IMG/VR virus record: IMGVR_UViG_3300044771_000012
Span: 1-64,000 of that record
Origin: a virus
Strand: one strand, 5' to 3'
DNA: 64,000 bases
Numbering within the stretch: position 1 is the stretch's first letter; each line of letters begins with the position of its first letter. A program made the position numbers and the translations under genes. Shown here one piece after another: positions 1 through 64,000 of the stretch. The notes beneath the pieces are model-generated. The model made no database searches, was not told the DNA's origin, and saw only the letters and a program-made list of their open reading frames with translations.

Positions 1-330
1 GGGGCGGGCCGTGGGTCTCTCTTCCTGGGGTCTCATTCCTGGGCCTCGGTCGGGGCCGTCGGTCGGTCTCCGGTTCGAGGTCGGGGCCTTCCATGCGGGC
101 GGCTGTCCGGTCTCCGGCGTCTCCGGTCAAGAGTCAAGAAAAGCGCCTTTTCCCTTTGCCTTTGTCTTCGAGGTCTTAGAGCAAGGGCGGCAGGGGTAAA
201 GGGTCAAGGGTGAATAAAAAGGCAGGGCGGCGGGCCTCTTCTTTCTCCTTGTCTCTGGGGTCTCTTCCTGGGTCTGCATAGGTGCAGGGTTCGAGCTTTG
301 AAAGTTAACATAATAAATCTTATGCGACAT
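1..330. repeat. GC-rich non-coding block with dispersed short repeats
   Basis: GGGTCTC..TTCCTG unit at 13-27, 28-41 and 258-270. GGTCGGGGCC at 48-57 and 79-88. GGTCTC occurs 5 times. GTCAAG (reverse complement of the CTTGAC -35 core) at 126-131, 133-138 and 203-208. No ORF has an RBS or protein-like composition. Confidence 0.6.
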
Positions 331-348
331 TGACCTAAAAGAAAAGAC

Positions 349-377
349 TTGACAAGGCTGGATTGATGCTGTAATTA
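349..377 (+). promoter_or_regulatory. sigma70-like promoter
   Basis: TTGACA at 349-354, 17-nt spacer, TAATTA at 372-377. Preceded by AAAAGAC, the same upstream context as the promoter-like site at 20460. Confidence 0.5.
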
Positions 378-803
378 TACCATTTCAGAGGGTAAGCGGG
401 CGGCATTCGGCGGCTTTAAGGGATAAATGAGCTATTCGCAAACGCAAACGGCAGAAACCGCAAGCACCCGCACCCATGGGCATAGGCATAGAGCCAGGGG
501 GAGCAGTCGTCAAGGCCCCTGTCAAGGTAAGCCAGAACCGTCACGTAGAGTCACCCCTATTCATAGACATTTCCCGGTCACTCATCTTTCCTTAAAATCC
601 CTAAATTTTTTTGCATCGGTTCTAAATTTCTTCCACCACGAGAAGTCCCTGTTTATGCCGTGTCGAAAACGATGTGTTTATCACTCCCTGGTAGATGGTA
701 TCTTCTTTTGTAAGTCCGGGAAGCCGAGGCCAGAGGTTCGTTTCTTAAATTGCTCATATTTCTTACACCCAGTAATGTTTCACGTGAAACGTGGAGGTTT
801 GTG

Positions 804-1094
804 ATGATTAAGTTGGGTGATTTGGTGAAAGACAAGTTGACGGAGTTTAAGGGAACCGCAATCGCACGAGCCGAATATCTTTATGGGTGCGTATGGGTCT
901 GCGTCGTTCCAAGGGGGTTACATGACGATAAACCCATTGAGGATGCCTGGTTCGATGAGGCGAGACTTGAAGTGGTTATCCAGAAAAATAGGGAGAAAAG
1001 GGAATTGTCATCGTCATTTAGAAGTTATGGAGGCCCGATGCCGAGCATTCCGAAAAGAAGTGTGCCTCATCCAAATAGTCACGACGAGAAGTAG
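804..1094 (+). CDS. hypothetical protein
   Basis: ATG at 804 lies 6 nt after GGAGG (794-798). It is an internal start of track ORF 750..1094. Confidence 0.6.
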   Translation: MIKLGDLVKDKLTEFKGTAIARAEYLYGCVWVCVVPRGLHDDKPIEDAWFDEARLEVVIQKNREKRELSSSFRSYGGPMPSIPKRSVPHPNSHDEK

Positions 1095-1104
1095 GGAGGA
1101 TTTT

Positions 1105-1596
1105 ATGCAACCATGTGATCGTTGTCATCAAGAATTTGAGAAAGTGATCGCTCAACCGGATGGTCAAAACTTTTGTCTCAACTGTCATCGAGGTTTGGGG
1201 CCGGAGATCACCGATGAGGAGTATAATCGTCTTCGCATGAATTATGACGATGTAGATTTCAGGCGACTTCGGCATCGTTTTTGGGCACTTGGTCTGAAAC
1301 GTCGGTATAATGTGCTCCGAACGATAGGGTATGTGAAGGAGGGGGAAACGTTGATCGAGAAGATCGAGCGTTTCAGGCTCTACAAGATTAAGGAAATGGG
1401 TCTTGATGGGGCACTCAAGGAGTCCATTGAGGAGCAGGAAGCGGAAATTTTGGCCGAGAACGAAAAATCCGATTATCTGGCTCCGAAAGAAGAGCCCAGG
1501 ATTGAACCCTCTGGCAGGGTTCATGTAGGAAGAGCCAATCTGAAACAGGGGCCTACGAATCCGAACCCGAATCCGTGGGAGGATAGTCAAAAATGA
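1105..1596 (+). CDS. zinc-ribbon protein (CxxC..CxxC), hypothetical
   Basis: ATG at 1105 after GGGAGG. N-terminus reads MQPCDRCHQEFEKVIAQPDGQNFCLNCH. Stop overlaps the next start (ATGA). Confidence 0.65.
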   Translation: MQPCDRCHQEFEKVIAQPDGQNFCLNCHRGLGPEITDEEYNRLRMNYDDVDFRRLRHRFWALGLKRRYNVLRTIGYVKEGETLIEKIERFRLYKIKEMGLDGALKESIEEQEAEILAENEKSDYLAPKEEPRIEPSGRVHVGRANLKQGPTNPNPNPWEDSQK

Positions 1597-2114
1597 ATCT
1601 TTGGGAAATCGGAAAGGCATACATCCGGCAATGGGTGAAAGGGATTGAGATCGTCGAGATCGTTCCGGGTCTTTTTCAATCGTCTGCGATTAGGTGGCCC
1701 TGGGACAAGGAGAAGGTCAAGGCCCTGGGCGAGAAGGTGGTTGTGATCGACCTTTCTGGACAATTTGATCCGTCGATGCCGTGGCTCGAAGGTTATCTCT
1801 ACTGGCCGATTAAGGATGAGGCGAAATTGCCGAACCTGGCAGTTCTCGAAGAAGTCGCCAGGTGGGGAATGAGGATGCGGGACTTAGGGTTTACGGTCTT
1901 GACCCATTGAACGGCGGGATTTAACCGTGGCGGTCTCGTCAACGGCATAATTTTAACGCTTACCGGAATTTCGGGCGGTGAGGCCCTGAGAATTATCAGA
2001 CAGAAGAGAACGGGGTCGTTATCGAACGTCACCTTTGCCGCCTTCCTTGCAACCGTTCCGGGGGCCGGGGCTCCGACATCATGGACAAGAAGGACGGATC
2101 GTGGGAAAAAGTAA
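1593..2114 (+). CDS. dual-specificity protein phosphatase (DSPc-like) with in-frame TGA at the catalytic Cys codon
   Basis: Track ORF 1593..1910 ends ...LGFTVLTH at TGA 1908-1910. The same frame continues TAGFNRGGLVNGIILTLTGISGGEALRIIRQKR... to TAA 2112-2114. This rebuilds an H-[TGA]-TAGFN-R (HCX5R) P-loop plus the downstream DSP helix pattern. Confidence 0.6.
1925..1945 (+). promoter_or_regulatory. RNA hairpin downstream of the in-frame UGA (candidate bacterial SECIS)
   Basis: CCGUGGCG-GUCU-CGUCA(A)CGG forms 8 bp with one bulged A. The apical GGUCU starts 22 nt after the UGA. Confidence 0.3.
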
Positions 2115-2211
2115 TAAACCCTGTAAGTGCGGTCACAATCGCTGGAAGACCCTGATAAAGGGCGAGATGTGGGAATGCCGCAAATGCGGAAAAGTGAGGG
2201 TGGCGACATGA
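2101..2211 (+). CDS. small zinc-ribbon protein (36 aa)
   Basis: GTG start candidate. Product reads VGKSNKPCKCGHNRWKTLIKGEMWECRKCGKVRVAT. Its stop forms an ATGA overlap with the next gene. Below the 60-aa track cutoff. Confidence 0.4.
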   Translation: MGKSNKPCKCGHNRWKTLIKGEMWECRKCGKVRVAT

Positions 2212-2390
2212 GCGGCCCGATAATGCCTATATGGTTTGCGGCTCTTATGCTTGCCGGACTCGCCATTCCGATGGTGGGGGCGGTTGCGGCGATAGTTGTT
2301 GGTCTGATCGTAAAAAATTATTGGTTTATCGTCAGTGGAATCGTGGGGGGATGGTTCTACTGGCTTCTGATCTTGAGGCATTATTTTTAG
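2208..2390 (+). CDS. small membrane protein (2 predicted TM helices)
   Basis: Internal ATG of track ORF 2127..2390. Hydrophobic sequence MSGPIMPIWFAALMLAGLAIPMVGAVAAIVVGLIV... Confidence 0.55.
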   Translation: MSGPIMPIWFAALMLAGLAIPMVGAVAAIVVGLIVKNYWFIVSGIVGGWFYWLLILRHYF

Positions 2391-2468
2391 TCTCAAGGCT
2401 CATCATCACCTCCTTACACCTTCGGGGCGTAGATCAGGTTAAACGCCCCATTTAGAAAGGAGAGTCAG

Positions 2469-2777
2469 ATGGAAGGAGAAAAAGCGGAGGAGAAGAAAGT
2501 GGAGGGAGGCATAGGCAGGCCGGAAATGCCCAAGGCCAAAACTCGTCAAATTCCTGGGGTAGGCCGGATTGTCCTGGTCAAGACGAACGACGGTGAACGG
2601 CCCATGTTGATTACGAAGGTTTGGAATCCAAACACGGTCAACGGTATCATCTTCCTCGACGGGTGGAATGATCGAGGACTCCCGGTGACGGGAGTGAGAG
2701 AAGGTTCGTTGCTTTCTCATACGACCTCGATTGTGCGGGGGTCGGAGGCGAACCAGTGGAGGTTCTATGACGATTAG
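2469..2777 (+). CDS. hypothetical protein
   Basis: ORF preceded by AAAGGAGAG. Confidence 0.6.
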   Translation: MEGEKAEEKKVEGGIGRPEMPKAKTRQIPGVGRIVLVKTNDGERPMLITKVWNPNTVNGIIFLDGWNDRGLPVTGVREGSLLSHTTSIVRGSEANQWRFYDD

Positions 2778-3039
2778 CCGAAAGGTCTTTGGCGATCTGG
2801 CGGAAGCGATACTTCAAGCCGGAGCGATCCAGGCGGTGAAGTATTACAGTCCGAAACTTAGGGTAAAGGCGAGTCGCAGACTTATCGGAGGGAAGATCGA
2901 CAAGAGGTATAAGGGTGTCGAAATTCTTTTCACCGTTGGCCCTCCGAATTATGCGGAACGTCGGTTTGTCCGCCAAGCGGAGAAAGCGAAGGAACCTTTC
3001 CCGATCAAGAAACTTCAACTCAAGTGGTTGAAGAAATAG
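2767..3039 (+). CDS. hypothetical protein
   Basis: ATG at 2767 after GTGGAGG. Internal start of track ORF 2731..3039. Confidence 0.55.
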   Translation: MTISRKVFGDLAEAILQAGAIQAVKYYSPKLRVKASRRLIGGKIDKRYKGVEILFTVGPPNYAERRFVRQAEKAKEPFPIKKLQLKWLKK

Positions 3040-3048
3040 GGAGGAGTC

Positions 3049-3282
3049 ATGCCAGAGAATAAATCATTTACAGACCAAAAACTCGAAGCGGAAATTAATC
3101 TTTTAAAGGCCGAGACGGAAAGGTGCAGGGCCGAAACTGAACGAATTAGGGCCGATGTTGAAAAAATCAGGGGCAATACCAGTAACGAATTCTCTGAATT
3201 TAAGGAATATGTTACAGGTTTTTTAAAGGGTGTAGATGGACGCATCTCTCTAATTGAGAAAAGCCATAAAGGAGATTTGTGA
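3049..3282 (+). CDS. coiled-coil protein, hypothetical
   Basis: GGGAGGAG RBS. Heptad-like repeats AETERCRAETERIRADVEKIR. Confidence 0.6.
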   Translation: MPENKSFTDQKLEAEINLLKAETERCRAETERIRADVEKIRGNTSNEFSEFKEYVTGFLKGVDGRISLIEKSHKGDL

Positions 3283-3737
3283 GAATAAAAAAACCCGGAC
3301 TCGCCAACGATGGATCAACCCTCATGGTATGTCGCCTGGGCGAACCCTGGGATAACCGACGGTATCTCACACAGGAAGAGATGAACCTTAAAAAGAGCGA
3401 CTTCCCGGAAGATGCCGTCTTTCTGATCGGAGGGAAAATGGAAGATAAAAGAATTACAGATTCACATATCGACGGCATCATGGAGAGGACAGATTTTATT
3501 GACCTCGTAGCCGTTCACGGGAAGACGACCATCGTTATCGCAAAACTCCCGAATGGGTTTGTCATCGTTGAATCGTCCTCGTGTGTCGATCCAAAAAATT
3601 ATAATCACGATCTCGGAGTCAAACTCTGCAAAGAGCGAATCCGGGATAAAATTTGGATGCTCGAAGGATACGTCCTTCAAATCATGGTGTCTGCCAAGAA
3701 CAACCTGATCGACAACGTGGAGTTGGCAAACCCATGA
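3279..3737 (+). CDS. Gp49-like protein (N4 gp49 / Sf6 gp66 family)
   Basis: C-terminal pattern TTIVIAKLPNGFVIVESSSCVDPKNYNHDLGVKLCKERIRDKIWMLEGYVLQ matches the family signature as I recall it. Start codon is uncertain (GTG 3279 or a downstream ATG). Confidence 0.65.
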   Translation: MRIKKPGLANDGSTLMVCRLGEPWDNRRYLTQEEMNLKKSDFPEDAVFLIGGKMEDKRITDSHIDGIMERTDFIDLVAVHGKTTIVIAKLPNGFVIVESSSCVDPKNYNHDLGVKLCKERIRDKIWMLEGYVLQIMVSAKNNLIDNVELANP

Positions 3738-4129
3738 CATTCGACGAACAGAGAAAGCGTTATTTCAACGACCCTCTCTTCCATGCTTACGTCGATATTC
3801 TTTATTCGATGCTCATGGAGGGAAGGTTAACCGTTTCGGAACTAAGAGATGCGGCCACGTTCGCCGGGATCAAATTTGAATTCGAGAATGTGGCCTCCCA
3901 TTTTAATGTGCCCGTGACACTTTGGGACGAGGGAGGATTACATGGACTTAGAGGTTTTGGGAAGGATCGACATTGTGGTGATGAAAAACGGGAAGGCCCC
4001 AATGAAGGTGGAGGGCCTGGACGAGTGGCAAATTCTAAACGTCCTCTCATCCCAGATTCACCACATCAACATGAGAATGGCGGAGAAGCCGATGAAGCTC
4101 GACGACCAAACGAAGGGGAAACTCTATAA
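3734..4129 (+). CDS. hypothetical protein (3' end uncertain)
   Basis: ATG at 3734 is coupled by ATGA to the previous stop. The last ~60 codons overlap the next well-supported gene and look low-complexity. Confidence 0.45.
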   Translation: MTFDEQRKRYFNDPLFHAYVDILYSMLMEGRLTVSELRDAATFAGIKFEFENVASHFNVPVTLWDEGGLHGLRGFGKDRHCGDEKREGPNEGGGPGRVANSKRPLIPDSPHQHENGGEADEARRPNEGETL

Positions 4130-4286
4130 AGCTCTCAAAGATATTTTTGGGACGGAAGACGGGTTTCCGATCATCAATGCTCTCGCTTGGTGTTTGAACC
4201 GGATCGCCGCTCGCATGGCTCGTGACAAGAAGAAAGAAGAGCCGATCATTCTATCTCCCGACGCCTGGGGCGGGCCTTTCATGTAA
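3942..4286 (+). CDS. hypothetical protein
   Basis: ATG after GGAGGA. Confidence 0.6.
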   Translation: MDLEVLGRIDIVVMKNGKAPMKVEGLDEWQILNVLSSQIHHINMRMAEKPMKLDDQTKGKLYKALKDIFGTEDGFPIINALAWCLNRIAARMARDKKKEEPIILSPDAWGGPFM

Positions 4287-4298
4287 AGGAGGAAGCCA

Positions 4299-4847
4299 AT
4301 GATCGACGTTTTGATAAGAAATTTGAATGAAGCCTTCGGATATGGCGTCTGGGTCTATGATAAGAACGATGCCACTGGGCAGATCAGAATTCTTCATCAC
4401 ATCGGAAGTTTTGAATGGAAGGATTTTCCGATTGGAGAACGTCTTCCCGAACCCATCTTCTCTACGTCAACACGAGAAGGTGATATTCTTTTCGACAAAT
4501 TCATCGACCATCTTAAAGAGATGGGATATGGGAAAGACAAACTTTCCATCGAGAGCGGGGAATTGAAAGCAATGAGAGAACACCTGGCGGATATGAAGAA
4601 ATTGGTTTTTACTCCACCGCCCCATTTTGCTCCAATGCTCATGGGGAATACAACTTCCGGGTTCTCGATGTTAGGCCCCATGACTCCTGGTAGAACATTT
4701 TATTCAACCCCCGCCGATCTCAAGATTTCGGCCAGCCGGGTATTGAAGGCCGCCAAAAAATGCGGGAATGCGGCGGAGGTATTGAAAGAACTTTTCCCGG
4801 AGGTCTTTGGCCCAGGATGGGAGAGATTTAAAGATGAGACCCATTAA
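4299..4847 (+). CDS. hypothetical protein
   Basis: ATG after AAGGAGGAAG. Confidence 0.65.
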   Translation: MIDVLIRNLNEAFGYGVWVYDKNDATGQIRILHHIGSFEWKDFPIGERLPEPIFSTSTREGDILFDKFIDHLKEMGYGKDKLSIESGELKAMREHLADMKKLVFTPPPHFAPMLMGNTTSGFSMLGPMTPGRTFYSTPADLKISASRVLKAAKKCGNAAEVLKELFPEVFGPGWERFKDETH

Positions 4848-5598
4848 GAATGTCACAGAGAGGCATCTTGAAGCATACCGCCTCTGGAAGATTTTTCAGA
4901 ATCATCAAAAGGTGGCCGACGAGATCGGTGTCCACGTTGACACCATTGCGAACTGGTCATCGTTTTTTGAGTGGAGAAGAAAATTTGCGGAAGACATCGC
5001 AAACGGAGACGGCAACACGATGGCCATCGTCGCCGGTTTCCGAAAGAATGCGATTGTGGTTACTGACCTCATTCAGGGCTGGACTGTAAGACTTGCCAAG
5101 ATGCACCAGGAGATCATCGAAGAAGACAGGGACTTCAACGAAGAAGAGAAACAGTTAAGGGATCGCTACATATCGGCGATCAAGACGTTTGATCCGAGGG
5201 CAATGCAGAACCTACTCGCTTATCTCAAGGCGAGTTATCAATTCGATTTGGGAACCGGCGGAGGAAATGAGGATGATCGGCCCCCAGATCGACCCGGAGG
5301 AGAGGCCGGGATTAACTTTAGAGGCCCGACACTCGTGATGTTTGGGCCAGGAAAGGGAGGAGAGAATGGGAAAGAAAAGCTCTTTCAACTCCAAGGGACG
5401 GGATCGAAATCGAGAACGAGACTCATTGGTCACAGGCCCGTTGAACAAGACGGCTTCGGAGTGGGCGGCGAAGAAGTATGCGAAGGAATCGGCGAAGATG
5501 GCGGCGGGGGCAATGGCAAGTCTGGGCCTGACCCAATTAATAAACAAGGAGCCGGAGTCGCCGATCACGATAGAACTGAGGATTCTCCGTGGGCCTGA
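4834..5598 (+). CDS. HTH DNA-binding protein, possible terminase small subunit (3' end uncertain)
   Basis: The N-terminal HTH-like segment QKVADEIGVHVDTIANWSS followed by a helical region resembles TerS architecture. However, it lies 2.8 kb upstream of TerL. Its Gly-rich tail overlaps the next gene. Confidence 0.4.
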   Translation: MRPIKNVTERHLEAYRLWKIFQNHQKVADEIGVHVDTIANWSSFFEWRRKFAEDIANGDGNTMAIVAGFRKNAIVVTDLIQGWTVRLAKMHQEIIEEDRDFNEEEKQLRDRYISAIKTFDPRAMQNLLAYLKASYQFDLGTGGGNEDDRPPDRPGGEAGINFRGPTLVMFGPGKGGENGKEKLFQLQGTGSKSRTRLIGHRPVEQDGFGVGGEEVCEGIGEDGGGGNGKSGPDPINKQGAGVADHDRTEDSPWA

Positions 5599-5635
5599 TC
5601 CGCAATTTAGGATTACAATCGAGGGGAAACCATGA
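5366..5635 (+). CDS. hypothetical basic protein
   Basis: ATG at 5366 after AAGGGAGGAG. Internal start of track ORF 5342..5635. Confidence 0.5.
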   Translation: MGKKSSFNSKGRDRNRERDSLVTGPLNKTASEWAAKKYAKESAKMAAGAMASLGLTQLINKEPESPITIELRILRGPDPQFRITIEGKP

Positions 5636-5898
5636 AGAGAGCGTTCACCGTTTATTATCGGGAGCAAGATGGAGAGGTTGGAGACATTGATTTCTCGGAG
5701 GACTTTAATAGAGAATCAACCTTGATGCAGGCGGATGTCATCGGGGATTTGATTCAAGACCTCACAAAGCGGTATAACCGTTATATTCAAAGAGGAGTCG
5801 TCGGAGGAGAAAGGAGATTAAAGTCATGCCAGGCAAACACAGAGCACATACACCATACACCACGGAAGTCCAGACAACAGCCGGTAATATCGCCTTAG
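5632..5898 (+). CDS. hypothetical protein
   Basis: ATGA coupling to the previous gene. Confidence 0.5.
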   Translation: MKRAFTVYYREQDGEVGDIDFSEDFNRESTLMQADVIGDLIQDLTKRYNRYIQRGVVGGERRLKSCQANTEHIHHTPRKSRQQPVISP

Positions 5899-6089
5899 CC
5901 GCACGGGAAGGAAAATTCCCGAAATCGAAACTGAGGGGAGCCTCGAAGGAAATGGCTAAAGGGATGACCATGATGGAATTAAAAAGTCATTCGGCAGAGG
6001 CCAAGGGGAAAGACCTTCCCCACAAGATAACCAAACGGAAGATGGATCACGCCGGACATGGCCGATCTCATCGAAACGGGAAGTGGTAA
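5826..6089 (+). CDS. hypothetical basic protein
   Basis: ATG after AGGAGAAAGGAG. Confidence 0.55.
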   Translation: MPGKHRAHTPYTTEVQTTAGNIALAAREGKFPKSKLRGASKEMAKGMTMMELKSHSAEAKGKDLPHKITKRKMDHAGHGRSHRNGKW

Positions 6090-6098
6090 AAGGAGAGA

Positions 6099-6329
6099 AT
6101 GCTGATGGCAAAACTCAAATATGGTGATGCGAGCGAAATCGCAAAATTGGAACAGGCGGCAGGTTTGGAGCCAACACCTGCTCCTCCTCCGAACGAGGGC
6201 AAAACCTCTCCTACGGAGCCAGTAGGAATGGAACGTTCCTATAAAGGGCCTTATGCAAAAGGCGAAACCATCAAGTCCGGGGAAAAGGCAAGGTTATGGG
6301 AAGGCCCGAAACCCTGGCGAAAGAAATAA
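6099..6329 (+). CDS. hypothetical protein
   Basis: ATG after AAAGGAGAG. Confidence 0.55.
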   Translation: MLMAKLKYGDASEIAKLEQAAGLEPTPAPPPNEGKTSPTEPVGMERSYKGPYAKGETIKSGEKARLWEGPKPWRKK

Positions 6330-6344
6330 TTAAAGTTTGAGATA

Positions 6345-6372
6345 ACCGGTGAGGGTGGCCACCCGAACCGGT
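6345..6372 (+). other. long imperfect palindrome / stem-loop
   Basis: ACCGGTGAGGGTGG/CCACCCGAACCGGT gives 12 of 14 positions paired around a GGCC centre. Flanked by the direct repeat AACCGGTGA. Confidence 0.5.
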
Positions 6373-6396
6373 GAATCTCCCCCAAGGAATAGAAAA

Positions 6397-6434
6397 AGCC
6401 CCTATCCGTGTCACGGGACGGTAGGGGCTTTTTC
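6397..6434 (+). terminator. rho-independent terminator
   Basis: AGCCCCTA...TAGGGGCT stem with an inner CCGTG/CACGG helix, followed by a T run. Confidence 0.7.
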
Positions 6435-6451
6435 TTTGGGGTGAGAAGACC

Positions 6452-8404
6452 ATGGAAAAAATGAATCCTAAAAAATTGATTCTTCGGGGAGATCGACCCA
6501 AGGATTATCTTGCCCAAGCGAAACAGGCCCTTTTCCTTTTGAAAGAGCAACTGGGAATTCTCAATCTCGATACCGGGACAAGAAGAATAAAACTTCGATC
6601 AGGGGAAACCCTTACTGTTGCTCAGATTGCGGGTCTTCTCGATATAGTGAGGGTTTACGATCCGCCAATGGCGGGAGAAGAAGAAGTGTTTGAAGAATAT
6701 CTCTTTCCCGTGGGAGCCATGGTAACGGTTGACATTAGCGAGAAGAAAATTTTTTGGACGAGCGAGAAGCCGAATCGAAATCTCTTTATCGATCTTTCCA
6801 CGATTTGTCCAACCATGTATTCTGTCGGCCCGATTGCAGTTTTGGATTACGAATGCAGGATTGGAGTTTTCTTTTATCGAGCGACCTCTTCCTCGAATTG
6901 GACGGTTGTAAAATTTCAAGTTACCGATCCCGTCGTCGGAGTTTTTTATACCTGGGGCGAGAAGAAACATCTAAAATATTCCTTCAATTATATCAATACG
7001 GAGACTCTTTATTTCTCCCTGCAAGGAGGACAAGACGTTTACATCCCCGGTATCAGCCTCCATTATGGCAATTTCACTTACGACTCTCTTGTTCTTTCAT
7101 GGCAACCGTTAGCCTCCTACCACATTCGCCATGCGATTTGTTGGTGGACTCCTCCCGATCCCAATAACCCAGTATTCAGTCTTACCGATTTAAAATGGCA
7201 CGCTGTCTCCCATACGAATATTGAAATTGGGATTAAAGGATGGGTCGGCGGAAGTCCCCTATCGACAATGTGGTGGCTTAATCATTGGGTATGGTATTGG
7301 GCGGAGTCTGGGGTTACTGGGGTCGAGGGTGGGTGGACACGAGTGATCGATCCGCACGATTCAGATATGCAATTTGTTGTTACAGGATATGACCCCCCCC
7401 ATGTGGACTGGTGGTGGGAAAATCATCTTTCGACGACCGATCATGGATATGGGATGTCTAAGTCTGCCATTCTTCAAAAAGGTTACATCGATTATGACGC
7501 CGATCCTCCGAACGGCCCGTGGAATGTGGCATGGATCGCTCTTCGTCACACAGGTTGGTATTGGGCAAACGATCAGGATTATGAATTCGCCATTAATTGT
7601 ATGTCCTGCCATCCTCTCTTTAATGAAGACTGGACGGGCGTTAAGGGATACCTCAAGGTATGGGCCTGCCACAAACATGATGTGATCCCGGAACAAGCGA
7701 GTCAGCAAGTTTGGAATTCATCCTATGCGGTCGTGGTCGATAAAAGCGGCACGCCAGATTCTTATTATACCGAACGGATTTATAAACATGATTATTCCCG
7801 AAACAATCTGGCCATTCCAAACCTAACAAAATGGCACATCAACTATCATCGGGGTTTTGATTACAACATTGGATCGACCGGTGCGACTCATCGAAACACT
7901 CTGGGCGGCGGCAATTTGGCCCATGCGGAAGCTCACGATCCTTGGGCTGGCGAAATCACAAAGGGAACGGTTTATACCGATTTCTATTTCGCAAAAATTG
8001 CACCCTATATTCAATGGAATGGATGTTATTATTTTAAGTATCCAGAGAAAGACCTCTATGGCCATTCGGTTGAAGGTTCACCCGATCCCATTCCAAAGAT
8101 TCTCCTTCCCTCACAAAGATATATTTTCGGCCCGGTCACTCTTCACGGCGGAGGAAAAGAATTAAATCATCCCTACGTTTGGGATTTTATTCTCAGATCA
8201 AAATATACTCCGGTTGTTCTCGATGCCACGCCAAGAGATGCCAATGGTAAAACGATAAGTCCTTCGCCTTATGACGTAAGACTTAATGGAAGGAAAAGAG
8301 GCCCCCATCGAGGAATTTATGATTTTTATCAGTATCTTCATCAAGGATTCATTGAAGCAAATTTCGGTCTTATGCCCTTAAAGAAGGTGAAACTAATTCC
8401 ATGA
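6452..8404 (+). CDS. large Trp-rich hypothetical protein (650 aa)
   Basis: Long ORF directly upstream of TerL and overlapping it by ATGA. I recognise no family motif. Confidence 0.7.
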   Translation: MEKMNPKKLILRGDRPKDYLAQAKQALFLLKEQLGILNLDTGTRRIKLRSGETLTVAQIAGLLDIVRVYDPPMAGEEEVFEEYLFPVGAMVTVDISEKKIFWTSEKPNRNLFIDLSTICPTMYSVGPIAVLDYECRIGVFFYRATSSSNWTVVKFQVTDPVVGVFYTWGEKKHLKYSFNYINTETLYFSLQGGQDVYIPGISLHYGNFTYDSLVLSWQPLASYHIRHAICWWTPPDPNNPVFSLTDLKWHAVSHTNIEIGIKGWVGGSPLSTMWWLNHWVWYWAESGVTGVEGGWTRVIDPHDSDMQFVVTGYDPPHVDWWWENHLSTTDHGYGMSKSAILQKGYIDYDADPPNGPWNVAWIALRHTGWYWANDQDYEFAINCMSCHPLFNEDWTGVKGYLKVWACHKHDVIPEQASQQVWNSSYAVVVDKSGTPDSYYTERIYKHDYSRNNLAIPNLTKWHINYHRGFDYNIGSTGATHRNTLGGGNLAHAEAHDPWAGEITKGTVYTDFYFAKIAPYIQWNGCYYFKYPEKDLYGHSVEGSPDPIPKILLPSQRYIFGPVTLHGGGKELNHPYVWDFILRSKYTPVVLDATPRDANGKTISPSPYDVRLNGRKRGPHRGIYDFYQYLHQGFIEANFGLMPLKKVKLIP

Positions 8405-9990
8405 CCGCAGAAGAAGAGAAATTTTATCGAGTCGAACCCACCGTGGATTACTCGGTGAAATACGACTATTCGGATGTCCCGACGATTTTTACTTTTTCCC
8501 AGGACGACCGGAGCATCATGCGTGGCCTCATGGGGCCGTTTGGTTCCGGGAAATCTTCCGGTTGCATCATGGAAATCGTGAAACGAGCTCAGGAGCAAGC
8601 CCCTGGACGTGATGGAATAAGGCGAACAAGATGGGCGGCCATCCGAAATACGAACCGGGAACTTGACGACACAACGCTTGTCACCTGGTTTCATTGGATC
8701 AAGGAAGGGCAATTCGGATATTACGAGAAAACGCCTCGAAACTTCATCCTCCAATTAAAATGCGGCGACGGCACTTTTGCGGAGGCAGAAGTTCTTTTCC
8801 GGCCTCTCGATAAACCAGACGATGTTGAAAACCTTATGTCTCTTGAATTGACCGGGGCCTGGTTCAACGAGGTTCGCCACATCCCGAAACTGATCTGGGA
8901 CACCATGATCGGTCGAATCGGTCGCTATCCTGCCATGAAAGATGGCGGCCCCACCTGGTCGGGAATCATCGGAGATACTAACCCGCCGGATACGGATCAT
9001 TGGTATTACACTCTCTTCGAGGAAGACAAACCAAGGGTGTGTCCAGAATGCACGAACCCGGATGGCGGCTTTGTGATGTTCATCCGTGATGATCCCAAAA
9101 ACTATAACCTCCCTCTTTATTGCCCTAAGTGTGGTCGGAAGGAAGAGGAGGGCATCCCAATGACACAGATTTATAAGCAACCGTCCGGTCGGAGCCCGGA
9201 AGCTGAAAACCTTCGTAATCTGCGACCGGGTTATTATTCAAATCTCATGGTTGGAAAGGATCAAGGATGGGTCACGGTATATGTCGATGGAAAGTATGGC
9301 TATGTGAGAGACGGCAAACCTGTTTACATGAACTGGTCGGATTTTTTCCATCTTGCCCAAAAAGACATCGAACCTCATCGGAGTTATCCCTTGATCTGCG
9401 GTTACGACTGCACGGGAAGAAATCAAGCGTGGGTGGTGAATCAATGGTTCCCAAACGGAAGGTTCAACACCTATGATGAACTTTATTCGGAGGACACCGA
9501 TGTTCGGACATTCCTGAGTGAAGTCGTTAAGCCATTTATGACGGCCAAATATCAAGGACTTCCGGTGAGGATCATTGGAGACCCCGCAGGGAAAACCCGT
9601 GCCGATACAGATTCAAGTAACGCCTTCAAGGAAGCCAAACTTCAAAAAACCATCATTCACCCGGCCTATTCAAACACCTGGGACGCCCGTTACGGTGCTG
9701 TAAACCGCCTCCTGACCGGGACTCCAATAGATAACCGTGGTCGATATCAACTTAATCCTCGATGCAAAATGCTCCACAAGGGATTTCTCGGAGAATACAG
9801 GTTGGATCGAGTGCAGGTTACGGGCCAAGAACGTTTCAAAGATCAACCAGCAAAAAATAAGGCTTCCCATCCGCATGACGCTCTCCAATATGCGGTGATG
9901 GGAACGGAACGATCAATGGAAGAATTCGGACGTAGTTCACGACCGGCAAGATCGGCACAACCCTCTGCACCCATGGGGGCGTTTACTTAG
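8401..9990 (+). CDS. terL: terminase large subunit
   Basis: Walker A GPFGSGKSS, Walker B-like LELTGAWFNE. C-terminal nuclease-type motifs IIGDPAGKTRAD and HPHDALQYAV. Confidence 0.85.
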   Translation: MTAEEEKFYRVEPTVDYSVKYDYSDVPTIFTFSQDDRSIMRGLMGPFGSGKSSGCIMEIVKRAQEQAPGRDGIRRTRWAAIRNTNRELDDTTLVTWFHWIKEGQFGYYEKTPRNFILQLKCGDGTFAEAEVLFRPLDKPDDVENLMSLELTGAWFNEVRHIPKLIWDTMIGRIGRYPAMKDGGPTWSGIIGDTNPPDTDHWYYTLFEEDKPRVCPECTNPDGGFVMFIRDDPKNYNLPLYCPKCGRKEEEGIPMTQIYKQPSGRSPEAENLRNLRPGYYSNLMVGKDQGWVTVYVDGKYGYVRDGKPVYMNWSDFFHLAQKDIEPHRSYPLICGYDCTGRNQAWVVNQWFPNGRFNTYDELYSEDTDVRTFLSEVVKPFMTAKYQGLPVRIIGDPAGKTRADTDSSNAFKEAKLQKTIIHPAYSNTWDARYGAVNRLLTGTPIDNRGRYQLNPRCKMLHKGFLGEYRLDRVQVTGQERFKDQPAKNKASHPHDALQYAVMGTERSMEEFGRSSRPARSAQPSAPMGAFT

Positions 9991-9999
9991 AAGAGTTAA

Positions 10000-10164
10000 A
10001 TGGAAGACGAAGAAAAAGAAAAAAGTGAATCCGATTTAGAACCAAAAGATACTCTTGAAATAAAATATCCATGGGGTTTTGTCGTTAACGTCAAGCAAAG
10101 CTCTGGCAGACATAGAATTTATAAAGGGCCAGACGGTTCGATTGTCGAAAAAGACAAAAGTTAA
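10000..10164 (+). CDS. small hypothetical protein (54 aa)
   Basis: ATG-to-TAA ORF filling the TerL-portal gap. Below the track cutoff. Confidence 0.4.
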   Translation: MEDEEKEKSESDLEPKDTLEIKYPWGFVVNVKQSSGRHRIYKGPDGSIVEKDKS

Positions 10165-10176
10165 AAGGAGATCGCC

Positions 10177-12255
10177 ATGGGACTTATTCAAATGAAATCT
10201 AATCAGCAGATGGTCGTGGAAGAAGAAAAAGCCATCCAAGACCTAATCTCTTTCGAGGAAGAAAAAACGATCACTCGGATCACCGATAGTCTTTCTTCTT
10301 ATCTCCACAGTGCGTTTGAGGACGCCAAAAAAGAGAAGCGAGCCGTTGAAAACCAAATTCTCGATAACATGAGAGCGATCAAGGGAGAATATGATTCGGC
10401 AAAAATGGCGGACATAAATAAACTTGGGGGTTCTACAATTTATATGATGCTCACCGAAACCAAGGCTCGTAATTGCGAAGCCTGGGTGAAAGATATTCTC
10501 TTCCAGCCGAACAATATCCCGTGGGACATCGAGCCAACCCCGATGCCAGACCTGCCCGGCGATCTCGAAACCACGATCATCGAAGATTTCATGCAACAAA
10601 CGGTCGATACCGTTATCACCATGTCCATGCAAAGCGGGGCTCCCGTCGATCAGAACCTTCTCAGCAAACGATTAAAAGCCGCCATCCCCGAAATTAAGGC
10701 GGGGGCGAAGCAGGCGATTAAAAATTATGCCAAGGAAAAGGCAGAAGAAATGAAAGACCAGATCAACGATCAACTTGTCGAGGGCGGATGGTATGACGCC
10801 TTTGACGAGATCATCCCCGATGCCATTCTTAAAACGGGAATTCTGAAAGGGCCAACCCTGAGAATAGAAAATCAGAGAAAGGTGGACATCGACGATGAGG
10901 GAAATCCAACGTTGACCGTAGAGCCAACAAAAATTCCCACCTATGAACGAAGACCTCCTCTCGATATTTACCCTGGCCCTGGGGCGACAGGATTCGATAA
11001 TGCCTACCTCTTCGATAAGCTCGCTTATAGTCCATCTCAAATTCAAGGGTTCATCGGATTACCTGGATTCAAGGAAAAAGAAATCAGACTGGTTCTCCAA
11101 GAATGCGAAGGCGGGACGTTGCGTGAATGGACAAGCATTGATACCGAAAGAGCGGAGATGGAAGAGAAACCCGTCGAAATGATCCGTGACTGGGAAGAGG
11201 TTGATGTCCTCGAATTCTGGGGGCCGGTGCAGGGAAAGACGCTTCACGAATGGGATGAAGGATTGAAAAAGAAAGCTCCCGATGCAGACAAGTTTTATGA
11301 GATCAACGCTTACCTGGTGGGAAACCACGTTATCAAGGCGATCTTGAATCCTGATCCGATGGGCAAGAAGCCTTATTCCAAGGTTTCCTTTATCGAGAAA
11401 GCTGGTTCATTTTGGGGTGTGGGCCTGCCAGAGGTTATTGCCGATCTCCAAGCCGCCTGCAATGCGTGTGCCCGTGCTCTCGTGAATAACGTCGGCATGG
11501 CTTCCGGCCCACAGGTGGTCATTAACGAAGAAATGCTGGCCGATTTCGAGAAGGGTGACTTCGTTCCGTGGAAGAGATGGTGGGTCAATGACAACGACGC
11601 CTCCGCACCGGGAAGGAAGGCCATCGAATTTTACCAACCGACCTTGATCGCCCAACAACTGATTTCCGTCTTTGAATTCTTTATGAAGCAAGCCGATGAA
11701 TCAAGCGGTGTCCCGGCCTATGCTCACGGCGATCCCCAGGTCGGCGGGGGCGGGAACACGGCTTCTGGTCTCTCGATGTTAATGACCATGGCCGCACGAG
11801 GGATCAAACTCTTCGTTAAAAACATTGACCGGAAAGCTATCGAGGATTCGATCCGGCGTCAATACTATTGGAACATGGAACGGAAAAAATTTGCTGGCCT
11901 CGTGGGAGACCAGAAGATCGTTGCGAAGGGTTCTGTCTCCTTGATCGCCAAAGAACAGCAAGCCACCCGGATGACCGAACTTCTTTCGATCTCAACACAG
12001 ACACAGGTTCTCCAACCGCAGGAGACGAGAAAGTTGTTTAAGAAAGTTTTAAAGACCCACGAGATCGATCCGAAAGAGATCATGGATGATTCTCCAATTC
12101 CACTCTCAACGATGGCTGGCTACCAGCCAAATGCAATTCCGAGCCTGGCGAAACCGGCGACACTCAATGCCGCAGGGGAACCGGCTCAAGGAACAGATTT
12201 TCAAACAGTCTTAGGGCGAGGAGGCCCGGCATCGAGCCCGGCTCCGGCCAGATGA
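10177..12255 (+). CDS. putative portal protein
   Basis: 692-aa ORF immediately downstream of TerL, with an AAGGAGA RBS. The call rests on position and size only. Confidence 0.55.
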   Translation: MGLIQMKSNQQMVVEEEKAIQDLISFEEEKTITRITDSLSSYLHSAFEDAKKEKRAVENQILDNMRAIKGEYDSAKMADINKLGGSTIYMMLTETKARNCEAWVKDILFQPNNIPWDIEPTPMPDLPGDLETTIIEDFMQQTVDTVITMSMQSGAPVDQNLLSKRLKAAIPEIKAGAKQAIKNYAKEKAEEMKDQINDQLVEGGWYDAFDEIIPDAILKTGILKGPTLRIENQRKVDIDDEGNPTLTVEPTKIPTYERRPPLDIYPGPGATGFDNAYLFDKLAYSPSQIQGFIGLPGFKEKEIRLVLQECEGGTLREWTSIDTERAEMEEKPVEMIRDWEEVDVLEFWGPVQGKTLHEWDEGLKKKAPDADKFYEINAYLVGNHVIKAILNPDPMGKKPYSKVSFIEKAGSFWGVGLPEVIADLQAACNACARALVNNVGMASGPQVVINEEMLADFEKGDFVPWKRWWVNDNDASAPGRKAIEFYQPTLIAQQLISVFEFFMKQADESSGVPAYAHGDPQVGGGGNTASGLSMLMTMAARGIKLFVKNIDRKAIEDSIRRQYYWNMERKKFAGLVGDQKIVAKGSVSLIAKEQQATRMTELLSISTQTQVLQPQETRKLFKKVLKTHEIDPKEIMDDSPIPLSTMAGYQPNAIPSLAKPATLNAAGEPAQGTDFQTVLGRGGPASSPAPAR

Positions 12256-12268
12256 AAGGAGGGATAAT

Positions 12269-12616
12269 ATGGGATCAAGAATTCTGGATGGTGTAATAAT
12301 AGCGGCAGTTGGGCCTGCTCATCGGAGTGGGGCGGCCAATCATACCGTCATGGTATGGCTAAGTGTCACCGGGGGAACGTTGGCAACGGTTGTTAAATTC
12401 ACGGTGCAAGGTCGAATCCGTGGCGATGGGGTTCCCGATGTGTGGATGACGGTGGTTGCAGAACATACCTTCTCCGGGGGTGAATTGACGGCGTTGTGTG
12501 CCTACGAGACAGTGGCGGGAAAGCCCGTTGACGACATTCGGGTCAACGTTGGCACTCTTACGCAGGGGACAGGTGTGACAAGGGTTTATGCTGAATACAA
12601 GAGCGAATTGAATTAA
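12269..12616 (+). CDS. hypothetical virion-module protein
   Basis: ORF after AAGGAGGG. Confidence 0.6.
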   Translation: MGSRILDGVIIAAVGPAHRSGAANHTVMVWLSVTGGTLATVVKFTVQGRIRGDGVPDVWMTVVAEHTFSGGELTALCAYETVAGKPVDDIRVNVGTLTQGTGVTRVYAEYKSELN

Positions 12617-12639
12617 CTCGCAGAGGGAGGGAGGATTTT

Positions 12640-12942
12640 ATGGCTTCAAACATTTCAATGATCCAGATCACGGAGGACGCATTGAGAGCGATGGCAAATC
12701 TCAATGGAAGCATGGAGCCGAATTGGATAGAAATCAAGAAGTGGCTTCGAGAATCAAAGGAGACCTTACAGAGGATGGCGACTTTTGCCGTGGACGTTCC
12801 GGCGGACAAGGTGAGGTTTTTTCAGGGCCTCGCCTGGGCCATGAACGATCTTTACGTCTTCGCAGAATCTCCGAAAGAAGCCATGGAGAAAATTCAAGTG
12901 GCAAGGGAGCGGGCGGAGAAGAAACTCGAAGGTGTGGCATGA
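12640..12942 (+). CDS. hypothetical protein
   Basis: ORF after GGGAGGGAGG. Confidence 0.6.
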   Translation: MASNISMIQITEDALRAMANLNGSMEPNWIEIKKWLRESKETLQRMATFAVDVPADKVRFFQGLAWAMNDLYVFAESPKEAMEKIQVARERAEKKLEGVA

Positions 12943-13127
12943 CCCCTGCGAAGGAGATCATGGAAATTCTCATCCGTTGTAAGGTCATTCCGCCCGATTA
13001 CGTGGGACAGGTTGTTCTTCACATCGGTCAAGGGGGCCTCTGCGATGTGGAGAGTCGAATTAAAGGATTAAAGAGGCTCCTCGAAAATCAAATACAGGAG
13101 GGCAAATCAAATGGCAAAATGGGTTGA
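12939..13127 (+). CDS. hypothetical protein (62 aa)
   Basis: ATGA coupling. Internal start of track ORF 12723..13127. Confidence 0.45.
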   Translation: MTPAKEIMEILIRCKVIPPDYVGQVVLHIGQGGLCDVESRIKGLKRLLENQIQEGKSNGKMG

Positions 13128-13515
13128 TGTTGGAGAAAACAGGGTTGCGAATATTCTGTTTAAGGCAACTGCGGTGGATGCAAGCCTCTGGATGGGTCTT
13201 TTTACGAATAACACGGAGCCCGCAGAAACGGCCCAGATGACAGACATCACAGAGCACGCACTCGGAACCGATGGGTATAACCGGATAGAACTTGTCCGTG
13301 GGACGTGGGTGATTACTGCCGATCATGCCGACTATGCACAGCAAACCTTCACTTGTTCCGGGGTCGATTGGGGCAATCAATATGGTTACTATATTAACAC
13401 GGCTCAAACGGGGACTGCGGGAATACTCCTGGCCGTGGAACTTTTCTCGAATGGCCCCTACAATGTGGTCGTTGGCGGATCGGTCAAGATCACCCCGAAG
13501 ATCACCGTGGCATAA
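13111..13515 (+). CDS. hypothetical virion-module protein
   Basis: ORF after ACAGGAGG. Followed by a 9-bp perfect hairpin (13514-13542). Confidence 0.6.
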   Translation: MAKWVDVGENRVANILFKATAVDASLWMGLFTNNTEPAETAQMTDITEHALGTDGYNRIELVRGTWVITADHADYAQQTFTCSGVDWGNQYGYYINTAQTGTAGILLAVELFSNGPYNVVVGGSVKITPKITVA

Positions 13516-13586
13516 CTTTACACGCTTAACGATGTAAAGTTAAATGCACAAAAGGGATCGGTTTGTCAAGTTAAAGGAGGTCTATC

Positions 13587-13874
13587 ATGGCCGTTGGAGA
13601 TGTCAAGAGTGATCTTCAAAGTATCGCCGCCGCCGGATTTCTGAGCCTCCAACCAGGAGCCGGAGAGGAATGGGTTATCCACAATATCTATCACGAATCG
13701 AAAGTCGAATTGTATTTTTATGATGGATCAAACTCACTCCTCTTCGATGCCGATACGGGTCTGGGTGTTTGGGCCTGGTATGAATTCCATGTCACCAATT
13801 CAAAATATATCCGTGTGAAAAATACGGATAGTGTCGCAAAACTGGTTGGGTATGATGGGGTTCAGACAAAATGA
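13587..13874 (+). CDS. hypothetical protein
   Basis: ORF after AAAGGAGG. Confidence 0.6.
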   Translation: MAVGDVKSDLQSIAAAGFLSLQPGAGEEWVIHNIYHESKVELYFYDGSNSLLFDADTGLGVWAWYEFHVTNSKYIRVKNTDSVAKLVGYDGVQTK

Positions 13875-14452
13875 GAGGCAGGATTTATCGGGGCACGGTG
13901 ACTCATCATTTCAAACAACATGAGCTTGCAGATTTTTATGAAAGCCCAATATGGGAAGGTCTCGCTGGCGTCGGCACATTAGGAACATCCTCTCTCACCC
14001 TCAATAATCTCTATTCTTGTTTTTTTTGGAAAGGTCAAAAAAGGACATTTAACAGGATCGCAATCGAGGTTACGGGAGCGATCACGGGGAATGCCCGGCT
14101 TGGAGTTTATGTAGATGACGGGAATCTCTATCCCGCAAACCTCGTGTTGGATGCCGGAGAAATAGACCTCTCATCAATCGGCGTCAAAGAACTTACGACC
14201 CCTTCTCCTCTCATCCTCCCAGAAAATAGAATTCATTGGCTGGTCTATCTCGCCTCCGCAACCGCTACCATAAGGGTCTTCCTTTCTTCAAACGATGCCG
14301 CCTGTCCTATCATGGGATATTCATCTTTTGGTCAATCAGCCTGGCAGACAGGATGGTCTAAGTCTCAAACTTATGGAAGTTTACCCAATCCATTTCCTGC
14401 CGGGGCTTCTAATCTTTACACGGCCCCGCACATTATTTTGAGGAAAATATGA
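13871..14452 (+). CDS. paralog 1 of a tandem triplicated family (C-terminal YGxLPNPFP motif)
   Basis: ATGA coupling. Shares LGVYxDxG, IHW/LYW/IYW and YGSLPNPFP blocks with the next two genes. Confidence 0.65.
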   Translation: MRGRIYRGTVTHHFKQHELADFYESPIWEGLAGVGTLGTSSLTLNNLYSCFFWKGQKRTFNRIAIEVTGAITGNARLGVYVDDGNLYPANLVLDAGEIDLSSIGVKELTTPSPLILPENRIHWLVYLASATATIRVFLSSNDAACPIMGYSSFGQSAWQTGWSKSQTYGSLPNPFPAGASNLYTAPHIILRKI

Positions 14453-15063
14453 GATTGAGCAGGGGAACTCCAAGCCCTTTTAGTATGTGGATGGCGTGCA
14501 AAACCGGAGTATTGAGAGTTGGAACAATGAGTCGAATTGCGGGACTGTATTCAACAAGAATAGGGATTGATGTTGCGGATGAACTTCGGGCTTATCCTAT
14601 CTTTTTCCATCGGACTTTCAAATTCGGTTCTATGGGAAGTTATTTCTATGAGTGGCCAGCAATGACGTTAGTGAACGGATTGATTCGCATGGGCGTTTAT
14701 GAAGACAACGGCAATAAGTTTCCGGGAAAACTTTGCTTTGAAGTAGGGAGGGCCTTGAATTGGACTGATTCAGAATGGGATGAATACGGAAATGCGTGGA
14801 TGATGCCCACGATTACGGGTGGGTTTATCCCAAGCCCAACAAAACTCTATTGGACGGCCCATGTGAGAAATACACCTTCTGCGGGCAATTTTAGGGGATC
14901 GGGATTTGTTCATGCCCCACCAGTATTGGGGTATCGACCATCGGACGGAAACACGATCCAGATGGGATACAAAAAGACCTATACCTATGGGGCACTTCCG
15001 AATCCTTTTCCTTCGGATGCCGTCTTCAACAATACGGACGATGCTTTGGTGTTAGGAGTATGA
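14449..15063 (+). CDS. paralog 2 of the tandem triplicated family
   Basis: ATGA coupling. Contains IRMGVYEDNG, LYWTAHV and YGALPNPFP. Confidence 0.65.
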   Translation: MRLSRGTPSPFSMWMACKTGVLRVGTMSRIAGLYSTRIGIDVADELRAYPIFFHRTFKFGSMGSYFYEWPAMTLVNGLIRMGVYEDNGNKFPGKLCFEVGRALNWTDSEWDEYGNAWMMPTITGGFIPSPTKLYWTAHVRNTPSAGNFRGSGFVHAPPVLGYRPSDGNTIQMGYKKTYTYGALPNPFPSDAVFNNTDDALVLGV

Positions 15064-15665
15064 GAGTAATCCCAATTCAAAGTGCAGGCTATTTGGATAT
15101 TTTTAAATTCAGGAGAAAAGGTAACTGGACGAACGGGTGTCCCACGCCGAGAGCAACGCCCGTTGATCCGGTTTACTGGGGTTATTATTACGGATATTAT
15201 TACAGCCAACCTATTTTAGAGTTTTGCCCAATGTGGTTCCCCGAAACCGTTCGGGTTGATCGACTTGCCTTCTATAACTGCACAGGCGTTGGTGGTGGTC
15301 TTGCCCGATGCGGTATCTATCTTGGGAAAAGATCGGGATCAATAATTCAAGTCCATTATCCTGATAGACTTATCGTGGATGGAGGAGAAAAGGATTGTAG
15401 CACGACCGGCCTCAAGGAGACCTCCTTCGACCCACCATTGATTTTATCGGGGCCACAAATTTATTGGACTGCTTTTCTTGGCAATAGTTTGAACCTTCAA
15501 CCATGGATGCGGAATGTATGCTCTGGATACTTAAACGCAGACACAAATGAACTTTTTGGTCTTTGGAAAAATCCTTATTCTTACGGAGTCCTTCCCGATC
15601 CGGCTCCTTCTTCGATGTCCCAGGGAAGTTCGTTGGGTATCCAGATTCAAGTGAGATTACTATGA
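15060..15665 (+). CDS. paralog 3 of the tandem triplicated family
   Basis: ATGA coupling. Contains ARCGIYLG, IYWTAFL and YGVLPDPAP. Confidence 0.65.
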   Translation: MRVIPIQSAGYLDIFKFRRKGNWTNGCPTPRATPVDPVYWGYYYGYYYSQPILEFCPMWFPETVRVDRLAFYNCTGVGGGLARCGIYLGKRSGSIIQVHYPDRLIVDGGEKDCSTTGLKETSFDPPLILSGPQIYWTAFLGNSLNLQPWMRNVCSGYLNADTNELFGLWKNPYSYGVLPDPAPSSMSQGSSLGIQIQVRLL

Positions 15666-16438
15666 TTTATGAAGGAAAATCTTATATCCAAATGGGTGAG
15701 TGTAACCGATGTGGGATGTGTTGCACTCATTGTCCTCACATTAGATTTACCTCTCCCGATCAGTCCTATTGTGTCATCTATGATTCACGCCCGCCAGCGT
15801 GCAAAGAATTCCCGGACGGCCCGGCGGCTCTAACCCATCCTTCCATCGCCGATAAATGCGGTTATCGTTTTATCCTAACTGAAAAAATCCTTGTGGGTTG
15901 TGCCACATACGATGGGAAAGAATATTGCTTCGAGGAATATCTAAAAGTCTACGAAACCATTGATTACCCAGTGAAAGAGATGATGATGGTTGATACATCG
16001 AAAACGTCAGATTTTTTTATGAGATGGTGTGATCGGTTAAATCTTAAACGAATAGAGATCAACGAAGGGCCTAACCGAAGGATCGCCCTGGGCATGGAAA
16101 CCCTAAGAGAATATTTCCTTCAATCAGATTGTGATAGGTGGTTGAACCTTGAAGCGGACGTGATTATTCCACCAGAAACCCTTAAAGTTCTTCTTTCTTT
16201 CGGAAAGATCGACTGGATTTCACATTGTTATCCATTAAGGGCCAAAGAGCCAAATAGCCGTCAAATAAATACCGCAGGATTCGGATGCGTTCTTTTTTCA
16301 AGGAAACTTATCGAGCAACATGGTTTCTCCGATGCTCCCGCAGAAACGACAACGGATGGTTGGTATTGGAGAAAGGTTGAGGGAAGGTGTTCTGCCGTGG
16401 ATATTTGGGGTATCCTCGACATAAAACATAGAGGATAG
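15662..16438 (+). CDS. CxxCxxCC (YkgJ/UPF0153-like) metal-cluster domain fused to a glycosyltransferase-like domain
   Basis: ATGA-coupled ATG at 15662. N-terminus has CNRCGMCCTHCPH...YCVIYDSRPPACKEFP. The C-terminal half looks GT-A-like (ILVGCATYDG...LNLEADVII...GFGCVLFSR). Confidence 0.55.
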   Translation: MIYEGKSYIQMGECNRCGMCCTHCPHIRFTSPDQSYCVIYDSRPPACKEFPDGPAALTHPSIADKCGYRFILTEKILVGCATYDGKEYCFEEYLKVYETIDYPVKEMMMVDTSKTSDFFMRWCDRLNLKRIEINEGPNRRIALGMETLREYFLQSDCDRWLNLEADVIIPPETLKVLLSFGKIDWISHCYPLRAKEPNSRQINTAGFGCVLFSRKLIEQHGFSDAPAETTTDGWYWRKVEGRCSAVDIWGILDIKHRG

Positions 16439-16439
16439 A

Positions 16440-18908
16440 ATGGCAAAGTTTAGAAGAGAAGTTTACATTGGGAATGAATCTCCTGTCGCAATCGGCGACG
16501 GGAAGTGCCGAGTTCTCCTTGATACGACTAAGTTTACATCCGGCACTTATTATCTTGAAATAACGGCCTACAACGGTGATTCCTCCTCAAGAGATATTGC
16601 TCTTCACAATTCAAACCATACCGTTGAAGCGACGATCACCGTCCCTGCCGGCACGACAACCTATACCAGGTTTAGGACATCATTCACGCCTGACAATAAT
16701 TATCAGGAAAAACATTTTTATTTCTCTACCGCTCCTTCTTCTCTTTCTTTTCACGCCAGAATAATCATCGTTCAAGATACCTCTGCCGTTCTAAATACGC
16801 AGGGTGCTCCATTTCTGGGTTTCCGAAATGGAGTGGGAATGTCCACCCCGACGGTTGATACATGGGTTGATGGTAATTATTGGCTTTATACTATCGCAAA
16901 TTGGGACGGAACGACAAAGACCTTTGAGGCGGAGGTTGTTTACTGGACAAATTCAACCAAAAATTCGGTAACGATTAAACTCCAAGAAGATGATGGAAGT
17001 TTTAATTTCTCTGATAAGGTTACGGTCGTCAATGCAGGCACGGCGACCGTTCCAACGAGAGTTCGGGTTTCCTTTATTCCTGTCGGTGGAAGAAATTATC
17101 GTTTCGTTTTTCGTGGATCGGCCACAAAATATGAGACCTATGTCTGGGAAGCAAGGATTGTCATTACCCAAAACGATCCGACGGCGATCACAAAATTTGA
17201 AGACGGATATGAATGGGGGCCTAATTTTACCGATACCATCCATGGTTATCACGATCCCGCAGAATGGACGATAACCCACGATCACTATGCAGAGCATACC
17301 GGCTATGGGAGCACATCCAATACTTATCAGCAGGCAAAGAATGGCTCTTGGGCTACGCTGACCAATTCAAGTATTACCGGAATTAATCGGATTCGGGGTT
17401 CGACGGCAATCACCATGCCGACTTCCGCAAAAGAACTTCGACCACAATATGCCACAGCGATTCCTGCCGGATGCAGAATCGTAACAATATGTGTCATCGC
17501 ATCTACCACGTTTGAGTATGCCGGTAACATCATCGTCTCCCTGACTCCGGGGTCGTCTTTCTTTGCCGCATACTCTTACACCGGAGCCGCAACCCTTGAG
17601 TTAATCCCCAATAGTTCATACACCCAATTAGCAGTCTTTGAATATAGTGGGGCCATCTCCCTTGAATTAATTTTAAGCTCCACTCATTTGGCACATTTTG
17701 TTTCGCAGGGGAATATTGGTCTTTCCCTTCTCCCTTCTTCAACCACCAACTATTATCCTGCCATCTTCTCTTACTTAAACGAGAGAGGTCAATTCATATT
17801 CAACACCTGGGGCGGTCTCACGGAATTTGGGACAAAAAAAGCATTCTATCAAACCGTTGATGAATCTGGAATTTGGGACAAAAGTGGCAATCTCCCTCTC
17901 GATAAATATGTCGGAACGGTGGTCGTTGAACTTCAACCAAATTCTGTCTATCAAGACGTTCCCCCACTTCTTTTCCAATATCAAGGTGAAATAGCAGTTT
18001 CTTTAACTCCTAATTCGCCCTACGCCGCCGATGCTCCTCCTTATCAGGGATCGGTCACTTTCACTCTCACCCCGAACAGTTCCTACGGGTATGCGTTTTA
18101 TTACACGGGAAACATTGCCATTAATCTTTTGCCAGTCTCTCCTTCTTTTGCGAATTATCCTTATTCCGGGGCAATCCCCCTCGCTCTATTGCTTGGATCA
18201 ATTTATGGCCCTATATTCACCTATGCCGGAGCGATCCTTATAGAGGAACTTCCCGGAGCTACTTATGTTGAAGAGTGGACTTATCTCGGAAACGTTCTTT
18301 TACAAATGGTTCCAAATTCGAGTTATTTGCGGGACTTCGTTTATCAGGCAAGCGTGCCATTGGAAATCATTTCGACTTCTTCGTATTTCCCGATTTATTT
18401 TTATACTGCGGACGTTGCCCTCTCTCTTCTTCCGGCGAGTAATCATTTTGGAGACTACGTTTATTACGGAGCGTTATTAACGTCTCTTCTCCCTGCTTCA
18501 CCTTATTTTTCAGACTATGTTTTTGTGGGAAATCAATTTCTTAACTTCATCCTCCAATCGGCATTCGTTCCACAATGGGAAGTCGTGGGGGAAATCGACC
18601 TTACTCTTTTCCCAGGAGCGGATTATAAACATGACTTTTATTTTCCAGGATCAATACTGATTCGTCTCTTGCCAGAATCGACACACCTTGCTCATTATCT
18701 TTATTTCGGCCTCATTCAAATTCTATTGAGCCTCTCGAACCTGGATGCACAAGAGCCGATTGAATCTTTTTTCTTTGATAGTATCGAATCGGGATCAATG
18801 TCTCCTGCTCCCCAGGGCATTTATCCTTATCCCGTAATTGAAACCAAAACCCTACCGCCTCCGACTGAAACGGTTATTTACATCGAGACGGAGGAGAGGG
18901 TGAAATAA
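16440..18908 (+). CDS. fibre-like structural protein with ~18 copies of a ~20-aa repeat
   Basis: 822-aa ORF. From about aa 360 onward it repeats Y-x-G-x-[IV]-x-L-x-L-x-P-x-S-x-[YF]. Confidence 0.7.
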   Translation: MAKFRREVYIGNESPVAIGDGKCRVLLDTTKFTSGTYYLEITAYNGDSSSRDIALHNSNHTVEATITVPAGTTTYTRFRTSFTPDNNYQEKHFYFSTAPSSLSFHARIIIVQDTSAVLNTQGAPFLGFRNGVGMSTPTVDTWVDGNYWLYTIANWDGTTKTFEAEVVYWTNSTKNSVTIKLQEDDGSFNFSDKVTVVNAGTATVPTRVRVSFIPVGGRNYRFVFRGSATKYETYVWEARIVITQNDPTAITKFEDGYEWGPNFTDTIHGYHDPAEWTITHDHYAEHTGYGSTSNTYQQAKNGSWATLTNSSITGINRIRGSTAITMPTSAKELRPQYATAIPAGCRIVTICVIASTTFEYAGNIIVSLTPGSSFFAAYSYTGAATLELIPNSSYTQLAVFEYSGAISLELILSSTHLAHFVSQGNIGLSLLPSSTTNYYPAIFSYLNERGQFIFNTWGGLTEFGTKKAFYQTVDESGIWDKSGNLPLDKYVGTVVVELQPNSVYQDVPPLLFQYQGEIAVSLTPNSPYAADAPPYQGSVTFTLTPNSSYGYAFYYTGNIAINLLPVSPSFANYPYSGAIPLALLLGSIYGPIFTYAGAILIEELPGATYVEEWTYLGNVLLQMVPNSSYLRDFVYQASVPLEIISTSSYFPIYFYTADVALSLLPASNHFGDYVYYGALLTSLLPASPYFSDYVFVGNQFLNFILQSAFVPQWEVVGEIDLTLFPGADYKHDFYFPGSILIRLLPESTHLAHYLYFGLIQILLSLSNLDAQEPIESFFFDSIESGSMSPAPQGIYPYPVIETKTLPPPTETVIYIETEERVK

Positions 18909-18918
18909 AGGAGATGAA

Positions 18919-20451
18919 ATGGCAGTCCCGGTAATTCAAGGTGTAGGCCCAAAAGGAAACGGAACGGGAAATGTCCAGTATCTCTTCACGGGTGTTTCCT
19001 ATCAACTTAACGACATTGGTTTGCTTTTCATCGAAACCGCAAATGCCGCCACGATTTCGGTTGACCAGGGATGGACACAGGTATCGAGCAGTCCGCAATC
19101 CTCCACAGCGACCATACTTCATCTCTATTGGAAAAGACTTTCTGCTTCTGAGACTGGCCCCACGGCCACGCAGGGGGGAACGACTAACCATCAATGTGGT
19201 GGGATCATTGTCATCCGTGGATGTATCGAGACTGGCAATCCATGGAACATCACCAATGGGACAATCGAAACGGCTTCTGATACTTCGGTTTCTGTTCCGG
19301 GTGGAACGACCACGATTGCTGAATGTCTCGTTCTTGCGGCGACCTCGGATCAGACAGACTCAGCTTCCGCACAAGGCACGGGCACTCCCGCAAATGCTGA
19401 TTTAACCAGCGTTGCCTATACCGTCCTTAACTACAATACCAATAATGGCAATGGGGGTGGTGTTGTTGTGATGAAAGGTGAAAAAGCATCGGCAGGAACT
19501 TATGGTGCTTCTTCGATGACCCTTGTTACCGCATCCGACAAGGGCCTCATCAATATCGCCCTAAAACCGCCGCCTCCATCATGGGATTATTCTGGTGCAA
19601 TAGACCTCCCTCTCACACCTGGATCGACCTATCTCCAAGGTTTTGCTTATTTAGGAAACATCACCGCATCTTTTACTCCTGGATCAACCTACTTTGCCGA
19701 TTATCCTTACTCTGGGGCCATCATCTCTTCTCTTGCTCCGGGGGCAGTTTACACAATGGATCACCCCCCGTATGCGGGTGCAATCGGTCTTTCGCTCACA
19801 CCTGGATCGACCTATCTGCAAGAATGGCTTTATACCGGAGCGATCCTTCTTGAATTGATCCCTGGTTCTGCTTATGAATACGTCGGTGTTTCGGCATGGG
19901 AGTATTCTGGGAATGTGGCATTCTCATTAACTCCGGGATCGACCTTCTTCGCTAATTATCCTTTTACCGGAACGATCCTTTGTGTCTTGATCCCAGGAGC
20001 CATCTATACCAACGATCCTCCTGCCTATGCCGGAGCCATCTTGGTTTCCATTCTTCCCGCATCATCCTTTTTTGCGATTTATATTTTTGGAGGAGGGATT
20101 TCTCTCAATTTCGTTCCCAATTCCACTTACCAATATCAAGGAGGTGGTTTTGACTGGATTGGCGATGTGGTTTTTAATCTTTCGCCTCAGTCCACCTACG
20201 TTCCGGGATTCGCTTTTCTTGCAGGAATTGGCGTTTCATTAAGTCCTGCGTCAATCTATTTATACGAACTCATTTTCATCCCAGATACTCAAAGTCCTAC
20301 CATTTCGTTTTTTCTCTCGGCGGAGACCGAACTTTGGAGGACAATTTTAGTCCCGGCATCCTCGATTTACGGTTACGAAAGGATCGAAGAAAGACCCGTC
20401 GAGGGTCTTCCCGAAGATGGATATGTCTATCTTCAAGAGATGATAAAATAA
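18919..20451 (+). CDS. fibre-like structural protein with ~11 copies of the same ~20-aa repeat
   Basis: 510-aa ORF after AAGGAGATG. Repeats such as YSGAIDLPLTPGSTYLQGFA run from about aa 222. Confidence 0.7.
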   Translation: MAVPVIQGVGPKGNGTGNVQYLFTGVSYQLNDIGLLFIETANAATISVDQGWTQVSSSPQSSTATILHLYWKRLSASETGPTATQGGTTNHQCGGIIVIRGCIETGNPWNITNGTIETASDTSVSVPGGTTTIAECLVLAATSDQTDSASAQGTGTPANADLTSVAYTVLNYNTNNGNGGGVVVMKGEKASAGTYGASSMTLVTASDKGLINIALKPPPPSWDYSGAIDLPLTPGSTYLQGFAYLGNITASFTPGSTYFADYPYSGAIISSLAPGAVYTMDHPPYAGAIGLSLTPGSTYLQEWLYTGAILLELIPGSAYEYVGVSAWEYSGNVAFSLTPGSTFFANYPFTGTILCVLIPGAIYTNDPPAYAGAILVSILPASSFFAIYIFGGGISLNFVPNSTYQYQGGGFDWIGDVVFNLSPQSTYVPGFAFLAGIGVSLSPASIYLYELIFIPDTQSPTISFFLSAETELWRTILVPASSIYGYERIEERPVEGLPEDGYVYLQEMIK

Positions 20452-20459
20452 AAAAAGAC

Positions 20460-20489
20460 TTGACTTTGTTTAAATGTATCTGGTAAAAG
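20460..20489 (+). promoter_or_regulatory. sigma70-like promoter with extended -10
   Basis: TTGACT at 20460-20465, 18-nt spacer containing TGG, then TAAAAG at 20484-20489. Preceded by AAAAAAGAC. Confidence 0.4.
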
Positions 20490-20534
20490 ATTGAAAAGCG
20501 GGTTCCTTTAATCGCTGAACCAAAACAGCTTACG

Positions 20535-20575
20535 AAGCCCCGGATGAGTCTATTGACTCTCCGGGGCTTTTTTTA
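20535..20575 (+). terminator. rho-independent terminator
   Basis: AAGCCCCGGA / TCCGGGGCTT stem followed by a T run of 7 or more. Confidence 0.8.
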
Positions 20576-20590
20576 TTTCCGCAATTCACC

Positions 20591-20648
20591 GAAGACCGTA
20601 AAGTCGGCTCGGAGAAAATACCCAAAGGGAAGACCGTAAAGTCGGCTC
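20591..20648 (+). repeat. two perfect 20-bp direct repeats GAAGACCGTAAAGTCGGCTC
   Basis: Copies at 20591-20610 and 20629-20648 (38-bp period), lying between the terminator and the RBS of the scaffold-like gene. Confidence 0.9.
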
Positions 20649-20668
20649 CCAGAAAGAAGGAGATCATT

Positions 20669-21757
20669 ATGGCTATACCACGGAATGTCGCAAAACAAGG
20701 TGAGAGAGCGGAACTGATTAGGAAGAAGGTTTATGACGAAGGGAAGACCCCGCAGGAATTGGGCGTGAAAACCCAAATCCCCCCCGGTGAGGCTCCCCCG
20801 ATAGAACCCAATCCCGATCCGGCTATTCCCCCAGGAGACAATATTGAACCTGGAAAGGAAACTCCTCCGCCTGACGACGGTTACAAGGTGAAATATGAAG
20901 CAACTCTTCACAAGTATGATGTGTTGAGGGCCAAGATTGACAGCGAAGTTCCAGACCTCGTTTCGGTAAATCGAATGATGGCTGGTCAGATTGCAACACT
21001 TCAATCAACGATTTCAGACCTTCAAGCGAAGACCATCAAACCACCTGAAGAACCTGCCGCTAAACCCGATCCACAAGAAACTCAAGACCTCCAAACCTAC
21101 CAAGATGCCTATCCTGAAATCCATCGGGGACAACTCATTGTGATGAAGCAATGGATTAAGTCCGATGAATTCAAGGGTATGGTGTATTCCATCGTGGATG
21201 AGGTTTTCAAGGGAACGGTTGAGCCCAGGGTGGCATCGGTGGAAAAGGATGTGAAGCAATCTGCCGCAGAAACCTTTACCGGGAAACTGGATCGGTTAAT
21301 TAAGGACGAGAACGGTAATCCTTGTTGGAGGCAGATCAACGACGACAAGGAATTCACCATCCATCTCAAAAATAAGAAATACCGTGGGGTCTCAGATTTT
21401 GATCTTTTGCGAAATGCCCTAACTAATTCCGATGCGGATACGGTCGCAGAATTTTTCAACGACTGGCTGGCCCTTAAAAAGCCTGCGACTCCTGCACCTA
21501 AAATAGAAACACCTGTCGGCGAAGAAAAACCCGTCGAAGGTGATGAAGCCCTCGCTCCTTCGAGACCTGGTGGCGGAACGCCTCCAAAGAAACCGGGGGA
21601 TGGCGATGGAAAACCAAAAACCTTCACTCGATCCTTCGTCAAGAAGTTTCATACCGATGTTGCTCTCGGTCGATATAAGAACAAACCAAAAGATCGAGAA
21701 AAAATTACTGCCGAGATCAACGAGGCTATGACGAAAGGATTGATCGTTAACGGATAA
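20669..21757 (+). CDS. putative scaffolding protein
   Basis: Pro/Glu/Lys-rich, helical, 362 aa, immediately upstream of the major capsid gene, with an AAGGAGA RBS. Confidence 0.5.
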   Translation: MAIPRNVAKQGERAELIRKKVYDEGKTPQELGVKTQIPPGEAPPIEPNPDPAIPPGDNIEPGKETPPPDDGYKVKYEATLHKYDVLRAKIDSEVPDLVSVNRMMAGQIATLQSTISDLQAKTIKPPEEPAAKPDPQETQDLQTYQDAYPEIHRGQLIVMKQWIKSDEFKGMVYSIVDEVFKGTVEPRVASVEKDVKQSAAETFTGKLDRLIKDENGNPCWRQINDDKEFTIHLKNKKYRGVSDFDLLRNALTNSDADTVAEFFNDWLALKKPATPAPKIETPVGEEKPVEGDEALAPSRPGGGTPPKKPGDGDGKPKTFTRSFVKKFHTDVALGRYKNKPKDREKITAEINEAMTKGLIVNG

Positions 21758-21771
21758 GAGGAGGAAATACC

Positions 21772-22695
21772 ATGGCATACCCACGAGTCGCAGAAGTGCC
21801 CGATTATACGAGATCAGGGGCTCAGTTTATTCCAGAGATTTGGTCTGGAAAAATCCTCGTAAAGTATTATGATGCGACCTGTCTGTCGGAGATCAGCAAC
21901 ACCGATTACGAGGGCGAGATCAAGAAGTATGGTGATACCGTCCTGATCCGAACGGTCTCTCCCATCACCATCCGCAAATACGTTGTGGGTCAGGCTCTCA
22001 CGAGAGAACGACCTACTTCCGTTCCGACTTCTCTCTCCATCGATCAGGGTTACTACTGGGATGTGGAACTTGACGACGTGATGGATGTGCAGTCCGACAT
22101 CAATCTCCTCGACAAGTGGACAGAGGAAGCCGGTCAGCAGATGAAGATCACCATCGAAACGGATTGTTTCGTGACGATGGCATCCGGGGCTCACGCCAAG
22201 AATCAGGGCCTTACCGCAGGCGTGAAGTCTTCTTCTTATAGCCTGGGGGCCGCAGGTTTTCCTGAGACCGTTGATAAGGCGAATGTCCTTGACTACATCG
22301 TGGACTGCGGTTCCGTCCTCGATGAGCAAAACGTCCCTGAAACCGGTCGATGGATACTTATCCCCATCTGGATGGCGGGCCTCATCAAGAAGTCCGACCT
22401 GAAAGATGCCTCCCTTACGGGAGACAACACTTCCATTCTGCGGAATGGAAGACTGGGGCAGATAGACCGATTCACCCTTTACTCCTCGAACCTTCTCCCC
22501 ACGGCAGTTGATGGAGTGACTTGCTACAAGTCGATGTTCGGCCATCGAAGTGGGCCTTCTTTCGCTTCTCAGATCACCGAGACAGAGACCCTTCGGTCTC
22601 AGGATGCCTTCGCAGACATCGTGCGAGGGTTGAATATCCTGGGGTTCAAGGTTCTCAAGACTGAGAGCGTTGGAATTCTGTATTGCCACAAATAA
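21772..22695 (+). CDS. major capsid protein
   Basis: 307 aa after GAGGAGG. N-terminal pattern FIPEIWSGKILVKYYDATCLSEISNTDYEGEIKKYGDTVLIR is typical of phage coat proteins as I recall them. Position after the scaffold-like gene fits. A weak hairpin follows (22704-22725). Confidence 0.7.
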   Translation: MAYPRVAEVPDYTRSGAQFIPEIWSGKILVKYYDATCLSEISNTDYEGEIKKYGDTVLIRTVSPITIRKYVVGQALTRERPTSVPTSLSIDQGYYWDVELDDVMDVQSDINLLDKWTEEAGQQMKITIETDCFVTMASGAHAKNQGLTAGVKSSSYSLGAAGFPETVDKANVLDYIVDCGSVLDEQNVPETGRWILIPIWMAGLIKKSDLKDASLTGDNTSILRNGRLGQIDRFTLYSSNLLPTAVDGVTCYKSMFGHRSGPSFASQITETETLRSQDAFADIVRGLNILGFKVLKTESVGILYCHK

Positions 22696-22758
22696 CCCTT
22701 AACAGGCCCGCCACCATGGGGGCCTCTTTGAAATCCAATTAATAGGAGGGAACGAAAT

Positions 22759-23169
22759 ATGGGATCAACTATTGATTTAAGAAAAGAGACAGTAGGAGCC
22801 ATTCCGTCAAGCGGGATCAGGGCTCATGCGGTCATCGAAATTCCTGTTGATTTGACGAAGATTTCCGGTGGTCTCATAAACGGGAACACCTACCAGTATG
22901 GGGTAATCCCGGCTGGATTCGTTCTTACGGGAGTTGGCATCCGTGTCAAGACTGCAAGCCTCTTGACCGGAACTTCGACCTTGAACGACGGGTCGATCAC
23001 TCCCCTTGCGGCTCAGATTATGAACGCAATCGGGATGTTTTATGGCACGACCTCCCTGCCGAAGTATTACAAGGTCGCCACGACAATCGTTGGGCTGATC
23101 GCAACGGCGGACATCACCGGTGCGATTTTCGATGTGGTGCTCGAAGGGTATATGCTTACCCCAGAATAA
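22759..23169 (+). CDS. hypothetical capsid-associated protein
   Basis: ORF after TAGGAGGGAA. Followed by a terminator. Confidence 0.55.
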   Translation: MGSTIDLRKETVGAIPSSGIRAHAVIEIPVDLTKISGGLINGNTYQYGVIPAGFVLTGVGIRVKTASLLTGTSTLNDGSITPLAAQIMNAIGMFYGTTSLPKYYKVATTIVGLIATADITGAIFDVVLEGYMLTPE

Positions 23170-23177
23170 ACCTTAAC

Positions 23178-23205
23178 CGGGCCGCCTCGTGCGGCCCGCA
23201 TTTTT
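23178..23205 (+). terminator. rho-independent terminator
   Basis: CGGGCCGC-CTCGT-GCGGCCCG stem-loop, then CATTTTT. Confidence 0.7.
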
Positions 23206-23255
23206 CACATCCTTGGAAGAAGGCCAACTCGCCAAGGTGAAAGGAGGAAAAGCAA

Positions 23256-23861
23256 ATGGGCAGACGAGAACAAATGACCATTGGTGAACTTACCATCACC
23301 AAGGGCATTAAAACAGGTGTGGCTGGAATGATTCGGAAAATGGTAAGAGCTTATGCAGGCGTTCCGGCGGCCATCGTTGCGGCTCAGTATTTTACCGGGA
23401 ACATGGCGAATGGACTTTACGCCATTTTGAATCTGGGTCTTCCGGGAGATGGACTGGCCCACAATATCACCGTTGCGGCAACCACGGTGGCAACCGGGGC
23501 GGATACCCCAGGGAGTATTCTCTTTACCGGTCGTGATATTAACGGAAAGATCATCTCCGAAAGTATCATCCCACTCCAAGGTTCAACCGTTGCAGGATTG
23601 AAGGCTTTCGCAAAAGTGACCGCCATGCTTCAATCCGGGTGGATCATTGCCGGTGGTAACGATACCATCGTCATCGGCTTTGGTGAAGTCGTCGGTCTCC
23701 CCGACCGCCTCTCCGCAACGACCGATGTTCTGTTGGTTAGTTTCAGCACGGGCCTCGTGAACGCCCCCACCGTCGTTATCGGAGACGAATTGTGTGAAAA
23801 CACAGTCCTTGTTCCGACTGGCGATGGCTCGAAAAAGCTCACGGTGGTCTATCAGTCTTAA
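23256..23861 (+). CDS. hypothetical virion-module protein
   Basis: ORF after AAAGGAGGAAAAG. Confidence 0.6.
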   Translation: MGRREQMTIGELTITKGIKTGVAGMIRKMVRAYAGVPAAIVAAQYFTGNMANGLYAILNLGLPGDGLAHNITVAATTVATGADTPGSILFTGRDINGKIISESIIPLQGSTVAGLKAFAKVTAMLQSGWIIAGGNDTIVIGFGEVVGLPDRLSATTDVLLVSFSTGLVNAPTVVIGDELCENTVLVPTGDGSKKLTVVYQS

Positions 23862-23864
23862 CAA

Positions 23865-23890
23865 GAGGGAGGCTTCGGCCTCCCTTTTTT
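23865..23890 (+). terminator. rho-independent terminator
   Basis: GGGAGGC-TTCG-GCCTCCC stem-loop followed by TTTTTT. Confidence 0.85.
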
Positions 23891-23905
23891 CAAATGGGGG
23901 CGACT

Positions 23906-24814
23906 ATGAATACGAAGGAAATCCTCACTTCGACGAGGGTGGATAAACTCGATGATGTGAAGGGATACGGGAAAGGGTATGAACTTTGGAAAGACGAAGA
24001 ACTGCTTCGTCACTTGAATTTTGTTTTGAACGAATGGTGCAGGCAGACCCTTTGCCTTCGAGATTCCTCCACCGAAGCTATCTGTAAAATTTCTCTCCTT
24101 GCCAATCAATATATCTTTCCCATGGATTCGAGAATTGTCGCTCTTCACAAAGGAAGACTCCTGAGTGGATGGCCGAATATTGAAATCAAAGATGAACTCT
24201 GGCTCGATGACAATATCTTTTCATGGGAGACACGAGTAGGCGAACCCCGCTATCTCGTGCCCGATTATGAAGCGGCAAAGCTGAGAATTGTTCCCTATTT
24301 CAACACAGACGGTTATTTCTCCGGGGCCATGACCTTTTCGCTGGCGGATAAGAGCATCACAAAGGCGGGTGCAAACTTTTCCACCTATCTTTCGGTAGGT
24401 AATCAAGTGGTCATCTCCGGCACTACCAGTAACCTTGGAACTAAAACCGTGGTCACAGCCACCGCAGATGCCTTCACGGTGAGCGAAGCTGTCACGGACG
24501 AAACCCCTTCTGCGGCAATTATTCAGAAAGTTAGAGATACGTTGTGGCTCTCTACCTCTCGGTTGCCGCTTGTTCAATTAACTCTTGCGGCCTGGGAAAC
24601 CCTGTCGCCGGAGATCAACTTCGATTACCATCCGAAATTGATCGATGGAATTTTGAGAGAGGCTTATCTCAAACAGGATACCGAATGCTACGATCCAAAG
24701 GCCGCAGACAGGCATAGGATTTTATTTGAAACAAGCAAGGTTCTCGGTAAAAAGGAGAAGTATCGATTGAGACATTCGAGTCGTGTTCTCAGGCCGCACC
24801 CAGGAGCGATGTGA
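23906..24814 (+). CDS. hypothetical virion-module protein
   Basis: ATG at 23906 follows GGGGG. The track ORF start at 23894 has no RBS. Confidence 0.55.
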   Translation: MNTKEILTSTRVDKLDDVKGYGKGYELWKDEELLRHLNFVLNEWCRQTLCLRDSSTEAICKISLLANQYIFPMDSRIVALHKGRLLSGWPNIEIKDELWLDDNIFSWETRVGEPRYLVPDYEAAKLRIVPYFNTDGYFSGAMTFSLADKSITKAGANFSTYLSVGNQVVISGTTSNLGTKTVVTATADAFTVSEAVTDETPSAAIIQKVRDTLWLSTSRLPLVQLTLAAWETLSPEINFDYHPKLIDGILREAYLKQDTECYDPKAADRHRILFETSKVLGKKEKYRLRHSSRVLRPHPGAM

Positions 24815-25788
24815 TGGTTGAACCCTGGATAGATTTCAGAAATTATCTTGGTGTGAACAACATGGCCGATCCCCTGAGAATTCCGGTCGGGAAGGGGGGG
24901 ACATATCTTGAGGTCGGCGAAAATATCGACATCGACGATGACAAGATGATACATCGCAGAAAGGGGTTTTTTTATCCTATCGTGGAGGTTGCCATCCATT
25001 CGCTTTGGTCGAATAACAAGGTCTGTTTCTTTTGTGACGGAACAAATTTAAAACGTCTCTTTGAGGATGATTCCACCGAAACCATTCTTGGAGGGATCAA
25101 CCCAGGAGAACGAATGAGTTTTTTGGATGTGGCCGGAACGATCTATTTCTCAAACAAAAGTATTGTCGGATATATCGAAGACGGGAAACCACATCCATTT
25201 CCTAACCCAGACTTAGCCTTCAAGAAAAAGATGGTAGGCGGTCATTTGATCGAACTTTACAATTCGAGACTCTATTCTGCCCAGGGAGCGAAGATATTTT
25301 TCTCCGACGCAACGCAACCGATGAGGATGGACACGAGGAAAAATTTTCTTCAATTTAACGGTTGGATTACGATGCTCAAGTCTGTCAAGGATGGACTTTA
25401 TGTTGGGGCCGGAGAGGATGTTTTTTTCCTCCTGGGGGATGATCCTCTTCTTGCGGGAGGATTTGTTTATGACAGAGTTACAGATAGTAAGGCACTCGAA
25501 GGTTCTGCAATCACGGTCGAGGGAGAAGACATAGGCCCAGGTCTTCTTGGAAAGACGGTTTTGTGGGCCTCAGAAGACGGCATTTATCTGGGTCTTCCAG
25601 GAGGTCAGGTTAAAGAAGTGACGAAGGGAACCTATGGAGTTAAAGACGGCGAAAAAGGCACGGCGATCTACAAATGGGATCGTGGTTTTGGACAATATCT
25701 TTTTCTTTACGAAATGGTCGAAGGAACGGGTGGTGGCAAATTAAATCTTACAATGCCCCTGCCATCCTTAGAGATGGTAGGTCATTAA
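24814..25788 (+). CDS. hypothetical virion-module protein ending in one LTMPxPxLxMxG motif
   Basis: ATG after CAGGAG, overlapping the previous stop. C-terminus reads KLNLTMPLPSLEMVGH. Confidence 0.6.
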   Translation: MVEPWIDFRNYLGVNNMADPLRIPVGKGGTYLEVGENIDIDDDKMIHRRKGFFYPIVEVAIHSLWSNNKVCFFCDGTNLKRLFEDDSTETILGGINPGERMSFLDVAGTIYFSNKSIVGYIEDGKPHPFPNPDLAFKKKMVGGHLIELYNSRLYSAQGAKIFFSDATQPMRMDTRKNFLQFNGWITMLKSVKDGLYVGAGEDVFFLLGDDPLLAGGFVYDRVTDSKALEGSAITVEGEDIGPGLLGKTVLWASEDGIYLGLPGGQVKEVTKGTYGVKDGEKGTAIYKWDRGFGQYLFLYEMVEGTGGGKLNLTMPLPSLEMVGH

Positions 25789-25804
25789 AAGGAGGGAACT
25801 AAAA

Positions 25805-26581
25805 ATGGCTGAAAAGTATTCGACTGGTTTAAGAAATTTGCTGGAAGGTGGGATGAGCATTCGGGAAGCTCTCGATGATTTTATCATCAAAGTTTTTTCC
25901 GGCTCGACTCCATCCGATGCAGATCAGGCGGAAGGTGGCTCTCTTCTCTGCACGATCAGTAAAGCCTCCGGGGTAGTGGAAGCCGATGAACTTTCCATTG
26001 CGAAGCAGGCATCTATTGACATCACCGTGGCGGGCGTGGGTGCAACAGTCATTGTGGCAATCAATGGCGTCGATTACACTTATCTCGTGCTGGCCGCCGA
26101 TGATGATCTCCGAAAGGTCGCTCGGAAGGTAGCCACAATGCTCGATGGTATTCCTGAGCTTCATGCGGTCGCTCACGGCACGGCAGGTGGAGACGGAAAG
26201 GTTGCAGTTAAAAGCTCCGTCGCAGGACTTACCTTTACCATCGCAAAGGGTGGTGGAGGCGGCGGCGGAACGGCAACATGGACAGTCACCGATAACACGA
26301 TTGCCAACGTCCGAAGCGATGCTCTTCAATGGGGAACACCATCGAACGCTCAGATGGCAAAACCTTCTGAGGTTTGGTCTGGGGTGAATGTCCTCGGCGG
26401 GACGGCGGCATGGTTCAGGATCGTAAGACCCGATGATACCGGAGCCCTTTCGACAATATCCAGAAGGATTCAGGGGGCCATCGGAACAAGCGGGGCCGAA
26501 TTGAACCTGTCCAACATCAATCTCGTGATAGGGGCAACGTTGACAATCGACACAGCAATTTTCAACTTGCCAGTCAGTTAA
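25805..26581 (+). CDS. hypothetical virion-module protein (poly-Gly tract)
   Basis: ORF after AAGGAGGGAA. Contains KGGGGGGGT. Confidence 0.6.
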   Translation: MAEKYSTGLRNLLEGGMSIREALDDFIIKVFSGSTPSDADQAEGGSLLCTISKASGVVEADELSIAKQASIDITVAGVGATVIVAINGVDYTYLVLAADDDLRKVARKVATMLDGIPELHAVAHGTAGGDGKVAVKSSVAGLTFTIAKGGGGGGGTATWTVTDNTIANVRSDALQWGTPSNAQMAKPSEVWSGVNVLGGTAAWFRIVRPDDTGALSTISRRIQGAIGTSGAELNLSNINLVIGATLTIDTAIFNLPVS

Positions 26582-26593
26582 TGGAGGTAGGCT

Positions 26594-27244
26594 ATGGCGG
26601 TTACTGCGATCCTGAGCAACCACTATAAGTATCAGCTTGCAAAAAAACTGATCGACCTTTCTGCCGATGATATTCGTGTTTGTCTGGTTCGTAGCGGATA
26701 TAGTTTTAATCCAGATAAGGTCGCCAAAAAAATAAACATGAGAACGAATTCGGGAGCGATCTCGATTACGTTCTCTACATCGAAAACGATTTCGAGAGGA
26801 ACCGGATCATGGCTGACCGATGGATTCATCCCAGGAAATAAAATTTCAACGGACGCCTCTCTCAATCCTGGCCCATTCACCATTACGAATGTGACTCAGT
26901 ATGTGATTACGGTAAATGAAACGATGGTTGATGAAGGCCCGGTTGTTAAAACCGTCTCCTCGGATGATGAGATTGGGACAGGCTACGGTTATACCCAATA
27001 TGCGAAGGCTCTTACGAGCCAAGTCTTAACCGAAGATAACACAAATGATCGGGCAGAGATGACTTGTGCCGATCCTTCCTGGACAGCGAGTGGCGGAACG
27101 ATAGGCCCTTCTCCGGGAGCGTTCCTCATAGACGAATCAACATCGGATAAGACGGTGATCGGTTTTCTCGATTTCGGAGGCAATCAACAGGCAACAACTG
27201 GCCAGGCTTTTACTCTCGAAGATGTGGTTGTAAGGGTCTCCTGA
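26594..27244 (+). CDS. hypothetical virion-module protein
   Basis: ORF after TGGAGGTAGG. Confidence 0.6.
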   Translation: MAVTAILSNHYKYQLAKKLIDLSADDIRVCLVRSGYSFNPDKVAKKINMRTNSGAISITFSTSKTISRGTGSWLTDGFIPGNKISTDASLNPGPFTITNVTQYVITVNETMVDEGPVVKTVSSDDEIGTGYGYTQYAKALTSQVLTEDNTNDRAEMTCADPSWTASGGTIGPSPGAFLIDESTSDKTVIGFLDFGGNQQATTGQAFTLEDVVVRVS

Positions 27245-27262
27245 TCTTCATGGAGGTAAATA

Positions 27263-28345
27263 GTGGGATCACAGGTTCAGGCTCCTCTTACTGCCGTGAC
27301 CTCCATGGAAGTCACGGTCAGGATCAACAACGAACTTTCTCTCACGATGCCGATGCCAGAGCTTCAAATGACTGGCTGGACGGAAACGGCTAATCTCGTT
27401 TTAACGATGCCGGTTCCACAACTTTTGATGACTGGCCTCGTCGGAGCAATCGGAAAACTCCGGCTCACAATGCCAATGCCGACCCTCTCGATGTTCCAGG
27501 GCGGCAGTCTCGAATTGACGATGCCCGTTCCGGCCTTATTAATGACCGGACTAAATGGGGCCGTGGGCAATCTTTTATTGCGAAGACTACTTCCCTCTAT
27601 CGAGATGGCGGGTCATATCAATGACTATGGCATCCTAAATTTAATCCTTCATCCTCCCTCTCTTATAATGACCGGAAAGGAAAACGAGATCGGAAACCTG
27701 ATCTTATTTTTAAGACCTCCGAAACTTTCCATGCACGGTCTTTCCGGGGTTGTCGGATCGCTCTCTTTACAATTAAAACCTCCTTCCCTTTTAATGTATG
27801 GTTTCATTGAGGCAAGGGGAAGTCTTGTTCTAACGATGCCTGTTCCCTATCTGGTGATGACGGGCGATCAATTCTTTGCGGCCCGCTATTTCAAAGGCAT
27901 TGCGATGAACATGAGCCATTTCGCCGTCACCGATTATATCGGTTACGATTTTAATAGCCTGGCATATTTCAATGGGAAATTTTTGGGGGGTGGCCAAAAC
28001 GGTATCTTCGCTCTGGGGGGAAACAAAGACAATGGTGTGAATATCAATTTCAGGGCGAAGATGCCAATCCTCGATCCTTATCAAGATATTCTTAAAAAGG
28101 CGAGGGACGCATGGCTCACCTGCCGATCAGATGGACAATTAATGCTCGTGGTTCAAATGGGAGAGAAAGAATATTATGATGATATTTTTGAGCCAACGGG
28201 CAGGGTTGACGAATATCGTTGTAAACTCCCAAAGGGGATTAAGGAAAGATTTTTAGCGTTTGAAATACGGAATGTGGATGGAAGCGATTTAGATCACAAC
28301 AATCTTCGGTTCACAACCGATGCTGTCACGAGAAGGAGAAGATAA
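27263..28345 (+). CDS. structural protein with 9 tandem ~18-aa LTMPxPxLxMTG repeats
   Basis: GTG start after GGAGG. Repeat copies include LSLTMPMPELQMTGW, LVLTMPVPQLLMTGL, LRLTMPMPTLSMFQG and LVLTMPVPYLVMTGD. Confidence 0.6.
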   Translation: MGSQVQAPLTAVTSMEVTVRINNELSLTMPMPELQMTGWTETANLVLTMPVPQLLMTGLVGAIGKLRLTMPMPTLSMFQGGSLELTMPVPALLMTGLNGAVGNLLLRRLLPSIEMAGHINDYGILNLILHPPSLIMTGKENEIGNLILFLRPPKLSMHGLSGVVGSLSLQLKPPSLLMYGFIEARGSLVLTMPVPYLVMTGDQFFAARYFKGIAMNMSHFAVTDYIGYDFNSLAYFNGKFLGGGQNGIFALGGNKDNGVNINFRAKMPILDPYQDILKKARDAWLTCRSDGQLMLVVQMGEKEYYDDIFEPTGRVDEYRCKLPKGIKERFLAFEIRNVDGSDLDHNNLRFTTDAVTRRRR

Positions 28346-30258
28346 TGGCAACGACTGTAAAAGCGGACATCGAAGCTGTCCTTTATGATACCAAAGACCT
28401 CGTAACCGCAAATTTCGCCTTGTCTCAAGCGTATGCCCAATCTGCGTTTGCCATGGCGAATCAGGCTCTTGCTAATTTAGCGGATACGGCCACAGAGATA
28501 ATGCCGATCAATGTGGACGTGACCCTCGATGTCGAAGATTTTACTCTCGAAGATTTTATCAATGATCCACCGGCCCCTCCTTCGTGGAATTTTGTTTATC
28601 CTCCGAGTCCCGTTCCGCCAGACTTTCGAGACCTCCCCGATCTTCCATCGGTTTCTTTTCCTGAATTCACCGCTCAACTCATGGCCCTGGATATTCCAAC
28701 GTTGCCGGACATCCCTGTTTTCCCGAACGTCCCAGATACCCCGGCCATAACCGAACCGACGATACCATCGAAACCCGATTATGTGTTACCGGATGTGCCT
28801 TCGCTGGTTCTCCCAACGATCCCGGAAGTCCCATATCCTTATTTTCCAACCTGGGATGCAGAACCCCCGGATGCTTCCAATCTAATCGCACCCGAAGGCG
28901 TCATCGTAAATGGTGGAAGCGAATACACGGTGATTGAAGGATTGAAAGAAAAGATCGAAGAGATGATAAAAGGAGACCGTCCGGCTTTTACCGAAGAAGT
29001 TACGGAGGCGATTATAAATCGAGGAATAGAAGCGGCAAGACAAGTCCAGAATGATACCATAGATCGAATCTCCGCAGAGTGGAGTCGGAGAAGGGCCGTT
29101 CTTCCAAACGGTGTCCTCGTGGCGGCCATCGAAGAATCTGAATTGAATTTTTCAAATAAACGTTTCGATGTCATCCGAGATTTCGTGATAAAGAACTTTG
29201 AATTAACCCAGGCCAATGTTCACAAAGGAATTGATGGAGGAGTTCAACTTCAAGGTTTTTATGGAACAATCGCAGATGCTATCGCCCGCAGGGTCTTTGA
29301 GGCTTCCAAGGCGGCGGCAGATGCAATGATCGCTTCTTTCAATGCGGGAGTCAAGAAGGTTGAAATTCTCACCGATATTTATAAAACCCGTGCCTCTGTC
29401 TATGAAGTAATCATCCGTGCAGAGATTGGGAAGATCGAAGTCTATAAGGCCCAGATGGAAGGGGCCAGGCTTATGGTCGATATGAATGATGCTCGTGTAA
29501 AAATCTATCAGGCTCAACTCGCCGGGGTTGAATCTTTGATCGGACTTTACCGGGCAGAGATGGAAGGATCGAAACTCTTCGTCGATATTCAGCGATCCAG
29601 ATTGGATGCCTATCGGACTCAGATCGAGGCTTACATAGCGGGCATCAATGCGAAGACCGCAGAGTATAGTATGTATCGAGCGAAGATCGAGGGAGAAACC
29701 GCCAAGGTCGAAGTCTTTTCCAAACAGGCCGATGCCTTTCGATCAGAAGTAACTGCGAAAGCGGCAGAGCTTTCAGCAAAGAGCGATCAGATCAAGGCAG
29801 TCGCAGAGGCAAATAAATCCATTGCCGATATGTATTCCGCAGAGGTCGAAGGTTTCAAATCTCTTATTCAAGGAGAGGCCGCCAGGGTTGATGCTCTTGT
29901 TAAAGGATATGTGGCCGAGATTGAGGGATACAAAGCGACCACCGATGGGGCCGCCGCCTTCGCTAACCTTGAAGTGAAAGTCTATGACGCAAAAGTGCAG
30001 GCGTTGATTGCCAAAGCCAATTTGGAAATTAAGGCCAAAGAGATCGAGATCAAAAATCTTGAAAATGAAACACAGTTAAAGATCGAAGCTATGAAGGGCA
30101 TGGCCCAGATCGCTTCGTCTCTGGCTATCGGAGCCCTAACCGCAATCCATGTTTCTGCGGGGATTGACGCCAGGGGAACCGCATCGGAAGGCATTGATTA
30201 CAGAACATCGACGGATGAGAATTTCAACTATAATTATGATATGCCCGTGCCTGAGTAA
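28345..30258 (+). CDS. coiled-coil virion/ejection-type protein
   Basis: 637 aa. Long helical repeats of the form Y(K/R)A(Q/E)MEG..L.VD. Confidence 0.6.
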   Translation: MATTVKADIEAVLYDTKDLVTANFALSQAYAQSAFAMANQALANLADTATEIMPINVDVTLDVEDFTLEDFINDPPAPPSWNFVYPPSPVPPDFRDLPDLPSVSFPEFTAQLMALDIPTLPDIPVFPNVPDTPAITEPTIPSKPDYVLPDVPSLVLPTIPEVPYPYFPTWDAEPPDASNLIAPEGVIVNGGSEYTVIEGLKEKIEEMIKGDRPAFTEEVTEAIINRGIEAARQVQNDTIDRISAEWSRRRAVLPNGVLVAAIEESELNFSNKRFDVIRDFVIKNFELTQANVHKGIDGGVQLQGFYGTIADAIARRVFEASKAAADAMIASFNAGVKKVEILTDIYKTRASVYEVIIRAEIGKIEVYKAQMEGARLMVDMNDARVKIYQAQLAGVESLIGLYRAEMEGSKLFVDIQRSRLDAYRTQIEAYIAGINAKTAEYSMYRAKIEGETAKVEVFSKQADAFRSEVTAKAAELSAKSDQIKAVAEANKSIADMYSAEVEGFKSLIQGEAARVDALVKGYVAEIEGYKATTDGAAAFANLEVKVYDAKVQALIAKANLEIKAKEIEIKNLENETQLKIEAMKGMAQIASSLAIGALTAIHVSAGIDARGTASEGIDYRTSTDENFNYNYDMPVPE

Positions 30259-30270
30259 GGAGGATTGAAA

Positions 30271-31692
30271 ATGGCAGACAAACCCTATCAAAAAAAGGTG
30301 GATGAATTTCTGGCCGACTATACGGACAAATTCATCCCAACTCTCATAACCGGGAAGGGAACGCCTGAAACTCCCTATACGAATATGGGAGGCCCTGAAA
30401 CCGCCATACCCATGACGAAGGATCAAGCTCAACTCGAAAGAGACAAACTTCTTGCGTCATCCATTCATCCAGATACATTCAACAAGGTGCTCGACACGAT
30501 GAAGGGAGGAACATTTCCTTCTCACCAGATAGCCCTTGGAACGCCGATGTCTCAATTTTCAAATTCTCTCGAAGGTCAACGGGTTATGCGAGAGCGAGCA
30601 ATCCCGATCCCAGGCGTATCGACTGGATTCAATCCTTCCGGTGCAACTCTCGCCGATATTCAAGCCGCCATCCCCCCAGATTTTTTAAGAGGAGGGAATG
30701 TTATCAATATGACTCCTGGCCCTACCGGGGCCTATGAAGCAGAAAGGCCGGTTCCCGGCGGATGGGATTGGAGAGGAGAATTAGCGAAACAAGGAACGTG
30801 GTCAGCCGGGCCTGAAAGATTTTTTATTGGAGATAGAGAGGTTCCCGCAGGCACGCCTGGGGCCGTGAGTGGAGATCAACTTGCAAGAGAAAGAATTGGA
30901 AGAGGAGGGGGATCAGCGATTCCATTATCGGCATTAGGAGAATCGGCGATCCCCATGGGACGTGGTGGAGAAGTCCCGACCTATGAGATGCCTGGTGAAA
31001 TCCGAACGGCTCTTCAAGGAATTCAAAATATTTTAATGAGACCCACCGAAAGGCCATGGTCTCCACGAGGATATGTTGGGAAAGAAGGCGGTTATAGCAG
31101 GGCCAGAATGGGTGCTCTTGAAAACTTTGCGGGATCGCTTGAAAAGCTGGCCGCCACGGGAGCCGGTTATCAAACAAAGATGGCAGAGATTGGATCAGAG
31201 AAACCCTATCGAGAAGCCGTGGCTGATTATTATCGCAGAATGGCCGGAGTCCACGAAGCCGCAATTCCTTCGGAAGCGTTCGCCAGATATGCAACGGGAA
31301 TGCACGCTCTCTCCGAATCAGAAAGACCCTATGCCTTCGCTCCAAATTCTGCGGTTTACCAGGGGGCCAAACTTCTGGGTTACGTTCCTGAGAAACCGGA
31401 AGCAATCCATCCGATCATCCGAGACATCATTAATAAGTCGGTCTTGACCGATCCGAATACTGGAATGGCGGGCGGGTTTGATATTAAGGGAGCCAGGCAG
31501 AAAATCGGGTTTATGGCTCCATGGTTAAAAAGTCTAAATATTGATGTTCCGAAAGAATCCTATAAGATGACGAAACCGGAATTCCTCGCCGAACAAAAGG
31601 CGTGGACATCGAGATTGACCAAAAAAGAAAGAGCAAAATACACCCCGAAATATACCGATCAACTCTGGACAGAATATTGGGGTAAGGATTAA
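30271..31692 (+). CDS. hypothetical virion-module protein
   Basis: ATG at 30271 after AAGGAGG. The track start at 30265 is TTG. Confidence 0.6.
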   Translation: MADKPYQKKVDEFLADYTDKFIPTLITGKGTPETPYTNMGGPETAIPMTKDQAQLERDKLLASSIHPDTFNKVLDTMKGGTFPSHQIALGTPMSQFSNSLEGQRVMRERAIPIPGVSTGFNPSGATLADIQAAIPPDFLRGGNVINMTPGPTGAYEAERPVPGGWDWRGELAKQGTWSAGPERFFIGDREVPAGTPGAVSGDQLARERIGRGGGSAIPLSALGESAIPMGRGGEVPTYEMPGEIRTALQGIQNILMRPTERPWSPRGYVGKEGGYSRARMGALENFAGSLEKLAATGAGYQTKMAEIGSEKPYREAVADYYRRMAGVHEAAIPSEAFARYATGMHALSESERPYAFAPNSAVYQGAKLLGYVPEKPEAIHPIIRDIINKSVLTDPNTGMAGGFDIKGARQKIGFMAPWLKSLNIDVPKESYKMTKPEFLAEQKAWTSRLTKKERAKYTPKYTDQLWTEYWGKD

Positions 31693-31695
31693 ATA

Positions 31696-34600
31696 ATGCC
31701 TGATCCGTTTTTGGATTATCTACATGAATCGGAATTGGGAAGGGGAACAATAGCAGGGACAACCTTGCCGCCGATGGAGGCCCCACAGGTTGCTTTTGCA
31801 AAGCCCTTGATAAGGCCAGCCGCACCTGCACCCACCGAAGAAGACCCTTTTCTTTCTCATATCCGGGGCCTTGAAACTACTCCTCCACCTTCACCGCCTC
31901 CTCAACGTGGAGTCCTGGGAGATATTGCTTCTTCTCTTGCTCGTGGCGTTGGAGTTGGTATCCCGCAATTCGCTGGCCAGGCGGTAACTGGTCTCGGAGC
32001 CCTGACCGGGATCGAACCGATGAAAGAAACGGGAAGAGCGATCACCGGATTTGCCGAAGCACTTCCCGAAAAAATTCCTTTCCTTCAACCCTCGGAGGCA
32101 GAGGGCCAGGGTGGGTTCAGACGTTTTCTTACAGGGATGGGAGAAAATCTTCCTACAATCCTGGCCGCCGCAAAGGGGGGAGCCGCCATTGGAGCTTTGA
32201 CTGCCCCCGTTACGGGTTTTCTTGGGCCGACCGCCGGTGCAATCCTTGGCGGCATGGTCGGAATTTTTGGAACGTTTGGCCTTGCCGGAAAGGGCCGGGC
32301 ATACGAAGAGGCTCTTTCTCAGGGTTTACCGGAAGACCAGGCCCAGATTTACTCGAACAAAATCGGGGCCATCGAAGGTGGAGTGTGGTCTCTTCTCGCT
32401 CCTGCGGAAGCCGTAACCGGAGGGATCGCAGGGAAATTTATTAAGAAGCCTGCGATTGATACCATCCGCAAACTTCTAACTCCGACCCTTACCCAAAGTC
32501 TCGCTGGCATGGCAACGAACGTTCCTCTTGTGACTGCCGCCGGTGCAACCTCCGCCGCACTTCAAGCCAGGGCCGCAGAGGAAGCTGGTATTCCAACTCC
32601 AACGCCGGAAGAAGCCGCTTATAATTCCATTGCTCCTTCGATTGGAATTTCGATCTTATTCGGCCTCGGAACACGGGCAATGAGATGGCAAGATCGAGGA
32701 GCGACCTTTGCTTCTTTAAAAAATGAGACCGTCGATCCTCAATTCAGACAGAATGCGGCATCAAGGGTTTTTGCAAATTTGAGAGCAATAGACCCGGAGA
32801 TCGCCCAGATGTGGAAACGAGAGGCTGATCTCAATATCCAGGCAAAGCGTCCAATCCCCATCGACGAAGATTACATGACCTGGTTATCAAGAAGTCAAAG
32901 AGAAAGGGTTCCTGCGATGTGGGGAACACAAGGAGCCGAACTTCCCATTCCTTATGCGGGTGAAGAAGCAAGGTATATGGGAAGGATGGCCCCGGAGGAG
33001 CCCGCCCAAATTCCATGGATAGAACCTCCTGGTGTCAAACGAGGAGAGGGTTTCGTCATGGCCGAACCATGGCTTGTGAGAGAAGGGGATCGAGGATATT
33101 TCCTACCCGCACCGGAAGCCATGAAGTTATTACCCGGCCCAGAAAAGGCAATACCTCAACTCCCGTATTATCCTCCTCCGGTAGGAACGACTCTCGGAGA
33201 GGGATTCAGGATGCAGGAGCCGGTTCAACCGAAAGTCTATGCCAGGGTCGCTCAGGATGCTTATCGAGAAGTGATGAGCATGGATGAGAATGGAAAACCG
33301 ATCCTTGGAGATAAAACCTTCAAGCGGTCTCAGATCGTGCCGAAAGAGGCAACGGTCAAGACCGGAAAGGGAAGAATTGCCCCCGAAGTGGGTGTTACCT
33401 CCGCCGGTGTCCTCCCCACCGAACGACCCTCACCACCTGCTCCGGGGGCCAAAATAACGCCTACGGCAAGAGAAGTGACCTCCACCCTTGCCCCTACCCC
33501 TGTTTTGCCTGAAAAGCCTGCCTTACCAGTTAAGGCTCCTCTGCCAGCCCCACAGATGGAAGCTATTCGTAACTATGGAGAGGAAATGAGCCAAACGGGG
33601 CAACCGGCAGGTTTGGGGATCGCAATGGTTCAACGGATCATCGGAAGTATGGGCGAGAAGGTTACAGCCAGGAAAGCGAAAGAGGCCATTGATTATCTCC
33701 ACGCCACGGGCGAGATCGAGCCCCAAGTTGGCGGAGGGACTGCGATGTTCGCCTATACCTTCACCGGGAAGACCCCAGAGAAGGCCCCGGTTCCTTTGCC
33801 GGAGGGGATCACTAAATACAAAAAAGATCATGGGTATCTGAAAACTGATACCGGATGGGAGGTTTATGGGCCAGAAGGAAAAATCGAGACAGCATCGTCA
33901 AGAGATGCGGCAAGAGCAACCATCGACCGGATTAAGTCCGGTGAAAAGCCACCTGCGGCGGTTCCACCGACTCCACCTATTACCCCGGCTCCGGCTCCTG
34001 GTGAACCGGCCATTCCCATTGCCGCTCGTGGAAGACCGGAAGAGGTTGTTACTCCAAAGGGTCTCAGGGCAGAAACGAGATTTAAGGTTGTTGAGGCTGA
34101 TAACCTGGTCACTTCAATCGACACTCAATTCAGGGAAAACCCGGCCTATAATCAAGAACTCCAACCCAGGGATCGAGACAAAGTAACCTCCATGAACCAG
34201 GTCATGCGGATTTATAATAAACTCGACCCAGAACAACTCGCAGAAAGTCGTGGAGCGGATACCGGGGCTCCAATCGTGGGGCCTGATAACATGGTCGAGT
34301 CTGGTAATGGTCGTGTAGTCGCAATGAAAAAACTTTATCAGGATGCCAATGCGAATGGAGAAAAATATAAGGCATGGCTCACCCAGAATGCAGAGAGGTT
34401 CGGCCTTACCAAAGAAGAGGTCTCCAATCTTAAAAATCCGATACTCGTAAGAGAGAATGCCACGCCGATGACGCCGGAAGAGCGAGTCGCTTTTGCGAGA
34501 GATGCGAACACTCCTACAACCCTGGTCATGTCCGCAGGCGAGAAGGCTAAGATCGACACGGATCGCTTGACGCCGGATGTCCTTTCTCTTTTTGCACCGG

Positions 34601-37600
34601 ATGAAAGTGGAAACCTCATGGCCGCCAGCAACCGGGAATTTATCCGCAGTTTTCTCGCTAAGATTCCGGCCAACGAGATGGGAGACTTCATCACCGAAAA
34701 GCCCGGTGCGATGGGAGCCGAAGCGAAACTCTCCGCTCAGGGACTCGCCAGAGTTAAGAACGCAATCTTCGCTAAAGCATACGGTAAGGAAAATGCAGAC
34801 CTCATCACCATGATGACGGAAGACCCAGAGAACAATATCAAAAATATCACAAACGCCCTTCTAACGGCGGCCCCGAAACAGGCCGTGTTGATGGATGCGA
34901 TAGCGAAGGGAAATCGCCACGATCTCTCAATCGCAAAGGAAATATCGGAGGCGGCTAAAACAATTTCCGATCTTCGGAATGCTGGAACGAATACGGAGGA
35001 GTATCTTCTTCAAGGAAATCTTTTCGGTAAAGACCCCATCGAAACAGAATTGGTGAAGATGTTCAATGATTGGAAGCAGGCCCCAAGGAAAATCATTGAC
35101 ATCCTCGATACCTATGCTAAAATGGTAGATGACGTTGGCAATCCAAAGCAGGGGGGCCTCTTTGGAGCCCAGAAGCCGCCATCCAAACTTGATATTTTGG
35201 AAGCGGCTCGAAAAGTAACCGAGGAAAAATATGTCACCCCCGAACAAAAAGGGTTATTCCCGCCCGAAATTCAACCAGTCGGTCGTGAACGAACTGGTGA
35301 GGCGATACAAGAAACTCCACCCGGAGGAATTCCCGAACCTGAGAAAGCCCCTGTCGAAGGGATTCCCGGTGAACCCACCCCAAAACCTGCCGCCGAGTTA
35401 GGCCCGCCGGAGTTTGATTACGAAAAGATGAGGAAACTCATCGACTCCGATCTTTTTCTAACACAAGAATTTAATAGATTACCCGGAACCCCAGAGAAAA
35501 AGGCAGAAGTGATATTCAACACATACGTTGCCGGGGATTCGGTGATGGAAAGAAATTATGAATCGGGCGGCGTCTCGAAAGCAATGTTCGAGGAGCCCGC
35601 CCCGATCACGGGCATGAAACTCGAAGGCGGGGTCTGGCCGCCATCGGAAGAAATTTGGTCGGCCTATGAAAAACTTGGCCAGGATGAATTCATTCGCCAG
35701 GCCGGGAAAATGGCATACGGGGAAAAGGGTTTTGTTCTTGCCAGAGAGATAGCGGAAGGGAACATCCCACCTGAATTGATGCAACGTGGCCCCAGGGGTA
35801 TGGCCCCAAAAGATGTCAATGAAGCGATCTTCGACATTAAAATTAAATGGAGAGATGCCCCGGATGTTGAAATCGTTCCCACCGAAAGAGACCTTCCTCC
35901 TGGTAAAAAACTTTACCCTGGGACAAAGGGTATCTTTGGCGATGATGGTAGGGTTTATCTCGTCGCTGAGAACCTGAAAAATCCCGGTGAAGCCAGAGAA
36001 GCAATTTTCCATGAGTCCGTTGGTCATTATGGTCTTCCAAAGATGATGGGGGATTCTTATTATGATCTTCTCCAAAGAGTTGTTCGTGACTTCCCAAAGG
36101 ACATTGCCGCCTTTGGAAAGAAGTATGGTTTTGACATGGATACCAATATCGGGAAGTGGAAGGCCGCAGAAGAGAAGATTGCCCAGGTTGCTCAAAAAGG
36201 AGATCATCCGGGTATCCTTAAAACTATGATCGCAACGATCAGGGATTGGATCAGTAAGGTTTTCCCTGGTCTGAAAATGACGGACAATGATATTCGCAAT
36301 CTCGTTCGGAAAGCATCGGAGCAAATGAAGAAAGGGGAAATCGGTTCTCCGGTTGATCCGATCAATGCTAAAATCGAAAATCTCCGCAGGCAGGTTGGCC
36401 ATCAAATCGGAGGAAATCCTAAACTCAAAGCCGGAGAGATGGGCCGCTATTGGCAAAACGAACCTTTCTTTATGATGGGCGAGAACGTGATGAGCGATGG
36501 TTCGTGGTGGGATTCGATCAAAAGTTTCCGTAATAAATATACCCTGGGGATCAAGGGAAACGATCTCAAGTGGTCTGAGCGGATGTATATGCTTCCATGG
36601 CACATCGCCCAAAAGTTTACGAACTTCCGAAAATTGATCGACGTTCAATTAAATCGAGATGAAGCTCGTGAGCAAATGAATCACGAGATGGTTCAAAAGG
36701 CATTTCCCGATAGTAAGAGCGAGGCCCATGAATTTCTCGCTTTACCGAAAGATCAATCCAATGATGTTTTTAGGGTGATGGTTTGGTCTGACGATCAAAA
36801 TCAATTTTTTGGTAGTGTCGGAAAGGGTGGAGAAATAAACCGGGATGTCGCTTCTCTTCAATCGAAAGCCAGAGAACTTCTTGGAAAAGACCTGAACGAA
36901 GATCAAGTCACGGCATATTACGCATGGAAACGAACCATGGATAGTGCGTGGGCAAGAGTCAGAAAACAGCACGAGGTAATGACTTTTGCTCCTTATGAAG
37001 ATCAACCATGGTATGAAGACCTAAAAAAATCATATACCGAATTCCTAAAAACTAAACAGAAAGGGTTGAGTTTTAAGGAATTCATCATTCAAGAGATGGA
37101 ACCGACCTTATTTAAACCCGGTGGAAAATATACTGATGCTCAATTAAAAGACTTGGGCCGTGCCGCAGATCGTCTCGAAAAACCGATTTCAAAACTGAAA
37201 GAACTTCGAGATGATATGGGGCGATGGAAATATTATGTCCCTCGTGTTCGGGATAAAGGCGACTATGTGATCCGTGGATTCGATGAAAACAATAACGTCG
37301 TTGTGAGTTTGAGGGCCAACGATCAAATTAGTGGAGCCAGGGTCAGGGATCGCTTTATGAAAGAATATACTGGCCTACGATGGGAATCAAAGTTTGAACC
37401 GCAACCCATTGAGGAGATGTTTCAGAAAGTTTCTGACATCCATCTCGAACAATTCATTAAGAAGGGAATTGATCGAGCACAAAGAAAAGAAACGATTAGC
37501 CCGGAAGATGCAGGTCATATTACCGATGCTCTCTTTGAAGCCGTGGCCGATGATCTCAAGGCCCGTGGGTTCGCTTCTCACTTTATCATGCGTGAAGAAG

Positions 37601-39189
37601 GAGCCGCCATTAAGGGTTATGAGACGCAGAATGGCCAGAAGGTTTTTATGGATTACATGACCGGCCTTTCTGGTTTCCTCACAAAACAGAGAGCGGCCTT
37701 TGATTTCTTTAAAGCACTCGAAGGGATTGATCCTTCCAAACAACCAGAGCTTTTCAAGGAGGGTTCTTCCTATGTCGAGGATATGCTCCGCAATACCGAC
37801 CGACTTGATAAACTTTCCGGCAAAATAAGAGCGGCGGCATTCACCTGGTATCTCTCTGGTTCGATCCGGGCGGCCATGGTGAATTTCACGCAAAACTTCG
37901 TTACGGGCGTTCCATTCCTGGGTCGGGTTACAAATAATCCACTTAAAAAGTATGTCCAGTCTATGAAGGACATTGCCGCTTATAAATTTAATCCCGCTCA
38001 TCTTTCCGCAGAGGAACAAAAGTTTCTCCATGAAATGCACGAAAAAGGTATTGATACCGCTCAATATCTGAGAGAAATCCGTGGCAGAATGAAAAGTCAA
38101 GTGGGAGGAACACTCGATCAGATTAGCCAGGTTCTTTCAGTCCCATTCTCCGGCATGGAGGTCTTTAACCGTGAATCCGCTTCGCTCGCCATGTTTCGTG
38201 TGATGAGAAACGAAAAGAATGCCTCCTATCAAGAAGCCTTCGATGCCGCCAGGGATTATGTTTACAATACCCATTATCTCTATGGGAAATCGAATCTTCC
38301 CGCCTGGGCCAGGGGTGGAACTCCTGGGAGCCGCCTGGTGAGGACAGCCTATACCTTCCGCAGTTTCAATCACAATTTCTTGCTTTCCCTGATGCAATCT
38401 CTCAAGGGGCCGGATGGGAAGATTAAGATTGACGTGATGGGCCGAACGCTGGCATGGCTGACAATCCTTGGTGGAGCAACTTCTATCCCTTTTATGGATG
38501 ATCTTCTTGATGGAATGGAAAAGATGACCGGCACTCCCTATAAATCAGACATGAGAAAAGCCCTCGCCGGTGTAGGGGGAGAAGTCCTTTCAAGATTTGG
38601 GATGGAAGGTTTACCGGCACTCCTTGGAACAACCCTTACTGGATCATTGAAACTTGGTCTTCCCACGATTAGCTCTTCCGATTTCTCAGGGGTTTATGGG
38701 GGAATGATCGACAAAGGGAAAAAGGCGATTCAGGCTTTTCAAAAACAAGATATCTATCGAGGTATCGAAAACTTAATGCCAACTTTTATTGAATCTCCAA
38801 TGAAGGCTTATCGGATGGCGACAGAAGGAGCCACGACCGCTCAGGGGAAAATCATGTTCGATGAGAAAGGCCAACCGATCAAACTTACAACCGGAGAAGC
38901 CATCGGTCAGGCCGCAGGTTTTAGACCCGAACGAACAGCGATTCTTTCAGAAGAAAAAAGATCGTTCCAAAATCTAACACAACATTATTCTGGCCAACGT
39001 GATGATCTCTATGCAAGAATCCGAATGGCAAAGGGAACAGATAGAACCAACGTTCTCAAGGAAATCAGAGATTACAACCTCGAAGTCCAAAAGTATAAAG
39101 GCGTCATCCCTCCTATCACACAAGAGATGATTCGGAATGCGTTGAAGCAAAAACCTGAGAAAAAATTCATAAGGTTTGAAAATAGATAG
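31696..39189 (+). CDS. giant multidomain (polyvalent-type) protein, 2497 aa
   Basis: Uninterrupted 7.5-kb ORF. It has a ParB/sulfiredoxin-like segment (ELQPRDRDK...GAPIVGPDNMVESGNGRVVAMKKLY, about nt 34150-34340), the motif AIFHESVGHYGLP (nt 36001-36039), Pro-rich linkers and a hydrophobic/Gly-rich C-terminal third. Confidence 0.8.
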   Translation: MPDPFLDYLHESELGRGTIAGTTLPPMEAPQVAFAKPLIRPAAPAPTEEDPFLSHIRGLETTPPPSPPPQRGVLGDIASSLARGVGVGIPQFAGQAVTGLGALTGIEPMKETGRAITGFAEALPEKIPFLQPSEAEGQGGFRRFLTGMGENLPTILAAAKGGAAIGALTAPVTGFLGPTAGAILGGMVGIFGTFGLAGKGRAYEEALSQGLPEDQAQIYSNKIGAIEGGVWSLLAPAEAVTGGIAGKFIKKPAIDTIRKLLTPTLTQSLAGMATNVPLVTAAGATSAALQARAAEEAGIPTPTPEEAAYNSIAPSIGISILFGLGTRAMRWQDRGATFASLKNETVDPQFRQNAASRVFANLRAIDPEIAQMWKREADLNIQAKRPIPIDEDYMTWLSRSQRERVPAMWGTQGAELPIPYAGEEARYMGRMAPEEPAQIPWIEPPGVKRGEGFVMAEPWLVREGDRGYFLPAPEAMKLLPGPEKAIPQLPYYPPPVGTTLGEGFRMQEPVQPKVYARVAQDAYREVMSMDENGKPILGDKTFKRSQIVPKEATVKTGKGRIAPEVGVTSAGVLPTERPSPPAPGAKITPTAREVTSTLAPTPVLPEKPALPVKAPLPAPQMEAIRNYGEEMSQTGQPAGLGIAMVQRIIGSMGEKVTARKAKEAIDYLHATGEIEPQVGGGTAMFAYTFTGKTPEKAPVPLPEGITKYKKDHGYLKTDTGWEVYGPEGKIETASSRDAARATIDRIKSGEKPPAAVPPTPPITPAPAPGEPAIPIAARGRPEEVVTPKGLRAETRFKVVEADNLVTSIDTQFRENPAYNQELQPRDRDKVTSMNQVMRIYNKLDPEQLAESRGADTGAPIVGPDNMVESGNGRVVAMKKLYQDANANGEKYKAWLTQNAERFGLTKEEVSNLKNPILVRENATPMTPEERVAFARDANTPTTLVMSAGEKAKIDTDRLTPDVLSLFAPDESGNLMAASNREFIRSFLAKIPANEMGDFITEKPGAMGAEAKLSAQGLARVKNAIFAKAYGKENADLITMMTEDPENNIKNITNALLTAAPKQAVLMDAIAKGNRHDLSIAKEISEAAKTISDLRNAGTNTEEYLLQGNLFGKDPIETELVKMFNDWKQAPRKIIDILDTYAKMVDDVGNPKQGGLFGAQKPPSKLDILEAARKVTEEKYVTPEQKGLFPPEIQPVGRERTGEAIQETPPGGIPEPEKAPVEGIPGEPTPKPAAELGPPEFDYEKMRKLIDSDLFLTQEFNRLPGTPEKKAEVIFNTYVAGDSVMERNYESGGVSKAMFEEPAPITGMKLEGGVWPPSEEIWSAYEKLGQDEFIRQAGKMAYGEKGFVLAREIAEGNIPPELMQRGPRGMAPKDVNEAIFDIKIKWRDAPDVEIVPTERDLPPGKKLYPGTKGIFGDDGRVYLVAENLKNPGEAREAIFHESVGHYGLPKMMGDSYYDLLQRVVRDFPKDIAAFGKKYGFDMDTNIGKWKAAEEKIAQVAQKGDHPGILKTMIATIRDWISKVFPGLKMTDNDIRNLVRKASEQMKKGEIGSPVDPINAKIENLRRQVGHQIGGNPKLKAGEMGRYWQNEPFFMMGENVMSDGSWWDSIKSFRNKYTLGIKGNDLKWSERMYMLPWHIAQKFTNFRKLIDVQLNRDEAREQMNHEMVQKAFPDSKSEAHEFLALPKDQSNDVFRVMVWSDDQNQFFGSVGKGGEINRDVASLQSKARELLGKDLNEDQVTAYYAWKRTMDSAWARVRKQHEVMTFAPYEDQPWYEDLKKSYTEFLKTKQKGLSFKEFIIQEMEPTLFKPGGKYTDAQLKDLGRAADRLEKPISKLKELRDDMGRWKYYVPRVRDKGDYVIRGFDENNNVVVSLRANDQISGARVRDRFMKEYTGLRWESKFEPQPIEEMFQKVSDIHLEQFIKKGIDRAQRKETISPEDAGHITDALFEAVADDLKARGFASHFIMREEGAAIKGYETQNGQKVFMDYMTGLSGFLTKQRAAFDFFKALEGIDPSKQPELFKEGSSYVEDMLRNTDRLDKLSGKIRAAAFTWYLSGSIRAAMVNFTQNFVTGVPFLGRVTNNPLKKYVQSMKDIAAYKFNPAHLSAEEQKFLHEMHEKGIDTAQYLREIRGRMKSQVGGTLDQISQVLSVPFSGMEVFNRESASLAMFRVMRNEKNASYQEAFDAARDYVYNTHYLYGKSNLPAWARGGTPGSRLVRTAYTFRSFNHNFLLSLMQSLKGPDGKIKIDVMGRTLAWLTILGGATSIPFMDDLLDGMEKMTGTPYKSDMRKALAGVGGEVLSRFGMEGLPALLGTTLTGSLKLGLPTISSSDFSGVYGGMIDKGKKAIQAFQKQDIYRGIENLMPTFIESPMKAYRMATEGATTAQGKIMFDEKGQPIKLTTGEAIGQAAGFRPERTAILSEEKRSFQNLTQHYSGQRDDLYARIRMAKGTDRTNVLKEIRDYNLEVQKYKGVIPPITQEMIRNALKQKPEKKFIRFENR

Positions 39190-39198
39190 GAGGATAGA

Positions 39199-39747
39199 AT
39201 GGCAACGACACCGACCAATGATCTGGCCGAACATATTGGAACAATTTTATGGATAGCGAGTGGACTTCTTTTTATATGCGGTGTTTTAATCACTCTCATT
39301 TGGAATGATTTCAGGAAAAAAGTAGAGGAAATAAAAAGGGAAGCTAATAAATTTTCAGAATGGCTCAAGAAAATGGGAGAGGAAGAGGGGGGATTAGTTA
39401 CAAGAGAACTTTACTTCCAATGGTGTAGGGATCAGCAAACAAAATGCCCGGCCTGCGGAGGTTATCAAACCTTAACCCAATGGAGGAACGGTCTTATGGA
39501 CAAGGGCGGAGTGATGACAAAAGGTGAGCATACGCCTCTTTGTAAGGAAATCACAAGAGAGGTCGCTGATTCGTTTTGTGCAAAACTTGATGAATTGTTC
39601 GCTCATCATCGGGAGTGGGTTGGCCAGGAACTTAAAATTATTTCCGGTCAATCAAAAATCTTATTAACCCTATTTAAAAAACAAATATCCGAGGAAGATT
39701 TAAAGTGGGAAGAACACGATGCCGATAAGAGGCGTGATGGAAGATGA
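39199..39747 (+). CDS. membrane-anchored protein (N-terminal TM), lysis-cassette neighbour
   Basis: ORF after TAGGAGGATAG. TM segment ILWIASGLLFICGVLITLIW. Confidence 0.6.
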   Translation: MATTPTNDLAEHIGTILWIASGLLFICGVLITLIWNDFRKKVEEIKREANKFSEWLKKMGEEEGGLVTRELYFQWCRDQQTKCPACGGYQTLTQWRNGLMDKGGVMTKGEHTPLCKEITREVADSFCAKLDELFAHHREWVGQELKIISGQSKILLTLFKKQISEEDLKWEEHDADKRRDGR

Positions 39748-39911
39748 TCGTTCGTCTTTGGAAGGATGTGAGAGAAGCCTATTTTGATGCGGTGCGGAAG
39801 TGGGTATCCCACGATGACGAAGCGGCAATCCTTCTTTTAAGATCGGCGATTAAAAGGACTGAAACTTTAATAGTAGCGTTGGAAAAGGGAGTCGGTCATG
39901 TCAAAAATTAA
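39744..39911 (+). CDS. small hypothetical protein (55 aa)
   Basis: ATGA coupling. Below the track cutoff. Confidence 0.35.
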   Translation: MIVRLWKDVREAYFDAVRKWVSHDDEAAILLLRSAIKRTETLIVALEKGVGHVKN

Positions 39912-40158
39912 GATCATCAAAGATGGAAGTATCCAGGGTTGGGCCGTATCTTTTCTTATCACCATGGTCAGCGTAATTGCTTTAATTTTATCCTTGACTT
40001 TCGATGCGGTTGCCGATAGATTTGCAAAGGTAGGGAGTGCATGGGCGGCCATCGTGATCGGTCAATTCACCGCATGGCTCGCTTACCGAACGGGGAAGGC
40101 GATAGAGGATAGAAAGGCCCTATCTGCAACCCCACCGGCAGTCCCTCCTACCCAATGA
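39898..40158 (+). CDS. holin-like membrane protein (2 TM)
   Basis: Two hydrophobic segments, small size, upstream of the endolysin. Confidence 0.45.
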   Translation: MSKIKIIKDGSIQGWAVSFLITMVSVIALILSLTFDAVADRFAKVGSAWAAIVIGQFTAWLAYRTGKAIEDRKALSATPPAVPPTQ

Positions 40159-40403
40159 AAGGGGGTGAGAGCATGGTTTGGTTACTCGTTATCGTCGTAG
40201 TTTTATTGTTGATCGTGATCGGTCTCTTGATCCTTATGATTAAGAGAGACCCGAATTTCGGAAAGGAATTTGGGGAGGCAATGCTCGCCATGTGGACATC
40301 CGCAAAGGATGGCCGATTGACGGCGGAGGAGAAGGCAACCATTAAAAAGGAATGGAGAGATGTCGATTGGAAGGCCGCCTTCAAAGCGATTTTGAAACTT
40401 TAA
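40155..40403 (+). CDS. small membrane protein (1 TM), holin/antiholin candidate
   Basis: ATGA coupling. TM segment WLLVIVVVLLLIVIGLLILMI. Confidence 0.45.
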   Translation: MKGGESMVWLLVIVVVLLLIVIGLLILMIKRDPNFGKEFGEAMLAMWTSAKDGRLTAEEKATIKKEWRDVDWKAAFKAILKL

Positions 40404-40416
40404 AATGATAACCAAC

Positions 40417-40471
40417 GGGGGCGGGCGGTCAAACGTGGGTAGCCAAAAATACTCCCCCATGGCCCGCCCCC
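40417..40471. other. 10-bp GC-only inverted repeat GGGGGCGGGC / GCCCGCCCCC
   Basis: Arms at 40417-40426 and 40462-40471 with a 35-nt loop. No U-tract on either strand. Confidence 0.7.
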
Positions 40472-40484
40472 TATCGAGGGGAAA

Positions 40485-40652
40485 ATGTTAACTCAAAGAT
40501 TCAATAAGAAAACGGGCCGTAGAGAATGGGCTCTTCGATCAGTTAAAACCCCATCGAAGATTCTTGAATGGTATGGCCCCCAGAAACCTTCAACGGAAAC
40601 AGTCCAAAAAAGCGAGGATAGGGTTCGCTATTACAAACACGCAGGAGGATGA
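40485..40652 (+). CDS. small basic hypothetical protein (55 aa)
   Basis: ATG after GAGGGG. Ends 1 nt before the endolysin ATG. Below the track cutoff. Confidence 0.35.
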   Translation: MLTQRFNKKTGRREWALRSVKTPSKILEWYGPQKPSTETVQKSEDRVRYYKHAGG

Positions 40653-40653
40653 T

Positions 40654-41223
40654 ATGAAGAGGGTATGTATTGATCCCGGTCATGGTGGAATTCAGCCGGG
40701 TGCGGTTTATGGTGATCTTCTCGAAAAAGATGTCAATCTCAAGGTCGCCGAATATGCCGTCGAGGGCCTACGGGCCGTTAATTCCGATATTTGGATAGGA
40801 CTTACCCGAACCTTCGACCGAACCACATCTCTCCAAGAACGGTGTGATCTTTCCAATGGTATGAACGTCGATTGCTTTATCTCGATCCATTGTAACGCCG
40901 ACCCGGACACGGATGAACCTGGGATGCCCGAAGCAAGGGGGGAAGAAATCTGGTTTTTCAAAGGAAGTCGAGAAGGATTAAAACTTTCTCAATGCCTCTC
41001 CGACGAAGTGGATCAGATTTTTCCCGATGAACCCTTTCGAGGGATCAAGGAAACCGAAGGTCTTTACGTCCTGAAACATACGAACGCCCCGGCCTGCCTG
41101 ATCGAGATCGGATTTATCGACAAATCCTCATCGGTCGAAACCTTCTCCGATGAATTGACGCTCCGAAAGATTGGAGCCCTGGTCGCAAGGGGGATCAATG
41201 AATACCTTTCTCTCGTTCGTTAA
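40654..41223 (+). CDS. N-acetylmuramoyl-L-alanine amidase (Amidase_3) endolysin
   Basis: ATG after AGGAGG. Contains CIDPGHGG, E in LLEKDVNL and ISIHCNA, the zinc-ligand pattern of the family. Confidence 0.85.
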   Translation: MKRVCIDPGHGGIQPGAVYGDLLEKDVNLKVAEYAVEGLRAVNSDIWIGLTRTFDRTTSLQERCDLSNGMNVDCFISIHCNADPDTDEPGMPEARGEEIWFFKGSREGLKLSQCLSDEVDQIFPDEPFRGIKETEGLYVLKHTNAPACLIEIGFIDKSSSVETFSDELTLRKIGALVARGINEYLSLVR

Positions 41224-41617
41224 GAAGATGCCTTTTTGGTTTTGGATTGCTCTGGCCGTTTTTATCTTCCTCGCCTGGCAATCTCTTTCTGGGTGGGCCA
41301 TGTCCCGCAAACTCTATAAGATGGCCCTCAATAATCTTCGCCAGGATCAGACACAAATTATTAAAGAAAAGGATGCCTGGATCAAAACCTGCGAAGATGA
41401 GATTTTGCAGATCAAAGCGGAAAAGGATAAGATTGCTAAGGAGAAAATTATCGCTCAACAAGACGCTACGAACTCTAAGGTTAAGGTCGTTCGTCTGGAA
41501 GGAGAGAACGATGCGCTTCGTATTAAAATTCGGAATGTTATTGTTTCTGATGATCCTGATCGGATCATTGATGATTTGCGGAAACGCTTTCCCTCAATCC
41601 GTAAGATTCAGCCTTGA
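41198..41617 (+). CDS. i-spanin-like protein (N-terminal TM plus coiled coil)
   Basis: TM segment FWFWIALAVFIFLAW followed by a helical region. Lies downstream of the endolysin. Start is 41198 or 41228. Confidence 0.45.
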   Translation: MNTFLSFVKKMPFWFWIALAVFIFLAWQSLSGWAMSRKLYKMALNNLRQDQTQIIKEKDAWIKTCEDEILQIKAEKDKIAKEKIIAQQDATNSKVKVVRLEGENDALRIKIRNVIVSDDPDRIIDDLRKRFPSIRKIQP

Positions 41618-41957
41618 TCTTCCCGATCTGAAAGAATGGGACAAACAAACCCAGGAATATCCTTTGATTAAAAAATTAGTTGATTCGCAGGCAACCACTA
41701 TCTCCGAATTAGAAAAATCCCTTGCCATCGCTCAAAAGGAAAGAGATTTAGAGAAGCGAGAAAACGAATTGAATTTGAGGATAATTGGGATCAAAGACAA
41801 AGAGATCGCCGCTATCAACCGAAACTTCGATCAGATGAAGGAGGTTGCGGATCGGGCGATTAAACTGGCGGAGACTTCAAAACCTAAATCGAATTGGGAA
41901 TTGTATGGTGTGATCGGAGCCCTCGTCGCTGTTGCCATTTACGCTATCGCTCATTAA
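41511..41957 (+). CDS. signal-peptide/lipobox-like coiled-coil protein with C-terminal TM, overlapping the previous gene (spanin-like)
   Basis: ATG after GGAGAG inside the 3' end of 41198..41617 in another frame. N-terminus reads MRFVLKFGMLLFLMILIGSLMICGN. Confidence 0.45.
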   Translation: MRFVLKFGMLLFLMILIGSLMICGNAFPQSVRFSLDLPDLKEWDKQTQEYPLIKKLVDSQATTISELEKSLAIAQKERDLEKRENELNLRIIGIKDKEIAAINRNFDQMKEVADRAIKLAETSKPKSNWELYGVIGALVAVAIYAIAH

Positions 41958-42268
41958 TCTTCCCAAAGACTTTTTTGTGCAGAAGGCCCAGGGGTTGCCT
42001 CGGTATCTTCCACCCTCGGTGTGGCGACTGGTTGGTCGCTTGTCGGGGCCTCCATTTTAATGTCTTCGATCTTTGAGTCCGGGAATGTTTTTTTCACCGA
42101 ATGAACCTTCCGTAGATAATCGGCGTATCTCTCCGGCTTCATGTTCTTCTCGGATGCCTTCAAAAATTTGATTTCTTTCTCTGAGTAACAGACTTGTCCC
42201 TCGACCGGGACTTCGCTGAGACAGATTGTTTCATTGAGGATTTTAGAGTGGACGAGGATGGGTTTCAT
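41954..42268 (-). CDS. hypothetical protein
   Basis: 104-aa ORF downstream of tRNA-Asn on the minus strand. Confidence 0.5.
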   Translation of the reverse strand: MKPILVHSKILNETICLSEVPVEGQVCYSEKEIKFLKASEKNMKPERYADYLRKVHSVKKTFPDSKIEDIKMEAPTSDQPVATPRVEDTEATPGPSAQKSLWED

Positions 42269-42276
42269 AATATAAC

Positions 42277-42347
42277 TGCGGTGGAGGGGATCGAACCCCC
42301 GACATCCGATTTAACAAACCGGCGTTCTACCCCTGAACTACACCGCA
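42277..42347 (-). tRNA. tRNA-Asn (anticodon GTT)
   Basis: Hand-folded cloverleaf. Acceptor TGCGGTG/CACCGCA, D arm GTTC-AGGGGTA-GAAC, anticodon arm CCGGT-TTGTTAA-ATCGG (GTT at 42313-42315), variable ATGTC, T arm GGGGG-TTCGATC-CCCTC. No encoded CCA. Confidence 0.85.
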
Positions 42348-42533
42348 TAAATTTGGGGCCTTCCCGTCAAGGAAGCCTTGGAAGTTCCAGTTAAAGTGAG
42401 AAAGCAACTTTCCCAAGGTCATTCTCTCCGCTTCCGCTTCGAGGCCAACCTTCCTTCCTTTGTTCTTCCGTCCTTGCCGATTCTGATCCTTGCAACCTTA
42501 CTGCCTGATCCTTGAGCCTTGCACTTTAAGCGG

Positions 42534-42604
42534 CGTTTGCTCTAACCTACTGAGCTACCCCCCCATAAGTGGGGGGGGAAGGAGTCGAACCTCCGCACAA
42601 ACGC
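42534..42604 (-). ncRNA. circularly permuted tRNA-like element (3' half, 5-nt linker, 5' half)
   Basis: The minus strand reads GCGTT-TGTGC-GGAGG-TTCGACT-CCTTC-CCCCCCC-A (42604..42570), then CTTAT, then GGGGGGG-TA-GCTC-AGTAGGTTA-GAGC-A-AACGC (42564..42534). All stems are complementary. T8, A14, G18G19, T54T55C56, A58 and G53-C61 are present. No 7-nt anticodon loop can be formed. Confidence 0.6.
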
Positions 42605-42701
42605 TTGGCCTGCTAATCCATTTAGCAGATGGTTGTCTTTCTGTCGATCAGACATCGCTCACTTTCCCGGTTTTTATCTCTCGCCGTAAGGCCCTTCCCT
42701 C

Positions 42702-43370
42702 CTATTTTTGAAGTTTGATGGCGGGCTTCGCAGGACTCGTTTTCTGATAAATAAAAGAAGCCGTCTCTGTCGATGCTCCCCATATATTACGAGAACTAAC
42801 ATTGAAGGTATGACTGCCCGATGGTAGATTGGTCACGTCATACCAAAGAATAATTTTCCCGGTTGCGTCGATCTTTGCTATCGACGTGATGGTCGTCGGA
42901 CTTCCATCTTTTCTGATTAAGAAATCGTCTGGGATTCCCACGCCAGAGCCGGGAACATAGGGATCGCAAGTTAAAAAAATATTCGTCCCTTGCTTAACAA
43001 TCTTCAATATTGGAAGCACGGGGATTGCTTTCGTAAAGGTTAAGGCTTGCGAAGGATCACTACACTTATCGGCCTCGATGCAGGCTAACGCCCGGACGGT
43101 ATAAACGCCATCCGGCAAGGCGATCTCCCACCAGAGGTCAACTTTATTTAGTGCATCAATCCTTGGCGGAGTCGTGACATCCTCATGTTTGGCGTAATCG
43201 AATTTAAGAATAAAACTCGTGGGCATTACCTTTTGGCCCGCTTCATCGCATCCAACCGTCCCGATTGTGCAAGGGCCTGGGACATATTGATCGCAGGTTA
43301 GGTGCGGAAGACCAAGGGCGGCCTGTGTAATAAGAAAAAAAACAAGGACGGTCGTTATAAGAATTTTCAT
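42702..43370 (-). CDS. exported two-domain protein (signal peptide)
   Basis: AGGAGACC RBS. Signal peptide MKILITTVLVFFLITQAALG. Internal duplication (LTCDQYVPGPC / LTCDPYVPGSG). Confidence 0.65.
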   Translation of the reverse strand: MKILITTVLVFFLITQAALGLPHLTCDQYVPGPCTIGTVGCDEAGQKVMPTSFILKFDYAKHEDVTTPPRIDALNKVDLWWEIALPDGVYTVRALACIEADKCSDPSQALTFTKAIPVLPILKIVKQGTNIFLTCDPYVPGSGVGIPDDFLIRKDGSPTTITSIAKIDATGKIILWYDVTNLPSGSHTFNVSSRNIWGASTETASFIYQKTSPAKPAIKLQK

Positions 43371-43454
43371 CGAGGTCTCCTATGCGGGCGAAGTGACGGG
43401 GGTGAGTAGGCTATCTAAGGGCCTTTGGAGCCCGTCACCCGCCCGCCAAAAAGA

Positions 43455-43772
43455 TTATTTTAATTCAGGCGTTCCTGCGGTCATCCCCAGGTTGGAAGCC
43501 TTCGCTCCGGCAACATGGAGTAATACGATGTCGGAAATGTTTTCGATCCCGGCTCCCAAGTCGGCATCCCCAGACACCAGGAAGGTCGAATCGCCAGGGT
43601 TATCCCCGGATTTCACATAGAAAGAGTTTCCATCCAGGAGTTCAACCGTCCCATCACCCGATTGAACGGAAACCTGGATCGGCCCATCGAGAAGCACCGG
43701 CTTCCCTGCCGCCGTAACTGGATTCGTTGTAACCTTGATCTTCTCCTCGTTTGTGCAAGATAGTTCCAACAT
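43455..43772 (-). CDS. Ig-like (Big_2-type) domain protein
   Basis: ATG at 43772 after AGGAG. The pattern of beta-rich sequence VTTNPVTAAGKPVLLDGPIQVSVQSGDGTV...GDSTFLVSGDADLG fits. Internal start of the track ORF. Confidence 0.45.
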   Translation of the reverse strand: MLELSCTNEEKIKVTTNPVTAAGKPVLLDGPIQVSVQSGDGTVELLDGNSFYVKSGDNPGDSTFLVSGDADLGAGIENISDIVLLHVAGAKASNLGMTAGTPELK

Positions 43773-43905
43773 AATTTGTTTTCTCCTTTCTTTGAGTTCT
43801 GGCCGCCCTACCTTCCAATTAAAATGGACGGGTTGAGAGATTCGATGGATGACTTCAAACTTCTGTGGAATGTGGTGAAAAACATCTACCTTCATCTCAA
43901 TCCTA

Positions 43906-44175
43906 TCACCCCCTCTCTGGTTCGACTTTATAAAGCAATGGTAGATCAGACTCCGGGGTAGTGACCCATCCCGGCGATGCCTCTAATTCTGTTACCTGAT
44001 CTGCCAGGTCTCCGAAGCCCTGGATATGCACGTTAAGGGTCATGTGGAGTTCTTCTCCTGGGGTCATAGAATAAGTCTTGCGTTCAAAACCGATCTTACT
44101 ACCACGATAGTCGGCTTCTACTCCGAACGTCACCCGATCACCAGAGATACCCATTACTTTCAGAGTGAAAGGCAT
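43906..44175 (-). CDS. hypothetical protein
   Basis: 89-aa ORF, tightly spaced after the upstream gene. Confidence 0.5.
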   Translation of the reverse strand: MPFTLKVMGISGDRVTFGVEADYRGSKIGFERKTYSMTPGEELHMTLNVHIQGFGDLADQVTELEASPGWVTTPESDLPLLYKVEPERG

Positions 44176-44178
44176 AAC

Positions 44179-44712
44179 TTACTCCTCGATCAATTCGGTG
44201 ATAGCATTCGTTACTTCAAGGTTTGCATCAACGATTGACGCTTCCGAACGATAGAGTTCACTCTTGTTGTCTCGCTCTGCGGGATCATAGTATCTCCGAA
44301 CCTTGACGGCAATAGTGTCTCCGCTCGTCACTTTGGCCTGGCCGTCTTTGAGATTCTTGTCCGTTAAAGCAAGGTAAGCCTTTTGCTCTTGACCTGCGAG
44401 TCCACTTCCTTTTACGCCCCTTCGCATGATCCACGCAGTAATCGGTTTGGTGATCTGCTTACCTCCGATCTCCATCGTGACCATGGTGGCCAGGTTCGTC
44501 CTGGTGATGGCCAGGCGAAGGTCTTCAACCTTCTTAATGATGTCGTGATGGGCTTGGAGCCAGTCCTTGACCTGTTCCCTTTGCTGATCCGGCGTTCCAT
44601 AGGTCGGGGTCTCGAAATCCAGATCAACGCAATACTTGGCGATCTTCTGTTTCAGATCGTCAGCCTTCCTTAATAAATCTTGAACCTGTTTCATTGCTTG
44701 AATGAGTTTCAT
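44179..44712 (-). CDS. DIP1984/septicolysin-like family protein
   Basis: From memory of the family: MKL...helical N-terminus, the ITRTN motif and a C-terminal ...LEVTNAITELIE resembling the NW.TEL ending. Confidence 0.4.
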   Translation of the reverse strand: MKLIQAMKQVQDLLRKADDLKQKIAKYCVDLDFETPTYGTPDQQREQVKDWLQAHHDIIKKVEDLRLAITRTNLATMVTMEIGGKQITKPITAWIMRRGVKGSGLAGQEQKAYLALTDKNLKDGQAKVTSGDTIAVKVRRYYDPAERDNKSELYRSEASIVDANLEVTNAITELIEE

Positions 44713-44863
44713 ACTTTCTTCCTCCCTTTGTTCGATTTTCTAAGATCACCTTGTCAATAATCTCTCCGCAATGGATACACCGCCAGCCAAAAAAAGTGTC
44801 GCCGCCGTCCGCACCGTAAAACATTCTGTATTCCATTCTTCCATTACACCGATTGCATCGCAT
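44660..44863 (-). CDS. zinc-ribbon protein
   Basis: MRCNRCNGRM...WRCIHCGE. The 3' end overlaps the next gene by 53 nt. Confidence 0.5.
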   Translation of the reverse strand: MRCNRCNGRMEYRMFYGADGGDTFFGWRCIHCGEIIDKVILENRTKGGRKYETHSSNETGSRFIKEG

Positions 44864-45015
44864 TTGTCAACTCAAAAAATTGGAGGGCGTGGATTCAGGT
44901 TCGCTTTCCCTTCGATCCCTATCCTCGACCGTTCCCCTTACGGCCCCTCACCCTCCAAAGTCTGCGGGGAGAAGTGTATGGTGGGGGTGAAACGTTATCA
45001 GGTCGCCTTGGTGGG

Positions 45016-46029
45016 CTACTTGGTAGGTTTCTCACCTTCCCCCCGCATTTCCTTTTCTGCGAATAACTGGCCGGTTGATGCTCCGGGTGGATTCTTATCT
45101 TCTTCTTTCTTCTCCTCTGGCGGATGCGGCCCCGGTTTCTCTGACCCTTTTTCTTTCTCCGTTATGGGCGTCTTCGATTTGGCCTCACCCTCGGCCTTGG
45201 TCTTGAATACCTTAAAATATTCCATGAAATTTTTAAAGTCTCTTTCAGCCATACCCTGCAAATCCTCAATGCTGACCTTGTTCTTCTTGGCCTGGTATTC
45301 ACAATATTGCTCGAAGAGTTTTTGTTCGTCCGGTGAAAATTTCATACCTGCTATTAGCTCTTCAAAACGGCCATGGGTCTCAAGATCAATCGCCTCCGGG
45401 ATTTCAAAAACCGGCACGGCTCCTTCTTCTGCGGTGAAGATCGCCTGGAATTCATCGGGCCACAATGTCCGAAGGCCCTGGGCTTCTCCGACCTTGGCGA
45501 TCATGGTCGGTTGATTTTCCGGTTGCCAGAATCTCGTGACCGCTCCTTCCTTCGTTTTCTTGATGTAACCGGAAAGATTCACTTCGAGTCGGAAGGGTTT
45601 AGTCCATCCCGTTGGTTGAGCCTCAAACCATCCGCCGACAAGGGTTTCACCTTCATCGACGAGTCCAAATGAATCTCTCAGCTTTCCGTCCTTCCCTCGG
45701 ACGATGATGCCCTTCTGCCAACCGACGCAATCTTTTTGAATCCTGGCCCTCTTCCTAAAGAAGTCGATACTTGTGACGATGGCCGCCGGATCAGCACTAT
45801 ACTTAATGAGATAGCAATCTTTCGTGAGCGGATTGAGTCGTCTCGCCCGGCAGATATTCAAGAAATACATAAGTTCTTGAACAGTAATCATGTCTGAGTT
45901 TCCCTGAACAAGATACTTTTTCACAATATCGAAGGTTAAACGAACCTCTTGACCGTCAGCCGCCGTGTAAACCACGGCCCGTTCTTCCGGCCTTGCCATT
46001 ACCTCTTGTGTCTTCTTTTGTTCTGCCAT
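45016..46029 (-). CDS. recT: RecT-family single-strand annealing protein
   Basis: Pattern ITVQELMYFLNICRARRLNPL..DCYLIKY... plus an acidic/Lys-rich C-terminal tail. A PD-(D/E)XK nuclease lies in the same operon. Confidence 0.8.
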   Translation of the reverse strand: MAEQKKTQEVMARPEERAVVYTAADGQEVRLTFDIVKKYLVQGNSDMITVQELMYFLNICRARRLNPLTKDCYLIKYSADPAAIVTSIDFFRKRARIQKDCVGWQKGIIVRGKDGKLRDSFGLVDEGETLVGGWFEAQPTGWTKPFRLEVNLSGYIKKTKEGAVTRFWQPENQPTMIAKVGEAQGLRTLWPDEFQAIFTAEEGAVPVFEIPEAIDLETHGRFEELIAGMKFSPDEQKLFEQYCEYQAKKNKVSIEDLQGMAERDFKNFMEYFKVFKTKAEGEAKSKTPITEKEKGSEKPGPHPPEEKKEEDKNPPGASTGQLFAEKEMRGEGEKPTK

Positions 46030-46159
46030 GTTCTTCCTCCCTTGATTTATTGGATTCTTTTACACAAAATTGTGAACAACATTTCTTGCCTAAATCATCC
46101 CACCAGATACACCTTGCGGGGCCAGATAAATCTTCTCCACACCAATTACAAATACTCAT
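45956..46159 (-). CDS. small Cys-rich protein
   Basis: MSICNWCGEDL...KKCCSQFC. The 3' end overlaps the recT start by 74 nt. Confidence 0.45.
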   Translation of the reverse strand: MSICNWCGEDLSGPARCIWWDDLGKKCCSQFCVKESNKSREEEHGRTKEDTRGNGKAGRTGRGLHGG

Positions 46160-46199
46160 AAAATAAGCACCGAGAAAGTCGATTTAAGTTTTTGTATTC

Positions 46200-46985
46200 T
46201 TAATCCTTTATCAAATAGAATACGGGATTGTATTGATAGTCGGCCTTCCACCGAGCCTTACCTGGGAATATCCCCAGGGTTGATGCCACTCCACTTGCCG
46301 GGGTTGTGTTACCCGAATATGATCCTGCGGCCCCTGAACTCGTGGATGTGCTCTCCCCTGCCTCCCTGACGTTGACAGCAATTCGCACCTTATCTTTCGT
46401 CCAGCCTTTTTTCTTGAGCACACGATCTCTAAAGGTGAGTAAGTCTTCGGCCAAATCCTCTTGTCTAACCCGATTGAAATCGCTCCCATTGAATGATTCT
46501 ACCTTGATATACTCCTCACCCCTGTATGGTTTGATGCCGATGTTTGGAACTTCGGCATCCGCCATTCTCCACATTTTGCCGGGTAGAATTTGAATCTGAG
46601 AAGGGCCAACATAAGGAGCAGGAAGAAGGTCTCTGGGAGATTCAAAAAGAACCACCTGTTTTGGAGCAATCACCTGATCGGGTTGATTCACCAAAACCTG
46701 ACCTTGAATGTCAACCGGATTAAAGACATTAACGGGCTTGTTGAGATTGATAATTTTATTATCCACGTCTGAAATCCCAATGCCCACGCCCACACCTACA
46801 CCAATGCCCGTCCCGCCCTGGTTAGTGACGGGGCCACTCCCCGCACCGTTGAAGGTGTTATTGTTTCCGGTATTGGCAATCGCACCGGGCGAAAAGTTAC
46901 CAACGTCGGCGTCATTAACTGCAAGTGCGGTTCCCGAAAAAACTAAAATGATACTTAAAACGAACACGAACACGAACTTTCTCAT
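46200..46985 (-). CDS. exported protein (signal peptide, Gly/Asn-rich N-terminal region)
   Basis: ATG at 46985 after GAGGAGGAAACC. Signal peptide MRKFVFVFVLSIILVFSGTALA. Internal start of track ORF 46200..47186. Confidence 0.6.
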   Translation of the reverse strand: MRKFVFVFVLSIILVFSGTALAVNDADVGNFSPGAIANTGNNNTFNGAGSGPVTNQGGTGIGVGVGVGIGISDVDNKIINLNKPVNVFNPVDIQGQVLVNQPDQVIAPKQVVLFESPRDLLPAPYVGPSQIQILPGKMWRMADAEVPNIGIKPYRGEEYIKVESFNGSDFNRVRQEDLAEDLLTFRDRVLKKKGWTKDKVRIAVNVREAGESTSTSSGAAGSYSGNTTPASGVASTLGIFPGKARWKADYQYNPVFYLIKD

Positions 46986-47013
46986 GGTTTCCTCCTCGGA
47001 CTCTCTCGGTGCT

Positions 47014-47979
47014 TTATTTATAGACCTCCTTGTCCTCTCTCCAAATTTTAATACCTTCCAGGTTTCTTCTTCCACCATCAACAGCCTTCCGAATCTCTTT
47101 ACTGTTCGGCTCCAAGAATTCGGCAGGGATGATTGGGAGCAACTTACCGTCCACGGAAACGATAGTCGCCATACCCTCTTCGTCAACCTCTAATTCAAAT
47201 TTGACCTCATTCAGGGCGAACTTGAATTTCTCCAAGGGTTCACCAGTCAACCCTGCCTTCATCCCAATTTCTATCATGGATTCTTTTGTTGAATGAGAAT
47301 AGGCGAGAACCCTGATTGTTTTTATTCCGGGATAATCGGGTGCATTGCGGTGAACGGGGCCGCACTCAAATTTCCAATACTCGCTCGAATAAGCTATTCC
47401 AGCCGCCGTGCGGACTGTCTTTTGCGTCTTTGCTAACACGGGAGTCAGAACTTCAACGGCTTCGACACCTGCCGCCGCCGCCTCTTCGTTGACCTTTTCC
47501 CTTAACTTCTCTGTCTCCTCGTTGATCTTTTTCTGGGCCTCCAATTTCCTTTGATCTTGGAGCACCTTAAAGGATCGGTTCTTGCTTTTGGTGATCTCTT
47601 CGATTGAATCGAGAATGTCGGTGAATGCCTTTGCCAGGTTTTTTACGGCTTTCGTAAACTCGGAGGGGGCCAAAAGAATCTTGTCCCTTTCGGTATTGAT
47701 CTCCTTCGCCAGCTTCTTCGCCCTGATCCCCAGATCGACGGAAAGGGCGTGGGACTCATCATCTTCAACCTTCAATAATTGGGCCTCGGTCTTCATGCCC
47801 TTGATCGCTTCCTGATAAACTTGCAGGTCAACCTTTGCTCGCTCGACGGCTTTCTTAGCGGCATCGAGCGTCATCGGTATTCCCTCTTCTCTCTTTTCGG
47901 GAACCATCGGCTCCCCTTCGATTTCCCATCCCATAATTTCATCCTCCTGGTGGTTTGTATTCGATGTCTCCTCCGACAA
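47014..47979 (-). CDS. coiled-coil protein, possibly Gp157-like
   Basis: Long helical N-terminal half, C-terminal EPNSKEIRKAVDGGRRNLEGIKI, and location next to the recombination genes. The family call is weak. Confidence 0.35.
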   Translation of the reverse strand: MSEETSNTNHQEDEIMGWEIEGEPMVPEKREEGIPMTLDAAKKAVERAKVDLQVYQEAIKGMKTEAQLLKVEDDESHALSVDLGIRAKKLAKEINTERDKILLAPSEFTKAVKNLAKAFTDILDSIEEITKSKNRSFKVLQDQRKLEAQKKINEETEKLREKVNEEAAAAGVEAVEVLTPVLAKTQKTVRTAAGIAYSSEYWKFECGPVHRNAPDYPGIKTIRVLAYSHSTKESMIEIGMKAGLTGEPLEKFKFALNEVKFELEVDEEGMATIVSVDGKLLPIIPAEFLEPNSKEIRKAVDGGRRNLEGIKIWREDKEVYK

Positions 47980-48166
47980 TCACAAATCGTTTTGATTCTT
48001 TTCTTTCTTTGTTTAACCGTTCGTAAAGGGCCTTCTGGTAGGCGTCGAGGATCGCCAGCACTTCTTTTTCTGAATACACGGGTTCAAAGAGATTAACGAC
48101 AACGTTGCGATCTTCGATGACGACCTCATAGGTTCTCGTTTTGGCGATTATCTTCCTTTCTCCCAT
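47939..48166 (-). CDS. hypothetical protein
   Basis: 75-aa ORF in the operon. Confidence 0.5.
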   Translation of the reverse strand: MGERKIIAKTRTYEVVIEDRNVVVNLFEPVYSEKEVLAILDAYQKALYERLNKERKESKRFVIVGGDIEYKPPGG

Positions 48167-48453
48167 GTGGGGATTTTCTCCTTTCCGATCATAAACATTT
48201 CTGCGATCTTTAAAGCGAGGGTTGCAACCTGGATCGCTTCATCCACTACTCTCTCCGCAGGCCCGCCCCTGTGTTCATATTCTCCGATGGCCTTAGCGAG
48301 CGATCCCAATTCTTCCGCCGTGTAGGTTAGCCATTCAAAAGAAGTATGACGTTGGACGCCCCACTTTTCGACCTGGCGTTTGTTTTCCTCGTGGACTTTA
48401 AGAAAAAGTTCTACATCGCTCAATAGTTGTTGATCTTTGAAGAGATTAAACAT
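48148..48453 (-). CDS. MazG-like NTP pyrophosphohydrolase (putative)
   Basis: ATG at 48453 after AAGAAGGA. Motifs TAEELGSLAKAI and VVDEAIQVATLALKIAE resemble the all-alpha MazG fold. Confidence 0.35.
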   Translation of the reverse strand: MFNLFKDQQLLSDVELFLKVHEENKRQVEKWGVQRHTSFEWLTYTAEELGSLAKAIGEYEHRGGPAERVVDEAIQVATLALKIAEMFMIGKEKIPTWEKGR

Positions 48454-48952
48454 CCGATCCTTCTTTCTTCCCCACGTAGAATGGATTTGTATCTTCCGGC
48501 AGATCAAGAGGAGCCTCCGGTTGCGAAGAGAGGTCTGGCTGACCAGGCACGGCCCTATCCTCGCCCAAGTCGGTTGCCGGAGGCTCTGGTTCTTTTTCTT
48601 TTAATGGAAGCTCTGGTTGTCTTTCCTCCGCAGTCATGGCCCGCTCTTCGATCAATTCCTGGGTGTCATCCCTAAAAACAAGAACCGCTCCAACAGAGAA
48701 GTCTTTTACCTCACGGCATGGGATATTTCGCATTTCCCACCCGCTATTTACTTTTTCTGCCAGACTTGCGATCTCCCCCTCAAACTTTTTAATCTCGCTC
48801 TTAAACTGAGCGGCGACCGAAGCGAGATCGTCCTGGGCCTTCTTTAGATTACGGATTGCATTCGCAATCTGTTCGGACATCTCTATCTTCTCCGGTGGTG
48901 AAAACGATACCTTCAATAAACGATTAAATTTTCTCTCCTCAATCTCTTCCAT
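48446..48952 (-). CDS. hypothetical protein
   Basis: 168-aa ORF after GAGGAGAC. Confidence 0.55.
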   Translation of the reverse strand: MEEIEERKFNRLLKVSFSPPEKIEMSEQIANAIRNLKKAQDDLASVAAQFKSEIKKFEGEIASLAEKVNSGWEMRNIPCREVKDFSVGAVLVFRDDTQELIEERAMTAEERQPELPLKEKEPEPPATDLGEDRAVPGQPDLSSQPEAPLDLPEDTNPFYVGKKEGSDV

Positions 48953-49136
48953 GTCTCCTCCTTTCTCTCGATGTTTTAAATTCAGCCATCGCTCGGTTTA
49001 CGCCGGATTCGGCGGCCCCCAAAATCTGATCGGTGCTCATCCAATTTTTTTTATTGGTGCAATAGTCGAGAAGATGGCGTATGGCATCATAAGCACCGTT
49101 TTCAATCAAGCCCGGCAATCCCTTCCTCTTTCTCAT
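48939..49136 (-). CDS. hypothetical protein
   Basis: ATGA coupling with the upstream small ORF. Confidence 0.5.
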   Translation of the reverse strand: MRKRKGLPGLIENGAYDAIRHLLDYCTNKKNWMSTDQILGAAESGVNRAMAEFKTSRERRRHGRD

Positions 49137-49264
49137 CTCCTATCCTCGATGGTTACTTTATCCACGACAAGAACGATGTTAATTGGGATGCCCGCCGGTG
49201 ATATGATCTGCACATATTCACTCTGGCCATCTGCGGTCTTTGAGACCTGGATCGTGATCTCCAT
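49133..49264 (-). CDS. small hypothetical protein (43 aa)
   Basis: ATG after AAAGGA. ATGA-coupled to the next gene. Below the track cutoff. Confidence 0.35.
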   Translation of the reverse strand: MEITIQVSKTADGQSEYVQIISPAGIPINIVLVVDKVTIEDRR

Positions 49265-49267
49265 GGA

Positions 49268-49354
49268 TTATCCTTTCTTGCTCCATCGCACCACGAGATA
49301 AAATGCAAAACAACAAAAAATCGCAAAACCTAAAACCAGATACCAGTCTTTCAT
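49268..49354 (-). CDS. small membrane peptide (28 aa)
   Basis: MKDWYLVLGFAIFCCFAFYLVVRWSKKG. ATG after AGGGGG. Below the track cutoff. Confidence 0.3.
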   Translation of the reverse strand: MKDWYLVLGFAIFCCFAFYLVVRWSKKG

Positions 49355-49355
49355 G

Positions 49356-49808
49356 TTACCCCCTGTAATGATGGAGCGACCGGCGGTGTTTCATCACTCT
49401 GGTATGCAAGGCTCGGACTGCCTGGCTGATCGCCATCTCTTTGCCCTGAACCGGATTGTTATTGCCGGGATCGTCGATTGGGCTCAATCTCGAAATCCCT
49501 TCGGCTTCGATCAAGACCTTCTTCTGGTTCCTACCAACCAGGATCATGGCCTTTGCAACCATGAAGACGAGCCCTTCATAAACGATGTCAACCACGACTG
49601 GCGAAGCACCTTCCGGCCATTGTCTTCGAGAAAGTCTAATTTCTCCATGGGGCAATTCAAAATCAACGCCAACGAATGTCATCTTATGTGGTTCCATAAT
49701 CTTTTCTCCTCCGAGATATTCGTTTTGCATTTGAGCACCGCCGACTTCTCGTGCTCGACCTATTGCCTTTAACATTAATCCCTTCGCCAAAGAGTTTAAT
49801 CTATCCAT
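49356..49808 (-). CDS. hypothetical protein
   Basis: 150-aa ORF overlapping the upstream gene by 8 nt. Confidence 0.55.
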   Translation of the reverse strand: MDRLNSLAKGLMLKAIGRAREVGGAQMQNEYLGGEKIMEPHKMTFVGVDFELPHGEIRLSRRQWPEGASPVVVDIVYEGLVFMVAKAMILVGRNQKKVLIEAEGISRLSPIDDPGNNNPVQGKEMAISQAVRALHTRVMKHRRSLHHYRG

Positions 49809-50343
49809 TTAAGAACCTGTAAACGTTGAGAGCCGATAGAAAGGCCGCAAAATCACCATAGAGAAAATCATACCTGTCAAGGTGTGGCGGCCTGCCATCT
49901 TCGTTAAGGCGGAGAGACCCGCCCGGATCGAGATCAGGGCCATAGCCGTTCTTAATCGCAAGGTGATGGTATGCCGCAATCTGCATCCGCCAGGCCCTTT
50001 GCTTGGAAGCGGGGGTTTTAAGATCGACAATAGATGGTCGATAATAACCCTTGATCCGCACGATAAGGTCGGGATGACCAAAGAAACCCAGGATGGGGTC
50101 TTCCAACCGTTTTTCGACCAGAAAAACTTCCTCCACGCAGTTATCGAACCACCAAAGGAATGAGTCGCAATATCCTTCGTAGAGGATTGGTTTTGGATAC
50201 CATTCTTTTTTTGCGGTGGACGTGCTGAATTTATGGACTTCATTGCCACGGACAACTCCGCCCTCGATACGGGCCTTCGGGATCGCTCCCTTCACATTAA
50301 AATATGGCGATAGAACCTGGGTGACGGAAAACTGCTCGATCAT
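49801..50343 (-). CDS. PD-(D/E)XK nuclease (RecB/Cas4-like exonuclease)
   Basis: GHPDL...IVDLKT (D...D/ExK) followed by QIAAYHHL (QxxxY). Same operon as recT. Confidence 0.7.
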   Translation of the reverse strand: MIEQFSVTQVLSPYFNVKGAIPKARIEGGVVRGNEVHKFSTSTAKKEWYPKPILYEGYCDSFLWWFDNCVEEVFLVEKRLEDPILGFFGHPDLIVRIKGYYRPSIVDLKTPASKQRAWRMQIAAYHHLAIKNGYGPDLDPGGSLRLNEDGRPPHLDRYDFLYGDFAAFLSALNVYRFLNG

Positions 50344-50588
50344 TTACAGAATGTCCAGACACCAGACCATTCATCCCAATCAACCTTCTTCTTTCTTCTA
50401 ATGAGGTTTTTCCTGTAAAGTGCCATCAACGTGGGAACACGGACATTCATGGTCGTGGGAAGACCAACCTTCCTCTGGGTGAGAAATGCACGGAGGTCGG
50501 TATTGAACGACCGATAGACTTGAATAATGGCCCCATTCTTTAGTTCGTCCATGATTTCGAGTTGCTGTTTTGAAATTCCTCTTGACAT
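50340..50588 (-). CDS. hypothetical protein, first gene of the leftward early operon
   Basis: ATG after GGGGGTGAAAGG. ATGA-coupled to the nuclease gene. Confidence 0.55.
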   Translation of the reverse strand: MSRGISKQQLEIMDELKNGAIIQVYRSFNTDLRAFLTQRKVGLPTTMNVRVPTLMALYRKNLIRRKKKVDWDEWSGVWTFCK

Positions 50589-50631
50589 CCTTTCACCCCC
50601 ATGGTAAAAACCCTAACCTCATCGTTTGACC

Positions 50632-50660
50632 AATCTAACAGGGCTTTTTTTATTTGTCAA
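50632..50660 (-). promoter_or_regulatory. sigma70-like promoter (leftward)
   Basis: Minus strand reads TTGACA (50660-50655), 17-nt spacer, TAGATT (50637-50632). Confidence 0.6.
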
Positions 50661-50693
50661 GCAAAATTTTTAAATATTTTTAAGAAAAAGTGC

Positions 50694-50723
50694 TTGACAA
50701 ACCCAAAGCCTCTGGTTTAGGAT
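50694..50723 (+). promoter_or_regulatory. sigma70-like promoter (rightward), likely giving a leaderless mRNA
   Basis: TTGACA at 50694-50699, 18-nt spacer, TAGGAT at 50718-50723. The ATG at 50731 lies 8 nt after the -10 and has no SD. Confidence 0.5.
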
Positions 50724-50730
50724 AATCCCC

Positions 50731-51024
50731 ATGAAAGAATCCGCTCGATTAAGATTCAAAAAATGGCTCGACAATCGTGGCGTTAAAATCTCCTTTGCCG
50801 CAGAGAAGATGGGTATTTCCTATTCCCACCTTCTAAACTGGATTGCGGGAAGAGACGGCCTATCGCCGGAGGCCGGTCTTAAAATTGAAGCATTCACGGG
50901 CGGCGATATTAAGATGATCGACTGCATCCTCCCAGGCTGGCAAGAGGTTCCATTGTTTATTTGGGGAAAAGGCAAGATGACATTGAAAGAACTTAAAAAA
51001 GGCCCTCCTCGATTAGACCTTTAA
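50731..51024 (+). CDS. Cro/CI-type HTH transcriptional regulator
   Basis: HTH segment ISFAAEKMGISYSHLLNWIAGR. Sits at the divergent promoter region. Confidence 0.6.
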   Translation: MKESARLRFKKWLDNRGVKISFAAEKMGISYSHLLNWIAGRDGLSPEAGLKIEAFTGGDIKMIDCILPGWQEVPLFIWGKGKMTLKELKKGPPRLDL

Positions 51025-51069
51025 TACTGGCATTGAGGGGATTAGCAATTAGGATGGAGAGGAGGGACT

Positions 51070-51924
51070 ATGGCGAGAGACGGACAATACCGCCTCTTGT
51101 GGGCATCCATCTCATCCTCGAAAAAAATAAGGGCCGTCGAAGGCAAGGAAGTTTCTGGAACAAAGTGGTGGAGGATCGGCTGTCACTTACTTTATTCGTG
51201 GCTGGTTTCATATCAAGATGATGATGGGAGGCTCCGGGGAAGGCCCGGATGGGTATTGGAAAACATCGTCCCGTATGAAGGATTGACGGTCGATGAAGTC
51301 TCCGAAATGCTGGCTGAATTACATAATGTAACATTAATTGATTGGTATGAAGTAGATGGCGATAAGTTTATTCAGATCATCCAGGGCGAAGAACATCAAA
51401 GAATAAGAAAAGACCGTTATAAACCAAGTATTTATCCCCCCTCCCCCTCAATGGTTGCCAGCCCGACAACCGAAGAGACAACCGAAAGCCAACCAGATGG
51501 TAGTCAAAAGTGCGACCTATCACCATCATTATCATTATCACCATCACCATCATTATCATTATCACCATCTATTGTCCTGGCTAACCTACTTTTTGATCTC
51601 ATAAAACTAAGAAACTCAAAATTTAAAAAACCCAGGATGGAAGGAGAGGATGGATGGCAAGACGTGATCGACAAAATGATCCGTCTCGATAATAGAACCC
51701 CAGAAGAGATTGAAGAAGTAATTCGTTGGTGTCAGAAAGATGACTTTTGGCAGAACAATATTCTCTCCGGTTCAAAACTAAGAACCCAATTCGATCAACT
51801 TTGGATGAAGATGAAAAAAGGAAAACCGTCGGGAGTGAAAAAACAAGATGGAATCGACAAAGGAACCCAACAACTCAAGGATGCGATTAGTGGGAAGTCA
51901 AAAAGGATCGAGCATAAGCCCTGA
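51070..51924 (+). CDS. replisome-organizer-like protein
   Basis: The N-terminal ~110 aa resemble the phage replisome organizer N-terminal domain. A Ser/Pro/Leu linker is encoded by a tandem DNA repeat. Family call is from memory. Confidence 0.4.
   Translation: MARDGQYRLLWASISSSKKIRAVEGKEVSGTKWWRIGCHLLYSWLVSYQDDDGRLRGRPGWVLENIVPYEGLTVDEVSEMLAELHNVTLIDWYEVDGDKFIQIIQGEEHQRIRKDRYKPSIYPPSPSMVASPTTEETTESQPDGSQKCDLSPSLSLSPSPSLSLSPSIVLANLLFDLIKLRNSKFKKPRMEGEDGWQDVIDKMIRLDNRTPEEIEEVIRWCQKDDFWQNNILSGSKLRTQFDQLWMKMKKGKPSGVKKQDGIDKGTQQLKDAISGKSKRIEHKP
51519..51566 (+). repeat. perfect 24-bp tandem duplication (ATCACCATCATTATCATTATCACC x2)
   Basis: Read directly from the sequence. Encodes SPSLSLSP x2 inside 51070..51924. 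Confidence 0.9.
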
Positions 51925-52363
51925 CGAATACCTCGAATTATTTAAAGGGGCAATGAAAAAACTCGCCATGGCGGTCGATAAAGAAATGGGCGAGGCTCGC
52001 TATTTAATTTACTTCGAGCAACTTCATACTTACGGGATAGAGGAAATTCAGGCCGCCGTCGATCAGGCAATCCACAATGAAGAATATAATGTGATCCCAA
52101 CGGTCGGGAAGCTGATTCGATATATTGAGGACGCCAGGGAAGAACAAGGGGAACGCTGGCCAAAATTAGAATTCAAAGAAGAATGGCCGACCATGACTTC
52201 TGAAAGGCTAAAAGAGTTAATTCAACCCTTTTATGATAGGCTTGCCAAACAGGAAAAAGAACTCAAGGAAAGAAGGGAGACCTCATGGAAGAAAAACAAA
52301 AAGATATTAGAGGGCCAGATAAACCTCGTGAAACTGAATGCCGATCCTGCGGAGCAAAAATAA
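51881..52363 (+). CDS. hypothetical protein (replication module)
   Basis: Internal ATG of track ORF 51848..52363. Start is uncertain. Confidence 0.5.
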   Translation: MRLVGSQKGSSISPDEYLELFKGAMKKLAMAVDKEMGEARYLIYFEQLHTYGIEEIQAAVDQAIHNEEYNVIPTVGKLIRYIEDAREEQGERWPKLEFKEEWPTMTSERLKELIQPFYDRLAKQEKELKERRETSWKKNKKILEGQINLVKLNADPAEQK

Positions 52364-52572
52364 TTTTTATTTCTTATACCAGGAAGGATGGTTCCCAAGG
52401 TTTTCATCCCTGTAACAACAAGACGGTAAAGGTCATCACCCAATCGGGTCGGGTGGTCGTCGGGATGGAAAGTCATTATGCAACTTGCCCGCAAGCAGAT
52501 CAATGGAGAAAGGGGGTGAAACCAAATGAAGCCAAGAAAAGTCATGGTAACTCTGGAAATGAAGTCCGATAG
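52285..52572 (+). CDS. zinc-binding hypothetical protein
   Basis: CRSCGAK...HPCN...ATCP. Confidence 0.45.
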   Translation: MEEKQKDIRGPDKPRETECRSCGAKIIFISYTRKDGSQGFHPCNNKTVKVITQSGRVVVGMESHYATCPQADQWRKGVKPNEAKKSHGNSGNEVR

Positions 52573-52687
52573 GAAACTCCGCCTTTTGAGAGATAAAGCG
52601 GTATGGCAGGAAGTGATGAATTCTAAATTTGCCGGTGTTAATAATGTCCACCAGGCCACGGCCCAGGCCGTTAAACAGGAGAAGTGA
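52526..52687 (+). CDS. small hypothetical protein (53 aa)
   Basis: ATG after AGGGGGTGA. Stop overlaps the next ATG. Below the track cutoff. Confidence 0.4.
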   Translation: MKPRKVMVTLEMKSDRKLRLLRDKAVWQEVMNSKFAGVNNVHQATAQAVKQEK

Positions 52688-53052
52688 TGCCCACAAAATC
52701 TGAACTTTGCATTCGCTGTGGCGATTGCTGTAAATTTTTTATTCTCGAAATAAGAAGACCGGCATTCCCCCAGGAGATTATTGATTGGAAAGAATGGATG
52801 GTGGCCAGGGGGATCATTTTTATTCGAGAACATAGTGGATGGTGGAGGATTAAAATTCCATTCCAATGTCCGCACCTGCGGATCGTGGAAAAAGATTCTC
52901 TCATTATGACGCCGGAACATCCGAAGGACTCACTTCATTATTGTGAAATCTATGGATCACACCCAACGGTATGTAAAAAATTTGATGGCCGGTTGGAATC
53001 GAGCCGAGATGGATTGAAATGCCTATGGCTAACAGAAAAAATAGACCAATGA
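52687..53052 (+). CDS. CxxCxxCC (YkgJ/UPF0153-like) metal-cluster protein
   Basis: CIRCGDCCKFF...FQCPHL...YCEIYGSHPTVCKKF. Confidence 0.6.
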   Translation: MPTKSELCIRCGDCCKFFILEIRRPAFPQEIIDWKEWMVARGIIFIREHSGWWRIKIPFQCPHLRIVEKDSLIMTPEHPKDSLHYCEIYGSHPTVCKKFDGRLESSRDGLKCLWLTEKIDQ

Positions 53053-53435
53053 TAACCAAGGAAGAGTGTGAGGCAAGGAAATGGCCCCACAATAATCGGT
53101 GTCGCTATACTCACGGTTTTGAATGTGAAGATTGCGGCACATTCTTTCCGATTGAAAGCATCGGTTATAAGAGACATGAGTATCCATCAACCCTCTGGAT
53201 GGCGGTTTGGAATTATCGGGCTGGCATTACGGCGAAGGGTGGCCAGGTCAACGAAAGAGAGATTGATGAGTTAATCGCCCGATGTGATGGTTTGATTAAA
53301 TTACCAGATGAAAGTCTTCTTCATTGGATCGCCGAAATTGAAAAATGGCTTCGGCAACATGGCGTCCTGGATGCCCACAAAGCAACAAATATTGAATTGA
53401 AGGATGACTTAAATGACAATCCTGCGAACAAATGA
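53019..53435 (+). CDS. hypothetical Cys-containing protein
   Basis: 138-aa ORF. Confidence 0.5.
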   Translation: MPMANRKNRPMITKEECEARKWPHNNRCRYTHGFECEDCGTFFPIESIGYKRHEYPSTLWMAVWNYRAGITAKGGQVNEREIDELIARCDGLIKLPDESLLHWIAEIEKWLRQHGVLDAHKATNIELKDDLNDNPANK

Positions 53436-53949
53436 TTGGAAGAAACTGGTTCAACTTTGCAAGAATGAAATCCAAAACACGAAGGGGGATAAGCGTGCCG
53501 CCCGTGGCTTGCTTTACCGGCTCACTTTTTACCTTTCCGAGAACCGCCTCGTGAAACCTCAACGCCGGATGACGCAAGGGCCGCCTATCCAACAAGGTGA
53601 ATTACTTAATTTTGATAGGGGTGTTGTAGAGGAGGGAACACTCTTATCCCCCAAGGAGGTTGAATTAAACACAAAAATTTACGATCATACGATTCTGGGG
53701 CCTGGGCCTTACAGATTGGTTGACTTCGGGCATCCAGATTGTCCCGTATGCGAGGAGGCGAGAAGTGGCAGTAGTGTTCCGATACCTGAAAGACCTGCCC
53801 CAGGGGAAGAGAAGGAAGCACGGGAATATAAAGGTGACGGTGGACGGGATCAAGTTCGACTCGAAGAAAGAGGCGAGGAGATACCAAGAATTATTGATGA
53901 AGGAAAAGGCTGGCCTGATCTCCCATCTGAAACTGAAACCAAAATTTAA
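53413..53949 (+). CDS. hypothetical protein (3' end uncertain)
   Basis: The last ~60 codons overlap the DUF1064-like gene in another frame. Confidence 0.4.
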   Translation: MTILRTNDWKKLVQLCKNEIQNTKGDKRAARGLLYRLTFYLSENRLVKPQRRMTQGPPIQQGELLNFDRGVVEEGTLLSPKEVELNTKIYDHTILGPGPYRLVDFGHPDCPVCEEARSGSSVPIPERPAPGEEKEAREYKGDGGRDQVRLEERGEEIPRIIDEGKGWPDLPSETETKI

Positions 53950-54139
53950 GATCATGGTGCTCGATCAATTTCTCTGCAACTATACGGCAGATTTTTCTTA
54001 TTGGGAGAGACTTGAATTGGTGGTCGAAGATACAAAGGGCAAAGACCCTAAAACGGGTTGGGATACGGGAACGCCCACTTACCACTTGAAAAAAAGGTTG
54101 ATGCGGATAGTTTTTAAAATTGAAGTGAGGGAGGTATGA
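53765..54139 (+). CDS. DUF1064-family protein (nuclease-like)
   Basis: GTG at 53765 after GAGGAGG. Contains VDGIKFDSKKEARRYQELLMKEKAGLI...YTADFSYW...VVEDTKG. Confidence 0.55.
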   Translation: MAVVFRYLKDLPQGKRRKHGNIKVTVDGIKFDSKKEARRYQELLMKEKAGLISHLKLKPKFKIMVLDQFLCNYTADFSYWERLELVVEDTKGKDPKTGWDTGTPTYHLKKRLMRIVFKIEVREV

Positions 54140-54564
54140 TTATGACGGAAGAAAAGAAACAAACGTGGCAGAATATTTTACTCTTCCTGGCCTTTGAATG
54201 GTTCGGGAAAGAATTTGTTGAAGAGTTTATGAATTACAAATACGATGGCGATCCAATCCAGGAAGGCGAGACCAAGATCAACTGCGATCTCGATGAGCAT
54301 GAGAAAGTTTTCTGGGATTTCGTGGATGCCCTTTTTAATCACCTTCGGAAGAACCGGAAGAAAATGCCCGCCGGTGAACTCGAAGAAAAGAAGAGGATAG
54401 CCGTGGGCCTCAAGTCTCAATTCTGGGGTATGATCCAACTTAATCATCCTGAATTTATGGAGCCGGACAATATCGGCATTCGGCAAGGATATGTGATCGT
54501 CGAATCTCCACCTATGGCCACAAACCCGCTCGTTGAAATTTTTAAAGGAATGCCTTCTGGATGA
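54136..54564 (+). CDS. hypothetical protein
   Basis: ATGA coupling, GGGAGG RBS. Confidence 0.55.
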   Translation: MIMTEEKKQTWQNILLFLAFEWFGKEFVEEFMNYKYDGDPIQEGETKINCDLDEHEKVFWDFVDALFNHLRKNRKKMPAGELEEKKRIAVGLKSQFWGMIQLNHPEFMEPDNIGIRQGYVIVESPPMATNPLVEIFKGMPSG

Positions 54565-54663
54565 GCAAGAAGAAGAAAAAACAAAAGGCGGAATCGAAAT
54601 GCACCGATCCTGCATTTGACCCCGCCTATGAACTCGTCAAGCGGATGAACGACCGTGGAGGTC

Positions 54664-54921
54664 TTATCTCTTCGACGGGATGCTACCGGAAGAAGAAACT
54701 TCCGACGGCTCCTTGATTTCTCGATCATTCGCAATGCGAATTCCATCGACCGCTACAACTTCAATTTTGATCCCGTGCTTATCTACTCCTTGTTCAGCAA
54801 CCTCATGGCCAAACATTTTCAGAAGGCGTTCTTTTACGGTGGCCCTTCTCTTTTGTTTGTCCGAATTTTCGGGATCGAGCCATTCCACCCTAATTGTCAA
54901 TTCCATTTTTTGATAAATCAT
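54664..54921 (-). CDS. hypothetical protein
   Basis: ATG after AAGGAGGGATAG. Confidence 0.55.
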   Translation of the reverse strand: MIYQKMELTIRVEWLDPENSDKQKRRATVKERLLKMFGHEVAEQGVDKHGIKIEVVAVDGIRIANDREIKEPSEVSSSGSIPSKR

Positions 54922-54923
54922 TT

Positions 54924-55121
54924 CTATCCCTCCTTCTTAAAAAAATCGAGTCTTTGTTCCCTGTCGAAGATTGTGATAAGAGTTGTGGCTTCGATGATGA
55001 GCGGGAATGCCAAGCAGATTAAAAGAGCGTAATATTGTGACCAGATTGATCCCATGACGATTATTCCCGCCGAGAGCCATTTGATAATATTCATAAAGCC
55101 TATCCTAAATCTTCTTTCCAT
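54924..55121 (-). CDS. small membrane protein (2 TM)
   Basis: Hydrophobic segments WLSAGIIVMGSIW and YALLICLAFPLII. Confidence 0.5.
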   Translation of the reverse strand: MERRFRIGFMNIIKWLSAGIIVMGSIWSQYYALLICLAFPLIIEATTLITIFDREQRLDFFKKEG

Positions 55122-55320
55122 TGTTTCCTCCCTTAAAGTAACCCATCACAAAATGAAGCCTTGACCGACGATCCAGTCCAACCGCAGAGCAAATCTTTTT
55201 TTCCGTCCGTAGCGTTCTTAAATGGCAATAGACATCTCGCCCAAAATATTTTTGTATCTTTCTGGTAGAACAACCTGGGTGGTCAACAACAAATAAATAA
55301 ACAGCGTGGCAAGTAATCAT
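55105..55320 (-). CDS. hypothetical (possible winged-helix) protein
   Basis: 71-aa ORF, ATGA-coupled. Confidence 0.45.
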   Translation of the reverse strand: MITCHAVYLFVVDHPGCSTRKIQKYFGRDVYCHLRTLRTEKKICSAVGLDRRSRLHFVMGYFKGGNNGKKI

Positions 55321-55775
55321 GTTCCCTCCGGTTGAATTCTAAATTTCACTCCGGCCCGCTTTAACATGGCCTTCGAGAGTTCATCCGCCAGGAAATTTTC
55401 CTCCCTGGGTATCCATTCTCCCATAATAAGCGGAAATTGTTTGAGCATCGCTTTACAGATTTTGGCGATTGGCACATAGTATCCGAATCTAATTTTCCAA
55501 TTTCCAAACATCTGCATGATGACGAGCTTTGAATCACCATGGACAACAATCGGCAATTTCGTTAAGTCCTGGGAGATCAAATAATCGAGGATCGCCTTGA
55601 AGCCGGAATACTCGGCCACGTTGTTGGAGGTCTCTTTTTCTCGGCCCCTCTGTGGCACGAAGAGCTTCGAGGTCTCCCAAATCTTTTGTTTGTTTTTTAG
55701 AATCACCACGCCATAGGCGGCGGTTCCACCTGGGTTCACCGGCTCACAACACCCATCGAAGTATGCTTCAATCAT
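55317..55775 (-). CDS. ribonuclease H-like protein
   Basis: The D..E..D..D pattern: YFDG, NNVAEYSG, VHGDSKLV and REENFLADELSK. Confidence 0.75.
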   Translation of the reverse strand: MIEAYFDGCCEPVNPGGTAAYGVVILKNKQKIWETSKLFVPQRGREKETSNNVAEYSGFKAILDYLISQDLTKLPIVVHGDSKLVIMQMFGNWKIRFGYYVPIAKICKAMLKQFPLIMGEWIPREENFLADELSKAMLKRAGVKFRIQPEGT

Positions 55776-55987
55776 CTTTTCCTCTTCTCTTTTCTCTCGG
55801 CGATCATTCGCTCCGCTTCTTTCCTGGCGGCCATCCAATAGATCACTTCGATGCTGGTTTCAAACCATTTCCGGCTCCCCTTTTTCTTGATCCGAACAAG
55901 ATTGGGAGGTTCAAGTTGGATGATGAAGGGGGGCCGGTTCTCCGGCCCTGGGATTTCACGCCTTACCCGCCGCTTGAGTTGTGTCAT
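55772..55987 (-). CDS. basic hypothetical protein
   Basis: Internal ATG of the track ORF. ATGA-coupled to the RNase H gene. Confidence 0.45.
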   Translation of the reverse strand: MTQLKRRVRREIPGPENRPPFIIQLEPPNLVRIKKKGSRKWFETSIEVIYWMAARKEAERMIAERKEKRKR

Positions 55988-56210
55988 GGCTTCGCTCCAA
56001 ATTTTTTCTCGCCTCTTCAAACATCGCCCTTGCCCGTCGGTTGAGATCGGTTGCCTCGTTTTGGACGGACATGGCGATTTTGGCGGACTCCATTGCTGTT
56101 TTGCAATAACCCTCCATGGCCCTCTTCGCTTTAAGTAACTGGATGAAGGCCCAAATATTAGCCACGATCATTCCGAAATTTAGAATTATAAGGATTGTTA
56201 ATCGCATCAC
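55956..56210 (-). CDS. membrane-anchored hypothetical protein
   Basis: N-terminal TM LTILIILNFGMIVANIWAFI. Confidence 0.5.
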   Translation of the reverse strand: MMRLTILIILNFGMIVANIWAFIQLLKAKRAMEGYCKTAMESAKIAMSVQNEATDLNRRARAMFEEARKNLERSHDTTQAAGKA

Positions 56211-56449
56211 TCCTCCTTAAAGCAAGACGGATGCTCTTTTTTGGTGTGACGATGCTCGCACCGTTCCGGTTCTTTGCAGATAGTTGATACCCAATGTTGG
56301 AAGATAAAGCCTGCGACGCTTCGCAAATTCTCAGGCTTTATCTTCCCCCTTACCTTCGCCACTCGGTAGGCTCCCATCGAGACGCCCGCAATCCTGGCGA
56401 TGTCCTTCTCTTTGTAAGAGAACATATATTTGATCTCCCCTTTTTTCAT
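56207..56449 (-). CDS. HTH-like hypothetical protein
   Basis: DIARIAGVSMGAYRVAKVRG. Confidence 0.45.
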   Translation of the reverse strand: MKKGEIKYMFSYKEKDIARIAGVSMGAYRVAKVRGKIKPENLRSVAGFIFQHWVSTICKEPERCEHRHTKKEHPSCFKEE

Positions 56450-56685
56450 ACCGTTGTTTCCTCCTTTTCTTTTTCTTCAACCTTGGCTAAGGCGTGTCCT
56501 GCCTTGGAAGCGATTGCCTTTTGCAAACAATCGAGGCCGCAAATTTGGACGGTGAACTCTATGGGTGGAGCATTATGGTCACGTTCCACATTGTCGATGA
56601 CCATCTTTGTGATCCCAACCTTTACCTCAAAAACACTTGGCCCCTGTGCCTTACAAGCATCACACTCGAATACTGTTTTCTTCAT
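56446..56685 (-). CDS. hypothetical protein
   Basis: ATGA coupling. Confidence 0.5.
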   Translation of the reverse strand: MKKTVFECDACKAQGPSVFEVKVGITKMVIDNVERDHNAPPIEFTVQICGLDCLQKAIASKAGHALAKVEEKEKEETTV

Positions 56686-56870
56686 TCTTTCTCACCCCCT
56701 TTCTTTGTAAGACTCTCCATGGCTCGATCCGCCTGCCAGCCTTCAAACTCGGCCAGCTTGCCGGTGGACACAATGAAAGTGATCGCCGAGAAAAGAAATT
56801 TTACCATGTCCGCCGTGATCTCCTCCTTCTCTTTCATCACCCTCGCATAATGTTTTTCAAATTTTGTCAT
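56682..56870 (-). CDS. hypothetical protein
   Basis: ATGA coupling. Confidence 0.45.
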   Translation of the reverse strand: MTKFEKHYARVMKEKEEITADMVKFLFSAITFIVSTGKLAEFEGWQADRAMESLTKKGGEKE

Positions 56871-57070
56871 GCTCCCTTCCTCTCTGGAATGAACGAACCT
56901 TTCAACTCCAATGTATCAAGAAATCTTTCTGGGTCTAACTCTTGATCTAAGGTGGTGCTGAATATCTTTCCGTCTTTAGATACAAGAATCACAACCGCAT
57001 CGGGATGAAACCTGTCTCCCGCAATGTAAACGCCAGGTCTTTCAATCATCCGTTTTACTTTTTCATCCAT
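56867..57070 (-). CDS. hypothetical protein
   Basis: ATGA coupling. Confidence 0.45.
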   Translation of the reverse strand: MDEKVKRMIERPGVYIAGDRFHPDAVVILVSKDGKIFSTTLDQELDPERFLDTLELKGSFIPERKGA

Positions 57071-57932
57071 TCATAATCTCCTTCACGGCCTTGGTCAGCT
57101 TCATCTTGTCGTCGTTTTCTTTTTCAATGATGATCCGCATTGCATCTTTGTCGATCAGCCGCTCGATCTCCTTCTTGATGATCTTCCGAAGCTCGCTCGG
57201 ATTGATGGCGTCAACCTCCCATGAAGAGGCCCCGTATTTTTCAATGAATTCTTTCGACCGTGGATCGCTATGCTTCGCAGGGTTGGGTGGCGGGTTATAT
57301 TTCTTTACCTGATCGAGCGTCAAGGCGATCTTTCTCACCGTCACGTCAATTCCAAACATCTCCATCCGGTCGGCAATGTCTCGAACCATGTCCTCACCGG
57401 AAGGATCGAAGTCTCCCAAATAAAGCAAGGTCAGATTTTTTTCTTGGTTCAGATACCGCTTTGAGGCTTCATACATGGCCGACTGAGAAGAATAGCCACG
57501 GTTCACCATCATCGGGACGTGGTATTGATTGGCCATGGGCCGCAGAACTCCGGCGAGGGCATCTTTCTCTACCCATAACTCGACATAATCATCCTGGGTC
57601 TCCCACCTGGGGAGCCGGTAGGAATAGAGGGCCGAATCAACGAGGTCTTTGATGTTTGACCACTCAGAGGGGATCACCGGCACTCGAATTCGATCTTCAA
57701 TCGCATCCCAATCCAGCATACCGGCAAGGCGGGCATCGCTCACCAGACTCGAAAGATTTTTGTAACTCCGCTCCACATTCTTGATAATGTTCTTCGTAAC
57801 TAACTGGTAATAAAGTTGGCGGAGCGTCAACCTTAAACCCTGGCCCAAATAGTCGATGACGATCTCCTCGCACTTAGCGATCAATCCGAGACTATCTGGT
57901 CTAAAATTCGTTTCTTTAAAAGTCTCTTTCAT
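57063..57932 (-). CDS. Spo11/topoisomerase VI-A-like protein (winged-helix Tyr motif plus Toprim)
   Basis: LRQLYYQLV (5Y-CAP-like tyrosine) near the N-terminus. LLYLGDFDPSGEDMVRDI (Toprim D-x-D-P-x-G) in the C-terminal half. Confidence 0.5.
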   Translation of the reverse strand: MKETFKETNFRPDSLGLIAKCEEIVIDYLGQGLRLTLRQLYYQLVTKNIIKNVERSYKNLSSLVSDARLAGMLDWDAIEDRIRVPVIPSEWSNIKDLVDSALYSYRLPRWETQDDYVELWVEKDALAGVLRPMANQYHVPMMVNRGYSSQSAMYEASKRYLNQEKNLTLLYLGDFDPSGEDMVRDIADRMEMFGIDVTVRKIALTLDQVKKYNPPPNPAKHSDPRSKEFIEKYGASSWEVDAINPSELRKIIKKEIERLIDKDAMRIIIEKENDDKMKLTKAVKEIMNG

Positions 57933-58207
57933 TTTTCCTCCTCGAAGAGATGAAGAACGTATTCTCCTCCGAAAAATTGCAGGGTTGCCATAAACCTCAA
58001 CACGCCAGGATGATCGAGAACGCCGCCTCCCGTTTCCAATAGAACGAAGGTTCTGGATTCGACTTCCTTTTCATCACCCTCAACTATGGCCCACATGACC
58101 GGATCAGCATATTGAATCTGGGCTGTTAAAAATTTCGCTCCTCGTGGGACATTTAACTTAAACGTCCCTGGCTTCATCAAAAAACTATACTTCCAAATTT
58201 TCTTCAT
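57929..58207 (-). CDS. hypothetical protein
   Basis: ATGA coupling. Confidence 0.5.
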   Translation of the reverse strand: MKKIWKYSFLMKPGTFKLNVPRGAKFLTAQIQYADPVMWAIVEGDEKEVESRTFVLLETGGGVLDHPGVLRFMATLQFFGGEYVLHLFEEEK

Positions 58208-58551
58208 ATCCTCACCACCATCTTTCCGAGGCCCACGGCCTCAAGTATTGAGATCACCTTTAACTGCTTCTTCGTAAGGCCCGCATCCTTGGTTGTCTTT
58301 TTGACAACCGGCCTCCTAATCCAAATAAATTTCGTATTCTCTTGCGTTGGAGGCTCCCGCCTGGGGATCGTGATCGCAAAGGGGAGGCCCCTGGAAATAA
58401 TCTCGTTACCGGCGGCCTCTGCTCCCCTTACAAATTCTCTTTGTCGCTGGTTTTTCCGAATTCGCTCAGGCATACCCCTTTTTGTCCTTCCAGCCTTCGT
58501 TGTGTGGCCCTGTGGCCTACGAAAAGGTTTTGGCAAAGGGTAGATAACCAC
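58204..58551 (-). CDS. basic hypothetical protein
   Basis: 115-aa ORF, ATGA-coupled downstream. Confidence 0.45.
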   Translation of the reverse strand: MVIYPLPKPFRRPQGHTTKAGRTKRGMPERIRKNQRQREFVRGAEAAGNEIISRGLPFAITIPRREPPTQENTKFIWIRRPVVKKTTKDAGLTKKQLKVISILEAVGLGKMVVRI

Positions 58552-58600
58552 CCCCTGCCGTGATATTTTACTGTTTTTAGACCAGATTCCGCTTTGGAAA

Positions 58601-59260
58601 TCAGGCTGTTAGTCCAATTTCCGAGGCCAATTTCTCCTCTCCTGTCGGCTTTCTTTCCTCAATTTTAACCACCTTAACGAGCGAGATTCCACGCCCCTCA
58701 AGTTTGGTCAATTCTTCTTCTGTCTCATCACCCTTGACGACATACTCGATGGCGGATGGTTTGAAGACTTGGAAGATCGCCGGTTTCCCCTTTTCCTTTT
58801 TGCCCTCCCAGGTCTCGCCCCCAGGGATGCCCTCGATGTGGGCCACGGCAACCCAGGTCTCACCGACCTTGAATCCATTTGGAATGCCTTTGATCCTGCG
58901 GCTCACTCCCATCGTTCGGCCTTCCTCCATCCATTCCTGGGTCGTCTTGTAGAACTTCTCGCCTATCCAGATCAATCCCATTTTCTCCGGCGGATGAGCG
59001 AGGATACACCCTTGACATTCTGATATTGCCGGAAGGTGCATCTCTCGACACGGAAAATCGGTGAATAGAAGTTTGCCGTTTATCCACGTCCACCCTCTCG
59101 CAAACTTGACACCGGCCCCGCAACATGGGCAACGCTCAAGCGGCAAAGGGAGCTTTCCGCATTCACGCCCCTTAAAATCTGGGAGCACCAGGTAAAGGCC
59201 CCCCTCCTTTCGATAACCGCAACCCCTTCTTCCTTCGTGACTTTCTCGAATGTTTGGCAT
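58601..59260 (-). CDS. Cys-rich hypothetical protein
   Basis: 219-aa ORF containing GCGYRKEGGLYLV and CPCCG...CQGC. Confidence 0.55.
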   Translation of the reverse strand: MPNIRESHEGRRGCGYRKEGGLYLVLPDFKGRECGKLPLPLERCPCCGAGVKFARGWTWINGKLLFTDFPCREMHLPAISECQGCILAHPPEKMGLIWIGEKFYKTTQEWMEEGRTMGVSRRIKGIPNGFKVGETWVAVAHIEGIPGGETWEGKKEKGKPAIFQVFKPSAIEYVVKGDETEEELTKLEGRGISLVKVVKIEERKPTGEEKLASEIGLTA

Positions 59261-59396
59261 AGCGTTTCTCCTTGTCTTGTCTTTTGTGTAGAATTCTGAT
59301 CCACATTCCCCATTCCTGGGATGATCCGATTGTCACCCACCGGCCAAAAATTCTGACCTCCACCGGCTTCATGGTTTCGAGACTCTTAATCTGCAT
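59172..59396 (-). CDS. hypothetical protein (3' overlap with the next gene)
   Basis: 74-aa ORF. The last 89 nt overlap 58601..59260. Confidence 0.3.
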   Translation of the reverse strand: MQIKSLETMKPVEVRIFGRWVTIGSSQEWGMWIRILHKRQDKEKRYAKHSRKSRRKKGLRLSKGGGPLPGAPRF

Positions 59397-59503
59397 TAAA
59401 GCATCCTGACAATGCCGGAGAGGATGGCCACGATCACCGCAACCGCAAAGGGTTCGAGGATCACGGCCACCGCTCCCTTAAATACCAGCCCCCAAATCTT
59501 CAT
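59396..59503 (-). CDS. small membrane peptide (35 aa)
   Basis: MKIWGLVFKGAVAVILEPFAVAVIVAILSGIVRML. Internal ATG of the track ORF. Confidence 0.35.
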   Translation of the reverse strand: MKIWGLVFKGAVAVILEPFAVAVIVAILSGIVRML

Positions 59504-59714
59504 GTTTTTCCTCTTTGATGTGGATGATGGTCTTGGTCTCGCTGTCGTCATAGAATTCCAGCTTGATCCCGTAAACATCCCAAAGGACGCTCTCGACGGT
59601 ATCCCTGACCTCGCCCCATGCTTCGGCGTTCCACTCTAAGTCCTTACCTGCGATCTCTTCGAGTAATTTGTGGCAGGCGTTATCAATTACGTCGTATCCA
59701 ATTTTAATCTTCAT
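59478..59714 (-). CDS. hypothetical acidic protein
   Basis: ORF after GGGAGGAAAGCC. Confidence 0.5.
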   Translation of the reverse strand: MKIKIGYDVIDNACHKLLEEIAGKDLEWNAEAWGEVRDTVESVLWDVYGIKLEFYDDSETKTIIHIKEEKHEDLGAGI

Positions 59715-59725
59715 GGCTTTCCTCC

Positions 59726-60175
59726 CTATGTGAGTTCATCCATACTGGATGACTCAATCTCGTCGTGATCCTCAAAAATAATTTCCTCTTGGCAAAATGG
59801 GCAGGTTACGGTCGCCGTCACATCGGCCCCATAAAGATGGGCCTGGTATCTTGCATTTTTAATCGTCTTCCCGTGCCTATCTTTCGTCCTGTAATCATCG
59901 GTCGCTTCTGTCTCGATGGTTCCCTCGATCTCGATACTATCCGGCGGCTTCTTCGGTAGCTTCTCGCATTCGTGCTCTGTTTCCATCTCGAAAGTGAAGG
60001 TCGTATCTTTCAACTCGGTTCCGCATTCGCCGCAAGGGATCACCACCCTTATTTCCGGCTCGCACTTGATAACAAGCATTTTGTCAACGATCTCCGCCGT
60101 GAAGTCTTCACCGCTTTGGACTTCCGCTTCTGGGTCGCCATTCGGCACAAATTTGTTGCAGTCTGGGCATCGCAT
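59726..60175 (-). CDS. multi-CxxC zinc-finger protein
   Basis: CPDC, CGEC and CPFC pairs. Confidence 0.55.
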   Translation of the reverse strand: MRCPDCNKFVPNGDPEAEVQSGEDFTAEIVDKMLVIKCEPEIRVVIPCGECGTELKDTTFTFEMETEHECEKLPKKPPDSIEIEGTIETEATDDYRTKDRHGKTIKNARYQAHLYGADVTATVTCPFCQEEIIFEDHDEIESSSMDELT

Positions 60176-60178
60176 GAT

Positions 60179-60628
60179 TTATTCCTCCGTGATCTCGAAT
60201 TTGAAGAGACCGCACATTCGGCCCCCGTCCGTGGTTCTGTCTTTTAAGTTTTCTTGTTTCACGAATACCCGCTTTCCGGTCGCCTTGTCGAAGATATTCA
60301 CTATGCCGTCCTCTCCAAAATAGGGGAGGCTGTTACTTTCAATAATCCGCTTTACCTTTTTCCGTGCTTCTTCCCTGGCTCCTTCCATGTCGATTATGGT
60401 TGCATCGTCTTTGTTGATGTCTGGAAATACGATCAATCGCAACCGGCCCTCATAGACTTCAAGAATAATCGGGACACCGCAATTTTTAGCAGAGGCAAAG
60501 TCGCCGTATCCTTCCGGCTTGATGTCGATACAATGATAGCCCTCCTCGATTTCAAGGTGGATGTCGTGTGTCTTCTTGCCTTTCAATGCGTGAACGTCTT
60601 CAAGTGTCGTAAAGAATTTCGCTTTCAT
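60179..60628 (-). CDS. hypothetical protein
   Basis: ORF after GGGGGTGAGAC. First gene downstream of the 60653-60681 promoter. Confidence 0.55.
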   Translation of the reverse strand: MKAKFFTTLEDVHALKGKKTHDIHLEIEEGYHCIDIKPEGYGDFASAKNCGVPIILEVYEGRLRLIVFPDINKDDATIIDMEGAREEARKKVKRIIESNSLPYFGEDGIVNIFDKATGKRVFVKQENLKDRTTDGGRMCGLFKFEITEE

Positions 60629-60652
60629 GTCTCACCCCCTGTTTCATACCGT

Positions 60653-60681
60653 AATTTACAACGGCTCATTTTGCTTGTCAA
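60653..60681 (-). promoter_or_regulatory. sigma70-like promoter (leftward)
   Basis: Minus strand reads TTGACA (60681-60676), 17-nt spacer, TAAATT (60658-60653), with an upstream A-tract. It has the same CTTGACAAGCA context as the element at 50653-50662 (plus-strand TTGTCAAGCA). Confidence 0.55.
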
Positions 60682-60710
60682 GTGTTTTTTTTAAAATCTT
60701 TTATACCGGC

Positions 60711-61196
60711 CTATTTTCCTCCTTTTGTGTGCCGCTCCCCTTTCATAAATGCGACGTATCGTCTGGCGGCTTCTTCAGTTTTGAATTCTGCGGACGTTTG
60801 CTCATCCCAAAAAACCATCTTGCCAACGACTTGAAAATCTGGCGGCTTATAACCTGGCATTTCATAAACTGTCCGGCGGCCCCGCATGATCTTGACAATG
60901 CAATGGTCAAGGATCGCTCCGCCCCCCATACTCCGGTTATTGTGGATCAGGAGGGGAATTTTAATCGTGCCGGTGGATCGTCCGACATATCCGGTTACAT
61001 CGTTTTCTTCTCCCCAATCTCGGCCCGTCTTCGTGTCTCCAAAGAAAAGCCGCAAGCGATAACGATTGATGTGGGCCTCTTCTAAGTAGTCAACGACTGC
61101 CTCCGGCGTTTCCAGGTGGTAACAAGTTCCGCTTTCAAGCTGTCGATATTTAATTTTGTTTTTCTGTTTTGATGTGACAATTTTTTCCGTGTTCAT
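60711..61196 (-). CDS. hypothetical protein
   Basis: 161-aa ORF. Confidence 0.55.
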   Translation of the reverse strand: MNTEKIVTSKQKNKIKYRQLESGTCYHLETPEAVVDYLEEAHINRYRLRLFFGDTKTGRDWGEENDVTGYVGRSTGTIKIPLLIHNNRSMGGGAILDHCIVKIMRGRRTVYEMPGYKPPDFQVVGKMVFWDEQTSAEFKTEEAARRYVAFMKGERHTKGGK

Positions 61197-61393
61197 CTCT
61201 TATTTCTCGTCCTCCTTTCGTTCATTTCTTTCCATCCAGAAAAGGTTGTTCCGGTTAGCGGGCAAGTTTGATAAGAGTCCAAAACATTTTTGTATTCTTT
61301 TTTTGCTATTCGATAAGCCTGTTTGAGCGTGTGGGCCTCAATATCTCTTGTCCTCCATGATCCTTGAATTAAAAATATATACCATCTTTTCAT
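61193..61393 (-). CDS. hypothetical protein (66 aa)
   Basis: Internal ATG of track ORF 61193..61549. ATGA-coupled downstream. Confidence 0.45.
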   Translation of the reverse strand: MKRWYIFLIQGSWRTRDIEAHTLKQAYRIAKKEYKNVLDSYQTCPLTGTTFSGWKEMNERRTRNKR

Positions 61394-61394
61394 T

Positions 61395-61574
61395 TCATTC
61401 CCCTTTCGCAAGCTCTTCGAGTGGAACAATGATTTCATTTTCAACGCACCGCTCCCGCTCTGCGGCCTCCCTTGTCGGGAATATTTTAACGTTGGTGATG
61501 TCCAGCGTGTAACTACTCCGCCTTCCGGCCTTGGCCACAAAGAGGCCATCTTTAATCCTCTTTAATAGAAACAT
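61395..61574 (-). CDS. hypothetical protein (59 aa)
   Basis: ATG at 61574 after GGAAAGGAGGAAAAAG. Confidence 0.5.
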   Translation of the reverse strand: MFLLKRIKDGLFVAKAGRRSSYTLDITNVKIFPTREAAERERCVENEIIVPLEELAKGE

Positions 61575-61857
61575 CTTTTTCCTCCTTTCCGGCCAACCAT
61601 AATAAATCGGCCTCGTGTTCTTTATAAAAATTTGGGTTGTCAATAATAGCTTCCCTTACTAACTCAAGGGATCGCCGCTCTCCGTCTTCAAATCTTACTT
61701 CGTTGTCTCCCTTCCATGCAGAGAAGCGGCAAACCCCATTACACTTATGCTCGTGTAAAATTTCGATGTCTCCAAACTTCGGGCAAGGATGAAGGACGGC
61801 CTCAATCCGCTTTCTTATTTCTTGGTTAAACTTTCGGCGTTCTTGTGTTCGTGTCAT
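61552..61857 (-). CDS. hypothetical protein
   Basis: 101-aa ORF after AAAGGAGAAAAGG. Confidence 0.5.
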   Translation of the reverse strand: MTRTQERRKFNQEIRKRIEAVLHPCPKFGDIEILHEHKCNGVCRFSAWKGDNEVRFEDGERRSLELVREAIIDNPNFYKEHEADLLWLAGKEEKDVSIKED

Positions 61858-61870
61858 GGCCTTTTCTCCT

Positions 61871-62086
61871 TTAAAATGGGCCGTCCCATGTATCGGGCTT
61901 GCAGGTCGGGCAATATAACCCCTTCTCTTCTTCGCCGTGCTCTAAAACATTCGCTCGGATCAAGACGCTATTACAGACCGGACACCGCTTTTCGATGTTT
62001 GGGTTATCTCTGGCCGCCGTTACGCTCAGGTTTCCGCTTTTAAAAAGGTCGCTACTGTTTACAATAAAGGCTTTTGTCTTTTTCAT
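61871..62086 (-). CDS. zinc-ribbon protein
   Basis: CPVCNS...CPTC. Confidence 0.5.
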   Translation of the reverse strand: MKKTKAFIVNSSDLFKSGNLSVTAARDNPNIEKRCPVCNSVLIRANVLEHGEEEKGLYCPTCKPDTWDGPF

Positions 62087-62211
62087 GTGAATAGCTCCAT
62101 CTGCCTGGGGTCGGGGCCTTTCTCTTTTTTCTCTTTGGTCTTCGGCTCCATGGCGTCAGTAATGGTTTTGTTTTCTTCTTCCTCTTCCGGTTTCTCTGTT
62201 AGTTCTTTCAT
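62083..62211 (-). CDS. small acidic/lysine-rich protein (42 aa)
   Basis: Internal ATG, ATGA-coupled on both sides. Confidence 0.35.
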   Translation of the reverse strand: MKELTEKPEEEEENKTITDAMEPKTKEKKEKGPDPRQMELFT

Positions 62212-62375
62212 ACTCTCACCCCTTCCGCTTTCGCCCATAAATAAAGCCCTTCGTCGTTTAGTATCCATTGGCGGCGGTCGTCATCGTTCAGGGTTCCAAT
62301 ATTGGGGCAGGCTTTCCGAATACATTCGTCAAGCTCGTGCCGGTGCTTCCTTATCCATTCCCTTAAATTTTTCAT
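62208..62375 (-). CDS. small hypothetical protein (55 aa)
   Basis: MKNLREWIRKHRHELDECIRKACPNIG... Below the track cutoff. Confidence 0.35.
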   Translation of the reverse strand: MKNLREWIRKHRHELDECIRKACPNIGTLNDDDRRQWILNDEGLYLWAKAEGVRV

Positions 62376-62488
62376 GTCTTCAACCCCTTTCTTACAGGAG
62401 GCGGGCGGGTCTCATTCTCTTGATTTTATTTTCGCTCGCCTATGTGTTGGCCTTCTCTCGGCCTGTAATCCCTCCCGCCTCCACGTCT

Positions 62489-63679
62489 TTAAAGGTTCTC
62501 TGTTTCTTCGAGTAGTTCCCGCATGAGTGCGGGGCCTAACAGTCGATCAAGTTTCTCTGTGTTCTTGGTCGTTGCCTTGAAAAGTTTTGCCGCTTTCGTT
62601 CCGGCTTCATATCCCAAATTGGCCGCCCATTCTAAAGGGTCGGGGCAGTCTTTCAGGGTTCGGGCGTCCTCCGCTAAAGAATTTAAAACATCGGCGGCGG
62701 TCGGGTTGTGCTCAATTCCTTTGCCTTGCGAAAAATAGGTTGACATCGGCTGTCCTTGATACCAAAGCCTAACTTTAAAATGATTGGCGTCTTTCCAGCC
62801 TGGGGCGTTTTTGTTCTCTTCCGCTTTTTCAAGGCTTATTGTTATTTTATGCCGCTTTACAAATCCCTTGACATTTCCGGCGTCGGCCCCTTCGAGGTCT
62901 TCAGGCGTGCCCTGATCTATGGCCTTGATGAAGTCCGTTACTTCTGGCGGTAGTGGATCGAATAACCATGCAGAGCCGTATTTATAACCGCATTGAGGAC
63001 AAGGGCGGGTTAACATTCCGTCGGGGTGCTCTGTCGGGTAAACCCATCCGGCGGCCTTCTTCTCGGTCGTGATCTCAATTACTTTATGGTCAAAATAACT
63101 TTGTTCTCCTGGGGTCTTCGCCTTGTAAACTTCGCCTTTTTTGGCGGCCTTGAAACAGTCGAGGATTAAAAAATCTAAGGGGAAAAGATTAGAGAAAGAT
63201 ATAAGTTTCTTTGGTTTCTCCTCTATCATTAATTTAACAATTTCTTCAATCCTTTTTCGGGCGTCGTTCTCGTCTTTGATCTTCCAGACATTTACTTTTA
63301 CCTTGACAAGAGTTATTTCTTTGCGTGTCTCTGCCGTGCTCTGGTGAATACAACCGCCTTTCATGTCGTTCAAGTGCCATCGTTCCCAAATTCTTAAAAG
63401 GGCGGTCAAGCGTTCGGCGTCCCATCCTGGGCGGTAGTCAATCGAATCTTTGGCTAATAGTTCTTTAAGCGTGTCGTTGATCTGGCCGCCGCCTCTGTTT
63501 CCGATGTTGCCGGAAATAGAAAGACAAAGGGCGGGCGGGGTGATCGGGGTCAAGCTCGTGGTCAAAAAATGCTCCATTCCGCTTTTTTCTTTGAGGTCAA
63601 TTTCAAGCGTGATGGGCAGGGGCCGCCGGTCGTATGTGTCCGGCTTCGTGCTTCCTATAAAAATTATTTTCTCTTTCAT
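62489..63679 (-). CDS. hypothetical protein (396 aa)
   Basis: Long ORF after AAAGGAGGAATAAAAGACC. I recognise no family motif. Confidence 0.65.
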   Translation of the reverse strand: MKEKIIFIGSTKPDTYDRRPLPITLEIDLKEKSGMEHFLTTSLTPITPPALCLSISGNIGNRGGGQINDTLKELLAKDSIDYRPGWDAERLTALLRIWERWHLNDMKGGCIHQSTAETRKEITLVKVKVNVWKIKDENDARKRIEEIVKLMIEEKPKKLISFSNLFPLDFLILDCFKAAKKGEVYKAKTPGEQSYFDHKVIEITTEKKAAGWVYPTEHPDGMLTRPCPQCGYKYGSAWLFDPLPPEVTDFIKAIDQGTPEDLEGADAGNVKGFVKRHKITISLEKAEENKNAPGWKDANHFKVRLWYQGQPMSTYFSQGKGIEHNPTAADVLNSLAEDARTLKDCPDPLEWAANLGYEAGTKAAKLFKATTKNTEKLDRLLGPALMRELLEETENL

Positions 63680-63703
63680 GGTCTTTTATTCCTCCTTTCG
63701 GGT

Positions 63704-63919
63704 TTATTCTTTTTCGTCTCTGATCCGCTTCGCTTCGCCGTCAACAAAAGCATAGTCAACCGGATCATCCGAGGTTTCAACCGTGGTCGAAATTACCGAT
63801 GTCCAGCGTCTTTCAAGGTCGAGGACGTAGTTTTTCGCTTCGTCATGCGTTGCGAATCTTAGGCCATTAAAACAAAATTCCTGATCTCCTGGGGTTTTCA
63901 CTCCTGCTTTAAAACTCAT
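63704..63919 (-). CDS. hypothetical protein
   Basis: ATG at 63919 after GGAAGGAGG. Internal start of the track ORF. Confidence 0.5.
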   Translation of the reverse strand: MSFKAGVKTPGDQEFCFNGLRFATHDEAKNYVLDLERRWTSVISTTVETSDDPVDYAFVDGEAKRIRDEKE

Positions 63920-64000
63920 TTTTATCGCCTCCTTCCTCTTTGGTCTTTCCATCTTTTTTAATATTCATCAGGAAATAAAACGGTCGTGACGCTCCTATCC

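What the first reader, a model, noticed from the sequence alone, without database searches (positions are those of the whole stretch)
1593..2114. Phosphatase gene with TGA exactly at the catalytic cysteine codon: selenocysteine/recoding candidate
ORF 1593..1910 has the N-terminal two thirds of a dual-specificity phosphatase fold (IVPGLF...YWPIKDEAKLP...GFTVLTH) and stops at TGA 1908-1910. The same frame then runs 67 more codons (TAGFNRGGLVNGIILTLTGISGGEALRIIRQKRTGSLSNVTFAAFLATV...) to TAA 2112-2114. There is no new start codon.

Read across the TGA, the sequence is H-[TGA]-T-A-G-F-N-R. This is the HCX5R P-loop with the stop codon in the place of the nucleophilic Cys. UGA at a catalytic Cys position is the classical signature of Sec/Cys pairs.

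A hairpin lies 15-35 nt downstream (1925-1945): CCGUGGCG-GUCU-CGUCA(A)CGG, 8 bp with one bulge. Its apical GGUCU resembles the GGUC apex of the E. coli fdhF SECIS, displaced by about one codon.

TGA is a normal stop elsewhere in this genome, with many ATGA stop/start overlaps. So this would be site-specific recoding, not a different genetic code. I am not aware of a natural Sec-containing Cys-based phosphatase or of well-documented phage selenoproteins. The alternative is a single-base TGY-to-TGA knockout so recent that the downstream frame is still intact.
Basis: partly seen in the sequence, partly recalled or inferred. Interest (0 to 1): 0.85.

Follow-up and report, generated by a model that had tools for sequence, protein, structure and literature searches.

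The report
Phage phosphatase with selenocysteine active site
A bacteriophage gene for a cysteine-type protein phosphatase carries a conserved in-frame UGA plus a conserved RNA hairpin exactly where the catalytic cysteine should be, which makes it a strong candidate for the first phage-encoded selenoprotein and the first natural selenocysteine-dependent phosphatase.

Summary
ORF 1593-1910 ends at TGA 1908-1910, the frame stays open to TAA 2112-2114, and the joined 173-aa product is a dual-specificity/PTP-fold phosphatase with the TGA at the nucleophile of the HCX5R P-loop.

The "recent knockout" alternative is refuted. The same TGA occurs in 11 distinct lineages on 20 independently assembled contigs, at 42-94% protein identity. 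Every one has an open downstream frame encoding the rest of the domain (pN/pS 0.30, p=3e-7). Relatives interleaved with them in the tree carry Cys at that column.

All 11 TGA forms have a stable hairpin whose loop starts 21-22 nt after UGA (GU first in 10) and which meets the published bacterial SECIS model. None of 12 Cys forms has one at that spacing. In the window's clade the hairpin codons are frozen at synonymous sites (0/7 variable against 60/84 elsewhere). Other clades build the hairpin from different stem sequences, and synonymous recoding almost never reproduces it (1.25% or less).

TGA is otherwise a normal stop here (13 of 37 clear genes).

Not shown: selenium incorporation, the host and its SelA/B/C/D, and the substrate. 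No phage selenoprotein or Sec-phosphatase was found in the searched literature or in NCBIfam.

The parts
1593..2114 (+). Complete recoded gene. It has 105 codons, then UGA, then 67 codons, then TAA. The predicted product is a 173-aa DSP/PTP-fold phosphatase with Sec at residue 106.
   Evidence: sequence and translation. (PDB sequence and profile hits that span the TGA). (model of the Cys proxy P0003 has a DSP fold, TM 0.65-0.78 to DUSP5, MKP5 and Tk-PTP).
1593..1907 (+). N-terminal part, residues 1-105. It holds the beta-sheet core and the WPIKD loop with the putative general-acid Asp75. Gene callers annotate this part alone as a 104-105 aa protein.
   Evidence: truncated database entries P0011, P0013, P0014, P0016, P0017. 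(Asp aligned with the PIPD Asp of Tk-PTP). pN/pS is 0.14.
1908..1910 (+). In-frame UGA at the catalytic nucleophile position of the H-C/U-X5-R P-loop. This is the proposed Sec codon.
   Evidence: TGA at this column in 11 distinct lineages. TGC or TGT (Cys) at the same column in the Cys-type relatives.
1911..2111 (+). C-terminal part, 67 codons. It holds the rest of the P-loop (TAGFNRGG) and three helices of the DSP domain. It has no start codon of its own.
   Evidence: Purifying selection: pN/pS 0.30, binomial p=3e-7 on three independent pairs. No frameshifts or stops in any lineage.
1925..1945 (+). SECIS-like hairpin inside the coding sequence. The stem has 8 bp with one bulged A, and the apical loop GUCU lies at 1933-1936. 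22 nt separate the UGA from the loop.
   Evidence: -8.5 kcal/mol, z = -3.05. (0/7 synonymous-variable codon columns against 60/84 elsewhere, p=3e-4). (same spacing in all 11 TGA forms and in none of 12 Cys forms). (0 of 400 synonymous recodings reach it). (criteria of the published bSECIS model, all met).
2112..2114 (+). TAA, the true stop codon of the recoded gene.
883..1596 (+). Upstream gene of 237 aa with no family match. Its TGA stop overlaps the phosphatase ATG (ATGA at 1593-1596), so TGA acts as an ordinary terminator 312 nt upstream of the recoded TGA.

Best explanation
The gene at 1593-2114 encodes one 173-residue phosphatase of the Cys-based PTP/dual-specificity fold. Its catalytic nucleophile is selenocysteine, encoded by UGA 1908-1910.

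Proposed mechanism (inferred, not shown):
- In a Sec-competent bacterial host, SelB carrying GTP and Sec-tRNA(Sec) binds the in-ORF hairpin at 1925-1945, which presents G-U at the 5' side of its apical loop 22 nt after the UGA.
- SelB delivers Sec when the UGA reaches the ribosomal A site.
- Translation then continues for 67 codons to TAA.

The product would work like any HCX5R phosphatase. A selenolate in the H-U-T-A-G-F-N-R P-loop attacks the substrate phosphate and forms a seleno-phosphoenzyme intermediate. Asp75 of the WPIKD loop acts as general acid.

Without Sec machinery or selenium, translation stops at UGA. The result is an inactive 105-aa fragment that lacks the P-loop and three helices. 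Activity therefore depends on the host's selenium status.

The substrate and the role of the enzyme in infection are unknown.
For: Shown by computation:

(1) The joined product is a PTP/DSP phosphatase, and the TGA aligns with the catalytic Cys.

(2) The TGA is conserved at that column in 11 distinct lineages on 20 contigs, at 42-94% protein identity.

(3) Homologues carry Cys there. TGA forms sit at four or more places among Cys forms in the tree. One Cys form (L018) differs from a TGA form of the same sample (L009) mainly by a swapped central cassette.

(4) The downstream frame is open in all lineages and under purifying selection. pN/pS is 0.30 (p=3e-7), with dS up to about 1.

(5) A hairpin that meets all four criteria of the published bacterial SECIS model lies 21-22 nt after UGA in 11/11 TGA forms and in 0/12 Cys forms (Fisher p=7e-7, or about 5e-5 if only the 6 distinct hairpin types are counted).

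(6) The hairpin codons are frozen at synonymous sites in the window's clade (0/7 against 60/84, p=3e-4), while Cys forms vary there.

(7) Other clades make the hairpin with different stems. L028, L029, L030 and L031 use GCCA/UGG(U/C) in place of GGCG/CGUC, and L034 uses GCC/GGU. G-U stays at loop positions 26-27 in 10 of the 11.

(8) At most 1.25% of synonymous recodings give an equally good hairpin.

(9) TGA is a normal stop in this phage, so the recoding is site-specific.
Against: - There is no direct evidence of selenium incorporation.
- The host is unknown, so the presence of selA/selB/selC/selD is untested. No Sec machinery or tRNA-Sec was found in the window or in related contigs.
- No Rfam SECIS family matches.
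- The hairpin criteria are permissive, with about 14% background.
- No same-column compensatory covariation could be scored, because the stem registers differ between clades.
- The UGA-to-loop spacing is one codon longer than in E. coli fdhF (my own knowledge).
- Pfam DSPc is below its gathering score for this sequence.
- The TGA lineages are not all phylogenetically independent, and the tree has no bootstrap support.
Confidence: 0.82

Rival explanations
1. SelB-independent programmed readthrough. The conserved hairpin stimulates decoding of UGA by a near-cognate standard tRNA (Trp, Cys or Arg). The result is mostly the truncated protein plus a minor full-length product without selenium.
For: UGA followed by A is not the strongest termination context (my own knowledge). 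A conserved downstream hairpin could in principle act as a readthrough stimulator. No Sec machinery was found on the phage. P0026, a distant relative, has Trp (TGG is one step from TGA) at this column.
Against: The codon sits exactly at the catalytic nucleophile. Trp or Arg there would give a dead enzyme, yet the whole C-terminal domain is kept under purifying selection. Homologues have Cys at that column, which is the classical Sec/Cys signature. The hairpin fits the bSECIS model in loop size, G-U loop start and fixed 21-22 nt spacing. That fit is unnecessary for generic readthrough.
Confidence: 0.08
2. Pseudogene. A Cys-to-stop knockout has left the downstream frame intact only because the mutation is recent.
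For: A single sequence cannot exclude this. Gene callers annotate only the 104-105 aa fragment. One relative (P0019) is a real deletion remnant of a Cys-type copy.
Against: The same TGA occurs in 11 lineages down to 42% identity, with dS near saturation. There is no frameshift or stop in 49-103 downstream codons in any of them, while the other two frames are full of stops. pN/pS downstream is 0.30, p=3e-7. A co-conserved RNA structure is present.
Confidence: 0.01
3. Alternative genetic code. The host and phage read TGA as a sense codon genome-wide (Trp in code 4, Gly in code 25).
For: Some phages and their hosts do reassign stop codons (my own knowledge).
Against: TGA terminates 13 of 37 clear genes, typically in ATGA or GTGA stop/start overlaps, including the one at 1593-1596. 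About 11,000 codons of long ORFs, including a 2497-aa ORF, contain no TGA. No suppressor tRNA was found. Gly or Trp at the nucleophile position would inactivate the enzyme.
Confidence: 0.01
4. Sequencing or assembly error at 1908-1910, with TGY as the true codon.
For: None beyond the general possibility.
Against: Identical TGA in 20 contigs from independent JGI, ENA, Logan and NCBI assemblies.
Confidence: 0.005
5. A regulatory split. The TGA is a true stop, the N-terminal fragment has its own non-catalytic function, and the hairpin has a different role (an RNA-processing site or a binding site for a phage protein). The downstream sequence would be conserved for RNA-level reasons.
For: The hairpin has no Rfam SECIS match and no proven SelB binding.
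Against: RNA-level conservation would not give pN/pS of 0.3 over 67 codons, nor preserve the exact DSP catalytic and structural residues (G109, N111, R112, L115, V116, R136, G141, L143, N145, F148). A 105-aa fragment lacks the P-loop and three core helices. There is no start codon for the C-part.
Confidence: 0.03

Closest known systems
Bacterial selenoprotein genes with an in-ORF SECIS just 3' of the Sec-UGA (for example E. coli fdhF; consensus bSECIS model as summarised in PMC13188914)
   Same: An in-frame UGA at a catalytic Cys column, with Cys-containing homologues. The stem-loop lies inside the coding sequence. The apical loop has 3-9 nt and starts with G[G/U]. The UGA-to-loop spacing is within 16-37 nt and the MFE is at or below -7.5 kcal/mol. 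The apical GGUCU and the GGU-CUN reading frame resemble fdhF (my own knowledge).
   Different: The gene is carried by a phage, not a cellular genome. The protein family is not among the more than 110 listed prokaryotic selenoprotein families, and no NCBIfam selenoprotein model matches. The loop G-U is at +26/+27 rather than +23/+24 as in fdhF. No Rfam SECIS model matches.
Cys-based PTP superfamily, dual-specificity branch (Pfam DSPc PF00782; DUSP5, MKP5, DUSP22, VHR, PRL, archaeal Tk-PTP)
   Same: The same fold (Foldseek probability 1.0, TM 0.65-0.78 for the Cys proxy), the H-C-X5-R P-loop, and an upstream Asp loop aligned with the general acid.
   Different: The nucleophile codon is UGA. The residue after the P-loop Arg is Gly in the window's TGA clade, whereas its Cys relatives have the usual Ser. 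It is a short single-domain phage protein with an unknown substrate. The window's sequence scores below the Pfam gathering cut-off.
Poxvirus glutathione peroxidases (molluscum contagiosum, fowlpox), the viral selenoproteins listed in PMC8310308
   Same: A virus-encoded selenoprotein gene that relies entirely on host Sec machinery. The fowlpox SECIS also lies in the coding region.
   Different: Those are eukaryotic viruses with eukaryotic-type SECIS elements, and their redox enzymes were captured from the host. Here the virus is a tailed bacteriophage, the SECIS is bacterial-type, and the enzyme is hydrolytic.
Phage dual-specificity phosphatases (PHROG 10650)
   Same: A weak but significant match (E=1.5e-6). 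It shows that DSP-type phosphatases are a known accessory function in phages.
   Different: No isolated phage in the 50,697-record collection encodes a detectable relative (tblastn). Known phage DSPs are not reported to use Sec.

Membership tests
Cys-based PTP / dual-specificity phosphatase (PF00782 DSPc) | Signature P-loop H-C-X5-R with the nucleophile at the N-terminus of a helix | tested here: met
   H105-[UGA]-T-A-G-F-N-R112. It aligns on HCxAGxxR of Tk-PTP, PRL and DUSP22. In the model of the Cys proxy it lies between strand 102-105 and helix 110-123. The nucleophile itself is encoded by UGA.
Cys-based PTP / dual-specificity phosphatase (PF00782 DSPc) | General-acid Asp on a loop about 30 residues upstream of the nucleophile | tested here: met
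   Asp75 in WPIKD is invariant in all 19 family members and aligns with the Asp of PIPD in Tk-PTP 5z5b. Its catalytic role is inferred, not shown.
Cys-based PTP / dual-specificity phosphatase (PF00782 DSPc) | Score at or above the Pfam gathering threshold | tested here: not met
   22.3 bits against a cut-off of 33.5 for the joined window protein. However, precomputed Pfam hits list PF00782 for the full-length homologues, and the family profile hits 76 PDB PTP/DSP sequences, best E=4e-11.
Cys-based PTP / dual-specificity phosphatase (PF00782 DSPc) | DSP alpha/beta fold | tested here: met
   AlphaFold2 model of the Cys-form proxy P0003 (71% identical): pLDDT 83, pTM 0.79. Foldseek top hits are DUSP5, MKP5, Tk-PTP and DUSP28, probability 1.0, TM 0.65-0.78. 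The window protein itself could not be submitted.
Cys-based PTP / dual-specificity phosphatase (PF00782 DSPc) | Phosphatase activity and substrate class | not testable with these tools
   Needs an enzyme assay.
Bacterial-type selenoprotein gene (Sec-UGA plus bSECIS) | In-frame UGA aligned with Cys in homologues (Sec/Cys pair) | tested here: met
   11 TGA lineages. Among 35 full-length relatives, 33 have Cys at the same column, one has Trp and one has Ser.
Bacterial-type selenoprotein gene (Sec-UGA plus bSECIS) | UGA and the downstream ORF conserved among orthologues, with the downstream part under purifying selection | tested here: met
   (open frames of 49-103 codons). (pN/pS 0.30, p=3e-7).
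Bacterial-type selenoprotein gene (Sec-UGA plus bSECIS) | bSECIS consensus model: 3-9 nt apical loop, 4-16 bp upper stem, G in the first two loop positions, 16-37 nt from UGA to loop, MFE at or below -7.5 kcal/mol (PMC13188914) | tested here: met
   Loop GUCU, 8 bp, 22 nt, -8.5 kcal/mol. All 11 TGA forms pass, at 21-22 nt. Background pass rate is 14%.
Bacterial-type selenoprotein gene (Sec-UGA plus bSECIS) | Structure maintained by selection (covariation or synonymous constraint) | tested here: met
   Synonymous constraint: 0/7 against 60/84. Different stems but the same position across clades. Recoding null at or below 1.25%. Strict same-column covariation could not be scored.
Bacterial-type selenoprotein gene (Sec-UGA plus bSECIS) | Match to a curated SECIS RNA family (Rfam) | tested here: not met
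   No SECIS family hit, even at E up to 10. Rfam's bacterial SECIS models are family-specific, so this is weak negative evidence.
Bacterial-type selenoprotein gene (Sec-UGA plus bSECIS) | Sec machinery (selA, selB, selC, selD) available in the translating cell | not testable with these tools
   The host is unknown. Genome hits were only distant Actinomycetota DSPs. There is no tRNA-Sec or SelA/B/D on the phage.
Bacterial-type selenoprotein gene (Sec-UGA plus bSECIS) | Selenium found in the protein | not testable with these tools
   Needs 75Se labelling or mass spectrometry.
Genome-wide TGA reassignment (codes 4 and 25) | TGA used as a sense codon throughout the genes and not as a terminator | tested here: not met
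   TGA ends 13 of 37 clear genes, with ATGA or GTGA overlaps. Long ORFs lack TGA.

The most novel reading that the evidence does not exclude
Tailed phages from sediment and other environmental metagenomes encode a true selenoenzyme: a PTP/DSP phosphatase whose nucleophile is Sec. It would be decoded by hijacking the host's SelB and tRNA-Sec through a phage-borne SECIS.

This would be both the first bacteriophage selenoprotein and the first natural phosphatase with a selenolate nucleophile, which is hydrolytic rather than redox chemistry. Sec-type and Cys-type active-site cassettes appear to be exchanged repeatedly between otherwise near-identical phage genes.

It would tie phage gene expression to host selenium metabolism, and it would give a sequence-level marker that the host is Sec-competent.
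Probability: 0.7. Interest if true: 0.88.

Novelty: new variant of a known kind. Interest (0 to 1): 0.8.

Why it matters
SECIS-directed UGA recoding is well known, but two things here appear to be new.

First, the carrier is a bacteriophage. The viral recoding review I read (PMC8310308) lists only two poxvirus GPx genes as viral selenoproteins. The 2026 review of prokaryotic selenoproteomes (PMC13188914, more than 110 families) does not mention phages.

Second, the enzyme class is new. Almost all known selenoproteins are redox enzymes. A PTP-fold phosphatase would use the selenolate as a nucleophile for phosphoryl transfer.

If confirmed, it would give:
- a natural system for asking what Sec offers over the already low-pKa Cys of PTPs, such as faster breakdown of the intermediate or resistance to irreversible oxidation;
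- evidence that phages can depend on an optional host translation pathway, which constrains host range and makes expression depend on selenium;
- a reason to look for in-frame UGA genes in viral metagenomes, where these genes are currently annotated as 104-aa fragments;
- compact natural SECIS variants overlapping a defined peptide motif, which may be useful for engineering.

Tried and rejected
- Rfam gave no SECIS family match in 1850-2050, even at E up to 10. At the gathering threshold only the tRNA-Asn was found in the window.
- RNAalifold on the TGA forms found no compensatory pairs within the window's clade, because the hairpin is invariant. It found no consensus hairpin across clades, because the stems are in different registers in an ungapped coding alignment. 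I replaced this with per-sequence folding and a synonymous-recoding null.
- Host identification failed. The genome-contig scan found only distant (31-38%) DSPs in Actinomycetota MAGs. Isolated phages have no relative of the phosphatase and only about 28-48% identical structural or replication proteins from mixed hosts.
- I looked for phage-borne Sec machinery. No tRNA-Sec was found in the window or the loci. The large ORFs I scanned have no SelA/B/D domains. Two odd tRNA-like genes (L002:443-527 and L031:4982-5063) and a permuted tRNA-like element (window 42535-42602) were examined. None has a UCA anticodon.
- I looked for other recoded genes in the window. Of 93 TGA-split frames, 13 pass the loose hairpin criteria, but none other than 1908 lies in the frame of a plausible gene.
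- An exact-pattern scan of IMG/VR for the TGA-plus-hairpin sequence gave no match.
A 71%-identical Cys form was used instead.
- I considered whether the Ser-to-Gly change after the P-loop Arg is a chemical adaptation to Sec. It is specific to the window's clade. Other TGA clades and their Cys relatives have Ala there. It is more simply explained by the GGC codon forming the 5' arm of the hairpin. This remains unresolved.
Full report
**1. The observation**

The sequence is as described.
- An ORF starts at ATG 1593 and stops at TGA 1908-1910 after 105 codons.
- The same frame continues without a stop for 67 codons to TAA 2112-2114.
- There is no start codon or ribosome-binding site for the second part.
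- Across the stop the protein reads ...KVLTH-[TGA]-TAGFNRGGLVNG..., which is H-x-X5-R.
- The hairpin CCGUGGCG-GUCU-CGUCA(A)CGG lies at 1925-1945, with its loop at 1933-1936. Its free energy is -8.5 kcal/mol, z = -3.05 against shuffles.

**2. What the protein is**

Neither half matches a phosphatase family when searched alone; only the joined sequence does.
- Pfam DSPc scores E=1.2e-4, below the gathering score.
- A sequence search of the PDB finds archaeal Tk-PTP, PRL phosphatases and DUSP22 at E about 5e-6. The TGA column aligns with their catalytic Cys, and Asp75 (WPIKD) aligns with their general-acid Asp.
- A profile of the family reaches E=4e-11 and hits 76 PDB PTP/DSP sequences.
- An AlphaFold2 model of a 71%-identical Cys-type homologue (P0003) is confident (pLDDT 83). 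It superposes on DUSP5, MKP5, Tk-PTP and DUSP28 with TM 0.65-0.78.
- In that model the recoded position is the P-loop between strand 102-105 and helix 110-123. A product that ended at the TGA would lack the P-loop and three helices.

**3. Genome context**

The window is a tailed phage. It has a large terminase, an SU10-type portal and adaptor, a capsid protein, RecT and a topoisomerase-like protein.

It uses the standard code. TGA ends 13 of 37 clear genes, usually in ATGA or GTGA overlaps, including the one at 1593-1596 that overlaps the phosphatase start. Long ORFs, among them one of 2497 aa, contain no TGA.

The only canonical tRNA is tRNA-Asn. No SelA, SelB or SelD domain was found in the large ORFs I scanned.

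**4. Comparative evidence**

*TGA forms close to the window.* A protein search with the joined sequence returned 13 full-length Cys-type proteins (P0001-P0010, P0012, P0015, P0018; 143-181 aa) with HCT(A/G)G(F/Y)NRSG and five "proteins" of 104-108 aa that all end at ...VL(T/I)H. I fetched their DNA. Every one has TGA at the Cys codon. The frame stays open for 63-103 further codons and encodes the rest of the domain, with amino-acid substitutions.

*Distant TGA forms.* An exhaustive search of 1.84 billion representatives with the window's N-terminal part found five more truncated entries, at 42-52% identity. Their DNA shows the same thing: TGA at the Cys codon, an open frame of 49-60 codons encoding xxGxNRAxLVxG...RPGAL(S/T)N..F..YL, and the other two frames full of stops.

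*Totals.* There are 11 distinct TGA lineages on 20 contigs from independent JGI, ENA, Logan and NCBI assemblies. This excludes a base-call error.

*Position in the family tree.* On a neighbour-joining tree (no bootstrap) the TGA forms fall in at least four places, each next to Cys-type relatives.

*A cassette swap.* Cys form L018 and TGA form L009 come from the same sample.
- They are 98% identical in DNA at the 5' end of the gene and 84-94% identical at the 3' end.
- They are only 47-60% identical across most of the central ~65 codons around the active site, and 76% identical in the 15 codons at the P-loop.
- This looks like an exchanged Sec/Cys cassette.

**5. Selection**

Within the window's clade, pairwise dS reaches 0.8-1.5 in the N-part and 0.3-1.1 in the C-part. 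The lineages are therefore old relative to neutral decay.

On three phylogenetically independent pairs:
- pN/pS is 0.14 upstream of the TGA;
- pN/pS is 0.30 downstream (35 nonsynonymous against 41 synonymous changes, where neutrality predicts 74% nonsynonymous; binomial p=3e-7).

The part after the TGA is translated.

**6. The RNA element**

*Synonymous constraint.* In the six lineages of the window's clade, the seven codons AAC CGT GGC GGT CTC GTC AAC that form the hairpin show no synonymous variation. Elsewhere in the gene, 60 of 84 amino-acid-invariant codon columns vary (Fisher p=3e-4). This stretch is the longest invariant run in the gene. The first variable site after it is the third base of the next Gly codon, just outside the stem. 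Cys forms encode the same N-R-x-G-L-V-N peptide with 2-3 different codons per column.

*Other clades.* The five distant TGA lineages have a hairpin at the same place, built from other sequences:
- CCGCGCCA-GUCUGG-UGGCGGG
- CCGUGCCA-GUU-UGGUCACGG
- CCGGGCCA-GUC-UGGUCACGG
- CCGUGCCA-GUU-UGGUAAACGG
- CCGGGCC-GGGCU-GGUCAUGG

*Fit to the published model.* The bacterial SECIS model quoted in PMC13188914 requires a loop of 3-9 nt, a stem of 4-16 bp, G in the first two loop positions, 16-37 nt from UGA to the loop, and MFE at or below -7.5 kcal/mol.
- All 11 TGA forms pass. The loop starts 22 nt after the UGA in ten of them and 21 nt in one.
- Of 12 Cys forms, 4 pass, at scattered spacings (18, 30, 36, 37), and none at 21-22 nt.
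- Fisher p=7e-7, or about 5e-5 by my own arithmetic if only the six distinct hairpin types are counted.

*Synonymous-recoding null.* Resampling synonymous codons for the 15 residues after the UGA gives an equally good hairpin at that position in 0-1.25% of 400 trials, for each of seven TGA forms. The structure is not a by-product of the peptide sequence.

*Caveats.*
- The model's criteria are loose. 13 of 93 TGA-split frames in the window pass them.
- Classical same-column covariation could not be scored.
- No Rfam SECIS family matches.

**7. Interpretation**

These are the criteria normally used to call a bacterial selenoprotein gene in silico. All are met:
- a conserved in-frame UGA;
- Cys at that column in homologues;
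- a conserved downstream ORF;
- a conserved SECIS-type hairpin at the right distance.

The most likely mechanism is SelB-mediated insertion of Sec at UGA 1908-1910, directed by the hairpin at 1925-1945. This would give a 173-aa phosphatase with a selenolate nucleophile.

The steps that are inferred and not shown are SelB binding, Se incorporation, catalytic competence and the substrate.

Rivals:
- The rival that survives best is SelB-independent readthrough. It does not explain why the recoded position is the nucleophile, nor why homologues have Cys there.
- Pseudogene, alternative genetic code and sequencing error are contradicted by the data (sections 3-5).

**8. Comparison with what is known**

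- The 2026 review of prokaryotic selenoproteomes lists more than 110 families. It never mentions phosphatases, PTPs, phages or viruses.
- The GOS selenoproteome paper mentions only a PP2C domain fused to a Sec-peroxiredoxin.
- The review of viral recoding lists only the two poxvirus GPx genes as viral selenoproteins.
- NCBIfam, which holds many curated selenoprotein models, has no matching family.
- Further full-text searches found nothing relevant.

Within the limits of that library, a phage-encoded selenoprotein and a Sec-dependent PTP-fold phosphatase both appear to be undescribed. The decoding mechanism itself is the known bacterial one, so I class this as a new variant of a known kind.

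**9. Open points**

- The host is unknown.
- The loop sits one codon further from the UGA than in E. coli fdhF (my own knowledge). E. coli SelB may therefore not be the right partner.
- In the window's clade the Ser that normally follows the P-loop Arg is Gly, encoded by the GGC in the 5' arm of the stem. Whether this reflects an RNA constraint or the chemistry of Sec is undecided.

Noticed in passing
window 42535-42602 (-): A permuted tRNA-like module: a T-arm (GGAGGTTCGACTCCTTC), then a C7/G7 stem, then a D-arm (TAGCTCAGTAGGTTAGAGC). It lies about 190 nt upstream of tRNA-Asn on the minus strand. It partly matches the bacterial Y-RNA-like family YrlA (32.7 bits, E=2.6e-5, below the gathering score of 69). 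It may be a phage-encoded Y-RNA-like or tRNA-mimic RNA.
   Followed up: partly
L002:443-527 (+), about 780 nt upstream of the TGA-phosphatase in a sister phage: A tRNA-like gene (Rfam tRNA 42 bits; ARAGORN 'tRNA-???'). It has a long variable arm, an apparent 8-bp acceptor plus 5-bp T stem, and an anticodon arm reduced to a 4-nt loop, so it has no anticodon and no UCA. The window has an unrelated insert of about 140 nt at the same position, 620-760.
   Followed up: partly
L031:4982-5063 (-): An 82-nt tRNA (Rfam 50.5 bits) that ARAGORN missed. It has 21 nt where the model's anticodon region has 9, and no UCA anticodon. It lies about 220 nt downstream of that phage's TGA-phosphatase.
   Followed up: partly
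L018 (= L012, IMG/VR UViG_3300032156_000816) against L009: A Cys-type and a TGA-type phosphatase gene from the same sample. They are 98% identical at the 5' end, 84-94% at the 3' end, 47-60% across most of the centre and 76% at the P-loop. This looks like a recombinational swap of the active-site cassette.
   Followed up: partly
P0019 (233 aa, ENA): The first 57 residues of a Cys-type phosphatase run into unrelated sequence and then into a homologue of window ORF 3279-3737 (Phage_gp49_66 family). This is a deletion remnant, which shows the gene is dispensable in some relatives.
   Followed up: no
P0026 and P0044 (distant family members): The catalytic column holds Trp in P0026 (HW; TGG is one step from TGA) and Ser in P0044 (HS). 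These may be inactive or pseudo-phosphatase derivatives.
   Followed up: no
L010:1504-2142: In this TGA lineage the normal stop at the end of the phosphatase is missing. The frame runs on for 103 codons after the TGA into a hydrophobic, membrane-like tail that the gene caller annotates as a separate 78-aa gene.
   Followed up: no
window 31696-39189 (+): A single 2497-aa ORF in the structural module. It was not scanned against any family library here, and it is presumably a giant tail or virion protein.
   Followed up: no
window 1-880: A stretch of about 880 nt with no convincing ORF lies ahead of the plus-strand gene block. It contains the variable insert at 620-760 that replaces the tRNA-like gene of L002. 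It may be a regulatory or integration-related region.
   Followed up: no

What the first reader, a model, noticed from the sequence alone, without database searches (positions are those of the whole stretch)
42534..42604. Circularly permuted tRNA-like gene: complete cloverleaf body with closed acceptor stem and open anticodon end
**What the sequence shows.** On the minus strand the order is: anticodon-stem 3' strand GCGTT, variable TGTGC, T arm GGAGG-TTCGACT-CCTTC, acceptor 3' strand CCCCCCC, discriminator A. A 5-nt linker CTTAT follows. Then come the acceptor 5' strand GGGGGGG, TA, D arm GCTC-AGTAGGTTA-GAGC, A, and anticodon-stem 5' strand AACGC.

Every stem is complementary at canonical spacing. 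The universal tertiary nucleotides are present (T8, A14, G18G19, A21, G53-C61, T54T55C56, A58). But the 3' half precedes the 5' half, and no 7-nt anticodon loop with U33 can be assembled from the flanks.

**Alternatives tested.** It is not the junction of two tandem tRNA genes. The missing halves are absent on both sides: there is no GGGGGGG upstream and no T arm before tRNA-Asn.

**Interpretation.** This topology is, as I recall, that of the tRNA-like module of bacterial/phage YrlA Y RNAs (Ro60/Rsr partners). It is also the gene order of two-piece tmRNA and of the permuted tRNA genes of Cyanidioschyzon. RNase P and 3' processing at the linker would produce a two-piece RNA held together by the acceptor and anticodon stems.

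**Context.** The flanks contain an 8-bp complementarity (AAAGTGAG at 42662-42655 with CTCACTTT at 42404-42397, minus-strand reading). This could close a basal helix. The element sits between an exported-protein gene and tRNA-Asn, so it would be co-transcribed with them.
Basis: partly seen in the sequence, partly recalled or inferred. Interest (0 to 1): 0.85.

Follow-up and report, generated by a model that had tools for sequence, protein, structure and literature searches.

The report
Permuted tRNA-like domain in phage RNA
The rearranged tRNA look-alike is real and conserved, but it is only one domain of a roughly 345-base, intricately folded phage RNA that is nearly always encoded beside one protein of unknown function and that matches no family in the RNA-family library searched here.

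Summary
On the minus strand at 42604-42533 lies a complete cloverleaf body in the order anticodon-stem 3' strand, variable loop, T arm, acceptor hairpin, D arm, anticodon-stem 5' strand. ARAGORN does not call it. Rfam YrlA matches only this core (32.7 bits, gathering score 69).

It is not a stand-alone gene. It is the variable domain of a ~345-nt RNA (42698-42352, minus strand) with nested closing helices, two pseudoknots, a GNRA hairpin and seven AAGG motifs at fixed spacing. In 16 homologues, 94.9% of cells pair and 36 of 70 pairs show compensatory changes.

The RNA lies beside a DIP1984/DUF6847-like gene on the same strand in 72 of 80 IMG/VR loci. At the same site, 35 of those 72 relatives carry an ordinary tRNA, 4-5 carry a permuted module and the rest carry neither.

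The phage has no Ro60/Rsr gene. The YrlA Ro-binding motif is not conserved. tmRNA hallmarks are absent.

Best reading: a new phage RNA family whose embedded tRNA became circularly permuted into a YrlA-like tRNA mimic. Its function is inferred only. It is probably an RNA-protein particle, with the tRNA shape serving as a handle for stability or processing.

The parts
42352..42698 (-). Whole structured RNA, ~345 nt. RNA position n corresponds to window coordinate 42699-n.
   Evidence: It is conserved end to end in 16 homologues. In the curated structure, 94.9% of cells pair and 36 of 70 pairs carry double changes, versus 12 +/- 2.4 in shuffles and 6-12 in slid controls.
42533..42604 (-). Circularly permuted tRNA-like domain. 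Order: anticodon-like stem 3' strand, variable loop, T arm, closed acceptor, D arm, anticodon-like stem 5' strand.
42565..42570 (-). Acceptor-closing loop ACUUAU: discriminator-like A followed by CUUAU. RNase P would cut just 3' of it, before G1 at 42564.
   Evidence: The loop is conserved as ACUUAY in the subgroup. The loop is GCCUUAU in the distant member L316. Cleavage is inferred from M. smegmatis YrlA (PMC4201824).
42688..42694 (-). P1 basal helix, 5' strand GGGCCUU. It pairs with 42356-42362.
   Evidence: It covaries: GGGUC/GACCC in L131, GGGAC/GUCCC in L142, GUACC/GGUAC in L187.
42356..42362 (-). P1 basal helix, 3' strand AAGGCCC.
42677..42686 (-). P1b/P2 5' strand CGGCGAGAGA. It contains the GNCGAA-like GGCGAG and pairs with 42365-42373.
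   Evidence: The six variable pairs are 5.27 of 6 paired across 48 distinct family members, versus 3.76 +/- 0.13 with shuffled partners.
42365..42373 (-). P1b/P2 3' strand UCCUUGACG (first U is the last U of GCUU).
42667..42670 (-). P3 5' strand CCGG. It pairs with 42387-42390.
42387..42390 (-). P3 3' strand CUGG.
42658..42665 (-). It pairs with 42393-42400.
   Evidence: Compensatory changes occur in L187, L035 and L251.
42393..42400 (-). P4 3' strand CUCACUUU.
42635..42657 (-). H-type pseudoknot PK1. S1 is CGAU/AUCG. The loop GUCU pairs with the downstream AGAC.
   Evidence: S2 covaries: GCCU/AGGC, GCUAUG/CAUAGC, GCAAGA/UCUUGC, GUAUG/CAUAC.
42618..42632 (-). Anticodon-arm-like hairpin CCAU-CUGCUAA-AUGG. 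An alternative 7-bp hairpin can form at 42610-42628.
   Evidence: The stem covaries (CCGA/UCGG, CCCA/UGGG, CACC/GGUG, GCGA/UCGC). The same 7-nt loop occurs in the V arm of phage YrlA RNAs that lie next to Rsr.
42447..42524 (-). Purine-rich array with seven conserved AAGG motifs, predicted unpaired.
   Evidence: The RNA has 11 AAGG, versus 2.8 +/- 1.6 in shuffles. The motif positions 179/186/200/208/224/239/247 are identical in the window and in the distant member L251.
42424..42443 (-). P5 hairpin CUCGAAGC-GGAA-GCGGAGAG, with a GNRA loop and three tandem non-Watson-Crick pairs.
   Evidence: It is nearly invariant. The loop is GGAA, GUAA, GCAA or GAAA. It served as the search seed.
42413..42418 (-). 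P6 5' strand CCUUGG. This long-range pseudoknot pairs with 42376-42381 and crosses P3 and P4.
   Evidence: 96.9% of cells pair. The four variable pairs are 3.30 of 4 paired across 44 distinct family members, versus 2.09 +/- 0.10 shuffled, and 28 of 44 are perfect.
42376..42381 (-). P6 3' strand CCAAGG.
44179..44712 (-). 177-aa DIP1984/DUF6847-like protein gene, the RNA's conserved genomic partner.
   Evidence: It gives a weak NCBIfam DIP1984_fam hit. Homologues carry Pfam PF20935. The best fold match of the AF2 model (pLDDT 92.8) is PDB 3KDQ. The RNA is adjacent in 72 of 80 IMG/VR loci.
42276..42347 (-). tRNA-Asn(GUU), an optional neighbour directly 3' of the RNA and not part of it.
   Evidence: It is present in only 4 of the close relatives.

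Best explanation
**What is shown.**
- The element is a real, selectively maintained, circularly permuted tRNA-like domain with a closed acceptor stem and an open anticodon-like stem.
- It occupies the variable domain of a ~345-nt phage non-coding RNA (42698-42352, minus strand).
- That RNA has nested closing helices P1-P4, an H-type pseudoknot, a long-range pseudoknot (P6), a GNRA hairpin and seven AAGG motifs at fixed spacing.
- The RNA belongs to a large family of uncultivated tailed phages that matches no Rfam 15 model.
- The family is almost always encoded directly beside a DIP1984/DUF6847-like protein gene on the same strand.
- At the same internal site, other members carry an ordinary tRNA, a permuted module or neither.

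**What is inferred about origin.** The permuted domain arose from an embedded tRNA by tandem duplication and loss. L187 and L293 look like intermediates. This makes it a YrlA-like mimic by topology, not a Ro60 partner.

**What is inferred about mechanism.**
- The RNA is co-transcribed with the upstream early genes.
- The scaffold and AAGG array carry the core function, most likely binding the DUF6847-like protein to form an RNA-protein particle in the early, counter-defence region of the genome.
- The tRNA-shaped domain acts as a stability and processing handle read by host tRNA enzymes.
- With its 7-bp acceptor, RNase P could cut before G1 and CCA could be added after A73. That would give a nicked two-piece RNA held together by P1-P4, P6, the anticodon-like stem and the acceptor stem, as shown for M. 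smegmatis YrlA.
For: **Sequence and Rfam.**

**Homologues.** Sixteen homologues were found through neighbouring proteins and a conserved-motif scan.

**Secondary structure.**
- RNAalifold gives 28 of 64 pairs with compensatory changes.
- The curated structure, pseudoknots included, has 94.9% of cells paired and 36 of 70 pairs with double changes. No shuffle out of 500 reaches that, and slid controls give 36-54% paired.
- P2 and P6 covary across about 45 further distinct members.

**Tertiary pair.** G19-C56 has become A19-U56 in L158.

**Protein partner.**
- The RNA is adjacent to a DUF6847-like gene in all close relatives with enough sequence.
- It is adjacent in the divergent L187 and L242 in other arrangements.
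- It is adjacent in L246, L249 and L251.
- It is adjacent in 72 of 80 IMG/VR loci.

**Content of the variable site.** A normal tRNA sits at the same site in 35 of 72 RNAs and a permuted module in 4-5. L242 has none.

**Rfam on other members.** The scaffold matches no Rfam family in 12 diverse members.

**Neighbourhood.** Neighbours include Tad2-like, Acb2/Tad1-like, DNA methylases and a pentapeptide-repeat protein.

Against: - No transcript, processing or binding data exist. Every functional step is inference.
- In most close relatives the seventh acceptor pair is an A-C mismatch.
- Other permuted members have only 4-5-bp acceptors closed by GNRA-like loops. RNase P cleavage therefore cannot be general.
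- The closing loop ACUUAY is conserved, which fits a recognition site better than a discarded linker.
- About a third to a half of family members lack any tRNA-like domain, so that domain is dispensable for the core function.
- In this window the DUF6847-like gene lies 1.5 kb away, not adjacent.
- The protein family has no known function.
- The family may already sit unnamed in bulk catalogues of viral candidate RNAs (PMC10690425).
Confidence: 0.6

Rival explanations
1. It is a genuine YrlA-type Y RNA. Its 5'/3' stem would bind the host's Ro60/Rsr ring, and its tRNA-like module would recruit an effector such as PNPase, as in Deinococcus and Salmonella.
For: - Rfam YrlA is the top hit, at a score typical of phage YrlA RNAs that do lie next to Rsr: 32.7 bits here versus 33-58 bits there.
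- The 5' flank contains ACGGCGA, identical to the start of the YrlA consensus.
- The hairpin loop CUGCUAA equals the V-arm loops of Rsr-linked YrlA RNAs.
Against: - No TROVE/Ro60 gene is present in the window or in the 3.4 kb that completes the circular genome.
- The GNCGAA positions vary (RGCRAGAG, AAAUAGAG, GCAUGGAG) and covary as helix P1b/P2.
- YrlA model positions 1-22 and 86-114 do not align.
- The conserved neighbour is DUF6847, not TROVE.
- The host is unknown, so a host Rsr cannot be excluded.
Confidence: 0.08
2. It is a tRNA decoy or sponge against a host tRNA-targeting defence such as an anticodon nuclease, or against another tRNA-binding factor. The scaffold displays a tRNA or tRNA-shaped bait. 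The permuted version lacks a cleavable anticodon loop and so would be an uncleavable competitor.
For: - Half of the family embeds real tRNAs, some with anticodons unsuited to decoding, such as AUU, AAU, ACU, AGG and UUA.
- The locus lies among counter-defence genes: Tad2-like, Acb2/Tad1-like, methylases.
- Phage tRNAs are known to counter retron and other tRNA-cleaving systems (bioRxiv 10.1101/2023.03.15.532788, listed).
Against: - Many members carry no tRNA-like domain, so the conserved function cannot depend on it.
- Anticodon identities are scattered.
- No cognate defence system has been identified.
Confidence: 0.15
3. It is a processing or cis-regulatory element for its neighbours. The tRNA-like fold would mark RNase P/RNase Z cuts that separate the upstream mRNA from tRNA-Asn. 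Alternatively, P1 would hide the purine-rich ribosome-binding region of the downstream 104-aa ORF.
For: - There is no promoter or terminator between the genes.
- In relatives without tRNA-Asn, the downstream ORF starts about 10 nt after P1 with no separate Shine-Dalgarno sequence.
Against: - Upstream and downstream genes differ widely across the family, while the RNA and DUF6847 remain constant.
- Two pseudoknots and a fixed AAGG array are far more than a punctuation mark needs.
Confidence: 0.1
4. It is a two-piece, circularly permuted tmRNA-like RNA that is charged and rescues or hijacks ribosomes.
For: - The gene order matches (T arm, acceptor 3' strand, linker, acceptor 5' strand) and pseudoknots are present.
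- Weak local hits to beta_tmRNA and tmRNA_permuted cover only the T arm and acceptor.
Against: - All acceptor pairs are G-C, with no G3:U70.
- No CCA is encoded.
- A full D arm is present.
- The stop codon of the only long frame is not conserved, and the AAGG spacing of 7-8 nt is not in triplets.
- ARAGORN is negative.
- Relatives carry complete tRNAs with anticodon arms.
Confidence: 0.02
5. It is a decaying relic of tandem tRNA genes, an attP-type tRNA fragment or an assembly artefact, with no function of its own.
For: - L187 shows a T-arm remnant followed by a complete tRNA at this site. Duplication and decay did therefore occur in this lineage.
Against: - The same permuted order occurs in many independent assemblies.
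- Compensatory changes keep the variable stems intact; the D stem is invariant. One tertiary pair is also kept by a double change.
- No Pfam integrase match was found among the ORFs scanned.
- Both break points fall exactly at the ends of the 5-bp stem.
Confidence: 0.03

Closest known systems
YrlA (Rfam RF02553), the bacterial and phage Y RNA-like partner of Ro60/Rsr
   Same: - The permuted order is the same: V hairpin, T arm, closed acceptor stem, D arm, closing stem.
- The tRNA tertiary nucleotides are kept.
- The V hairpin carries the same 7-nt loop (C/A)UGCUAA.
- The rest of the RNA joins through the anticodon-stem position.
- A 7-bp acceptor, as in M. smegmatis YrlA, is an RNase P and CCA-adding substrate (PMC4201824).
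   Different: - No Rsr gene is nearby.
- The GNCGAA(N0-1)G site is not conserved.
- The scaffold is about 270 nt larger, with two pseudoknots, an AAGG array and a GNRA hairpin.
- The partner gene is DUF6847-like.
- In relatives the domain can be swapped for an ordinary tRNA or lost.
- The score is below the Rfam gathering score.
Two-piece (circularly permuted) tmRNA
   Same: - The gene order of T arm, acceptor 3' strand, linker and acceptor 5' strand is the same.
- Pseudoknots are present.
- Cleavage at the linker would likewise give two base-paired pieces.
   Different: - There is no G3:U70, no CCA and no conserved tag reading frame.
- A true D arm is present.
- ARAGORN and Rfam do not recognise it.
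Permuted tRNA genes of Cyanidioschyzon merolae
   Same: The 3' half lies upstream of the 5' half, joined by a short linker at the acceptor ends.
   Different: - Those genes yield a mature tRNA through a circular intermediate and a bulge-helix-bulge (BHB) motif.
- Here no anticodon loop exists, and the anticodon stem continues into a larger RNA.
Large ornate phage-associated RNAs (ROOL, GOLLD)
   Same: - They are phage or prophage encoded, hundreds of nucleotides long and pseudoknotted.
- They carry lineage-specific GNRA hairpins and often lie beside tRNA genes.
   Different: - There is no sequence or model match.
- This RNA is smaller.
- The tRNA lies inside the RNA.
- It has a dedicated protein-gene neighbour.
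Phage T4 small stable RNAs (species 1 and 2) in the tRNA cluster (from my own knowledge, not checked here)
   Same: They are phage stable RNAs of unknown function, co-transcribed and processed with tRNAs by RNase P through tRNA-like features.
   Different: They are much smaller. No permuted cloverleaf, AAGG array or DUF6847 partner is known for them.

Membership tests
YrlA / bacterial Y RNA (RF02553) | tRNA-like domain in permuted order (V, T arm, closed acceptor stem, D arm) with tRNA tertiary nucleotides | tested here: met
   Sequence reading. Rfam alignment to model positions 23-85. Covariation.
YrlA / bacterial Y RNA (RF02553) | Conserved GNCGAA(N0-1)G Ro60-binding motif near the 5' end (PMC4201824) | tested here: not met
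   The window has GGCGAGAG, one mismatch. Family members have AGCAAGAG, GGCAAGAG, AAAUAGAG and GCAUGGAG. These positions covary as helix P1b/P2.
YrlA / bacterial Y RNA (RF02553) | Encoded within about 4 kb of a TROVE/Ro60 (rsr) gene on the same strand | tested here: not met
   Pfam finds no TROVE domain in any scanned large ORF. tblastn with six confirmed and two candidate phage Rsr proteins finds nothing in the window or in the 3.4 kb that completes the 67.4-kb circle. In contrast, 6 of 10 other phage loci with permuted modules have Rsr adjacent.
YrlA / bacterial Y RNA (RF02553) | Rfam gathering score (69 bits) and a full-length model match | tested here: not met
   The score is 32.7 bits, over model positions 23-85 of 114 only. 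Caveat: Rsr-adjacent phage YrlA RNAs also score only 33-58 bits.
YrlA / bacterial Y RNA (RF02553) | Physical binding to Ro60/Rsr | not testable with these tools
   This needs immunoprecipitation. The host is unknown.
tmRNA (standard or two-piece) | G3:U70 alanine identity pair and a 3' CCA | tested here: not met
   The acceptor is G1-G7/C66-C72, all G-C. L240 has G3-C70. The discriminator A is followed by CUUAU.
tmRNA (standard or two-piece) | Conserved tag reading frame with resume and stop codons | tested here: not met
   The stop of the only long frame (UAA in the window, UGA in L127) is absent in L131 and L209. The internal UAA is not conserved. Motif spacing is 7-8 nt.
tmRNA (standard or two-piece) | Recognition by ARAGORN or the Rfam tmRNA models | tested here: not met
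   ARAGORN finds none. beta_tmRNA scores 18.7 bits and tmRNA_permuted 16.5 bits, covering only the T arm and acceptor.
Canonical or permuted tRNA gene | A 7-nt anticodon loop with U33, directly or after rejoining of the ends | tested here: not met
   The flanks of the 5-bp stem (GGCCAA before, CGCUUAA after) give no such loop. ARAGORN and the Rfam tRNA model do not call it.
CsrB/RsmZ-type CsrA sponge (considered for the purine array) | Many GGA motifs, typically in hairpin loops | tested here: not met
   The conserved motif is AAGG followed by A, C or U. The distant member L251 keeps the seven AAGG positions but has only 3 GGA. No Csr/Rsm Rfam hit appears at E <= 10.
New family proposed here: DUF6847-associated phage RNA | Scaffold P1-P4 plus PK1 plus AAGG array plus P5 plus P6 pseudoknot, with motifs GAGAUAAAAAC, GGAACUU and GGCUUCC | tested here: met
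New family proposed here: DUF6847-associated phage RNA | Same-strand neighbourhood with a DIP1984/DUF6847-like gene | tested here: met
   In the window the gene is at 44179-44712, 1.5 kb upstream on the same strand, with small genes inserted between. It is adjacent in 72 of 80 IMG/VR loci.

The most novel reading that the evidence does not exclude
A widespread, undescribed phage RNA-protein system. A doubly pseudoknotted ~350-nt RNA carries a fixed seven-site AAGG array. It pairs with a DIP1984/DUF6847 protein and displays a tRNA or an uncleavable permuted tRNA mimic. After RNase P nicking, the mimic could carry a free CCA end open to charging. The system would subvert a host tRNA-dependent process or a defence system during early infection. 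That would be a new class of viral tRNA mimicry in DNA phages, independent of Ro60 and of tmRNA.
Probability: 0.2. Interest if true: 0.9.

Novelty: new variant of a known kind. Interest (0 to 1): 0.8.

Why it matters
- **Permuted tRNA mimics are not tied to Ro60.** Closed-acceptor, open-anticodon tRNA mimics were known in bacteria and phages essentially only from YrlA, the Ro60-associated Y RNA-like family. This element arose inside a different phage RNA scaffold, with visible intermediates (L187, L293). It therefore gives a natural series for studying how RNA domains become permuted.
- **A possible new RNA-protein module.** The follow-up exposes what appears to be an unannotated, strongly covarying RNA family. 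It was found here in more than 90 phage contigs and is coupled to a protein family (DIP1984/DUF6847) of unknown function, in genome regions rich in counter-defence genes. That gives the protein family its first concrete lead, an RNA partner.
- **A practical point for annotation.** The Rfam YrlA gathering score of 69 bits missed every Rsr-adjacent phage YrlA examined here.

Tried and rejected
**Searches that found nothing useful**
- Megablast of 41000-44000 against cultured phages gave no match.
- A distant blastn of the cassette matched only tRNA genes. Its single hit on the module (Cronobacter phage EspYZU15) proved to be an ordinary tRNA-Tyr/tRNA-Ile junction.
- Exact G7/C7 acceptor patterns in the viral and genome collections gave 0 hits.
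- A scaffold pattern in genome contigs gave 120 loci, none confirmed by the family profile. The host therefore stays unknown.
- Sequence searches of the 177-aa protein and its profile against PDB chains gave nothing significant.
- tblastn of that protein against cultured phages gave no match.
- Literature searches for DIP1984 and DUF6847 gave nothing relevant.

**Structural ideas dropped**
- A GGCCAA/TTGGCC helix extending the anticodon-like stem is not conserved in L127 or L131.
- The single-sequence MFE fold is uninformative, with z = -0.71.

**Functional ideas dropped**
- CsrA sponge: GGA is not conserved.
- tmRNA tag ORF: the stop codon is not conserved.
- attP or integrase remnant: no Pfam integrase match among the ORFs scanned.
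- Partnership with the upstream 222-aa secreted protein: that gene and its 146-aa neighbour form a mobile pair. Most RNA-bearing relatives lack the pair, and it sits elsewhere in L121 and L128.
Full report
**1. The observation**

The minus strand at 42604-42533 reads GCGTT TGTGC GGAGG-TTCGACT-CCTTC CCCCCCC A CTTAT GGGGGGG TA GCTC-AGTAGGTTA-GAGC A AACGC. This is a full cloverleaf body with the 3' half placed before the 5' half. The acceptor stem is closed by a 6-nt loop and the anticodon-like stem is open.

So is the G15-C48 Levitt pair.

- ARAGORN and the Rfam gathering-threshold scan see only tRNA-Asn at 42276-42347.
- A pattern for T loop, closed acceptor and D arm occurs once in the window and in 0 of 100 shuffles.
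- A permissive Rfam scan gives YrlA as the best hit: 32.7 bits, gathering score 69, E = 2.2e-5. It covers model positions 23-85 of 114 only, which is the tRNA-like core. Weak tmRNA hits cover just the T arm and acceptor.

| Feature | Reader | Actual |
|---|---|---|
| Element end | 42534 | 42533 |
| AAAGTGAG | 42662-42655 | 42665-42658 |
| CTCACTTT | 42404-42397 | 42400-42393 |

**2. Genome context**

The window is a tailed phage. It has an SU10-like portal, a terminase and RecT.

It is a circular permutation of a 67,394-bp Logan contig. The missing 3.4 kb encodes a MoxR-type AAA_5/CbbQ_C ATPase and small ORFs.

No TROVE/Ro60 gene exists anywhere in this genome. Pfam found none in the large ORFs scanned. 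tblastn with six confirmed phage Rsr proteins and two unannotated candidates found none.

The element lies at the end of the leftward operon, facing the lysis genes. No promoter-like or terminator-like site lies nearby on its strand.

**3. Ordinary phage YrlA RNAs, for comparison**

A generic pattern scan of IMG/VR found many closed-acceptor permuted modules. The large ORF nearest the module was scanned in ten of these loci, and six of the ten are Rsr (TROVE/vWA_Ro60) proteins lying next to it. All of the modules score 33-58 bits against Rfam YrlA, below the gathering score.

The window's score is therefore typical for a phage YrlA-like module. What differs is the absence of Rsr.

Chen et al. 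2014 (PMC4201824) define YrlA by three features:
- the permuted tRNA-like domain;
- a GNCGAA(N0-1)G motif near the 5' end;
- proximity to rsr.

They also show that M. smegmatis YrlA, which has a 7-bp acceptor, is cut by RNase P and receives CCA in vivo.

**4. Homologues show a much larger RNA**

Relatives of the upstream 222-aa protein led to L127 and L131. In both, the whole stretch from that gene's stop codon to just before tRNA-Asn is conserved. L131 has no tRNA-Asn.

A conserved block, GAAGCGNAAGCGGAGAGAA, was then scanned in IMG/VR and in the metagenome contigs. Hits were filtered with an nhmmer profile. This gave 16 distinct full-length members and two partial ones.

RNAalifold predicts a multi-helix fold in which 28 of 64 pairs carry compensatory changes. 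I curated the structure by hand. RNA position n corresponds to window coordinate 42699-n.

| Element | RNA positions |
|---|---|
| P1 | 5-11 / 337-343 |
| P1b and P2 | 13-22 / 326-334 |
| P3 | 29-32 / 309-312 |
| H-type pseudoknot PK1 | 42-64 |
| Anticodon-arm-like hairpin, loop CUGCUAA | 67-81 |
| tRNA-like domain | 95-166 |
| Unpaired AAGG array | about 175-252 |
| GNRA hairpin P5 | 256-275 |
| P6, long-range pseudoknot crossing P3 and P4 | 281-286 / 318-323 |

Pair counts on the 16 sequences were as follows.

| Measure | Observed | Shuffles | Slid controls |
|---|---|---|---|
| Cells paired | 94.9% | 86.7 +/- 0.5% | 36-54% |
| Pairs with changes on both sides (of 70) | 36 | 12 +/- 2.4 | 6-12 |

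No shuffle out of 500 reached the observed values.

Within the tRNA-like domain:
- the anticodon-like, T and acceptor stems all show double changes;
- in L158 the tertiary pair G19-C56 has become A19-U56.

Lineage-specific hairpins with GNRA loops are inserted at two peripheral sites.

**5. The conserved partner is a DIP1984/DUF6847-like gene**

Synteny analysis shows that the 146-aa and 222-aa genes and tRNA-Asn are optional insertions.

The constant neighbour is a 177-aa protein at 44179-44712, which is 81-88% identical among close relatives.
- It gives a weak NCBIfam DIP1984_fam hit.
- Its homologues carry Pfam PF20935, DUF6847.
- Its AF2 model has pLDDT 92.8. The model shows a long helical hairpin plus a small beta domain.
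- The best fold match is PDB 3KDQ, a C. diphtheriae protein of unknown function.
- The viral structure library returns only uncharacterised proteins.

The RNA and this gene keep company in other arrangements too.
- In L187 the RNA directly follows the gene. In L242 it directly precedes it.
- In more distant phages the gene is again followed by the RNA: L246 to L251, 55-57% protein identity.
- Of 80 IMG/VR loci holding such a gene (38-56% identity), 72 contain the RNA on the same strand. It usually starts right after the stop codon, or it ends right before the start codon.
- Anchored counts across about 45 further distinct members confirm the P2 extension: 5.27 of 6 paired, versus 3.76 +/- 0.13 with shuffled partners.
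- They also confirm P6: 3.30 of 4 paired, versus 2.09 +/- 0.10.
- No Rfam family matches the scaffold in 12 diverse members.

Neighbouring genes beyond this pair vary. They include Tad2-like, Acb2/Tad1-like, DNA methylases, a pentapeptide-repeat protein, ERCC4, RecA and a MoxR ATPase. This is a typical early, accessory and counter-defence region.

**6. What sits at the variable site**

| Content of the site (72 IMG/VR RNAs) | Count |
|---|---|
| Ordinary, normal-order tRNA | 35 |
| Permuted closed-acceptor module | 4-5 |
| Neither | about 33 |

- The commonest tRNA is Thr-UGU.
- Some anticodons are odd for decoding: AUU, AAU, ACU, AGG and UUA.
- The permuted modules are L271, L306, L316, L331 and probably L293. 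Some have only 4-5-bp acceptors closed by GNRA-like loops.

L242 keeps only a GCUC-GAAA-GAGC hairpin at this site.

Two members look like intermediates:
- L187 has a T-arm remnant followed by a complete tRNA-Val(AAC).
- L293 has an anticodon arm (GCU), a long variable arm, a T arm, a closed acceptor and a D arm.

The permuted domain therefore most likely arose from an embedded tRNA by duplication and loss. Its resemblance to YrlA may be convergent, or may reflect common descent from a tRNA-Ser(GCU)-like ancestor.

**7. The AAGG array**

The window RNA has 11 AAGG, against 2.8 +/- 1.6 expected from shuffles. Seven of them sit at positions 179, 186, 200, 208, 224, 239 and 247. These positions are identical in the distant member L251.

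- GGA is not conserved, which argues against a CsrA sponge.
- The spacing of 7-8 and 14-16 nt is not in triplets, and stop codons are not conserved, which argues against a coding tag.
- Fixed spacing suggests a multi-site protein-binding platform or a compact tertiary element. This is inference.

**8. Mechanism**

*Shown:* the domain and the whole RNA are under selection for structure, and the RNA is genomically coupled to the DUF6847-like gene.

*Inferred:*
- The RNA is co-transcribed with the early genes.
- It forms a particle with the DUF6847-like protein, with the AAGG array as the likely binding site.
- The tRNA-shaped domain acts as a handle for stability or processing, read by tRNA enzymes.
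- In this window, with its 7-bp acceptor, RNase P cleavage before G1 and CCA addition would give a two-piece RNA, as in M. smegmatis YrlA.

*Caveats:*
- The seventh acceptor pair is an A-C mismatch in most relatives.
- The loop ACUUAY is conserved, which hints at recognition rather than removal. L316 has GCCUUAU.
- Many members lack the domain altogether.

**9. Verdict**

It is wrong on family membership: the element is not a Ro60-type YrlA, a tmRNA or a permuted tRNA gene.

The finding opens onto a new, widespread phage RNA family with a dedicated protein-gene partner. It may already appear unnamed in bulk catalogues of viral candidate RNAs (PMC10690425). I found no description or Rfam model of it.

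Noticed in passing
window 42702-43895 (-); L121 3323-4666; L128 1609-2842: The 146-aa gene and the 222-aa signal-peptide gene just upstream of the RNA behave as a mobile two-gene cassette. They are present here and in L127 and L131. Most RNA-bearing relatives lack them. In L121 and L128 they sit in quite different places, for example before the terminase.
   Followed up: partly
window 42276-42347 (-): tRNA-Asn(GUU) is inserted between the RNA and the downstream ORF in only some relatives: the window, L127, L209 and L151. It lacks an encoded CCA. Similar short sequences flank it (TTTATG before, TTATATTATG after), which suggests insertion into the UUUUAUG start region of the next gene.
   Followed up: partly
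window 41954-42268 (-): A 104-aa ORF was not called in the Logan annotation. It is nevertheless conserved at mostly 56-75% identity in relatives (39% in L131). In relatives without tRNA-Asn it starts about 10 nt after helix P1 with no separate Shine-Dalgarno sequence. The purine-rich 3' strand of P1 may double as its ribosome-binding region.
   Followed up: no
L125 2635-4499 (the 3.4 kb of the phage genome outside the window); L252 3363-4298; L246 5923-6558: The phage encodes a MoxR-type AAA_5/CbbQ_C ATPase followed by a 292-aa protein. In L252 the same kind of ATPase lies immediately downstream of the RNA, and L246 has a VWA protein nearby. This may be a recurrent third component.
   Followed up: no
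L019, L037, L041, L082, L098, L119 (IMG/VR): Phage YrlA-like RNAs that lie directly next to TROVE/vWA_Ro60 genes score only 33-58 bits against Rfam YrlA, whose gathering score is 69. Standard annotation therefore misses them. Their V arms have 7-nt anticodon-like loops such as CUGCUAA, AUGCUAA, CUGGUAA and CUUGUAA.
   Followed up: partly
L011 1-1713; L065 1989-3653: Two permuted tRNA-like elements with full-length sub-threshold YrlA matches lie next to 555-571-aa proteins that have no Pfam hit. These proteins are of Ro60 size and could be very divergent Ro60 relatives or a different partner.
   Followed up: no
window 42610-42632 (-): Two mutually exclusive hairpins are both supported by relatives: CCAU-CUGCUAA-AUGG and CUGCUAA-AUGGA-UUAGCAG. 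This may be a conformational switch just 5' of the tRNA-like domain.
   Followed up: partly
L151, L166, L132, L163, L227, L245, L203 (A2 columns 24-54 and 462-479): Lineage-specific hairpins capped by GNRA loops are inserted at two peripheral sites of the RNA. Examples are GUGUCC-GUGA-GGACAC and GACCC-GAAA/GUAA-GGGUC, with AACCC/GGGUU in L203. This is typical of large RNAs with tertiary contacts.
   Followed up: no
L160 7440-7620: Only the 3' domain of the RNA is present here (AAGG array, P5, P6 and P2 strands). There is no recognisable 5' half, and no DUF6847-like gene in the 9.3 kb held. It may be a truncated or two-gene version.
   Followed up: no
L227 2886-2961; L151 5033-5108; L240 965-1039; L127 1645-1719: Close relatives carry a tRNA-Met(CAU) directly after the DUF6847-like gene. 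The window phage has none at that spot.
   Followed up: no
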